Shown here: piece by piece, positions 1 to 64,000 of the stretch
Numbering within the stretch: the first letter of the stretch is position 1
How the letters are laid out: each line of letters begins with the position of its first letter
Assembly (NCBI GenBank): GCA_904063045.1
Contig: CAJFCJ010000007.1
Span: 3,975,404-4,039,403, forward strand
Length of the DNA stretch: 64,000 nt
Direction of reading: 5' to 3'
Source: Dimorphilus gyrociliatus
Lineage: Eukaryota; Animalia; Annelida
The notes under the pieces: generated by a model
Told to the model about the DNA's origin: nothing
Seen by the model: only the letters and a program-made list of their open reading frames with translations
Databases searched by the model: none
Program-made: the position numbers and the translations under genes

Positions 1-1429
1 GATGTAATCGTTTATTCTCTTTTTGCTCTTGAAGATCTGTCAACTGTTTAACTAAATCTTCTCGAAGAGAGGCTCTATTAGGTAATTCGGGAAGGTCTTC
101 TGGCAGGGTAACATGAGCTTTGTCTATGTCAACAACGCACATATTAGCTTGAAGAGTCTCCTCGCTGATGAATGCGTCGTCCTTTGACCTACGTAGACCC
201 ATTATAAATGGTACAGGTGCTTCAATAAAATGGCGATTAGATGTTGGCAAAATGGGAACGTAGGTTTGAGACCAGGCGAAAGGAAATATCAAAGCTGTCA
301 AGCATTCTGCTACAGACATAAGATATTCATATTCTAGAATAAAGAAAAAACTCTATCGTAAGACCAAAAGAAGAAAAGGAAAAGTTTGAATTACCCTCAG
401 AATATAAAAGAATTTGATATTCTAACAAAATGCAAGTATAAATGTTGAGAACATCTTCTATACCAAGTAGTCGAAATATTTCCAGTATTGGATAATCCAT
501 TGGAGGCAGTTCGTTAGTTCCTGCAAGACACCTGTGTAAACATCATGTTCACTTTAGATAGAGAAAACATACCTGGTCTCTGACAAACGATAGTGTGAGC
601 ACCACTCTTGAAAGACACACTTGAAGCTGGCGTAGGGCAGGGGATTTCGTACAGAATATTATAAATATAGCTTTCTAAATTTAATTCAACTTTGTCAAGA
701 CCCATAACAACTCTATATAAGGCGCTTAAAATTTTCTGCATAACGTCGATAAAAGGCAATCTCGATAGAACGCACAAAACTTTAGTGGCGTAGAGAGTAT
801 CCTCTGCCAAAGAATAAGAACGAACATTTGTAGACGAGGCTTTTCTTTTTATTTTTGGGCTAATCTTATAAACGCGTTCGCCTAGGTGAGGTTGCAGGGT
901 CTTCGATTGAATGTTTTCCAATTCAGCCATGTGCATTGCGAGTAAAGTATTCATTGCAGTACAAATTTCTGCATTATTAATTTGTTCGTAGAAAGTTAGA
1001 GCAACTCCAAATGTCATAGTTCCGTCCTCTCTTGTTATGATGAATGTATGAACAGAAGTTTTGCGTTTGTCTTTTTGAGTTGCAAACAAAACTCCGCAAG
1101 GATGACACATCTTTATAGTAATATTGGCGCATAATTAATATTTACTTAAAGTTTGTTTTCTTCCCGTGTTACTCACCAAACTAACTGCATTTTCATCGAA
1201 TTCTAAACCCGGTACATTCTGAGGATAATGCGCTAAAACATCCGGCTTATATGATCTATATAAAGGTGCCCGATGAAGATTATCATCTAAAAAATACTTT
1301 TTTTTTACAATTTTTTACGTCATAGAAATAGCTCTTACTTGCAAACTGATTCGGTTGCAATCCGTGTCGCACATCCAGCCCACAAATTGCAAAGTAATCA
1401 ATGATTCTTTCTTCACTTTGTTCAGTCAT
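1..1429 (-). CDS. DENND5: DENN domain-containing protein 5 (Rab6-interacting protein 1), 5' part; runs off the left edge
   Basis: Manual splice: ATG at 1429 gives MTEQSEERIIDYFAICGLDVRHGLQPNQFA, then ...YKPDVLAHYPQNV..., then ORF 514-1110 (uDENN: HTFIITREDGTMTFGVALTFYE), then DENN core ELPPMDYPILEIFRLLGIEDVLNIYTCILLEYQILLYS. Introns are canonical GT-AG. Confidence 0.92.
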
Positions 1430-1758
1430 ATTCAATATATATATTATTCAAAAAACATAATAGTATTTGGTGTTAATATCTTTTAAAAATAATCTGTTGA
1501 CAAATTTCGTAAGGATTTTGTTTGCGAAATCGTCTTTTAGTCGGCGCCATGTTTGTATATCTAATTGATTAGACTACCAACCGTTTCGGAGAATGATATT
1601 TCGCGCCAATTTTTCAAAACTACAATACAAGTCATAGTATTTTATTTCATTGATAAAAGTTAAAATATTCATTTAAAAGTACAATTATTTCCATTTTTTA
1701 TGCGAAGATATGTAATAACATCAAGTTAAAAATGATTATGCTTTCTGTTATTTTGAAG

Positions 1759-3659
1759 TCAAATTCCCAAGTTTTCGAATTTTCCAGGTAATTCTCTTGG
1801 TCCACCAACGTTATCAATTTTATTCGGAAAACCTAAATTATTATTGTAAACATTAAGCCAAAAATTTTAATAAATTAATGGAAGAACTTACTTAGACTCT
1901 GTCCATTACAGCAAATTTCAGCAGGTTCTAAACAACACTGATCAGCAGCTGAATCTATAGCGGAATGGGGATTCTTGTTTCGTCGTAAACGATTGGTTAT
2001 CTTATTACTAACAGCAAATCGTGATAGATCTACAGCCTTCTTCCGCTCTGGCTTATCTTTTGGTTTTTTATGAGCTTTTTCAATATCCTCTTCGTTATTT
2101 GCCTAAAAGAGAAGAGATAGGTTATCTAGTATTAACAAATTTAGATGACAGTTATTTACATTCTCGTTTATTTTAACATTTGGCTTTTTAGGCGTAACTC
2201 TTGATACTACGTTGTCTTCTTTAGGTTGTACACAAGTTACTGGTTCATAGATTACATCATCCCGTTTATTCTCATTTTTAACTCCCTCACCAAATGTATA
2301 GCTCTCACTTGTTTCTTCCGCTGAGGGAGTTTCATTGAGGGGAGAGTCTTTTAAATGTATATTTACATATGAATGTTCTTTTTCTTGGTTTTGCCTAACA
2401 GCTAGTTTTGTAAATCCAGGCTTCGGTTTTGAATTATCAGTTTTCCCACCAACAAATATCTCACATACTGCATCTTGATTTTCATAAATATGCTTCATTA
2501 CTTCTGAGCTTCGGTTTTTCTTTTTCAAAATCTTTAATTGCCTATGATATAATTCCCTTACCGCACTATATAAGAAAATTAACTGTTCTACTGCCTGAAC
2601 CATTGATTGTCTCTGCCTTCTTAAATTTTCAACAATCTTGTACAAATTGATTGTTTGTGGTACTTTTTCTTCTTCTACTAGAGACCAACAATAGTCTAAT
2701 GCACAAATTGCACCTGTTCTACCACAACCAGCGCTACAATGAATTACCATAATCCCTTTGTTTTCTTTTCTGGCTAACTCTAATAATTCTATACAATCTT
2801 CAACGTTCTTAGGAGCTCCGTAATCAGGCCACGCGGTGTAGTGATAATGATGAATGAACCTTTCTTCTTTTCTATTAGTTATTTTGAACTTTCTGTAAGA
2901 AAATGAGGAATTAATTTCAGTTTCACTGACGACCCCAACGCTTATCTGATCACCAAAGATACGAAGACCACCTGATATCCAATAATCAGCACACTTTTTC
3001 TGTGGAATAAATTTACATAATAGAATAGAAGTTGAAAAGTATTTTTACAATAATACTTTTCCATTTTCTTCAAAATTACAAGCCATAATAACAGTTGATG
3101 CGTTTGTTTGCCATAACATCCTCCAAAAATGAGGAATAGTTAATTCTATAGGTCCTTGGGTTGCTATATACGCTCTCTTATCATTTGTTCCCTTTATCCA
3201 ATTGGCGTTAATATAGTCGCCTCCAGAACCGTCATCTTCCAAAATAACTCTCGTTTCATCAACTTAAATATTAGAAAAAATAATTTATCGATTTTATAAG
3301 TGTTATTGAATTCTTTAACTATGTCGGAACGGTATATATATATATATATTGACTGGAATGGCATAAAATGAATCTTACAAGGAAGTATATCACCATATCT
3401 GTTCTTTTTAGTATTACTGGGCTTTTTAGCTGCCTCAACATTTACTTTTTTCTCTTTTCTTAAATTTACACTGAATTCTTTTAAGAGCTATTTATAGAGG
3501 GAAAAAAAGGCGTTTTCAAGAAATGTTTTAATCGCAAATTATTCGAATGAATTCAAAACTCACATTAAACTGCTGATGAATCTCCTTATAATCTTTATCA
3601 CTTAATAACCGATCAAATTCAGCAATTGACGTTTCAAGGTTTTTCATCAATTTAGTCAT
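1759..3659 (-). CDS. PTPN12: Non-receptor protein tyrosine phosphatase, PTP-PEST (PTPN12/18/22) family
   Basis: Spliced exons give the KNRY loop (KNRYGDILPF), DYINAN, IATQGP, WPD loop (YTAWPDYG), catalytic VIHCSAGCGRTG and Q-loop (RQSMVQ). The last exon FPNKIDNVGGPRELPGKF resembles the PEST-family CTH motif. Confidence 0.88.
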
Positions 3660-3923
3660 GATTAGAAGTATTATGATATCATGAATATCATATAAAATTC
3701 ACGGTAAGGCCGCTTTATTCTTTAGACAGTAGTGACATCTATCATCTTTCTGACTGGAAATTATATATTATATTATTCCGCTTCCGGTTCGTTATTCTCT
3801 TCCTCAGTAGTCCTCTGTTTGTCCCAATTATCGTTAAGTTGTTTTTAAACGATTTGTTAGTCACCTGATGAATGAAACGTGATTCCGGATTGATAGATCG
3901 TAGAGAAAAACATACTAGTCAAG

Positions 3924-4676
3924 ATGAGCTCATCGAATCCCCATAGGAAGCAAGCGATCTCAAAAGTGCAGAAATCAGTCAGAAAGTTTGAAAATAGTGA
4001 CCCCACTATGAACGAAGGAAGACCCGCAGAGCATTCATTCGTTACGGATGTAGCAGATGTAAGACAAATGGAGCACGGATTGCTTAAATTACTTGATGAC
4101 TTCCATTCCGGTCATTTACAAGCTTTTAGTAAGTTAAATTTGTTTATTTCCAACACAGTTGAGTTAATTTTTAAAAACATCTCAGGTGAGGGAAATATGT
4201 ATGAACAAATGGATAACATAAGAGAAAAACAAGAGAAATTAGCCCGCCTCCACTTCGAATTGGATACAGAACATACAACAATAAATCAAGAATTGTAAGA
4301 GATATCTAATGCAATTAACCGACTTATTAAATCTAAATAATTTCTCTCTCCTTAGAGGACAAAAGAAGGACGAGAACGGAGATAAAAATATTAGGAATAT
4401 GGACAAATTGATGGATAGTGTTAGTTTATAAATTCAATTATATTTTGGTTTAAAATAATATATTTAATATAATTCTCATTTTCCATTCCAGCTTCAAGAT
4501 TTATGCCAATCCATGTATCCTTTAAAATCAATTATATATTACTATTTATGCGTTAATTACTTATAATTTTCTCAATTCTTCACATTAGATTGTGAAAAAG
4601 AAGATGAAAACATAATTTTCCTTAATGTACTTTCAATAGAAATAATTTACAGCGTGGTGATCAGAGTGCATCTTAA
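3924..4676 (+). CDS. CCDC28: Coiled-coil domain-containing protein 28
   Basis: HSFVTDVADVRQMEHGLLKLLDDFHSGHLQAF and EKQEKLARLHFELD match the CCDC28A/B core. Five exons; the final intron is U12-type and the protein ends LQDLCQSINNLQRGDQSAS*. Confidence 0.9.
4515..4639 (+). other. U12-type (minor spliceosome) GT-AG intron in CCDC28
   Basis: Donor GTATCCTTT at 4515, branch site TTCCTTAAT at 4618-4626, acceptor AG at 4638-4639 about 14 nt downstream. Splicing restores a homolog-like C-terminus. Confidence 0.85.
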
Positions 4677-5459
4677 ACTATAAAAAGAACTCAGAAAATA
4701 TACAGATGACTAAAATTTACTGTTTCTTTTTTAAATATTAATTAATTCTTCTATTATACTCCACTCTAATTGTATTAATATACAAATATACATTTTCGTG
4801 TTAACGACGTGATGGTTACTTTGAAAGTAAAGACCTCTTGGTGCAACTATGCTACTTTGAATGTCAAAACCGCCCGTTCGTGGAGCGAATAATAGGGTAA
4901 ATCCGTTTGATCTGGGAAATATACATAGAAGAAAACAATTTCACAATAGTACAATAAAAATATGTTATAAAAGGATATTAAAAGTTTATAGCGTCTAAAC
5001 GTATATGAAAATTAATAATAGCTATATATTACAATCTAAAAGATGAAGGGAAGGACAAATGTTTATCGTTTTATTTATAATTCATGTGCAAAGTATGCAT
5101 ATACCATATATCACATACCTAGTATTTATTCGTTGATTTGTAAACTTAGTTATGAATCATTGATAAGGATTTTGACATTACTCAAAAATCTTACATTTTT
5201 GAAAGTATTATCAGTTACAACATTTGCATAAATGTCAATGTTCTAATTCTCTTTCTGGTGCTCTTAAAATTTGATGCATAATGCCAACACGACAAGCATA
5301 TATTAGGTCTTAATTAAATTCTGACTTTTGTTTGTCTCTTAAGAAAATAAGACTACCTGAATAATTAAAGATTTATCATTTGTTGTGTAAATTGATGATA
5401 AATACAAAAAGATCAGATATATACACTATGTTTATTAGAATTGATTTCTTAGGAAAGAA

Positions 5460-6431
5460 TTAGTATAAGTCGTTAACTTTAGTTGCAATGGACGTAGTTA
5501 CATTACGCTCCTTTCGTCCAGAGCATAGTAGCTTTGAATAGATGTTCCTTAACTTCCTATCCATAAAGGCGTAGATATAAAAGTTAATGGCGTTGTTAGT
5601 ATGCGCGACCAACAGCAAAAAGTGTTGAACGGAAGCACTCACTTTTCCATAGTAATCAAGTTTTAAAGCAACAACTAGCGGTACCCAACATAGTATTAAT
5701 GTGAATATTATAACAAGCATATTTCTAATTATTAGTCGGTTTTTAATAAGCATCTGTTTTTTTCCATTCTCAGCTGTAGAGGTTGATGCTTTAACTTGTC
5801 TTCTTGATTTAAAGAAAACTATAGCAATTTTTACATAAACAACAAATATTAATATAACGGATGGTATAACAACAAGCAAATCAGGAAAGATTAAAGAAAA
5901 TTTAAAAGTATCAACATTTAAATTATAATTTCCAACGAAACAAGTTCCAATTTTCTCGTTAAAACCGTAATTACCAAACTGGAAGAAAGGTGGAGATAGT
6001 ATGATAAGCGGAACTATCCATGATAATAGTATTGTTAAAGCAACTGTTGTTTTCTTAAACATTCTAAAATATACATCAGCAGAGAAACAAATTCTAATAT
6101 ATCTATTCAAAGATATAAATGCTAATGAATAGATGCAAGTACACATGAACGATAATCTTAAATAGGCTATTGCACGGCATAAATTACTTTCATATCTATA
6201 CGAATAGCCGTAAGCCGTTAACGGTATAATAATTGAACACATAATCCAATCAATCACCGATAAATTTACTACATAAACGTAAGTAAAAATTCGCAAACTT
6301 TTCGTTCGAATAAAGGATATAATTGTTAAAAGATTCGTTAATATTCCACTTATACTTATTAAACTACTCCAAACTTGTAAAAATCGTAAAAATTTTTCGG
6401 AGACAGCGTCCGAAGATGAATTGGAATACAT
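5460..6431 (-). CDS. Intronless class A (rhodopsin-like) GPCR, Tre1/moody/GPR84/melatonin-receptor-like
   Basis: 323-aa ORF with seven hydrophobic segments, TM1 GxxTN, TM2 NLSVID, TM3 SLNRY (DRY variant), TM6 CWVP and TM7 NFYIY (NPxxY variant). Confidence 0.88.
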   Translation of the reverse strand: MYSNSSSDAVSEKFLRFLQVWSSLISISGILTNLLTIISFIRTKSLRIFTYVYVVNLSVIDWIMCSIIIPLTAYGYSYRYESNLCRAIAYLRLSFMCTCIYSLAFISLNRYIRICFSADVYFRMFKKTTVALTILLSWIVPLIILSPPFFQFGNYGFNEKIGTCFVGNYNLNVDTFKFSLIFPDLLVVIPSVILIFVVYVKIAIVFFKSRRQVKASTSTAENGKKQMLIKNRLIIRNMLVIIFTLILCWVPLVVALKLDYYGKVSASVQHFLLLVAHTNNAINFYIYAFMDRKLRNIYSKLLCSGRKERNVTTSIATKVNDLY

Positions 6432-6912
6432 GACTTGGAATGACGATCTCTAAAAATTCATGAGATTGTAACGCGCGCCGTCTATTTCTACTTTTCAGCT
6501 AACCTATATTTTTTTTCATTTTTTTATTTTTATCTATCATCTCCTTTGTTTATTGAACATATGAAATAAAATATTTCAATAAATATTCTTTAATTGTTGT
6601 TTTAATTTAAAAAGAGAGTAAACAAAAATTATCGAAAAATTTGGCGCGTTTACGAAGTATGGTATTAACTCCACAAAATATTTAACAGTGCAGAATTGAA
6701 TAGCGAATACGGTCCATTCTCCCAAAAAACCGGAAATTGCACTAGCATGTTGTAGTGCTGCAATATTATATTATAAAAGTACAATTATTTATAAAAATTC
6801 TAGACATAAAACTAATAGGTAATTAAGTATTAGGATAGAGTAAGTTCCATTTAACAGCTGTTTATTCATTTTAAAGTAACATAATATTACAGATAATTCT
6901 TCGAAAAAAATA

Positions 6913-9227
6913 ATGGAATCTATTGATGAGAGTCTATCCATTTTCACAAATACATTTACTGATCATATCCGAAATGAATTTGAAGTAGCAACTGTGCAAA
7001 CAGCAATTTCTACAGACCAAATGAAGCTAACGGGCTTAGAAAATACCCTGGGTAGAACTTGCTAATAAGTGTTCAACAGAATCTAATATTTTAGTCGGAA
7101 TTTCAGATCTAGAATCATTAAAAATTTCTGAGAGTATGAGATGTAACTCTTGTGACATAGACCTATCAAATCGAGATGAACAGGTGATATATAAATAATT
7201 TTTTTTATATTAAAGAGTACGGTTAATAATAGGTTAATACACCTATTAGGTGACTCATTACAAAAGTGACTGGCATCGCTGTAATTTGAAAAGAAAATTG
7301 AAAAATTTAGAAAAGATAAGCGAAGAAAAATTTGACGTTGCTGATGGTAAATATACTTCTAAAAATAGCAGTCTTACTTTGTTACGTAATAGGCTAAACA
7401 AATAAAACTTTTCAGTTGGAGATATATCGAGTATTTCGGGATCAGACAGCGAAAGTGAACTTGAAGAGATTATAGATGAAAGTTCAGTACAAGAAAGTGA
7501 CCATAAAATACGCCATCCCAGACTTTTTCTCCGGAATAAAGAGGGAAAGCTTTTTTCAATTTTTCATTGTATTCTCTACAACAAAAAGGTGAAAAAAGTT
7601 TTATTTGTACAATAGATTAATTTCAAATTAAAGTTAAATAAAACGAAAAATTCATACAGGATGAACCGGAGAATGAAAACGATTTACGAGAAATAATTAA
7701 AGGGTTGGCTATAAAAACAAAATGGTCAATTTTCATGTTAAGTGGTGGCCATTTTGCGGGTGCAGTTTTTGATAAGAATGCTATGATTTTACACAAAACA
7801 TTTCATCGATATGTTGTTCGCGCTAAGAGGGGTACTGTTCAGAGCCAACATGATAAAAAAGGGGGTCATGCTAAGAGTGCCGGAGCTAACCTCAGACGCT
7901 ACAACGAGGCTTCATTAACTCAACAAATTCAAAATATTCTTAAAGAATGGTCTTGTGATATAGCTACTTCATCCAGAATATTTATTCGTTGTTCTATGTC
8001 ATCTAGGAGTATTCTCTTTAGCGGTAAAAGTCCAGTATTATTGAAGGATGATAAAAGAATTACACATATGCCATTCCCTACGAGAAGGCCAACTTTGAAG
8101 GAAGTTCAACGAGTTCATGCTAAACTTAGCAACTGCTTATTTTACAGCGACGAATCTGTTCTTGTAAGATCACCACCGCAAAAAGTAAAGAAATCGCCCG
8201 TACGACGAGAAAATATTAAAAGTAACACTTCAAAGCGAAAAAAAAGGAGGAATAGCATAGATTCTGAAGAGATTGAGAAACAAGAATCCTCAACTGAAGA
8301 TGATGAAGATGATTGTATTACAAATTATAACCTTACTGCTGCCATGGAGACTTTTTCTACTGGTAATTTGAAAGAGTATGAGCACTCCTTTGGTAATAAA
8401 AAAGAAGACGAGCTTAAAAAATTACGTAATGAAATCTATACATACTGCAAATATGGAGATGAGAGCAAGCTGAAAGACGCCTTAAAAGATTCTAAAGTAA
8501 CAAAGAAATTTTTAAATGAGCGATTTGGTAGAGAAGACACAACATTTCTTCATACAGCATGCAAAAATAAATTCGAAAATATCATCGTCCTATTACTTGA
8601 TGTTGGCTGTGATCCTACAATTCGGTGAGTCATTTTAATGTTTTAAGGAAAAACATCCGCCAAATTTTCGACTAATAAATAAAATATGCAGAGATAAAAG
8701 TGGTTCCTATCCTTACGTGGTTGCCCAAGATCGACAAACTAGAAACATATTAAGGAAATATAGAACAGCTAATCCTACACAATACGATTATGAAAAAGCC
8801 CAAGTGAGTTGTGTACTTAATGTATACTGTGTAACAAATTGATCCATATATTTGACAGATTCCTTTTGCACTCTCCGAAGAGCATGAAAATGAAAAGAAA
8901 GAAAAGGAGGCTGAAAAGCGAAAAGCGCAAAAGAAGGCTAAAAAAGATAGACTGAAAGAAAAGAAAGCAAAGGAAGTAGAAATCAAAAAAGAAGAGGAAG
9001 AGAGAAACAGATATTTAAAATTGAGTGATCGCGAAAAGCGGGCTCTGGCTGCTGAGAGGAGATTTGCAACCCAGATGACATCATCCTCGACCAGCTCTAT
9101 TCCGGTTTTAACCAGATGTTTTCAATGTGCAATTGATATAACTGGCAAGGTGCCTTTTGAATATTTCGATTTTAAATTTTGTACACCAAAATGCTTGAAA
9201 GAGCATAAGTTATCGAATAAAAGTTGA
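6913..9227 (+). CDS. ANKZF1: Ankyrin repeat and zinc finger peptidyl-tRNA hydrolase (Vms1 homolog)
   Basis: C2H2-like zinc finger exons, VLRF1 domain (GGHFAGAVF..HKTFHRYVVRAKRGTVQSQHD with the catalytic Gln), ankyrin repeat, coiled coil and C-terminal RCFQC..PFEYFDFKFCTPKCLKEH. Confidence 0.93.
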
Positions 9228-9508
9228 TTTTCGTGCCTCAATAAACACCTGGGAAGGAACTAGTTTTTTTTTGTAAAGAAAATGTCTAGTCCTAGTGAAG
9301 CAGCTGTCGAAAAAAAGGATGATTCATCCTATGAATCATTCGAGTGAATAAATTACCCCAAAAGATTATTTATGCTCGTTGTGTTTCTTAGGTTCTTAGC
9401 CTATTTTTATTAAAATTTTATTTAAAATAACAAGTTTCCTCAAATGAGCCGACGTGTATTTACAAAAGATACAGCCGACACTCTTCACATATTCATTTAA
9501 ATAAATGT

Positions 9509-11057
<1,549 letters not shown>

Positions 11058-11862
11058 TTAATAAGATTTGATAAGTATCGTCAACCTTAATTTTTGACAA
11101 CTAGTGTCTGCAACGAGAATGTGCTCGCGCTCAGCTTATATACAAATCTCTTGATGGCCGCATAACACATCGCAACGGTCAATTGCGCGAAACAAAATTC
11201 AAAAATATTCTTCATTAAAGCAAAAATATTAGGAATTAGAAAAAAATTTCTCAAGCAAAATACAAATTTTAGGCAACTTTTTAAGCTATTCATTATAAAA
11301 TCTTTATTTAATTTTCGGTTTTACATTCAAATATTCAAAGGGCCTGTCCATTCCTACGCCACGGACTACTTAAATCAGCAAGACGCGCCAAACACGTGAC
11401 AACAAGATCCGTAGTTAAGTGATGATTTAGGTCTATATTTGAATTTACATTAGCAACTAATTAAATTCTCTTAATTAAACCCATTTTTTAAAATTATTTT
11501 TGTTCCAAATTTGATAAATTTTGCAATTCCAGTTGAAAAATTATTTTGCATCAAAATTTTTTAAACATTTCTATTCTATTAATATTTTGAACTTGTGGAA
11601 TGTTGTTTATCAATTTTTTGTTGTTAGCAACTAGTTCTATGACTACAGGCCACATAAACCCTTGACCGTTTGGAAATAATGTAATATGGCAAAGAATTCT
11701 AATCCAGATATTTGACACTATTTATTACATTAACAAATGATTTTCATATATTTTAAAAGGAAAGACGAAACCGTATTAGCGTAACAATTTATAATTATTA
11801 AAATAAATAAAGACATACACAAACACTGCAGGTAATAATATCAAAAATCCTATAAATTAGAC

Positions 11863-13707
11863 TTAGGCATCAACTTCCCCAACCTGGAAGCGTATGGTTT
11901 CGTAATCCTCCAAACGGGCAGCTTGTTTAATCTCTGATAAGTCTGTGTTCAATTTTACAGTTTGAGCTTCCCCTTCATAAGCGTTTCTATGGATATGTTC
12001 GTTGTTTGATACGGTATCCTGGATTGTTAGCGACAATTTTGAAGCCTTAGTTCGAATTTTTTTGGGCTCACCACCAGCGGAACATATTTTGTTTATAAGA
12101 TTATTGAATTCCTCAGATTGATTGGCGTAAACATGGTGTCCTGCATTTTTAATAATGTGTACATCAACAAAACAATTTTCGTTCTCTTCTTGTCGTCTTC
12201 TTTTGGCTTCCCAACCAGAAGAATCACTAATCCATGACCTCGATCCATAAATCATCGTCATAGGAACCTTCTCACTAAGTTTGTGTATACGACTCAACAT
12301 TGGATTTTTTGCCCATCCAAAAGACATTGTCATAGCTTTAAATGCTGATTCACCGCTTGGTTTACGAGAATTAGAATAATATATATAATCTGCAACGACT
12401 GTAGGCTCATCTTCAGTAACAGAACTGAATGTTTGTATTAAATCAGGGCGAAATTTTCTAATTAAATGCTTTCCAACAAAACCAAGAGCTCTTATACCCG
12501 CAAATGGGTTAAATGGAGACAACATGCTAGCTAATATTTTAATCCACCTGGGTACTGGTGTTCGTTCGGATCCATTCTGAGGCATTACAGCGAATCCCCA
12601 TCCATCTACAACAATAAGATGTTCTACCCGTTCGGGATACCGAATTGCATAAGATGTTGTTAAAAAGCCGCCAAGAGAATGGCCAAGGAGAATCATTTTA
12701 TCAATACCCATTTTATCTCGCCATGCCTCTATAAATAGATAACAGAAAAAAAAATCGCTTTAGTAACAATGTCAATGTATTTCAACATCCTCTTCATGAT
12801 TTCAAAATAGAAAAAGAAATCGGTTAAAAAATGTAATAGACCTACCAATGCTTTCTACGAATTGCATTTCAGCCAGCATAGGGTCATTACTAAATTTTGG
12901 CCTAGAACTTCTGCCAAAACCGAGGACGTCGAAAGCGTATAAGGGTCTAAATCTAGATAGAGCGAATAAATTTAAAGCCCACATGCCTATACCAGCACCC
13001 ATTCCGTGTACCATTACTAAAGGAGTTTTTGGGCATGAAGTATTCATAGATATTGTTCTAATATTATTTCCCTCGCCTATTGAGACAAATTGTTCATCTA
13101 ACAAATGCCAGACACCTGTTTAAAATAAAAACAATATACAATTATTTTTATTTATATTTACCAATACTGATTATAATATTATACAAATTAAGCCTACTTA
13201 CGCGACAGTAGTTTTCTTTCCAAAGTTGCCAACATGATTTTGGGTAGATCAAACCAATAATGTTGATAGAATGAACTTGGCCACCACGAATAGTTAGTTA
13301 TAGTACTAAAAGTGGGTAAATTTAATGGAATTAGCCTAGGGAGGTTAAGATTTAGGATCTAATGATTCACCACAGTTTTTCTATTGATAAACACGTTAAA
13401 TATGGAAGCACTGGGTTGGAGAATCCAAGTGCTCAGTGAAACACGCGTCGTCTAACAGAAAGCTATAATATTCCTCTCTTGCTTTTATAATCAATTTTGA
13501 GTAATCATCTGAATGTCCCACTTTCGCCACTTGTGAAAATTTATACAAAAGGTAGGTACCGATCTTTATTAGATTAAATGAAAAATTTCCATTTATCAAC
13601 GTAAATGGTAAATAATGATTTAAAATGTATATTTTCACTCTGTAATGATAAAGTAGATGTTCATAACTAAAAAATCACCTTATTTCTTGTTTTGCGTCGT
13701 CCACCAT
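11863..13707 (-). CDS. ABHD4: Alpha/beta hydrolase ABHD4/ABHD5 family (Ser-nucleophile, ABHD4-type)
   Basis: Exon 1 MVDDAKQEI (ATG 13707). PLVMVHGMGAG, FDVLGFGRSSRP, nucleophile GHSLGG and AGHHVY motifs are present. Confidence 0.9.
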
Positions 13708-14175
13708 TTAGGGAAACCGGGAAAATCGTCGGTTTTACGTCATCAAATACTACGATGTTGTCAAAAAAACAACTTGTGACAAAATCACAAATATCGGAAT
13801 TTTTAAAAAGAAAGTTCTTTAGAACGAATATTTAATGTTAATACAGATTTAACTTTCACTCTAATTTCAATGATGAGCTAATATTGCAACTTTATTGCGA
13901 AACTATTTCTTCAGAACTGATGGTTCCAGTTCCAGTTTGTAGTAGAAAACCACATTAGTAGTATGTAGTCCTATACCAGTCTTTTTGCATACCTATGGAT
14001 GATAAAAGTGTATTTTTTTAAGTAAAATAACAGCCATTTATAAGGGAAATAGTATCTAGACACCTCCGTACTTAAGATAAATCTGTAAGTTTAATGTTTA
14101 GTTTTGAAATGGTTTACTGTCATTTGCATTTTTTTTCATTAGTCATCATTTTCCCGCACGAAGTGACAGAAAAAG

Positions 14176-15878
14176 ATGTTTAAGAGTAGAAGCGTAAAAA
14201 TTACTAAATCAGCCATTCAAGATAATCATGTGGAGAGTTCATCCGACAAAAAATCGATGAAAAAGAGTCCAAAACCTCTTCTACCTCCTTGCAGAGTTTG
14301 TGGAGACAAAGCTTCTGGTCTCCATTACGGATTGAATACATGCGAAGCCTGCAAAGTGATTAAATTTCTTAAACAATCTTCTACAATAATTGAAAATATT
14401 TTTTATAGAGTTTCTTCAGAAGAGCAATTAATTCAGATTTAACGCCAAAATGCCCTAAAGGAGGTGGATGTAAAATTGTTCAAGGCTCGAAAAGGAACAG
14501 CTGTTCCCATTGTCGTTATAAGAAATGCCTGGACTTGGGCATGTCCAAGGATCAGATACAGGCCGGAAGATACAATGCTTCAAGACGAAAGGAAAATGTT
14601 GAAGAGGTTAAAAGACTGGAAAGAGCTGAAATGGCCAAGAAAGTCGCTGCAGAATCAGTAAAAATTTCAGAGAAAGAAATGGATGAATATATTGATCTAA
14701 TGACCCAAAAATTCAATGAAATAACAGAAGACCGCAAACGATATAATCAATGTCCTTTCCACGCACTCTATCAGATATTCAATTTACCAGACGAAGAACG
14801 ACAAAGATTCGGCTTGGAAGTAATGGTGCCGTTAAAAGATAGAGAATTAAAACGGATAATAGCTTTCGCTAAGACTATACCAGTTTTTCGTGAGTTATCC
14901 TTGAATGATCAAGCTGAATTGATAAAACAGAACCGGGTAGAGTTCCAAATATTACACGCCCCCCCACAACCAGGAGATACTGAAGTGGAATGCGTCTTCT
15001 CTGGTAATGCTATAACTATAGACGCTATTGCAGCAATTCTTCAAAGTAGAGACATAGCAGAAAAGCTTTTCCATCTCTCTACATACCATTCATATGGATT
15101 TAAATACCCTGAAATATTGGGTTGTATATTGGGTGTTTCATGTTTTTCATCTGATCGATGTCATAAACTAGACGATAGACGTAGAGTTGAGAAATGTCAT
15201 GATCTCATGTTGCAAATTTTACAATACTTGTTCAAACGAGAAGACAAGAAGAATGTTTCGAAACTACTAATGAAGACTACAGATTTCTTGTACGAAGCAA
15301 GAATTATTTCTGATCATTTAATTAAGTTGGAACATTCGTTATTGAAGAAATTTCCCGACTTTCCGTGGCCCAATTTACTCAAAGAAGTTTGGTTTAGTGA
15401 TTTGGAAGATCAGCTTGAACGACTGTCACTGAATAATTTGCAAAATCAAATAGAACACTCTAAACCAGATTGTATAAATTCCGTTATCGTTCCTAAGGAA
15501 AGCGCAGTGAAAACTCGAAATATACTTCGAGAAGCAAGGTCACAATTCGAAGGATCATGTAATTCAAATACAGATTCAACCGCAGATTTGGAATCTATTA
15601 AAGATATGGAGTTTGTTGAACTACCTCTCGATGTCCTTGAGAATCTGTTTCGGAAATCGAATGACGCAGGGGAAGAAAAAATTTCGCGAGAACTTTGTGA
15701 CACTATCGAATCATTGACTAATGCAAATCCTTCGTCACCACCGCAGATTCCAGATCTAGACGATTTAATTTCAAGTCCAATATCTCCTTTGCAATTGGAC
15801 ATAATGAAGGATTTAGAAGATATTTTAAACGACGTTACAACTTCTAATTTAGACGATGATTATGTTTCGCACCTATGA
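14176..15878 (+). CDS. Nuclear hormone receptor, divergent NR1-like, with DBD, LBD and a long acidic C-terminal extension
   Basis: Two coding exons. DBD reads [22 protein letters not shown]|[35 protein letters not shown] signature [21 protein letters not shown]. Confidence 0.92.
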
Positions 15879-15986
15879 TTGTTTTTCTTTTTCATAGTGT
15901 CAAATATTTGAATATAACAAAGTAGTTAAGAAGAAATCGATTTATTCAGTTGGATGATTGCCAAATAGTGCGAGTAAGAGAGCTGT

Positions 15987-16047
15987 CACGGCAGTACCGA
16001 AAGAGGTTGTACTGTTCGGTAACAACCAGCTAACAACACTGCCATGC
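15987..16047 (-). ncRNA. mir-34: pre-miR-34 (mature 5p ~16044-16022, UGGCAGUGUUGUUAGCUGGUUGU)
   Basis: The mature sequence differs from recalled protostome miR-34 at one position, and the seed is intact. The 3' arm ACAACC...ACUGCCGUG folds back on it. Confidence 0.93.
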
Positions 16048-16070
16048 CAGCGGCCTCTTCTACATGAAAT

Positions 16071-16128
16071 CGCGTACCAGAAAATGCATTTAACGTCGGC
16101 TCCAAGTTAAAGGCACCGGCTGGCACGT
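16071..16128 (-). ncRNA. mir-277: pre-miR-277 (mature 3p ~16092-16071, UAAAUGCAUUUUCUGGUACGCG)
   Basis: Seed AAAUGCA and UCUGGUACG match the miR-277 family. The 5' arm CGUGCCAG..GUGCCUUUAA pairs with it. Confidence 0.9.
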
Positions 16129-16207
16129 AATACATGCAGACAGTAATTTAGGTGAAAATATTAGTAGAGAAGAGCGATAGGTTTAAGCTGAGTGAGCAGT
16201 AGACGAG

Positions 16208-16267
16208 AGAGATACCACCAGCTGTGTTCACTAGATATTTCTCACAGTGCACACCTCTGGGTATCCC
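16208..16267 (-). ncRNA. mir-317: pre-miR-317 (mature 3p ~16230-16208, UGAACACAGCUGGUGGUAUCUCU)
   Basis: About 20 nt are identical to recalled miR-317, and the sequence forms a hairpin with the 5' arm GGGAUACCCAG...CUGUG. The order 317-277-34 is the canonical protostome cluster order. Confidence 0.93.
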
Positions 16268-17076
16268 ATCCGTTCACCACTTCTTCGCCGAATGACGGCT
16301 TATACGTGGTCTAACAGGCTTTTGGCGCTAGTCCAAAGCCTGTTCTTACATGTGTTTGATCGATACATTTGCATAGATTAAATAGTCAGTAAATACTTTA
16401 TAGACAAAAGACAACAATACTTCTTCCACTTACTCCCAAAAACTGATCTCGTCCAAAAATGTTCATCTAAAAGTTGGTCATCCTCTCCTGAATGTTCGAA
16501 ATTGCTTTTGAAACACGTAACGCGTTCTGATCAAAGGTCAATAGAACGCGCCTACATGCCAAGCATGACCGTACATGCATAACGAAAACAATGAATCGCC
16601 CACAATCGGGCGATAGGAGACAGCAAAAATCGTTGTAGGTTTTTTCTTCTGCCTTGTTCTTCGTTCATTTCCATCAAAGGTTCTCAAACATAGTACAACA
16701 GTTCATAAGCGCTGCGACATTTCTCTCCTTTACATTTCTAACTACCTTTTTCGATCGATAATAGTTTGACACTGAAATGAAAATGTACTGAGTACACAGT
16801 CTTCCGGTGCGAATCATGCCCTCTGGCGGAAATTCACCTTATGGGCGTTCACCTTAGGTCAAACAAACATTCCAATACCGAAGTTTTCAACAATTTCTTA
16901 CTATATAATTTTTTAATTTAAAAAATTTATTAACTTATTGTTTAAAATTTTCTTCAATAAATCGTTCGAAATAGATGACGTTAGTGAAATATCCAAAAAA
17001 TCCGTCCTTGGCCTTTATGCTACGATTCTTTGGTCGGAATGATTATTTAACGTTATATCTTAAATAGTGTTAAATA

Positions 17077-18677
17077 ATGGAAGGGGAGGAAGCGATCGAT
17101 ACATCACAAAAGCTGGATACAGTAGATAGAAGAAATAGAAATTCAAGTTCAACTGGTAAAATAGATTTTTTTTAATTTCAAGTCATGCGTTAACCAATAA
17201 TTAATGTTAAATCACTTATCACAGAATGTATAAAACACTAATTGAAATTATATGTAAGGTTATCAAATGATTGATACATTTAATATGTTTTTAATGTAGA
17301 TGGCTCCAGCCTCAAGCCTTCCGAATCGTTCTCTGGCAACTTTCACCGTTATATCATCTACAGAGGAAGTTCAAACAATGTAAATTCCTAATTTTATTAG
17401 CCTCTCAAGCTCAAGCGACTTCCTATATTTATATCTATATATATATAGACATTTATTAATTTTGCAGCTTGTGCGTCAAGATAGTAATTCAATGGAAATA
17501 GAAGATTTAGGTTTGTTACAAAGAAATTGAAAAAAAAGGCCATAAAAACATGTTAAACCTCTAAACACTGTGTTGTTTTTTTATAGGCGAAAATGAAGAT
17601 CTGGTATTTTCAAAATTTATGAAAGCTCATAAATGCTATGATCTTATTCCGCTTAGCTCAAAATTAGTCGTTTTCGACACATCTTTAAACGTTAAAAAAG
17701 CATTTTTTGCCCTCGTATATAATGGAGTTAGGGCAGCACCTTTATGGGATTCAAGAAAGCAGACGTTTGTTGGCATGTTAACAATAACAGATTTTATTAA
17801 AATACTTAAAATGTATTATAAATCATCGAATTCTCGTATGGAAGAGTTAGAGGAACACAAGATATCTACTTGGCGCGAAGTCTTACAGGAATATGATCGT
17901 CCGCTAGTTAATATTAGTGCAGATGCAAGCCTCTATGAAGCAGTAGAAGCTCTTGTCGTCAATAGAGTAATTATTAAAAGATTAATATAAGCGTAATTTA
18001 TCACCATTATCATTTTGATGAACAGGTACATCGACTTCCCGTTATAGATAGAGCAACTGGTAATGCCCTATACATTTTGACCCATAAGAGAATATTACGA
18101 TTTCTCTTTCTCTTTGTAAGTATTTTGTCTATAGTAATTACTAAATAGATTACAAGGTCAAGTGTATTATATGTAATATTTTGAATAGATATATAATCTA
18201 CCTCAACCTTCTTATATGGAGAAGACAATTGAGGAACTTAAAATTGGCACTTTCGAAAATTTACAAACTGCAACTTCCGAAACACCTTTAATTGACGTTC
18301 TCAACGTATTTGTGGATCACCGAATTTCAGCGTTGCCCATTGTGAATGATAGAGGAGAAGTCATTGATATATACGCAAAGTTCGATGTAATTAACCTTGC
18401 TGCAGAAAAGACATACAATAATTTAGGTATGTCAGTTAAAGAAGCAATGAAAAAAAGACGTGGTGAAGAATCAGGCTTTGAAGGAGTTGTTACTTGTGTG
18501 AAACAGGATTGTCTTCGAGTCATTTTGAATCGTATCGTTGAGGCCGAAGTTCACCGGCTTGTCGTTGTCAATGAACATAAACATGTTGTTGGGGTAATAT
18601 CTTTATCTGACATATTGTCTTTTTTGGTACTGAGAGAACCAGAAGAAAATTATGATGAAATTATGTCAACTATGTAA
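17077..18677 (+). CDS. PRKAG: 5'-AMP-activated protein kinase gamma subunit (four CBS domains)
   Basis: [72 protein letters not shown] and [16 protein letters not shown]. Three short N-terminal exons were spliced by hand. Confidence 0.96.
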
Positions 18678-20135
18678 TTTAAACTGCAGAGTTCTATGTT
18701 TGATGCATCTTATTCAGTTATGCAGAGTAGATGATTTCTAATGGTGAACTTATAGGCCCTTTTCTTTCCCAAAGACATCATTAATCAGCAATTGATTTTA
18801 TATTTATAGATATACGTAAAACTAAATAGAAAAATAACATTTCATACCATATAAATATACATATGCATATGCATATGCATATATATATATATATTCATTG
18901 TTATTTTAAATAAGCAGAAATAGTTGTTTTAGAAAGAATAGAAAGAGTGCGGTTGAAAATTTTCAATTTTTGATAGATTACAAGCAGTGATAATAAATTT
19001 TCAATTGTGCCAATGCTCTACGTTTCTAATCTAACTTGCAAACCTACTAACACAATCACCTTCACTAACTAGCCCATCAGGATTGTTTGGTTTGATAAAG
19101 ATTAGTAACTCAGACAATGTTGTTTATTTCACACAATCCTTTATATTAATAAATACGAACACATCTTACTTTTTCTACAAACGTGGCTCAAAAATGCTTC
19201 TATCTTCGTTGAAATGTGAAAAGAGGAAGAAAATAAATCCATGATCTGTCAAGAGAAGTTGATTAATAGTAATCTAAACAAAGCAGAAACAGCGACGAGA
19301 TTAAGTTAAAAATTTTATGAAATTTATACCTAACACGAATATGTACCATTTCATGGACTCGGTAAGAATATATAAGTATTCAAAAGTTAAAAACTACTCA
19401 AGATTTTATCTTTGGACAAAGTTTCGCTAAAAACTATTTTCTTTGTGATTTTCTCATCAAATTTAGGATAAAAAAGTGAACTTGTAAGATATTTGAAGAA
19501 AATATTTAAGCAATTGTTTTTTTTTTGCATTAAAGCTTACAGTGAAATGTTTTCCAGAATACAAATAGAACAATATGCGATAAGCTAATTATTCTGGTCG
19601 TATCGTGCTTGTTCTCAGACAAACATATTTGTGTTCGCTTTATCATTTATACAAAGTTAATTGTTTAATGGTTTCATTAATATCGCAGGTTATTATTTAA
19701 ATAAGATTGTTATATATTTCTCGCTTACTAAGAATTATTCACCGATCTATCAAAGGAACTTTTACCTCTATTCGACTTTGTTAATGTATAAATTTTATCA
19801 AGATAAAACTATACTCTTAATAATTTACACAAAGGACAGGGAGTCTTGTTATATTTATTTACTGTACTTACAAGATGTAGAGAAGTCTCTACGTAACGCC
19901 CACCTGTAAAGAATGTTATCAAAAGCGTTACCTTTACATTAAGAATTTAAAAATCAAATTTATAACTGGGAAGAATAATTTGTCAGTTTTCTTACAAGAA
20001 TAAGTTTAAGATCAATGTGAAAATCCTTTATGGTGTAATATATCTTGGTCCTTTTCGATTTTAATTTGGTGTATAATAGACAGATTTTGATCGAAATTCT
20101 CCGCTGAATCTTTTAATCATTGATATTTTATTATT

Positions 20136-23100
20136 TTATTTGGGATAGATTAATTTCTTACCTGCAATAGATTGTAATTTTGGAAATTTAATTATGACTA
20201 TTAATTGACTTCAAAAAATATACAAGTACAATACCTTCAATGCTTTCTATACTGGAGGATTGAGATGACGTTCTGTAAATTTAAATACGATAAGAGTCAA
20301 TAATAAAAACATACAATTTATATATGTATAATTCTGATAACAAGAATCAATAGTGAACCTGTTATAAATGCGTTTAGCTATTTGGGCAGCGTGATCCGGA
20401 TAAATATCTGTAAAACAAATAGTATGCTATTCTCTTTTCAAAATTATTGAAGAACAACCCTCTGATGATGAATTCCATATGTCACTGTCTCTACTCTTGT
20501 TGTTATTTTCGTCACTTGCTTCGGATGGACTCCCAAGAGATTTTGTTCTCTGCTGATGTTCATCTGTCAGTGGTTACAAAAAGTATTGATATAAAATAGA
20601 ATACAGTTTTACATAAGCTTACCAGAAGATTCTTCGTCGTCACTACTATCTTCAATAATAATCAGATCTTCTGGGATAGTAGAGTTTTGAAACGAAGTCT
20701 CCGTGGTGTTGTATTGAAAAGATTCCACTTCGGCTACTGACTCTTCACTCGCATATTCGGACACAATCCTACAATCATCGCTGTTATATTCTTCTTCTTC
20801 AGTTTCTACTCTTTCATTGTCAGACGTCTCTTCTGTTTTTATATTCAATTCTTTTTGTGCTTTCTCATTATCGCTTTGATTCGCTAAGTCTTCGTTTTGT
20901 TCTTTTTTTTCCAGTGTCGTCACTTCCTCAGGTGTTATCTTTTGGACAACTGGAGTTGCATCATCGGATTCTTCTGAATTGGACGTGGATTTTCTAGGTG
21001 ATCGTTGAGGATTGTTTCGTAATTTTTTCCTATGAAACTTTTTCAGTTACGAGAATAAAATGTTCAAAAATAAATTAACCAACTTAATGCTGGAGGTTTC
21101 TGTAGTGTTGGCTCTTTTGCGTTTATGAGATGCTTTAGAACTACAATGTATAAAAGCATACTGCAAATAAAACGTGAAATGGTATAAAAATTTTAACCAA
21201 CCGTTTCGATGCTGCCAACAATTCAGCTGTAATTTAAGATGCATAAAAGGTCTTTGTATATATTTGAATCATTAAAATATTGAATTTAAAACAGAGGCAA
21301 ATGACTACAAAAGTTGAAATTTAGATTTTTATTATATTACCTTTACTTTCTTGAGAACCTAGTGTAGCCCGATAAAAGTTGATATCTCTTCGAGTGTCTT
21401 TGGAAAATTCTTGGCCTCTCAATTCTTTGAGCTGTTAAAAGTTATAAATTAAAGCTAACATTAGCTAACATTATCAAAAGTTTTTTTATAACTACTTGAT
21501 TATCGAAAAATCTTAGTATTTTATCTCTATCTCGTCTTGCGACCTTAAAGCTCCATTCACAAAGAACTTTGAGAAACTCTAAATTATCTCCAGATTTGTA
21601 TCGAACACTGAAAACGATACCATCTTTATGCAAAATGAACATAGATTCTCGATTTGCCTCAGATCGAGATCCGAATTGAAGTGCTAATTCTTTTGACAAC
21701 TGCTTTAGCTCTTTCAACTTAAGCTTCTTTGATTCAAATATCATTGCCAAGCTATAGAGAACAGTCTTTAAAAACGCTGAGCGAGAAGTATTACGACACC
21801 AGTAGAAGAACTGTTTAATGAGGGTCTGAAGGACAATAAATTTATTCCAATATAAGAATAAAAAATGACCGGCTTGCATTGGAATTCTTCTGCTCATGAC
21901 AACTTGCAGATAAGCCTGCAAGATTCTTAGTTTGCCTTCTAAGTTAGTTTCGCTATCATCATTAAATACACGCTTTACCACGAAGCTTTCTAATTTAGAC
22001 GAAGCAATTCCAGCAACTGTGTTACAACTAAGTATGAAGGAGTTGTTGTCTCGAAACAAGAGTTTATAGCATTCAAGATTTTTAAGTTCTTTCTTGAATG
22101 ATGTCATAAAAAAAATAATACACTCAAATGCAGCATCCTCTGTTTCTTTGTTGACGCCTGTTATTTTCAAGGCTGACATTAGTGTTTTCATCTGCAAATT
22201 TTCGAGATAAGGTAAATCCTCTACGTGAGACTTAAGAACTTGACGTTGAACAAAGTAGACAATTGCGACCAAAGTCTCTGCGTAAAATGCCTCTGAATTT
22301 TTTAGAGTAGTAAAAGTCAAAACTTTCGGTAAATCTCTAAAGAATTCATCATAACTGCTTAAATCATGATATTTTAATATCATGCGCAACTTTCTCATAG
22401 GTATCCAAAGCAAATTTACTCTTTCTGGTGACAACCGATCTTCAAGATACAACTTTAAAGAGTGTTCCAATTCCGCTATTAAACTATCGAAAAACATTCC
22501 ACCCAAGTTCTTTGCAACATGATTCAATAGATAGTCATCCTGCATAAGATATACCATTGTCTTTGACATTTCTTCTAAAAAGTTAATACTTGAATGGTTG
22601 TCAAACAATTTCGTCAATTCTTTCATTATATTCGATAATGATACTTCTGCGTTCAACCTGACAAACATTGCTTTGTCTAAGAGACGTATTAAACGAACAA
22701 TAAGCTGACACTTCTCAATATCGTGACTGAAAGTTGTTAATAAATTGAAAATTCGGGGAACAAAACATTCTGCTAGATCTTCTTTTTGCGCATTCTTCGC
22801 TTGTAGGTCTTTTTTTGTCATCTTAACGATTCGAGGAGGTAATCGCACTAAAGTCGTCTGTAGTTCGTACGAAGCATAGAAGAAATGGCATAAATATAAT
22901 TCAACATCACTTGACTGCTCATTGCTGATTAAAATGTTATAAAGCAATTCTAGATCCTTAAAGATGTCTGATACACTATTTAAACTATCAGTGATCAAAG
23001 AAATAAATTGATCGCATCTTTTCAAATTTCCACGTTTTAGTAGATTAATAAACGCTAGGGCTACTTTTACTCTAGAATCATTTTCACTTGTCAATCTTTC

Positions 23101-24261
23101 AATAAGATATTTCGCTGAATTCATGGCAGCTTCTCGATGTCCTGTAAGATTTGGTAAGAATATATCAGTCAATTCCTCTTCCGTAACAATATAGTCATGA
23201 GGCTCCTTGTAAAAATGAAGATGGCTTATAATCTTGTGGGCAGCGCTCATCATCGCAACGTCTGGGCTAATACAAGCTTGGCAAAAGATCTTGTGAAAAA
23301 CTCGAGATGTGAAACCCTTCAATCTCTCTAAAATATCTGGATTTTCTTCTATAAGGGAATATATTGGAACTAAAGAAACGATAGCTTGACTCCGAGCATT
23401 GGGTGAGTCCACATCATGTAAAACTCGATGAAAATATCTTAAATTCAGGTCGACGAGAAATTCTTCAGGATCTATGAACAACCAGCAACCCAACTCTTCC
23501 ATAGTCAAGCATTGAACATCATTTATTTCATGAAGATATCCAATTGGAACCAATTTGCATAATTTCTCCTTAAGCTTAGATACATAATTTATTTTCTCGT
23601 CTATTTCATCAAGAGTTTGTTCATCGGGTTTATCTTGATTGTGAATTCTTTTCAGATCATCTTTAAGTTTCCTGTGAACTTCTACAACAACTGTATTCAT
23701 CTTCAAACCGAAGAATATACCAGTGTGAAAAAAACACTTGTAATATTTTCCATCTACAGATGATATCATACCAAATATCAGTTCTATTAGTTTGTCTATT
23801 AAGGTTCCTTTATATAGAAATGTGTGTTGTCCCATATCAAATAACACACGGATAAAACCTGAGAGATTGGAACGAAAATTTTTCCATAGTGACTTGGTAT
23901 TTTTTCTTGACAATGGATATTCTTCAAAATTCTCTTCATCGAGCTTCGCAAATCCCTGTTCTGCACATTTATCTAATAAATCGATCATGTCCACCTCTAA
24001 AATATTTTCAGGTTGGGCTGCATCTATGGGAGAGCCAGCTGACGAGAAACAAAGTCTCAATAACTGATGCAAAGCTGACGTTTCATCATTTTTGCACAGG
24101 TTCAGCCAGTCATCTACTAGGCTTTCCGTCGAAACCTTTCCTTCTTTAATAAGCATAAATAAATCTTTACTCCTGACTGGTTCAACTTGTTTAATTGGAC
24201 TCTCAATATCTGAGCGATTTTTCATGGCTTTCCACATAGATTTGGCTTTTAACTTTGCCAT
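20136..24261 (-). CDS. Divergent cohesin subunit SA/stromalin (STAG-like) with acidic low-complexity C-terminus
   Basis: LVDDWLNLCKNDETSALHQLLRLCFSSAG, YPL..WKNFRSNL and SCD-like MEELGCWL..PEEFLVDLNLRYFHRVLHD align to STAG1/2. One 2773-nt exon (24268-21496) is followed by small exons, with stop at 20136. Confidence 0.8.
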
Positions 24262-24568
24262 ATTTTGGCTGGAAAAAGATTATTTTTAAAAGAAAATATC
24301 TCACAAAATCTAAAGCCTAGTAAATTTTAACTGAAATAAACTTTCAAGAAAGATTAATAAAAAGATATTCTTGGAAGTTTAGATTAGATATGAAGAACTG
24401 AAAGCCATTACGCAAAGTCAACATTTCAAGTATACCAGCTTGAAAATTAAGTTATTTTAACTTACAAGTTTAATTAAATAACTACCGAAATTTTCACTTG
24501 GACAAACTGGACAAACTTTTGTTCACTTTCTAAAAGTTCCGAGAAATATAGCAGTAGCGTGGAAAGTG

Positions 24569-24580
24569 TTTGGCGGGAAA
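24569..24580 (-). promoter_or_regulatory. E2F consensus site upstream of the stromalin-like gene
   Basis: TTTCCCGCCAAA, with a TGACGT half-CRE about 10 bp away. This is consistent with a cell-cycle or germline promoter. Confidence 0.55.
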
Positions 24581-25477
24581 TATTGAAGTGACGTATTAAA
24601 ATTTTTAATTTCGTAAATTTTGATCTATTAATTTAAAATTAATGATAACATTTTTAATCTTTTCCCATAGAACTAGGTTTTTTATGAAGAAAGCAAAAAT
24701 CAATTTTTAGACAAATGCGAATCTTTCAGAAGTGTTATACAATCGAGTTTCCGAGCATGCGATGTCCATAACTGATTTTCGCTCAGTAAACATTCGGAAG
24801 CTGAAAAACCCGCAATAGATCCTGTTGGTTCATTTATTTTTTCTGCTTCGAGATAACTTATCACCTACATATTATAAAGGGTAAAAATTTTATATATATA
24901 TTCTCTGTTTTTTCGAATTTGATGCAAATTTTATAAAGAGCTATCTTCGTCGATTTACTTTTGCTTACAATGATAAGACCTTTTAGACTTAAAAGCAAAA
25001 CGCAGCTGATATTATCGGACTCATGTAAAAAACAGTTGAACATAGATTAATTTATATACACGTAAAAAACTAATCGTTTGAAATTTTTTGTGCAAATCTA
25101 GGCCTAATGCATTTCTCTGTGGCGGTGCCCATGAAAAATCTTTTATTTGTCCAAATGAACTTGATGAGACAACGTTTTAGTTATCTACTGGATTTTTGAC
25201 GTAAGACGCTCATCCAATAAATCGATAAAAATCTAATAATCAGATCTAGTGCAAGCTTATTGAAAGAATACTTTAGTCGCACATATCTTAGCTCTGCAAG
25301 CACCTTAAAAGAATATAGAGTTTAGATTTTAAATAAAGAATATATTTTTATAATATTCATTAGATCCAATAATTACTCATATAGCTTCAAAGTGTGATAT
25401 GCATCCCACTATAAGAAATTTAAAGGAAATTCATTAAGGAAAGGATATTATTTACTCTGGTTAATTCGCTTTCTATC

Positions 25478-27716
25478 ATGTTCGACGCTGACGAAGGAGA
25501 ATCAATATGCATCATAGATCTTTTACCAACACTGGAGTCTATAACTGTATTGATAGGAATAGCTTCAACTGTCATTACTCATACTCTACTTTCTTCATCA
25601 GCCATAGGTAAAGCTGTTGAAAATAGTTTAAAACTTTTATACTGTATAATTGTATTACAGGTTTTATTTATTACTATTTTCAGGCGCTGTTCTAGTTATA
25701 TCCGTTTTTACAATCATATTAGATTTAATACCTGGTTTTTACGATTTTGAGGCTTTGGGTAAAGTATACAGGTATAAAGTAAAATCTACGTCTTCTATCG
25801 GCAAATAACTTAACATCTCTTTATAGGCCTGGAACAACTACATGTTTCTATTGTGGACTTTTGGTACCAGTAGCAGAGCTCTTGACAAGGCACTCAGCCG
25901 GTAACAACGAATGCTTTGGAAGAACAGTAAGCTACATTTATTATTTTCTTAAAATATATTAGTATTAAAATTACAATACGTTTAATCTTGCTTAAGGTGG
26001 CTTTTTGTGGATGTGTACTAATCGTTTTATTAGTACGAAATTTGACATTGGCGGCAGACACTTTACAACCGGATGATGGATTTACAAGCAAATTCTCTCA
26101 TAGCTTTTTTATATCAATTGCGTTTGCTTTATTATTATCAATAATTTCTTATTTTGTATGGAATATAGGTAAATATCGGACACGTTTTTTATGAATCTTA
26201 TATACTCAATTCTTTATGTTTCAAAATTACTCCTTCAAAAATAGCTGTCTATCAATGGTTAACTCAGTGTTTTGGCTTATTTTTATACATTCTTTTGGAT
26301 ACATTCCTTCCGTTTATCTTTCCTCGCTCCTTTTCCTTAGGAGAATGTGCTATTGTATCACAGACAGTAATCATTTTCATTATTAGTCTTCTGTGCCATA
26401 CAAATGCTTTTAACAATGATCAAAATAACTCGACCGAAACTGCTAAAATAATGTTATATGATGAAAAATATTTTTCAGACAGTGTTATTGTGTTTTCACA
26501 GGTTTTTATTCGCCTTTTTTTTCTTTGCTAATAAACCAACTACTAAACCTTTTTTGTCTCCAACAGATTGCTTTCATTTCCTGTCTCCTATTTCTAACTC
26601 TGTTATTAATATTGAAACGTTTAAGAAATCCAACTTGGTTTTATCTTACATTAGGCGGGATAATTTGTTGTTTTTCAATACCCAGTATTGTTGTTTTAAC
26701 GTCTTTGGATCCACTCACTTGGATGATCAAATTTATACTTTTAAAACCGTCAAGAGTCAGTTTGTTATTGTCTTTTTTTCCTAAATAATAATTAGTTTTA
26801 CAACTGATCCAGATTTATCTCTTTCTCCATTGCTCTATTTGTACATCTATTTGTTTCGTCGTCATTATTAAGTACAACGGACAGCAGGGTTTTTATGGAT
26901 TGGAGAAGAAAAATTCTTATAACCCCAACTATAGAGCAAAAATATCAACTAGAATTAGGAAAATATTTCATTTGATTGCGATTGCCATCTATTTGCCAGC
27001 AATATGGATTGATCCTGAATTTTTAGTTCTTGCCGCAAACTGCGCCCTTATCGGATTTTTGATAATAGAAGTTTGTTGAATATTTATAAAGTAATTAATT
27101 TTGCAAATAAATTGTTTTTTATTTCAGTCTGTAAGATCGTTGAAAATTCAACCTTTTGGGTCTTGGTTACGAGAATACTTAGAAATATTTATTGACGAGA
27201 AAGATCAAGGAAACATTATATTAACTCATATTTATTTACTTGTTGGTTTTACTTGTCCTCTTTGGTTGTATGGAAGCAGCTTTGAGAGTAAAAAAAATTT
27301 ATCCAATAACGCAGCAACGCTTTAATTAAACTTGTCTAAATTTATCTATATAGAGATTCCACCAGCTGTCCTAAGCGGGGTTCTTTCTCTTGGTATTGGC
27401 GATACGGCTGCTGCTGTGGTTGGTTCTAAATATGGTGTAAGAAAATGGCCAGGGTCAAATAAGTCTTTGGAAGGAACTACTGCAGCAATACTCTTTCAAA
27501 TTATCGCTATCATGATACTTAAACTGACAGGTAAACGTTTATTGCCTTCGTTCTGTTAAGTTATTTATGACCTTGATGCTTTTTTTAGGAATCATGCAAC
27601 AAATTTCAGTTTTTCGACTATTCACGGCTATTGTTATGACATCGTTTCTTGAGGCATTTACGGCTCAAATAGACAATATAGTGTTGCCGTTGTATATGTA
27701 TGTGTTATTGATATAG
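25478..27716 (+). CDS. DOLK: Dolichol kinase
   Basis: Multi-exon polytopic membrane protein with RKIFHLI, DEKDQGNIILTHIYLLVG, GIGDTAAAVVGSKYGVRKWPGSNKSLEGT and terminal EAFTAQIDNIVLPLY. The 5' exons are less certain. Confidence 0.92.
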
Positions 27717-28135
27717 ATTTGTTGATGTTCCGTTTAAGATACAGTCTAGTCTTAATTTGTTGTCCAAATTTGCACTATTTCTTGAAATAAAGCAATATCA
27801 GCTATTTCTAAAAGTACAATAAACAAGAATGTCATAGGCTCGTCCTTGTTTTTTTGAGTAATTTCAGTTGACACAACCCATTTGGATTTATCCAAATTAG
27901 CAAACTTGCAAAAATCGTATGTTAGAAGAAGAATAAAATTAAAGTAATCTTTCGAAATAACTCATGTAAAATTGAAGAAGGTAAAAACAGAGAAGGTAGG
28001 AAATGGATAAAATTTACAAGTTACTTATCAATTATTACAAAATAAAATTAAAATTGAAGTTAAAATGATCTTTATTCCTATGAGAATGATGACATCATGA
28101 CAAGGATTACAAATAAGTTAGTTCAAATCTTCAGC

Positions 28136-29098
28136 TCATAAATTCAGGGATTTGCGAACACTTTTCTTAGCTCTCTCTTCAAATAACTTTCTATCGTCCC
28201 TCCAACATTTAGCAGCATCTACATTTGCTGCACTTTCATCATTTGGTTCTTAAATTACAAATAGTTTCATTAAAAGTAAGATTAAAGAGACAATCTGAAC
28301 CAACCTGCCAACATACTGACAACGGATAATAGAATCTTTTCAACACTTTGTACGGGACTCCATCTTTCAGCTGATGATTCGTACCCAAGAGGATCGTCAC
28401 CGGGAGCATGCAGAATCGATATACAAACACGTCCGTCGGGATAAACTGTAATTGACATGAGCGATAAATAGAGTAAATCTAAAAAATAATCAGATTTTTT
28501 TCCTAAAGGTTAACTTGAACAATTTAAAAAAAAAAATTCGATTAGTTACAATAGAAACCTAAAAGTCAATGAACTCTTAGATTTTACCACAGCTAAAAGC
28601 TACGAATTTCAAAGGTTCCCAATTTACAATTTAAACATGTGACAGAAAAGATTTGAATTTTTGGTTGAGAAAAAGTACTGCTGTGCTATAATTTTTCAAA
28701 GAGGGAAATTACTGTTTGGATGGAATAGGTCGCAGGTAAATCGCATTTGTGGGGGTGAAAGTGGATAGTCGTTAGGAAAGGTAAGTTTGGCCGGAAACAC
28801 TCCTCCTTCAAAACAGGTGCCTTCCGGTCCCCTGCCAAAAAGAAAGGTTTCGTTTTAACCAATACAGCTGAGTGTATGAAAGATATATACTTACATTATC
28901 AGAGCTTCCCATTCAAAGTAATTTTCTTCATCTTGAGGACCAGCCACAATTCCTTCTGGCGGATTCAACGTTAATTCTGTGTAACGGCAAATATTATGAT
29001 TTTAAAGAACCGTGCGAAGTTGTAAACCTTATCACAAATTTATTTGGCAACTTACGCTTATATTCAGCCATTAAACGCTTAACCGCAGCTCCAGCCAT
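28136..29098 (-). CDS. UBE2G2: Ubiquitin-conjugating enzyme E2 G2 (Ubc7)
   Basis: [14 protein letters not shown]|[13 protein letters not shown]..|[16 protein letters not shown]|[41 protein letters not shown]..|[14 protein letters not shown]. Confidence 0.97.
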
Positions 29099-29768
29099 TT
29101 TCGATTATTTTCCTAGAGTTTTGATTGAAGAGAATTATCGAAAAAGGTATTGGGTTCACGCAAAATTTGTCGAAAAGTTTCGCGTGTCCAGCAATTTGAG
29201 TGACTTAGAGCAGACAAATGGCGGATATATATGTTACTGGTGTCGTCTGCTATTTTGTCGGCAAAAATGAGTAAATTCTGCAGGTATTTCAAGAAATTTT
29301 TGGTCAATCCTCAAAAATATTTGCATGACAATCGTTACCAAAAATTTTTATATAAATTTTTTAGCAAATGATATAACTGTTAAAGCTTAATAAGTGCAAA
29401 ATAAGGAAAAAATTCGCTTTTAAACATCTTTACTATTTAAAGAGTGGTCATAGTTGAAACCTACTTTATTGGTAATAGGTCAATTTCAAAATAAGATAAG
29501 AAAAGAAGATGTTCTATTTTAAATTAAACTGTTACACTGAATTATCGCCAGATGTGCAACAGGCGAACTTGTTTTAAAAAAAAGATATAATATTACATAG
29601 GCCTTATATTCATTGTAATCAAAATACATAACTTGAACAAGAGATAGTGATTGAGGTCTTTTTGTATTTATTGTTAAATAATATTTTAGATTTTTAAAAA
29701 CAAAAAAAAATTTGCTTTTGTTTGACGTAACGAACAAAATAGGTTTTATATTTTTTCCTAAGAATCTC

Positions 29769-32359
29769 CTATAGCCATTGTTCCTGAGGCATGATTGATA
29801 AATCAATAACTCTCCAAGCAGCCTTTGGATCAAGTATGGCTTGATCTCTACATAAAGCCCAAACGTGCATAACTCTCATAACTTTATCCTGTTAATTAAA
29901 GATTTAATTATAAATTCAGTTTTTGGAATAGTTTAATCATACTAGTTAAAAATATCTTACCGCATCTCCTTCAACAACAAATCCCTTTGCATCTCTTACA
30001 GTAAGTATCTGTTGAGCGTAGAATGTAACAACTAAAACGGGGCCTTGTTCCATCATCTTACCAGCAGCTATCTGTTATTTTTTTAATATATTAGGTAATT
30101 ACTAATAGTATTAATAATAATAGTAAACCTACGTCAACTTGTCCGATGTCCAATACTTTGTTATCCATAGTGTAACCCTTCTTTTTAGCTTCTTTCAGTG
30201 GATGAGCAATTGTATTGAAAACTCCTTCGTGACACCAATCTTCTAGAACTTTTAAATCTCCTCTAACAATAGCTTCCAAAACATTTGGAATTATATCTCT
30301 TTCGCAGTCTCTTAAAAATTGAATTTGATCAAAATTCGGATCCATTTTAGTGATTTCGGTTAAAACTTCAGACATCTCAGTTTTGGAGAATACATTACCT
30401 AAACAGAACATTAATAATTTCATATAAGTTAAAATTAGTAGGAAGACATAAATAAATATATATATATACCAAATAAATCCGACATTTTGTCTGTAATGGA
30501 TCTAGTTGCTCTTACGAAAACGTTGTCACTTTCATCATATTTCGTTTTAATATCGAACATTTCTATACGAAACGATTAGCAAGTTAAATATATTAATAGA
30601 ATTAATTATAAAGATAATATTACTTGTCACAAATTGGTTATTGTCTTTAAAATTTTGCCACGATTGAAAGAATTTCGAATCTCTATGCATTACAATACCA
30701 GTTGCATCTCTAAAGCAAAAATCTAATCATTTATTTAAAGGATGAAAGAATAATTATAAAAACTTTACTCGTTAACATCAATAACTTTTCTTGTTGAATT
30801 GAAATTTTCATCTGATCTCATTCTTAATGATTTTGGTACGCTATATAATCTACCTCTATCTAAAGTTGCGTCATTTAACTCGTCTTTAACAACTTTAACA
30901 CTCTGAAATTAAAAAGAGAATATTTGTCATAAAAATAAATTTAAAAATCCAGATAATAATAAAAATAATCTATAAATAAGTATGAACTCTGATTATAATA
31001 TGGATTTATGTACTTATACCAATTCAGTTGCGAGATTAATGAATCGTTTAATAACACTACTACGAGATTCTCAATCAAATTGCAATAGTGCAAGATGTTT
31101 CAATAGTAATGATTCATTACCGTTCACTTCGACTGATACTAATTCAGCTGTCCTGATTATTTTATGGACAATCCTTGTTTTTATTTTATTTTGGACGAGA
31201 CCCAATAGAGCTGGATTATTCGAAGTTTTTCGGAGCAATAAAGAAATAGTGGAGCCGCCTCTTCCACCTCCTACCATATAAGTTTTGTTAATGATAGTAC
31301 TTATTTAACCTGATAAGCATATGGATTCTATTTACTATAAAATAAATATTTTTTTTTTTGTAAAACTTATGGGAATGGTGTGTAATTAATAAACTGTTTT
31401 TGTAAAATGTAGTCTAGACTTTACCTCTGAAACACTTTTAAATAAGGTTGTTTGCCCTAGTTGTTCACCTCCTTTGGCTACACTATGTCCCAGTTTCGAA
31501 GCTGTACTTGCAACGCCTTTACTTAACTTAAAACTTTTTCTAACTGCATCAGTTCTTTCAATATCTTCAATGGTCTGTACGAATATAAATTATCCTATAT
31601 CTTTGAGGTATTTCTAAGAAGAAACTAACCTTTTTCGCCTTATCTTTTAAAAATTCTAACTTCTCTTTTAGTATCTCGGATCCTTTTGATGTTTCACTCT
31701 CAATGGCTTCCTGTTAAAAATTTAGCACGATATTTAGAGGCCAGATAATTATTAATAAGAGTTCACTTACATATTTTTCTCTAGCTCTTTTCAAAGCATC
31801 AGATTGCTCTAGTCTTTCAGCTTCTTCCCGGAACTTTTTAAGATTTTCCTTAAAACAGTTATATTCATATTATTTATTAATCTATTAATGATAAAATATT
31901 AACCGAACCTTCATTTCCTTGCTTTTTGAAAAGTCATTTTTAATATTTTCGACAAGTTGTCCTATAAATCCTTTATTAGAATATGTTCTATACTGCAACA
32001 TAGATTATTGTTAACTAATGAATAGAGTGATAGGCATACTCATAGCCGATTTAATTGTAATGAACTGTTTATATTTAAATCACCTAAACTTTAATCATCT
32101 CATCTAGAAAAAATATAATCATTATCTCAACTATAAAAAAAAATCTCACGCAATAACGTGACACGAATTAAAAGAACCAAACAAAAATTTGACTAAAGTA
32201 ACGATATTTCAAAACTTGGAGACAATTTTATTTAGTCAACAAAAGTACTCAATTAAAAATGAAATTAAAACCAAGTTTTGCAACTTTTTTTAAACGAACC
32301 TGAGAATTTCCTACATAATAGCTTGATCTGCGTAAAATGTGTTTGAAGGTCGCCATCAT
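29769..32359 (-). CDS. TIMM44: Mitochondrial import inner membrane translocase subunit Tim44
   Basis: Presequence-like exon 1 (MMATFKHILRRSS), EMSEVLTEITKMDPNFD..FLRDCERDIIPNVLEAIVRGDLKVLEDWC and C-terminal VWALCRDQ..PKAAWRVIDLS. Confidence 0.94.
30982..31281 (+). CDS. SMIM14: Small integral membrane protein 14-like (DUF2615), intronless, nested antisense in a TIMM44 intron
   Basis: RLITLLRDSQSNCNSARC matches recalled SMIM14 RLINLLRQSQSYCTDTEC. One TM helix followed by RP, a Pro-rich tail, and AATAAA downstream at ~31340. Confidence 0.85.
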   Translation: MNSDYNMDLCTYTNSVARLMNRLITLLRDSQSNCNSARCFNSNDSLPFTSTDTNSAVLIILWTILVFILFWTRPNRAGLFEVFRSNKEIVEPPLPPPTI

Positions 32360-32542
32360 TGACCTTACTTTATGAGAAATGACCGAGAAATCATATTATT
32401 TAAATAAAAACTCAGGCCATGGAAATCTTATTAAGTATAAAGAAAAAGAATGAACTTTACAAACAAACTTCCGTAACTTGTACAAAACTTTATTTTTATA
32501 TGACAACATTAAGCCATGAGCAAAGAATAAATGTTATAATAT

Positions 32543-33265
32543 TTATATATCAACGCCTTGTAAAAGCTTGTTATATACGTCTTCAGGAACAACATTAATC
32601 ATTTTCATCCCGGTAAGCAATTGGCGTTTTGCATTTCCAGCAAAGTTGTGTTTTAGAAAAGCTTTAAATCTCTTGTTAATATCTCCTTGTTCAAAAAGAC
32701 TAAGAGGTACTCTTATTAAGCCAAGCGTCTAAAAAGTATAAATAGTTACAAGTATTATGAATAAAAGAAGTTTATTAAGCAGTTTCTTACCTCGTTGCCC
32801 CATTCTTCAGCTTCGAGAACGGCTCTCTTCTCAATTTCGTAAAAGAGTTTTAATGGTATTTTCTTTCCATAAAAGTGAAGAACCAATTTATAATCGTGAA
32901 CAATGTGACATAGTAAAAAATTCTCTTTTTCAAACTTCACTTTATCTAAATCTAACGCTATTTCTTCTACACACTCTCTATTCAAACCATCAACTGGATT
33001 ATCATCTTCGGGATCAATTAGACCTGATGAAAAGTTTCAACACTTCACTCACAAACTGCATTGGTGTACGAAACTAAAAGTGATACAAACCACCAACAAA
33101 TCCTATACAACCGTCAAATCTCATTTGCATCATTATAACAGCGTTTCTTTTACAACCAAAGGTTGTGCCTGGGTCGTCAGCTGCAAGCATAGCATGTGCA
33201 GCATGTTTGTAATGTTTGTACTTCGAAAGGGCCTCTGTTTGGCTTATTTCTTCAAATTTTTCCAT
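32543..33265 (-). CDS. NUDT16: U8 snoRNA-decapping Nudix hydrolase
   Basis: HAAHAML..DPG..FG...AVIMMQMRFDGCIGFVGG|LID..DGLNRECVEEI (intact Nudix box) and E|TLGLIRVPL. Three exons. Confidence 0.92.
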
Positions 33266-33770
33266 CTCTCTTTGCAGCTACGACTGTTGCAAAGTATCTT
33301 ATAAAGGTTCTCTAAATAATGGTAAAAAAGTGACACGTTGATGATATTTCGGTTGATTTCGCAATATAAAGTCTTCGCAGAAGCAAGAGAAATTGTGACG
33401 TCACATCCGGGAAGTATATTTCTCTCTAAATATTCTACTATTAATTTGAAGAAACAAACGAATAATTCTGAACAGAATATGGTATATATTTCCTTTTTTA
33501 TGAGGTAACATAAATTATTGCCATTATGTAAGTATTATCGGCCAATAGATATTAAAACAGAGTTTTGTGCTCCATTATGTTTTTAAAGAGAAAGAAATAC
33601 AAACAAACTTTTGAGCATACAAATGACAAAAAAAGATAACAGTAAATTTGATCAAATCAAAATCAAGCATCTAAATCCTTCCTTCAATAGTAGTTTGAGA
33701 TAAAAGTATGTATAGGGTGCAGCATATAACTGATACACCATAAACGTAAGATTGTTAATCTTTGACAAAT

Positions 33771-35381
33771 CTAGATCTTTACTTCATGTTGGCATACAGG
33801 ACATTTGGCAAAACGCTGCAGAGAGCAGAATATTAATTTGAATTAAGGAGTTAAGTTTATTCAATTAAACAAACCTTAAGCCATTCATCTATACACTTAT
33901 TATGATACTTGTGCAGGCATGGTAATGTTTTTAATTTATGACCAGTTTTGTACTTTTCTAGGCAAATGACGCATGATGCCGATTGACTCTCTTCTTTTTG
34001 TGATTCTGTATCTGTTTCTTTTTCTAAAAAAATAACAATAATGGCTTTAATATAACAAATTAAATGCAATGCGTACTTTTTTCAGTGAAAGATGATGTAG
34101 GAAGAGCATCGAGAGCTTCCTTATTAAGACCTCGACTTTTAACATCTCCAACACGTTCAGCTAACTCCCACAGACTCTGGAAAGAATCTTAGATAAAGTA
34201 GATATTAATAAGGTACAGAATTTTACCTCGTAGTCATTTTCTGAGAAATCTCCTTGATTTATCATAACACCATACCTTTGTAAATTTCCAGGAACTGATG
34301 AGGTTCTCTGTAAATTAAATAATGGTATAGATATTTATTTGTATACTCTCCTGGTAAATTAATATGGAAAAAGTAGAATGTTAGGACTAAAGCAACATAC
34401 ATTAAAAATAATTACTTCTTCAGGTGGCGGATTAACCATAGCAAACTGGAAACTGTTTAATCCGTTGTTTCGGTTTACGTTATAAGGCGCAACTGCTAGC
34501 AATTATTGTGATGAATAGGAAATAAAACTGTTTATTCTAAAAACATACCTGTAAGGATGCTTCTACTACCCCGTCTAACCCCTGGATATCTATGTCCTTG
34601 AATATTCTATTACGAAAGAGTGCCAGATTTTAAATGATTTAATCTCATAATTAAAAAAGTATTACAAATATACGCACTCTCACAGTCGATATTCTTACTC
34701 TATCGTCTTCTTCTCCTTCTTCGCTTGGACCGGCTCCATTATCGACTTCCTGACTACTATCTAGTGAATTCTGTGAGTAGGTTTGAGCCTGTAGCAATTG
34801 AGCACTTTCCTCGTCGATCTCGGTCTGATGTGTAGTCAAAAAAAAATTATAGATTGCGCAGTGTAGTCTTTCTTGCTTTTTTTAGTCCATATTTACCTGT
34901 ATTCTCCTAGCCACCAGCGCGTCGTCGTTTCGAACATCATTGGATACAGATGGTCCAAAGGCACCAATCTCTTCTATATCATCTGAGGAATCAGTATCGT
35001 CCTGAGAGACTTGTAAAAGATTTGGCCCATATATATTCCTAGCATTCCTGTCGTCGTGAACACAGATAATTTCTGGACTATTGTTCAATTCATCATGTAG
35101 TTGCTGAGCTAAGCTGAGGTCGCATATCATTCTTCTTTCGTCCTCCTATATATAAAATAATATAGAGAGATATTCCTGGTAATTTTCATGCTTTGAGAAT
35201 AAAAAATTTGGAAATTAAGCCTACTAAAGATGAGTCAAGTGCTTAAAACCTATACAAACTTTCATAATATTCAGTGAATTAGATAGTTATTACTTGCCTC
35301 AATTTTCTTTGCCAACTCGTAATCAGACTGTATATTGTCTTTGCTCCTCTTGGATTCTTTTTTGTTCTTTTGGTCAGCCAT
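33771..35381 (-). CDS. C-terminal RING-H2 E3 ligase with several UIM-like helices
   Basis: CVICLEKY..LKTLPCLHKYHNKCIDEWLK|RFAKCPVC, preceded by DFSENDYE.LWELAERVG..SRGL. N-terminal helices SDYELAKKIE, CDLSLAQQLHDE and NDDALVARRIQ. Intron 1 is modelled as GC-AG. Confidence 0.8.
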
Positions 35382-35794
35382 TTGAGCGATAAAGTGTTCT
35401 GTTCTGGAACAGTGATAATTAAAAATTCCAAATAATAGTTAAATCTTGAATCTTCTATAATTTGAGGTTGTAAAAAGAGATCTCGAAGCAGTCCTCTTAG
35501 CCTCACCGTGACCAAACAATATGTGTGCGCTTGTAGTTTTTTATTTGTCCATTGAAAACCGGTTAGTATATTAAACTTACCGGTTACTGAAAAATCAATT
35601 TAATATGGCGGATAATTTAAAATTATTGTGATCATACGTTCGCGTTGTAAAAGCCTTGAGTATGGTAATGAAAAAGACTAGTTTAGTTTTATTATGTACT
35701 TTTATGAAATCTGTATTTAGACGAGATAAAAGAGAGGAAAATAAAGCTCATGTATAAAGAGTCGATTGTATTTTATACGCAGTATGATACTTCT

Positions 35795-41283
<5,489 letters not shown>

Positions 41284-41675
41284 TACTGCTTTTCTTACTC
41301 TTCTCTCAAGCTTCTTTTCAACTTATCGGCTTTTCAAGTCAACAATTTCTGACTGGAAACGGGAGCATAAATTTAATAGCCCAAACAGGTGTCGCTATAT
41401 ACTTCCGTCAAAAAATATTATGTAGCAAGAAAAATAATAAAAAACCGATAAAAGAGTTTATTTTTAAAGCAAATACGTTCAAAAGTTAAATTTTTTGAAA
41501 GGAAACGTATGATCAATTAAAAATTACTTTGTATTGTATTTGCTTTAATATCTTTCTTTTCATCAAAATATGATCATGTGATTATCATGTGACATTCTTG
41601 TTTATAGGCGGAAAGATATCGACATCTGAACAGATTGGAATTTTAGTGTAACTAATATTCAAAAAAACGTGAATA

Positions 41676-43714
41676 ATGAGACTGCTTTTTAGCATAGTTT
41701 TATTAAAACTTCTATACATTTCTATAACCTATTGCTCAAGACCAAATATTGTTCTTATATTAGCTGATGACTTGGTAGGAAAATTTGCTTTTAAACTCTA
41801 TGTTCATTAATAGCTTCATTTTTAAGGGTTGGAATGATGTAGGATTTCATGGGTCTCATGATATTCCAACTCCGAACTTAGATGCATTAGCCTACGATGG
41901 AATAATTTTAAATAATTATTACGTTCAACCAATTTGCACACCTACCAGATCATGTTTGATGAGTGGAAGATATCCAATTCACACTGGTAAATTCTATTTA
42001 TAATTTTTAACGAATATTAGATTCAAACAGATGCAAAATCAAACTTTTCTTAGGTATGCAGCATAGCGTTATATATAGTGCACAACCTTACGGTTTACCA
42101 CTTAACAATACTATCTTGCCAGAATATTTAAATACTATTGGATATGAATCGCATATTGTTGGAAAGGTATCATTTAAGCAATCAAAGAATAAATTACTAA
42201 AGAAATTAATATTATTATCATTTTAGTGGCATCTTGGGCACTATGCCAAAGATTATACACCTCTAAAACGTGGCTTTAAGTCTCATTATGGTTACTACAT
42301 GGGTATGGAGGACTACTATGAACACACACATACTGCGGGAGGTCCTACTAGCGTAAATATTAAAAATTGATAATTTGAATACCATATTTATACGTAAATT
42401 TGCCAATTTTACTTTAAGAATGGTGACTGGGGTTTTGATTTTAGAGATAACGAAAGAGTAGCAAAGGAATTGTGGGGAAACTATTCGACAGACATCTTTA
42501 CTAATAGAGCAATAGATATTATAGAAAAGCATGATAAAGAAAGAGTAAGTTGATTTTATCTTCTTCTTCTTCTTCTTCTTCTTAGTAATATATTTAACAA
42601 ACGTTAATTTGTATACTGTTTTCTTAATATTTATTACAGCCTCTATTCCTATATTTCGCTCATCAAGCTGTTCATAGCGCCAATAATCTAAATACAATTC
42701 AACCTCCTCCAAGGTTTTTGGATAAATTTGAGCATATTACTAATCCTCAGAGGAGAAAATTTGCTGGAGCGGCTGCAGCTTTAGATGAATCGGTTGGTAG
42801 ATTAATTGAATCGTTAAAGAAGCAAAATATGCTTGAAAATACTTTTATTGTATTTTCAACGGATAATGGTGGACCAGCAAATGGTTTTGATATGAACATG
42901 GCCTCAAATGAGCCTCTTCGAGGGGTTAAGGCAACTTTATGGGAAGGAGGAGTTAGAGGAACAGGATTTGTTTGGTCAAAACTACTTAAGAAATCTGGCT
43001 ATGTAAATAATGATTTAATGCACGTATCTGATATTTTACCAACTGTTCTAAGAGTTGCTGGTTACGATATGTTTAAAGTAGGTGTTACTTTTCATTTCAC
43101 TGAAACTTATTAGTTTGTAATGTATAATAATGACATTTAATAAATAGTTACCAAAGGACTTGGACGGTTTTGACCAATTGGATGTTTTAAACGGCGTAGA
43201 TCAAGGAGGAAGAACGGAAGTGTTATTAAATATTGATCCAATTCAAAAAACATCTGCATTTAGAATGAGAGATATGAAAGTTATATCAGGCGAATACGAT
43301 AGTGGTCAATGGGATGGCTGGTATAAAACTCCAAAGTTTAATAAAGAAGCAACAGTAAAAAGTTTACAAGAGGCTAATCAAATTGATTATACAACCGAAA
43401 TATTGAATAATTTAGGGAAAAGCTTAAAATATAGGAAACCAGTAAAAATAAAGTGCGGACCACCGCCGGAAAAGCGTAATTGCTTTCCTGGAAAACATCC
43501 GTGTCTTTTCAATGTAACAGAAGATCCTTGCGAATATAAAAATATTGCGTCAACTTATCCAAAAATTGTTGAGCAACTACAAAACAGATTGAATGAATAC
43601 AAAAGAAAAATGATTTGGCCACTAAATACTCAAGTGGATCCAAAAGGTTTGCCAAGTAATAATGGTGGAGTGTGGGGACCTTGGATCAATTTAACCAAGT
43701 CCAATATATTATAA
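41676..43714 (+). CDS. Arylsulfatase B/I/J-like secreted or lysosomal sulfatase
   Basis: Signal peptide [41 protein letters not shown], formylglycine motif CTPTR, and [24 protein letters not shown]. Confidence 0.93.
42559..42583. repeat. (TTC)n microsatellite in an arylsulfatase intron
   Basis: About eight TCT/TTC units are visible directly. Confidence 0.9.
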
Positions 43715-44013
43715 TATCAGCTTTCAATAACTTTGATTAGTAGTTTTGTTTATATTATTAATAAAGGCAATCAATGATGATTTATTTTATCATGTCTATT
43801 ATTATTCCTTTTATCTCTATGTATAGATGTTTTATTATATTAATTTATTTATGTATTCTTTATTTAATTGATAAAGTTAATTCATTATAACTAGGAAACT
43901 ATTTTTCTTTAAGAAGGGGTAAGCATATTTGAACATAGGTGTCGCTAAAAACACCCTTTTGCGACCTTGACAACGCTGGACGCCGTTTCAGGAAATTTAG
44001 CGAAAGGAATAAA

Positions 44014-45141
44014 ATGTATAAGAGAGAAAAGTCGTTAAATATTAAAGGATCAGCATCAGCTGTGTGTAATAATTTAAGTGTTAATGTTCAGCCTGATAAA
44101 GATCGTATTACTTATGCCGTTGTTCATAAAAGCGTTGTAAATATTACAACGTCTTCTGTAGACGGTAGGAATATTGCAGCCAGGCAAGTTGTTTGCAAAG
44201 AACAATCATCGACAGCATCGTGTATCATTATTCAAGCTAAAATTGTAACAGTCAGTATCTTTTACATTTGACGATACTGTTTAATTGATTATTTCTTGAG
44301 AGAACACTTTTTTAACTTTTATAAAATGGCGCAACAGGTAGCTGGAAGACAAATCTTAGTTGTAACTTCTCAAAAGGGAATCCATATGTACGAGTTGGAA
44401 GGTCTTCTACCAATATACGCGCATACTCTCCCAGAACCTGAACCAGCTTGTACATGCACTCTAGCCAAAGGAATAGCTGTTTTATTAAATAATGTTATTA
44501 CAATTGGAACGTATGAAGGACATGTAATGGTTTTAAGCATTCCAGGAAAAGGTAATAACATTCAGTTGGTGGAAACTCTTAGAAACCATTCTTTTCCGAT
44601 ATCGGCTCTTGATGGAATTGGAGATATCCTTGCCGTTGTGGACGAGAGAGGACAAATATCTACATGGAGAGCTGGTCAACCCTTTGAGAAGGTAAAATAG
44701 ACTTTTTCGCCAATAAACAATTATTTCTCTTCCTTCTTCTAGCTGCTCGTCGGAACTGTTGGTATAAATCCGAGTGATTGCGTCACCTCATTAGTTTTGT
44801 GCCCCAACGACTTAATAGCTTGCTCAACGACTTCGGGATGCATACGCTTTCTCTCCTTTCAAACGTGTTGTACCTTAGCCCATATTGACGCACATGCTCG
44901 TTGCATAACAAGTTTAAGCATCGCTCCCTCATCCGGCTTGATCCTCAGTACTTCAGAAGATTCAACTGTTAGAGTTTGGAAAGTAGCTAGATCTAAATCC
45001 GACTTAGATATCAAACTAGAATTTTCGGAACACATAAAAGATGCGCAACTCCAAGGAGGAGCTTTCCTAAGCCCAAATGGATACGCATTCGCGGCAAGCT
45101 ATTACGATAGTAGCGAGCTAGTATTTTTTACTTTTAAATAA
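44014..45141 (+). CDS. WDR54: WD repeat-containing protein 54
   Basis: MYKREKSLNIKGSASAVCNNLSV matches recalled WDR54 MFRWERSIPLRGSAAALCNNLSV. Also LVVTSQKGIHMYE and AHARCITSLSIAPSSGLILSTSEDSTVRVW. Confidence 0.9.
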
Positions 45142-45901
45142 TCAAGACTAAATTAAAGCTGGGTAAAATAAAAGTTCTTAAAAGTTCTTTAATTTTTAAA
45201 GATAAGATTTTAAATTTCATTTTCAACAGACCGTTCAGGAAATTTACTATAAAGATCTCATTCAATTTGTCTTAGTCCATAATTAACGTAATTAGTATTA
45301 TATAACATTCACTTCACTAAAATGCAACAATAATAAGAGAAGAGCGTGATTTTACCATGTTGTTATTCATTCTATTGCATTCATAATATTTAGCAATTTA
45401 TCTAATTGTAAGTTTGTTTAAACGCAAGAATTTTATATAATTCAAAGAAGGATTATACTAATATTTTATGAAACTGAATATATGGGGAAAATGATTTACA
45501 CACCTAAAGGAGACAAAAAAATCCTTAAGAAAGCCGTATTTTTCTCTCTTTCAAAACAGTACAATACTAATGTTGATTGCAAGTTGTCATTGTTTCAATA
45601 CATTGTGAAAAAGGAAAAATATATCCTACTTGAAAGGAATTATTATACTAAAATAATAAAAAAAAAAACTTGCACAATATAAACCTTATAAGTAGAGATA
45701 TTTGTATAACTTTTACAAACAAAGGCAAACACTGTACATTAGCTGGAAATGAGTTCATTATGTGTAAGTAATAGTAAAATTTGTTTAATACACTTACACG
45801 CTTGAAAAATAGCTTGAATAATAATATTTTTTGTATTAAATTTCAATGTTTTTTTTTTTAATATTATAAGAAAAAATAATAAGAATTCAACAAATTTGAA
45901 A

Positions 45902-48396
45902 CTAAGTTACAATTTTACAAGTGAAAGAACTAACGATTAGTCTGTTATTTTATTCATTTGGACCTCTGTCTTTTGAATTTGACTATTATAATTAGCGAAG
46001 AACACCTTTCCATATTCGTATGACGATATCATAATGGCACAAGCGGGAGCGATTTTCACCACTCTTGGTACTAGGCCTGTAAATAAAGCTCTAATTCCCT
46101 GTTGCATATATAATTTTCTAATTTGCGATAATGTCGATGATGAGGTTGCTGATTTACCTTTAAGAAGAGATAGGTAGTAAGGAGGTTTGTTTATAAAGTA
46201 TTAAATGAGCTTAATAAATTACTCACTGGTAAACTTCGATAGCTCTTCTCCTACTGCAATTTGTTGATGAGTTTTTATTACATCAAAAGGAAGAGTGACT
46301 ATGGCCGCAAACTGTTTTTTTTTTGGAATTTGCTAATAAAAAAAGTAAAAGTCTAAATAAGAAAATTTACCGTTCCCGATATTGCACCGGCGTAAAAGGA
46401 TTGTAAGAAGGTTGGTTGAGTGCATCCAGCAAGGTTCATTTGTTTTGATTTCAATAACTCATAACCGTACCAGTAAAGAGCTAGGTAATAATAGAAGATT
46501 ATTTTAAATTACATTAAATAGAGGACTAATTTAATTTAATCATAATAATTTACCAGAGAAAGGAACATCTCTTAATAAAGTTGATCCTAAACCTCTCATG
46601 ACTGTTGATATTCCTTCACTTTTTATAGATAATCTAATTGCTTTAGATAATTCTCTATAAGAAAGTCGTTCTGATTGCATTTTCGTTCTTATTAATTCAA
46701 GTGGACTTATTAATGTAACTGCACCGACTAGTTGATAAAAATAGAATACATTAATAATTATCTATAAAAAATTTGTATAAAATAGAAAACAAACCTCTTG
46801 CGACTGACCCAGCAACTATTGCAATATGTGCACGACTGGCATCACCATCTTTGTAACCCATATAATACTTTAAATGATCATAACATGTGAAATAAACAAC
46901 TGTTGCTGGTACAGCCATAGCTCTAGTAAAAGAAACAGTTGATTGTAGTTAAGAAAACTATTCTATATAAATACAATACATACAATGTTGGAGGTAGACC
47001 ACTCCATAACCTTGTAATTCCTTCGTATCTGGCTATCTTTACGAAAGCATCCTAGAAATAACAAAAATACTATTATAAGATTTCTTATGTAAAAACATTG
47101 CAAATAGAAATATACGGTATTTAAATTATGCTCCTATGCTAATAATTCCCTTTCATGTAATCATACCAAAGTCCTATAAAGCATATATATAGTATATAAG
47201 CATACAGGAAAGATACACCACCTCCCCTGAATGCCTTTTGGAGAATAGTTGTATTTCATCATTTAAGTTATACCAATGGTAGGTTCAGTTATCAAGACCA
47301 TAAAAGTTAAACTTTATTTCATTTGTGAAAACTTCTTGATCAGAAAGATAAAAGTTATATATATTAATAATATACACAGTATATAACTTGTCTCAGACTT
47401 CGTTAATAATAAAAGAACAACTTAACACTGTAAAATTAAGATTCTAGCATGTATCAAGATCATAGACGTGATAATAATTCTACAATAACAGCTTTTAAAC
47501 AAGATTATATCTTTATTTATATTATCTACCTATCGTACAAATCAATATAGTTGTTTATTAGTTATTTAATATTTTCCTAATTAATAGGCTGCTCTCGGTG
47601 GATAGCGAAAATTCAATAGTTAAAGACTTTTACTATTATTTCTGTTTTTTTTCTATAAATCATTTTTTTAAATTTAATGATAAAGAATTAATTATTTTCT
47701 AAAGACAATATTTAGAATAAAAATTCGCTACCCACCAAAGTTCCGTGAAATTTTCTAATTCTTTTCGAATTAAAGGATTCTTTTAAAATTGCAGGATCTA
47801 TTACATAGCACCATCCGCATTGCCTCATTCTCCAATTAGCACACCTACAACTCTTACTCTAAAAAATGTTCTAAATAATTTTGCTCTTTTTCTAAGTTAA
47901 CTTGAAAACTTACGAAGGTCCCAGTAAACTTTCCCGGTGTTTGATACCAAGGTCTTGGCCTCGTTGAATTTAGGCAAGTACATAGATGATCCATTAACCC
48001 ATTGCAGTATAGAAAGCATTGTCCTGTTTTAAATGGCTTTGCTTGTGATTGAAGGCGAATTTTTATGACATCCAAAGGGGTAACTGGAATTTTTGAACCA
48101 TACTATTATCAAGCAGTCTGATAAAACACTTTATATTCGATATTACTATGAGAGTAAGTTACTTTCAAAGATAAACTCTGAATTAATTTTGCAATTATAA
48201 GTTTTATTTTTTATGAAATATACTTTCATTGATAATTTAGATATAAACATGAGAGAACGAAAATGGGTTTCGGCGAAATTGCGTCATGAAGAACAATCTT
48301 ACCGAATAACGAAGTTAGAATTGCGCCAGAACAGCTAGCAACCATTTGCTGCCCAGTAGTTATTTTTATAGGTCTGTCATTTCTTTCTTGTTGCAT
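45902..48396 (-). CDS. SLC25A39: Mitochondrial glutathione carrier SLC25A39/40
   Basis: QQMVASCSGAILTSLF|VTPLDVIKIRLQSQ, Cys-rich loop CFLYCNGLMDHLCTC, LWSGLPPT, SPLELIRTKMQS and APACAIMISSYEYGK. The 3' end is approximate. Confidence 0.93.
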
Positions 48397-48464
48397 TTTT
48401 AAAGGTAAGAATTAATAGTAATCGACATATACATCAATAAAGATAGCTCATGTGGTCAACGTCC

Positions 48465-48476
48465 TGACCTTGACCT
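48465..48476. promoter_or_regulatory. Nuclear-receptor DR0 / ERR response element upstream of SLC25A39/40
   Basis: TGACCTTGACCT is AGGTCA x2 and contains the ERRE TCAAGGTCA, 70 bp upstream of the ATG. Confidence 0.5.
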
Positions 48477-48777
48477 CGACTGTTTTTTCTTTTTAGACTG
48501 GTACAAGTATCTACAGAAAAGTTGTCCTTACTTTTGAAAAAGCAAGAGAATTAGTAAATAAAATATATTAAGGCTGTTAAAATAAACTACTTTGTTAGAA
48601 CTTTATAAAAAAGTAGAGATATTGCAATTTTTTCTTAAAAAAAGAAAACAATTGTAATATATTACATTATATAATTTATTTAAAAAAGTACAAGAAAAAA
48701 CAATTCAAAAAACAAAAAAAAAGGATGTATTTGACTATTTATCGAATGTAAGAGAAACAAAAAAACATTTCTAATAA

Positions 48778-50091
48778 ATGGCAACGGAAACATTAACGAA
48801 AGATGAAAATGGGGAAATTTACCCACTGCCAGAATATAAATTATATAATGAAACACTTAAAAAGGAAGGTCTTCGTATGCCAAATCCAGCGTACAGCGTA
48901 TTTAAGGAAGAAGAAGATATTAACGCTTTACAAAAATTAGGGCGATTTATAAGCCGCGATAAACGTAGGTACTTAATAAATATGCATTTAATTATGAATA
49001 TGTACCAGTTAATTATATTAATATTGCTGTATATAATAAATATTTGTAAAGCAATTCCTGCTGATTTCTATGAAAAGGGTTGGCGTGAATATTACTCAAT
49101 TAGCATGGATAAAGTAAATCCTCATTGGATATTTAAAGGATATATTAAAGTATTTAAGGATAACTGTAGCATTCCTCAAAATTTAATAAAAAAACCTAAC
49201 ATTTCAACTAATTTATCAAATGATTTAAATATTTATCATAACACTGAAAACCCATTCTATCATCCGGAGTATGCTGAATATCATAGGGTCTTACAAAGAG
49301 ATAATTTACGTATGCCAAGTCCAGGATATAGTTTAGCGAATGAATTAGCCGATTTATTGAAATTAAAGAAAGCAGAACGATACTTAGGACCAGATGAAGA
49401 ATGTCCTAAGGAAAAGGGTTGGGTTACCTATTATACTTTAAAGAACAATGAAGAGAGGAACGAAAAAGAATGGATATTTCACGGTAAATCTATATAAGGC
49501 ATTGATTTGTAAAAATGTTTTCTTTTTGAAATAGGGTATATTCACGTTTATAAAGACCACAATCATCAATATCAACCGTTGGGCAATAATAGCATTGAAG
49601 AGCCCTACATATTTCCGAAATATGAGGAATACGATACAATTTTACGTAAAGATGGATTTCGCATGCCTAATCCTGGCTATAGTTTAATTGCTGAAATGGG
49701 AGACATACTTAAACTTCAATTAGCTAAAAGATATCGTGGATTGCGAGAAGGAGCTCCAGAAGAAGATGGATGGGTTGAGTACTATTCGATAAAAGAGAAT
49801 AAAAAGACCAAAGAGAAAAATGCAGTTTTACAAGGTTTTGTCAAAGTTTATACGTCAGAAAATACCGAATCAAATTTATCTGGTCCAACGTCAAATATAA
49901 GAACAAGAACTTCTAATACAACTAGTCAGAGCGCTAAAAGAATTCGATTTTCAGAAATGCCTCAGATAAAAGACAATTTCGAACAAGGGCGATCACCGAT
50001 AATTCCCAGGTCAAATAGACCTATTTACGAGAATGAATGTTGTATCTGTTACTTATTTAATTGGTGTAAAAATTATATTCGATCAAAATAA
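48778..50091 (+). CDS. Uncharacterised protein with three tandem ~85-aa repeats and a C-terminal Cys cluster
   Basis: Introns 48965-49051 and 49484-49534 join the two ORFs into one frame containing three copies of PxYxxY..L..(D/E)xxRMP(N/S)P(G/A)YS...GWxxYY...GY/FxxV. Confidence 0.8.
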
Positions 50092-50249
50092 TTATTTTAG
50101 AGTTGTTAAATAGAAGAGAAAGAGAAAAAAATCATAATGATCAATCATTAATCTGTCAAATAATTTTTTTTAAGTATTATTTTCAATATTATTCACTCTC
50201 TAAGTTGAACGTCACTTTTTAAGCTTATAAGTATCTTCTTCTTGCAGAG

Positions 50250-53200
50250 TCAAGATCCACCTCTTTTGTCGGACTTATTCCTTTTCCGAGGGTTGGGTAT
50301 TTGCAAAGGAGGAGGCATTAGATTACTTTCGCTAGCCGACTGTTTTCAAACAACTAAATTTGAAAGGAATTAGTTAAGTATTTAAACACGAACTGTTGCC
50401 TTTCTTGAAAGTGTTGGTGATGGTGATGGACTTGCTCTTCTAAAGAGATTCTCTATTCCAGCTGTTATTGAACTTTTTCTAGGTGTAGCTGACATAAATA
50501 GACTGATTAAATATACTATAAAGAAAAGAGAAGTAATAATTTGATATCATACAGTCCATTCCTTCAGCCCATGATCGCCTGAAGCCTAAAGCCGAAGCAA
50601 TACCAAGAGTTTTTTCACTGTATGAGCCTTTTCTCTTAAATGCTGTTGTACCTGAATAAAATTGATCAAATTTAGCCTTAAAACCTAATTCCACTATTAA
50701 AAAAACATACTTGGAACTTTTAATTGTCTTCCACCACCAATAAGCAATCCTGTATAGATATTAAATAACAAACAAATTATAAGAGTATTTAAGATTTATC
50801 AAGTAATAGTGCCACATGAATACATAAAACTCTCTGCAACTCGGTGTTTCTATTACAGGTTCAAAATTATATAAATAAATAATCATATTTTTGTTATTAT
50901 TTACGAATAGTTTCTTTTATCTTTAATGGTAAATATACATGCATCAACATCATTTTGATGAAGATAAACATTTTAAACACCAAAACAAAGTCTGTGCACA
51001 TAATACAAAATCTTTACCATGCAATTTTGTTTCTCTTTGCTTAAAATTATGCTCAATAACACCAGAAACCAATAACAACAATTATTTGTGTTTGGTATCT
51101 ATACAATATATCATCAATCTATGAAAGTACCTAAAGGAGAGAATTTGAAATCATGCGAAAAGAGAAAAACCGTTCAGCAGTTACAACGGCAAATTGTGCA
51201 ACAAGTATAGATTATACCTTTTAATAAGAAAGAAAATGTTTAGTATACAAACGACACGGAGTAAATTTTCTATCAAACGATGTAACAAATGATAAAAAAG
51301 GTGAATCAATGATTAATAGTAAATTATAAGATAAAATCTAAATACTGTCAATTTATTAATGAATTCATTAAAGGATAAATCATTATTGGCTGAATATTTA
51401 AAATAATAAGGTAAGGAATGTTATTTATCAAAAAAAAAAGGAAAATCTTCATAAAATTTGTAGTGGATTGACAATTTTAAACTAATTAAGTGAAGTATAG
51501 ATATGATCTAATCTACTCGCATAATAAAAAATATAAGTACTGCAAAATGTAACTTATCATATTAGAAATAAGAGATTGTAACACAATGTGACGTAATATC
51601 TTAACCGTTTAACGTTTAGTTTATAAAGGTGGACATTATTCTTTTGACTACCTCACTTTGTGTTACAACATATTTTGCTGAGTCTTTTTCTTTTAGAAAA
51701 AGGATTAAAAAAACTTAATAGCATCATTAAAACAATTTTGATAAAATAAAGAAAAACATGCGAAGGAAAGTGTGTAAATTATTATCATTAATTTTTGTGA
51801 ATCGCAATGACCTTTGTTGATTTGCCACTATTGTTGTTTAGAGCTGCAGAAAGAAAATGCTTCTTAAAGATAAATTTGATAAATAAATAGAAGTAAAAAG
51901 ATATTGACTATTCAAGAAAAATAAATATAAAAAATAGAAATGTTTCATATGTTTTATATAGAAAGAAAAAAAATTTTAATATTCCTACGTTTTTGTGATT
52001 GGTGAATCTTTTCTTAAAGTTACAACTTCGTATTGTTGTACCCTACGACTCCTTTTTCTCTTTAGAACATCTAAACATCCTGTTTATAGTGATCAATAAA
52101 TTAATCAGCTTCACCTTACGTTTTAAATTGTTGTTGTTATTCTGATATTGTTATATCCCTTCATTTTAATACAAATGACGCCTTGTTTATACAAAAAACA
52201 TAATTGACATAATAAACTCTGAAAGGTATGTGTCATGTATATATTTAAAAAAAGTGTATACGTATGTAATTAATGATAAATAAAAAAAAAACCAATGAAT
52301 CTACTTAAATAAGTATAAAATCTTACTTTGACAATTTGCAGATGCTTTGCGCGGAAGGTATTCGTTTGGTATTTTACCACTGTAGTCTCTAATACTTATG
52401 TCAGCACCTATTTCAAGTATTATTTTTAATGAAAGAATATAAAAACAAGTGAAAAGAATTCTTTGAACTATGTACCGTATCCACCAGTTAATAATTCTAT
52501 AACACCTTCTCGATTTTGCATGGCAGCTAGATGAAGAGGTGTATATCCCTATAAAAGATACATTATAGTAAAAATGAAATCGTAATACCAATGATAAAAT
52601 ACTTACACCCTAAAAGAAAGTGAATCGCCGTACAGGCATAGTTGATTAAAATGTTCAAAGATTTATTGTTTTTGTTAAAATACTTACATGCTGAATAAAT
52701 AAAGGACAAACTTATTAAATTATACTTTTATGAAATAAATATACACACTGTTCTTGCATTAATATTAATATCTAAGTTATGCTTCCTTCCAGTTGACATT
52801 ATGGCTTTAATTACATCCTTCTGACCTTTCTTACTTGCCCAGTGAATTGCGGTCTAACATAAGAATTAATCAACGATTTATTAAGAATATAAAAGATAAG
52901 TTTGACTAATCATTCGATACTCACATACTAGAGGTTTAACATTGTTTTTCACGGTTATTAATGTTGATTAATTTTGAAGAAATTATTTTACAGTTTAGTA
53001 AATAAGGTATTATGTGTATAAAAAATCTTACCCCATTAGTTACATCTGCAAATGTAGCTAATTCAGGTCGATCTCTTAAAAGTTGTGTCATTTTCTGTAT
53101 ATTACATTTGCACGAAGCTAACATCCATAATCTTTGATTTGGTGTTAAATCCTATATAACGCAAAGTGTGTTTCAAATGATATTACTAAATAAACGTTAA

Positions 53201-54352
53201 TCTTTACCTCATCGCATTTATTTTCGTTCTTTGGTGGATATTTGAAAAATTAACAAGTATTAATATATAATAGAATTAATGCTAATAAAGAATCGTACTT
53301 CATCATTTTTATCCCTAACTTTAGCAGGCATTTGTTTCTTTTGCTCAGCTTTAAGATCTATCTGTAACTGATCTATCTGATTAGCTCTATCCTTGACGCT
53401 GAATGTATCGTTCAACTGTACAGAGATTCGAAGGAAAATGAAAATGTTAAAAGCTCTGATTAATTGTCAAATAAAGTAAGTTATATACCTGTTCTTTAAG
53501 AACATCAGCTCCCATGAGCTTAATATTCAGCTTTGGAATATCTTCGGACTCTTGTTGTACAGCTACTGGTGTTGGAGCTGGTGTAGTTTCTACACTCGTG
53601 TCAACTGTTGAACTTTCAGCACTTTCAGTTAGTTTTTCTTCTGATTGAGCGTCATCAATAACAACAGAAGGAATATTCAATGGGTTATTTTCGGTAGTCT
53701 CAGAGGTATTCGAATTTTTACTAGGCTCCTCAAAAACATTATTATTTAGTGGCTCTTCAGGTAAGTTCTCCCCAGCGGGTTCTTCCGCCTCAGCAATAAC
53801 AGCAGCTGAAGCATTTTTTATTGATTGCTCCACAGAAGCCATTACACTTGAGAGTAAATCCGATTCTTCTTCCCCTTCTTGAGGTAGTTTTTCATCCAAT
53901 TCACTAACACGGCTTGCATCATTCTTGAATGGATTTTTTTCGGGACGACGTTTTGGCTTATAGAATTTTCTACTCTCTTCATGAACAGGCGTTTCAGGAG
54001 TGTCATCACGAAATTGTTTTCGAAGAACGAGAATTTTGTCCCGTGACTTTTAAAGGCAAACAATGTTTTTAAATTAAGTTAAAAGAGCTTCTAGAAATTC
54101 TTACCGATAGATCTTGTTTTGTAACACATATCTTATTGATTATATCTTTGAAATTTTTACGATTTTGGTCTATTTGAAAGTTTTAAATCTTGTATTATCG
54201 CTCATTGAGATAAATTATTTGATTATTACCATACCTTTAAAACGAGGATCTTTCAGATAATTACGAAAATGAACAACCAACTCTGCGTTACTTATTTTTC
54301 CGCCTTGATTAGCTATAAAACTTCGAATTAACTCCTCGTCAACTTCCGCCAT
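50250..54352 (-). CDS. SOWAH: Ankyrin repeat domain-containing protein SOWAH (sosondowah)
   Basis: N-terminal MAEVDEELIRSFIANQGGKISNAELVVHFRNYL, acidic linker, SVKDRA motif, ankyrin repeats (RLWMLAS..NGYTAIHWASK..NARTHGGYTPLHLAAM..IRDYSGK) and a basic C-terminus. Confidence 0.88.
52607..52609 (-). other. 3-nt microexon GGT (Gly) of SOWAH
   Basis: ctttcttttAG|GGT|GTAAGT; flanking introns are 78 and 58 nt; with the CAT exon it restores ART-H-G-GYTPLH. Confidence 0.82.
52688..52690 (-). other. 3-nt microexon CAT (His) of SOWAH
   Basis: ctttatttattcAG|CAT|GTAAGT; flanking introns are 58 and 78 nt. Confidence 0.82.
52925..52927 (-). other. 3-nt microexon TAT (Tyr) of SOWAH
   Basis: aaacctctAG|TAT|GTGAGT; flanking introns are 104 and 71 nt; restores NG-Y-TAIHW. 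Confidence 0.8.
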
Positions 54353-55207
54353 TGTAATGTAAATAAACAGTTGATGGAATACGAAGATTTAAAGGTTCAA
54401 TGAACTAGAATTAATATAAAAAGATAAAAACGAAAGAAAAAATAGATTTATAAAAAACAATTTTTTATAAAGATTCTTTTTACAACTTTAGACAGTAAAA
54501 TTGTTTTTTTTTTCTTTAACTGAAGGTATTCAATATGGCGCCAGTTTTAAATATCTATTTTTTTAAAAAGTAAATAAAGTGCATATTAATAATGTTCTAC
54601 TCTCTTTTTATAAGATATTGTACAGAGGATAATTATTTTTAAATTGTAATGAACGAGTGGTTCGTGTATTTTAGAATTTGGAAAATAACATAATAATGTG
54701 AAATATATGCTAGAATAGTAGTACTCTATTAGGCCAGAATATAGTATTCAAGAGAACATTATAGTGTCGATTCAAAGAAAGGAATTACCTAAAAAATGAT
54801 CTTATTACAGTTTTCACTAAAAAATAACTAAAAAATAGAAGATGAAACAGCACTTTAACAACGGATTATCTGGTAGTTTAAGGAAATCAGACAATAATAA
54901 GCAGTAAACAGAAGATAAAAAATGTATACATAAATGGACAAGAATATGTATATATCATAATAAACATTGTAATATGAATCTGGCTTTCAACTTAAAAAAA
55001 CGATGCCTCGACCTAATTAAGCATACTAAAGTGTAAGTGAATATCATTTACCTATACAACGCGTTTTATATCTTTATATTTTATGCTGTTAATAAAGTAG
55101 AAAAAAAATCTATCGTGCCTCGTTTTATTCTCTTTTATTCGTCTCTTTCCAATTAAAAAAGTAACAACGTATACAAAACAAATAATTAATAAAATTCTAA
55201 TAACATG

Positions 55208-55208
55208 A

Positions 55209-55243
<35 letters not shown>

Positions 55244-55245
55244 AT
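55208..55245. repeat. (TAAA)n microsatellite
   Basis: About nine perfect units are visible directly. Confidence 0.9.
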
Positions 55246-55487
55246 GTTTTCATTTTTGTGATAATACAATATATTATTGAGTTGTTTTACATGACTAGAC
55301 GACGTTGATCTGAGGCGTGCATAAAAATTTGTTTGTCAGCTGAAAAGAATATTTTTTTATGACTCCTATACATACCAAAAACAATTAAATTTTATAAATA
55401 TTAAATAAGCTTCTTGTAAAACGACAAATGAAAGAGACCAAGGTGTCAATCAAATATTGAACGCTCAAAAAGCTCTTCTTTCTTTTA

Positions 55488-58400
55488 TTACTCATTTTTG
55501 ACGTGCTTTGGATCCTTAACTGGAGCATCTACTGGCGAGGCATCTAAAAGTTAAAGTCATTTTAATAAAACAAGCAGCTGCTGGACAATTAAATAAAGAT
55601 TATTTCTATATATATATACTGTATATCTATACTAAATATACTTTCACTCGCTCTATAATTTCTATTATTCTAACTCAGTCATACATAAGTTATATTCTAG
55701 TGAGAAAAATATAAATTGAAAATCCCTGTTGAGTAAATCTCACCAGAGCTGTCATCCAGAAGCGGTACATTCGCTTCAATATCCTCCTGTGTACCAGGAG
55801 TGGTTAACCGGTACCTAACTTTTGAATCTTTATCAGTTTCTGCAGACTGTTCCTCTGCCAGTTTAGCTCGTCTCTCTGCCTCGAGTTCCTCTCTAAGCCA
55901 GCTACCATCCCAAAATGAATCGTCAATTGGTTCCAAACACCAAAAGGAATAACAGACGAGCGAAATAACCGTAGCGGGTATACCAAAAATCATTAAAGCC
56001 CACCAACCAAGCTCGCCAAGAACAGCCTAAATTTTTCTTATTTAATTTTGAAAAAAAACTCTTGAACACACATCTCATGCACACCGTATCACAAAATGTA
56101 AAAAAGAGAGGGATAGTATATGATAAAGAACACAAACTTTCATCTATATTCTCGTCGTCTGTATCTTCAGCGTCGTCGATTGGTTCCATACAACAGAGAG
56201 CGTAGCAAACAATAGAAATGACGGCAGAAGGCAAACCAAATACAAGAAGAGCCAGCCAAGCTGATGCTTCATAAATGCTCTGTTACATAATGAGACAAAA
56301 ACAAATAGAATACATAGAATTGCAATAGAGAGAAAATTTTCAGATAAAATTTATTGTAAAAAACAACAAGGAAGACTTACGTCTATTTCAGCCTATTCTC
56401 TTATACAATGATTATCTCTTATCTTAGAAAATGAAGAATAAATAACTTACATAGACTGCAATCCATATATCGTACGCAATTCTCTTTACTCTTTGAAGGA
56501 ATCCAGTGCCACCAAAAGACTATTTATAAGACAACATACGTTAATAGTAATTATGGGTTCATCACAAAATATGGTACCGATACCCTTTTTTCAGCCGCTC
56601 CTTTATTTTTTTACAAAAATGACTTTTTGTTTATTAGTCAAAAGCAAGACGTTTTTAATAGAAATTAAAATAAAGACAACTTATCTATCTTTAACTGAGA
56701 ATTATAAAATCTTTGTTTATAACAATAGAAATAAGAAAATTATTGATTTATGCAACAGTCGACTAAATTGGTTAATCGCTTAAAAGAAGTAAGTGTTAAA
56801 TATTTAAGAATAATTTTCACAAATTTTCTATTACTGATACGAAGAGATTTTCATTTTACATTTTGCAATTTTATTATTCTTACATTAAAAAATATAGAAA
56901 AATTGATTTTAACACCTATTTTATAAAAATACAAAATTTTTCTTATCTAATTTTTTTTAGATAAAATTTTTATAATTCTTAAGTAAAGATTGTCTTCATT
57001 TTAATCTCTATTAGAAACATCTTGCTCATAGCAAAGTTAAAGAAAAACTTAAAAGAAAGGTGGCCAAATTTTGATTACCGGTACGGTATAAACTTACGGG
57101 AGCCGATCCATCTCTTATTTCATTTAAAAACTTTGAAAATGAGTTATAAGTGATATCAACCAGCTGCAAAATTGAATTATTAATTATTTAGCGGGGCAAC
57201 TAATTAACTCACATTAAATTCTGGTAAGTAATAATATTGTGTTTCTGTATCAAAAACAATTAAAGCCGGTAATTTTAGAGTTGTCATTGTTATTGTATTC
57301 ATCGTTTCTGGATCATCCATCCAGGCAAATTGAAAGTGAGCATGAAAATCCCTTCGATATTTAGTCGACATCATTGTGGCTATGTCTTTCATTCTAAAAT
57401 TCGTAAATATAATATATACTTACATGATTTAATTCAAAAAAATGTGTTATAGGAAAAAATAAGATAAAAAACCTGCTATTCAATTTTACTGATTCCTTAT
57501 CCGCATCATTTACAACAATAACAACAATTTTTTTCCTTAAATCACTCATATCGCTCAACCCTCCGCCTCCAGCTAATTTTGGGAAAGCCAAGTGTCGTTC
57601 TCTAGCTACAAAAGCTTCAACAGAACTTCTTGTTACACCAGATTCACCAGCTATTATTGTAATTATTGATAAAATAGGTTAATGATTATGAAGAAAAGAC
57701 TATTTGAAGTGCATACGTTCGTATTCATACCATTCCCTATCTTTAAACACAACAAGAGTTGGATCGTGTTGTAAGTGTTTAACGAAGTCTGGAGGCAGTA
57801 TTTTTCTTTCGCACGAATAATAATAAGAATGAACAGCTAATTTATCAGTAACTGCTGCGAACTTTGTCTACAATATTAGAAACAATACAATTTTTCAAAT
57901 AAGGCAGAGAAAAAAGTAAGTTAATATCTACCATTAATTCGGACAGACCCTGTTGCGCTCCAATATATAAAAAGAAAGAACTATCTGCATGTTCGCTTCG
58001 AATATCGAAATATTTCGCCCCATTTGATATTACTTTGATGGTTGGTCTACAAAGGAATAACCATATGAAACGATTACTTTATATATTTGTTAAATTTTAT
58101 TGTTTATGATATTTTTAATTTATTATTTCTTAATGAATTCTTCTTACCCTAAAGCCCTTTTGGCAAATTCAGTAATTGCTTCTTTTGTTCTATCGCCTTG
58201 GTGTTTGAAAACTCTATCACCTTGTATACTAATAAAGGAGCAATAAATATGTTTTTTTCTATAATATTAAATAACACTTACAATAAAATTGTGGGAAAAC
58301 CTTGAACTTCATATTTGGCCGAGACAGTTGTATGTCTTGTTGCATCCAATTTAGCTACTTTAATATGTGATTTTTCTAAATCCAAATAAACTTGATGGTA

Positions 58401-59082
58401 AATTGGTTCTAATCTTTTACAATGACCACACCAAGGAGCATAAAACTGTTGAATTATCGAATAAGATAATAATTTTTTTCATTTAGATAAAAGATAATAA
58501 TATACAAACTTCTACAAGCCATGGTGTGTCGTCTTCAGGATCAACTGAGAAACTGTCCAATTATAAGAAATTTTACTACTTTAACTTATAACTTAATCTA
58601 TAATTCATATATAATATAAATGAGTATATTAGTATTTCATGCATTCAATGGTTAGTTTCAATATAGACAAAAATGCATAGCTATTATAAATATCTATCTA
58701 ATCACTTGTTCAAAAATTTGTAAAAATTAAAGGAAGAATGTTAAAATTTTATACAATCAATGTCTTACAGCCTCTTTGAGTTTGAAAAATATTGCCACAC
58801 CCACCTAGCATGATGGATATTATTAGAAATTTAATAGCATAAATCCACATTATGAATGCAGCCAATAAATGATCGACAACTTTCAGAACCGTATATTATC
58901 GTTCAAATGATAAACTTACCTGTCATCTAAATCAATGATTTGTGACTGAACCACGCATCCAAAGCACGCTAAAATGAAGCAATAATATAAACATTGTTAA
59001 TACTGTCTAAAACTATCATCATTTTTTATAATAATCTGTTCTGAACTGAAAACAAACCTATTAACCAGAAGATGATTTTCAT
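55488..59082 (-). CDS. TMX3: Thioredoxin-related transmembrane protein 3 (PDIA13), with two alternative TM exons
   Basis: Signal peptide MKIIFWLIACFGCVVQS, FYAPWCGHCKRLEP, KLDAT..YEVQGFPTI, GGTGFLQRVKRI and TM FGLP..VISIVCY. The shared last exon ends KHVKNE*. Confidence 0.92.
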
Positions 59083-59232
59083 TCTCCACCAGCAGTAGTA
59101 TTGCAGTGAATAACTTGTGGACTTTTAAGTGGAAGTCAACGCGAGAGCAAAAACTGGTAAACTGAACATTTTGAGTTTTCCTCATAGCAGCAGTTGATAT
59201 TTTCGGCTACCTCGAGATTCTGTATTGTTAAA

Positions 59233-59749
59233 ATGACCACCGTAGCAAAATCTCAGGTAAAGCTACTACTTTATTTGTTGTTTCCAAAAAATAGTTATTT
59301 GAAATATTTTTAATATTATACTTATATTGAAATTGATTGAAATTCTTGAGTGATAATGTAATAAATTGCAGCCTGATCAAGACGTAAACGTTACTTATGA
59401 AGATCAGCAAAAAATTAACACCTTCGCCCGTTATAACATGAAATCAACGGACTTAAAAGAAGAATTGGCTGAAAAAGAGAAGGAGCTTACAAATTTAAAC
59501 GACGCTTCTGATGAAATTTTGATGTTGGATGATGATGTTCCCATCCCTTACCAAGTTGGAGAAGTTTTTGTTGTAGGAGATAAAGATGAATCTGAAAGAG
59601 TCATTGAAAAGGAAAAGGAAAATATAGAAAAAGTCGTTTCTAATTTAAAGAAGAAAATTGAGGAATACCAAGGCCTAATGTCCAAGCTGAAAGTTGACCT
59701 ATATGCAAGATTCGGAAACAGCATTAATTTAGAAAGTGACGATAAATAA
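59233..59749 (+). CDS. PFDN4: Prefoldin subunit 4
   Basis: MTTVAKSQ|PDQDVNVTYEDQQKINTFAR...IPYQVGEVF...LKVDLYARFGNSINLE. Confidence 0.96.
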
Positions 59750-60018
59750 TTTATAAAAAATTGATAAAATTTGAATGAATAGCTTTAAAAGAACTTAATA
59801 CATTTTTCAAATTTGTTTATAATTAAAAGCGATAGATGTCACTGAAATTCAAGTTTTTACTAGGCCTTACATACAAGATCACCTCATCGGAAATAGCACA
59901 CAATTTTAATAGTAAAATTAGTACCGATATTATAAAGTAGATGGCTTTAATATCTGTTCAATATATACTCACCAGCTTACAATCGATGTCATTTCAACCG
60001 ATCAACCTCTAGGAAGCT

Positions 60019-62148
<2,130 letters not shown>

Positions 62149-62436
62149 AGAGGACCCTTTATCCTTCTTACGTGTTCTTCAATGACATTATAACATATTT
62201 TATATACTAATGATTTTGTTTTAAATTGAGGATTGGTTCCTTATTTTTTCCTTGTTTCTAGCTTTTTATCAGTTTCTCTTATATAAATCAAATAAACAGT
62301 TATTTTTAATCTTAGATATGACTGATCTATTGAACTTGTCGGAAAACAATAATAATTTAGCATACATATTACATTAAACAATAATTAATTTCATATCCAA
62401 AACAACAATTAATTTGATACTGGCATAATAGTTTTT

Positions 62437-63150
62437 CTAAAGATCTTGTCTAGGTGGTCTATGAGGAGGTCTTGGCTGTCTTGGCATTCTGAAATTGTCA
62501 TTTCTGAATTTACAATTTTCACTCCATTCATCACTACCATCCGAACAATCTTTATTACCATCGCATATATAAATAGGAAGTATACATTCCTTTGTTCCGC
62601 ATGTGAATAAATTATGCGGACATTTAAAATCTTTTGGTACCGTTTGTCGTCCTCCTCCTTGCCATCTTTTTCTGTTCCACGTTTTACATAGTGAAGCATA
62701 TTCATCACTACCGTCCGCACAATCTGGATTATCGTCGCAAACGAATTTCTTATTAATGCATACTTTGTCTTTACACGTAAACAGGTTGGGATGCGGGCAC
62801 TTGAAGTCGGGATCATCTGGGCTATATTTTTCATTTGGATTTATTGGATTTTGAATGCAATCTCTCTCGTCGGAACCATCTTAATGGGGTAAATGATTAT
62901 CTTGAATCTGTCACACAATTTTATTAGTTATCAAACCTGAACAATCCTTTTCTCCATCGCATTTGAAATCTTTATCAACGCATTGTTCGCCATTGCGACA
63001 AGCAAACGTTGACTCTGGACAACGTTTGCTGACTATAATGAAAGGATTATTAAATGTATATTCTGTAAAAGAATGAAACTTAGAGGATTAACTACCTGCA
63101 ACAGAAATAATAACTGAGAGGAAAATAACGATTAAGTCCTTATTTAACAT
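62437..63150 (-). CDS. Small secreted protein made of three LDL-receptor class A modules, no TM segment
   Basis: Signal peptide MLNKDLIVIFLSVIISVA, then [61 protein letters not shown] and [27 protein letters not shown]. The ORF track shows a wrong frame here. Confidence 0.88.
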
Positions 63151-63607
63151 GTTTGAAAATGACAAAGACTAAATGATTAGTACACGTGTAAGCTAGATTA
63201 TAAATCGGGTTACACAGTCTTTATTCTCTTAAAGGTAGAGAGCATAGAAGCCATACTAAGATTTATCACGAATAAAGTATCAAATTTGCTTCGAATATGA
63301 AAAATTAACATTTTTTGAACGAAATAATGTAAAATGAAATATAGAAATTACGAATAATGAAAGGAATTTCGAACGCGAAATTAATTAAGAGTTTTGATTT
63401 ATTGTGATAACTTTCAACTTGTATCAAAAAATTACGTTTAGACAAAACATAAGTAAGGTTTTGGCTTTTTAATTGTTCAGCTTATTAATTGGTTTCTATC
63501 ACAATTTCATATTTCTTCTATTGTAAGATCAACGTACTATTTTTTTACTATTAATACTATTATCATTATAAAAGTCATGGTTAGTTGGCTAAGAGCATAT
63601 AAGTACT

Positions 63608-63784
63608 TTACAATCCATTGAAAAGTTGTATTACATTTTCAAAACCTCCCAAATAGGCAAAAACTAATAAAATTAAAAGGATCCAAGTTGTGAAAGAGAA
63701 GGAGGAGATAACTTTCAGAATTGTTATTAAAACGAGCAACAAGCCAAGAAGTCCAGATGACTGAAGATCTTCTAGAGTTATCAT
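63608..63784 (-). CDS. Candidate 58-aa two-helix membrane microprotein
   Basis: MITLEDLQSSGLLGLLLVLITILKVISSFSFTTWILLILLVFAYLGGFENVIQLFNGL*. It lies below the 60-aa ORF cut-off, and CRE (TGACGT) and ETS-like motifs lie ~110-160 bp upstream. Confidence 0.5.
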   Translation of the reverse strand: MITLEDLQSSGLLGLLLVLITILKVISSFSFTTWILLILLVFAYLGGFENVIQLFNGL

Positions 63785-64000
63785 TCAAATTCAACAAAAC
63801 CTTGATTTTCTTCTTAAATAACTATTTTCTTAAAATTTGAATTAAATTTAAGTTTTGTATCTTATTTTAATAAAAATTTATTTAAATTGGATTATGACGT
63901 AAATATTGTTCTATCTCAAAAAAACCGGTCAAAATCGCTTCCGCTTTGAGGAATTTGAGTGATAATGTGTAGGTTTTAGATATGACAACGCTAATAACGA

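What the first reader, a model, noticed from the sequence alone, without database searches (positions are those of the whole stretch)
52607..52927. Three single-codon (3-nt) microexons build the SOWAH ankyrin repeats
Within 320 bp on the minus strand there are three AG|NNN|GT(A/G)AGT motifs: TAT (52927-52925), CAT (52690-52688) and GGT (52609-52607). Each has a consensus donor, and the flanking introns are normal for this genome (104, 71, 58, 78 and 58 nt). Without them the protein reads VTNG-TAIHW and INART-GYTPLH. With them it reads VTNGYTAIHW and INARTHGGYTPLH, which restores the register of vertebrate SOWAH as I recall it (SGFTALHW, NARSHGGYTPLH). All three are phase 0, so any subset keeps the frame: up to 8 isoforms differing by single residues in the ankyrin beta-hairpin fingers, a usual partner-binding surface. 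Two consecutive one-codon exons in an otherwise intron-minimised genome are unexpected, and gene predictors would miss them. Whether they are constitutive or a tissue-specific switch is unknown.
Basis: partly seen in the sequence, partly recalled or inferred. Interest (0 to 1): 0.88.

Follow-up and report, generated by a model that had tools for sequence, protein, structure and literature searches.

The report
Three real one-codon exons in SOWAH
Three exons only three bases long, each adding one amino acid to the ankyrin repeats of the SOWAH gene of the tiny worm Dimorphilus gyrociliatus, are present in its mRNA, are missing from the published gene model, and correspond to a set of tiny exons also found in molluscs and insects.

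Summary
Confirmed. The window is Dimorphilus gyrociliatus, and the gene is its SOWAH ortholog (DgyrCDS6636), on the minus strand.

- **Transcript evidence.** Contigs from four public runs join 53032 to 52853 with three extra letters that read TAT on the gene strand. Three of those runs join 52749 to 52548 with six extra letters that read CATGGT.
- **Annotation.** The annotated protein lacks all three residues.
- **Donors.** Of 12 transcript-supported introns, only the three that follow these exons have a GTRAGTAT donor.
- **Conservation.** The array is old.
  - Abalone and a freshwater mussel have 12 nt | G | Y | exon | H or N | G | exon.
  - A wasp and Drosophila have 12 | G | Y | exon | NG (6 nt) | exon.
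  - A leech has fused them into neighbouring exons, and a gecko SOWAHA is intronless.
- **Prior knowledge.** FlyBase already annotates the fly exons (TAT, GGC, AACGGG), and one study lists them as constitutive.
- **Isoforms.** I saw no skipped form, so the proposed 8-isoform switch has no support.

This is a new member of a known kind. The conservation across protostomes and the widespread misannotation are the new parts.

The parts
50554..54352 (-). SOWAH ortholog (DgyrCDS6636). The ATG is at 54352-54350. The annotated model runs on to distal 3' exons mapped at 50747-50554.
   Evidence: P0001 is 100% identical over exon 3, carries precomputed Pfam PF25877 (SOWAH winged helix) plus Ank, and its best named hits are SOWAHA/B/C.
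53208..53228 (-). 21-nt microexon encoding NENKCDE. It is present in the annotation.
   Evidence: joints 53299->53228 and 53207->53150 with the stated cut shift.
53032..53151 (-). Exon 6 (120 nt), ending ...FADVTNG. Its donor is GGG|GTAAGA.
52928..53031 (-). Intron of 104 nt.
52925..52927 (-). 3-nt microexon TAT (Tyr), at position 3 of the ankyrin-repeat consensus. Context: ctctag|TAT|gtgagtat.
   Evidence: table 5c: ATA lies between 52853 and 53032 in X1, X3, X5 and X6; this is the only AG-TAT-GT in the intron.
52854..52924 (-). Intron of 71 nt.
52749..52853 (-). Exon 8 (105 nt), TAIHWASKK...ININART.
   Evidence: Pfam Ank profile positions 4-29.
52691..52748 (-). Intron of 58 nt.
52688..52690 (-). 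3-nt microexon CAT (His). Context: attcag|CAT|gtaagtat.
   Evidence: table 5c: ACCATG lies between 52548 and 52749 in X3, X5 and X6. CAT|GGT is the only GT-AG split.
52610..52687 (-). Intron of 78 nt between the two consecutive one-codon exons.
52607..52609 (-). 3-nt microexon GGT (Gly). Context: ttttag|GGT|gtaagtat.
52549..52606 (-). Intron of 58 nt.
52476..52548 (-). Exon 11 (73 nt), GYTPLHLAAMQNREGVIELLTGGY.
   Evidence: Pfam Ank profile positions 2-21, E = 2.6e-5.

Best explanation
These are three genuine internal exons of one codon each (Tyr, His, Gly) in the Dimorphilus gyrociliatus SOWAH gene, and they are most likely spliced in constitutively.

**What they encode.** They supply residues of the beta-hairpin/turn that precedes helix 1 of two successive ankyrin repeats: ..VTNG-Y-TAIHW.. 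and ..NART-H-G-GYTPLH... Without them the repeats would be one and two residues short of the canonical register.

**Where they come from.** They are the annelid remnant of an old protostome array of tiny exons in SOWAH, roughly 12 nt | G | Y | 90-105-nt exon | x | G. Dimorphilus has fused the 12-nt and G exons to the upstream exon. It has kept Y and the split x | G pair.

**How they are probably spliced (inferred, not shown).**
- A 3-nt exon is too small for a 3' splice-site complex and U1 to sit on it together. The flanking short introns (58-104 nt) are therefore probably recognised one at a time by intron definition and removed in sequence.
- Once one neighbour is removed, the codon belongs to a normal-sized exon.
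- The exonic half of the donor is fixed by the codon (TAT, CAT, GGT instead of CAG). Recognition would then rest on an extended intronic match to U1, GT[AG]AGTAT.
- This works like a recursive splice site that leaves three bases behind.
For: **Shown**
- mRNA contigs of 4 runs from 3 studies carry exactly TAT (4 runs) and CATGGT (3 runs) at the two joints. All flanking exons match with no differences.
- There is only one GT-AG solution for these letters.
- Only these 3 of the 12 transcript-supported donors in the gene are GTRAGT, and all three are GTRAGTAT.
- The annotated protein lacks the 3 residues.
- All roughly 25 transcript-derived or intronless SOWAH proteins examined carry the corresponding residues.

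**Orthologous exons found in genomic DNA, in the right introns and the right order**
- Haliotis: GGT, TAT, CAC, GGG. These are the only 4 AGNNNGTRAGT matches on the gene strand of a 33-kb locus. They match the H. rubra RefSeq protein NFTNGYTALHW...RTHGGYTPLH.
- Sinanodonta: GGG, TAT, AAT, GGG, which are 4 of 5 matches in 53 kb.
- Aphidius: GGT, TAT, then a 6-nt AATGGG.
- D. simulans: GGC, TAT, then a 6-nt AACGGG.
- The chance of an ordered G-then-Y pair in these introns is 1e-5 to 8e-4 per species.
- A Mytilus transcript protein differs from the annotated one by DFTNGY and NG.

**From the literature**
- D. melanogaster sowah has FlyBase-annotated microexons TAT, GGC, AACGGG and TGCCCTGCAACG. 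RNA-seq confirms them and all are listed as constitutive (PMC8042270 Suppl. Tables 4-5).
Against: - The transcript evidence is assembled contigs, which drop rare variants, so a minor skipped isoform cannot be excluded.
- The CAT and GGT exons are seen in X3, X5 and X6 only. X1 covers only the TAT joint.
- X5 and X6 belong to the same study as the probable source sample of this DNA. The X3, X5 and X6 contigs look alike, so they are not fully independent.
- The order of intron removal and the role of the strong donors are inferences. No partly spliced intermediates were examined.
- For the 3-nt exons in other species I searched with GTRAGT in the pattern. Donor strength there is partly ascertained, not independently observed. 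The 12-nt and 6-nt exons were searched with GT only, and 5 of 6 still had GTRAGT.
- Some RefSeq isoforms in Drosophila, wasps and a butterfly lack G and/or Y. This could reflect real skipping or alignment failure.
Confidence: 0.92

Rival explanations
1. The three codons are regulated cassette exons. Any subset can be skipped in frame, giving up to 8 isoforms that change the length of the ankyrin fingers in particular tissues or stages.
For: - All three are phase 0, so skipping keeps the frame.
- RefSeq isoforms in other species differ by exactly these residues: D. subobscura X3 DPAT-YTALHW versus X2 DPAT--TALHW, and Belonocnema, Aphidius X2 and Aricia ..SSG-TALHW.
Against: - Every contig across these joints in all four runs carries the full-inclusion form, at the full contig depth (tables 5 and 5c).
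- The four fly sowah microexons are on the list of constitutively spliced CDS microexons (PMC8042270 Suppl. Table 5 sheet 2).
- Every transcript-derived ortholog and every intronless vertebrate paralog examined has the residues.
- Skipping would break the G-x-T-P-L-H register of a structural repeat.
- Isoforms in automatic annotation that lack a 3-nt exon are an expected aligner artefact.
- There is no UGC motif in the 25 nt upstream of any of the three acceptors.
Confidence: 0.07
2. The extra letters do not come from this locus. They would be an assembly artefact, come from an identical paralog or retrocopy that holds the codons, or arise from shifted use of ordinary splice sites.
For: Contigs have no direction and are assemblies. 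X3, X5 and X6 give near-identical contigs.
Against: - The same letters appear in an unrelated coral metatranscriptome, X1.
- Exons match with no differences.
- The letters match the single GT-AG-compatible solution in the introns. No extension of a neighbouring exon can give them.
- The same exons exist in five other animals at the same protein positions.
Confidence: 0.01

Closest known systems
Drosophila melanogaster sowah (FBgn0036302) microexons: TGCCCTGCAACG (12 nt), GGC (3), TAT (3), AACGGG (6)
   Same: Same gene family and same protein positions (CPAT|G|Y|TALHW ... NART|NG|GYTPLH), with the same TAT codon for Tyr. They are constitutive in the fly (PMC8042270 Suppl. Tables 4-5). I found the same layout in D. 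simulans DNA, with GTAAGT or GTGAGT donors.
   Different: In Dimorphilus the 12-nt and G exons are fused to the upstream exon. The x-G pair is split into two 3-nt exons (H | G), as in molluscs, not joined as one 6-nt exon. Introns are 58-104 nt here, against about 1-20 kb in the D. simulans locus.
Other documented 3-nt microexons: cytohesin-1 (diglycine/triglycine), mouse Ncam, Drosophila TnT, human RPS24 (3, 18 and 22 bp)
   Same: A single codon, or 3 bases, flanked by two introns and missed by ordinary aligners (PMC6314551; PMC8042270 introduction; PMC12207440).
   Different: Those are alternatively spliced and change function or the C-terminus. The SOWAH exons look constitutive and structural, and here two of them stand back to back.
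Conserved, misannotated plant microexon clusters, including the 1-nt exons of APC11 and VPS55
   Same: Ultra-short constitutive coding exons that have been conserved for hundreds of millions of years, are routinely missing from annotations, have conserved GTRAGT donors, and have intronless copies in some lineages (PMC8831610).
   Different: A different kingdom and different genes. The sizes there are 1-15 nt and often not multiples of 3.
Recursive splice sites (ratchet points, AG|GTRAGT) of Drosophila long introns (from my own knowledge)
   Same: An acceptor followed almost at once by a strong consensus donor. Splicing must proceed in steps.
   Different: A ratchet point leaves no bases in the mRNA and serves very long introns. 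Here three bases stay in the mRNA and the introns are 58-104 nt.
eMIC/SRRM4-dependent neural microexons (from my own knowledge)
   Same: Very short frame-preserving exons on protein surfaces.
   Different: Those are alternative, neural, and depend on a UGC motif close to the acceptor. No UGC lies within 25 nt of these three acceptors, and there is no sign of skipping.

Membership tests
Internal coding microexon (3 nt) | The bases are present in mature mRNA between two exon-exon joints. | tested here: met
   table 5c: TAT in 4 runs and CATGGT in 3 runs.
Internal coding microexon (3 nt) | Flanked on both sides by canonical AG...GT splice signals in the genome, with no alternative source for the letters. 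| tested here: met
Internal coding microexon (3 nt) | Alternative (cassette) use. | tested here: inconclusive
   Only the inclusion form is seen in contigs, and contigs drop rare variants. The fly orthologs are listed as constitutive.
SOWAH (sosondowah) ankyrin-repeat family | N-terminal SOWAHA-C winged-helix domain (PF25877). | tested here: met
   The precomputed Pfam for P0001 includes PF25877. N-terminal residues are conserved in alignment A2. My own hmmscan listed only Ank families, and I do not know whether its Pfam copy holds PF25877.
SOWAH (sosondowah) ankyrin-repeat family | C-terminal ankyrin repeats with the motifs G[FY]TA[LI]HW, GGYTPLH and RDYSGK. | tested here: met
   The invariant columns include GYTPLH and RDYSGK.
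Orthologs of the fly sowah microexon array | Same protein positions for the tiny exons in other phyla. | tested here: met
   Haliotis, Sinanodonta, Aphidius and D. simulans genomic DNA. D. melanogaster from PMC8042270.
eMIC/SRRM4-type neural microexon | A UGC motif close upstream of the acceptor, and tissue-restricted inclusion. | tested here: not met
   No TGC in the last 25 nt of the three upstream introns. Tissue restriction could not be tested.
Recursive splice site (zero-length exon) | AG directly abutting GTRAGT, with nothing retained in the mRNA. | tested here: not met
   Three bases lie between AG and GT, and they are retained.

The most novel reading that the evidence does not exclude
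The array of single-codon exons in SOWAH (G, Y, x, G) has been kept for more than half a billion years in annelids, molluscs and insects, even though a simple intron loss would remove it, as happened in the leech and in vertebrates. The most novel reading is that the tiny exons or their introns do something beyond coding. One version is an obligatory ordered-splicing step, with detained introns, that gates SOWAH expression. Another is cell-type-specific skipping that shortens the ankyrin fingers by one residue at a time.
Probability: 0.15. Interest if true: 0.8.

Novelty: new member of a known kind. Interest (0 to 1): 0.6.

Why it matters
- **The published protein is wrong.** DgyrCDS6636 lacks three residues in a structural repeat. 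About half of the genome-annotation SOWAH models I looked at have the same error or a larger one at the same two places. These include spiders, bivalves, gastropods, wasps and several Drosophila species.
- **It is a clean natural test case** for how a spliceosome handles exons too short to be defined as exons. Here there are two back-to-back 3-nt exons with 58-78-nt introns and unusually long matches to U1.
- **It is unusually deep conservation.** One-codon exons shared by annelids, molluscs and insects, down to the same TAT codon in the six species examined, are an exceptionally old example of ultra-short exon conservation in animals. In D. melanogaster, sowah holds 2 of only 10 three-base exons in the main (TopHat) list of PMC8042270.
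- **The pattern is a simple annotation check.** AG|NNN|GTRAGT combined with a missing residue in a repeat could be used to repair annotations.

Tried and rejected
1. Pfam on single exons by reference gave only weak Ank hits and no SOWAH domain. It was useful only for the repeat register.
2. The first homology search, restricted to the ankyrin region, was swamped by ANKRD28/PP6 subunits.
3. The profile search with A2 returned almost only vertebrates in its best 120 hits, so it did not help with invertebrates.
4. The Argiope locus could not be fetched because the gene range is over 100 kb. D. subobscura X3 is not on record.
5. I considered a single 6-nt exon, other 2-way or 3-way splits of CATGGT, and shifted splice sites. 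I rejected them because no GT-AG-compatible alternative exists.
6. The window-wide excess of AGNNNGTRAGT is not significant: 6 observed against 2.64 expected, with 6 of 100 shuffles reaching 6. I therefore did not use it as evidence. I did not examine the three other matches (33047, 45792, 59967).
7. I did not type the spliced protein into any tool. The searches used exon 3 by reference, which recovered the annotated protein.
8. L007, a Logan contig 60% identical in the ankyrin region, comes from an unknown organism and was not followed up.
9. No paper in the library holds both 'sowah' and 'microexon' in its main text. The fly exons appear only in a supplementary table.
Full report
**What is in the sequence**

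On the minus strand the region reads:

...GTA ACT AAT GGG|gtaaga...ctctag|TAT|gtgagtat...tgttag|ACC GCA ATT CAC TGG ... GCA AGA ACA|gtgtgt...attcag|CAT|gtaagtat...ttttag|GGT|gtaagtat...ttatag|GGA TAT ACA CCT CTT CAT...

The three motifs are at 52927-52925, 52690-52688 and 52609-52607. AGNNNGTRAGT occurs six times in the window against 2.64 expected, and 6 of 100 shuffles reach six. The window-wide count proves nothing. The clustering of three in-phase copies inside two introns of one gene is what stands out.

**Transcript test**

Seven public runs hold this stretch.
- Run X4 holds all of the sampled words, as expected for genomic DNA.
- Runs X3, X5, X6 and X7 hold 0.30 of the sampled words of 52440-53160. 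That is about the fraction of 31-mers lying wholly inside the three ordinary exons there, which is what spliced RNA would give.

I laid X3, X5, X6 and the coral metatranscriptome X1 on 51900-54450.
- One contig per run covers the gene with no differing letters.
- The joint 52853/53032 carries three letters that lie on neither side: ATA on the + strand, TAT on the gene strand. This holds in X1, X3, X5 and X6.
- The joint 52548/52749 carries ACCATG, which is CATGGT on the gene strand. This holds in X3, X5 and X6.
- The depth of these letters equals the depth of the joints. No contig without them was listed.

An exhaustive search of the two introns shows one AG-TAT-GT, no AG-CATGGT-GT, and a single two-exon split with GT-AG introns: CAT at 52690 and GGT at 52609. 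Neither neighbouring exon can be extended to give the letters. The three one-codon exons are therefore real.

Two limits apply. Contigs show presence and drop rare variants. X5 and X6 come from the same study as the probable source of this DNA.

**Gene model**

One search also fixes the rest of the gene.
- The ATG is at 54352.
- The exons are 54352-54235, 54169-54105, 54046-53489, 53415-53299, a 21-nt exon at 53228-53208 (NENKCDE), 53151-53032, TAT, 52853-52749, CAT, GGT, 52548-52476, 52407-52327 and 52079-51989. One further exon starts near 51843.
- Among the 12 supported introns, only the three that follow the one-codon exons have a GTRAGT donor, and all three read GT[AG]AGTAT. The other nine are GTATGG, GTAAGA, GTATAT, GTACGA, GTAAAG, GTAAGA, GTGTGT, GTACAT and GTAAGA.
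- From my own knowledge, the 5' end of U1 snRNA pairs with CAG|GUAAGUAU. These donors therefore pair through position +8, while their exonic half (TAT, CAT, GGT) is fixed by the codon.

**Organism and family**

Searching exon 3 by reference found a 526-aa protein that is 100% identical over the exon. It is DgyrCDS6636 of Dimorphilus gyrociliatus, and its precomputed Pfam hits include the SOWAH winged-helix domain PF25877 and ankyrin repeats. That annotated protein reads ...ADVTNGTAIHW... and ...ININARTGYTPLH.... It therefore lacks all three residues, although it does include the 21-nt exon.

Pfam Ank aligns T of TAIHW to profile position 4 and G-Y of GYTPLH to positions 2-3. Tyr therefore fills position 3 of one repeat. 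His-Gly lengthen the loop before the next repeat to the usual N-x-x-x-x-x-G-x-T-P-L-H spacing.

**Orthologs: the residues**

- Vertebrate SOWAHA/B/C read DF[MV][ST]G[FL]T[AC][LI]HW and [KR][AS]xGGYTPLH.
- All transcript-derived invertebrate proteins read D-x-x-x-G-[YFH]-[TSA]-[AGP]-[LI]-H-W and x-G-G-Y-[TS]-[PA]-L-H. These come from Logan, JGI, ENA, metaclust and TSA sources.
- About half of the genome-annotation models lack the two residues before GYTPLH, some or all of the six residues before TALHW, or both. The affected models are Argiope, Oedothorax, Solemya, Sinanodonta, Potamilus, Mytilus, Mactra (second site only), Haliotis cracherodii, Nucella, Babylonia, Lymnaea, Physella, Bulinus, Arctopsyche, one Aphidius model, and D. 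serrata, D. setifemur, D. sechellia and D. persimilis.
- A Mytilus transcript protein is 95% identical to the annotated M. galloprovincialis protein. It differs from it by DFTNGY and NG at these two places, plus a 3-residue gap (NEQ) elsewhere.

**Orthologs: the DNA**

| Species (locus) | Layout found |
|---|---|
| Sinanodonta woodiana (L001, 53.5 kb) | DFTS (12 nt, 15141), GGG (15778), TAT (16252), TALHF exon (19876), AAT (21897), GGG (22312), GYTPLH exon (25135) |
| Haliotis cracherodii (L003, 33 kb) | NFTN (12 nt, 11156), GGT (13425), TAT (13693), ALHW exon, CAC (15373), GGG (15890), GYTPLH exon |
| Aphidius gifuensis (L002) | DPSS (12 nt, 44264), GGT (44429), TAT (49400), TALHW exon (58380), one 6-nt exon AATGGG (58593), GYTALH exon |
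| D. simulans (L006) | CPAT (12 nt, 24594), GGC (27576), TAT (28611), TALHW exon (31539), 6-nt AACGGG (31729), GYTPLH exon |
| Helobdella robusta (L004) | GY lies inside a normal exon and TQGG heads the GYTPLH exon; no 3-nt exons remain |
| Gekko SOWAHA (L005) | One uninterrupted reading frame |

- In Sinanodonta, AGNNNGTRAGT occurs five times on the gene strand, and four of the five are the exons listed.
- In Haliotis the pattern occurs four times in all, and all four are the exons listed. Every one has a GTAAGT donor. The predicted G, Y, H and G match the H. rubra RefSeq protein NFTNGYTALHW...SRTHGGYTPLH.
- From base composition, the chance of an ordered G-then-Y pair of such motifs in the relevant intron is 1e-5 to 8e-4 per species.
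- One caveat: I found the 3-nt exons with GTRAGT in the search pattern. The 12-nt and 6-nt exons were searched with GT alone, and five of the six still have GTRAGT.

**What was already known**

- No paper in the library holds both 'sowah' and 'microexon' in its text.
- Supplementary Table 4 of PMC8042270 lists four FlyBase-annotated, RNA-seq-confirmed microexons in D. melanogaster sowah: TAT, GGC, AACGGG and TGCCCTGCAACG. Its main (TopHat) sheet lists only ten 3-nt exons for the whole fly genome, and sowah holds two of them.
- Supplementary Table 5 of the same paper places all four among the constitutively spliced CDS microexons.
- The existence of one-codon exons in sowah is therefore on record for the fly. 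I did not find their conservation into molluscs and annelids, their split x|G form, or their widespread loss from annotations described anywhere.
- The closest parallel in the literature is in plants. Conserved microexon clusters there, including 1-nt exons with conserved GTRAGT donors and intronless copies in some lineages, are pervasively misannotated (PMC8831610).
- The Dimorphilus genome paper reports a median intron of 66 bp and high retention of ancestral introns (PMC7854359). That fits the retention seen here.

**How it most likely works**

Shown: the codons are in the mRNA, they come from these three sites, their donors are the strongest in the gene, and the layout is ancestral.

Inferred:
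- A 3-nt exon cannot hold a 3' splice-site complex and U1 at once. The short flanking introns are probably recognised singly and removed one after another.
- After the first removal, the codon sits at the end of a normal exon.
- The extended intronic match to U1 compensates for the non-consensus exonic bases.
- This resembles a recursive splice site, except that three bases are kept.

The protein role is most simply structural. The residues complete the G-x-T-P-L-H turn and the loop before it. Every intronless or transcript-derived relative has them.

**The isoform idea**

Skipping any subset would keep the frame. Some RefSeq isoforms in other insects lack G and/or Y. Against this:
- Only full inclusion was seen in the contigs.
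- The fly exons are listed as constitutive.
- There is no UGC near the acceptors.
- Aligners are known to drop 3-nt exons.

I give regulated skipping about 7%.

**Verdict**

The feature is a new member of a known kind. Its added value is the cross-phylum conservation and the annotation errors it exposes.

Noticed in passing
window 53208-53228 (-): A 21-nt microexon (NENKCDE) lies two exons upstream. Transcript contigs confirm it and the annotation includes it. Its donor is the weak GTAAAG.
   Followed up: yes
window 51843-52327 and 50554-50747 (-): The gene has two different 3' ends. Contigs join exon 12 (ending 52327) to 52079-51989 and then to an exon near 51843, which gives a short tail ending ...SPITKTSKQQ. 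This route has about 40% of the depth of the main contig (180 against 464 in X3). The annotated protein instead continues into distal exons at 50747-50554 (RLLIGGGRQLKVPS...). The main contig stops exactly at 52326, as expected at a branch point.
   Followed up: partly
window 52182-52349: A low-depth contig in X6 (depth 3.5) runs unspliced across the exon 12 donor, so some of the 247-nt intron is retained or an alternative end is used.
   Followed up: no
window 53563-54046 and 52784-53150: Dimorphilus SOWAH mRNA turns up in a coral metatranscriptome (X1) and faintly in a marine metatranscriptome (X2). X1 carries one T>A difference at 53642, so it is a different strain or population.
   Followed up: no
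L001, L003, L002, L006 and the window: The Tyr microexon is TAT, never TAC, in all six species examined: Dimorphilus, Sinanodonta, Haliotis, Aphidius, D. simulans and D. melanogaster. The Gly exons vary (GGT, GGG, GGC). This may be a splicing constraint or chance.
   Followed up: no
P0015 (Potamilus streckersoni): This gene model replaces the microexon region with about 260 residues of repetitive sequence (...GNLIAMFEGKQDTI... repeated). It is probably an intronic tandem repeat read as exon.
   Followed up: no
P0146 versus P0145 (Mytilus): Besides DFTNGY and NG, the transcript protein has three more residues (NEQ) than the annotated one at about residue 150. This may be another small missed exon or a splice-site difference.
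   Followed up: no
L007 (Logan contig of ERR11673232), 296-1174: A contig from an unknown organism is 60% identical to the Dimorphilus ankyrin region. RTSGGYTPLH...NFYGADPNIRDYSGKK is contiguous in it, and the sequence upstream looks intronic. This would be a relative in which the x-G codons are fused to the GYTPLH exon, and in which the intron Dimorphilus has after ...GGY is absent.
   Followed up: partly
window 33047, 45792, 59967 (-): The three other AGNNNGTRAGT matches in the window are also on the minus strand. I did not check whether they are ordinary exon ends or further one-codon exons.
   Followed up: no
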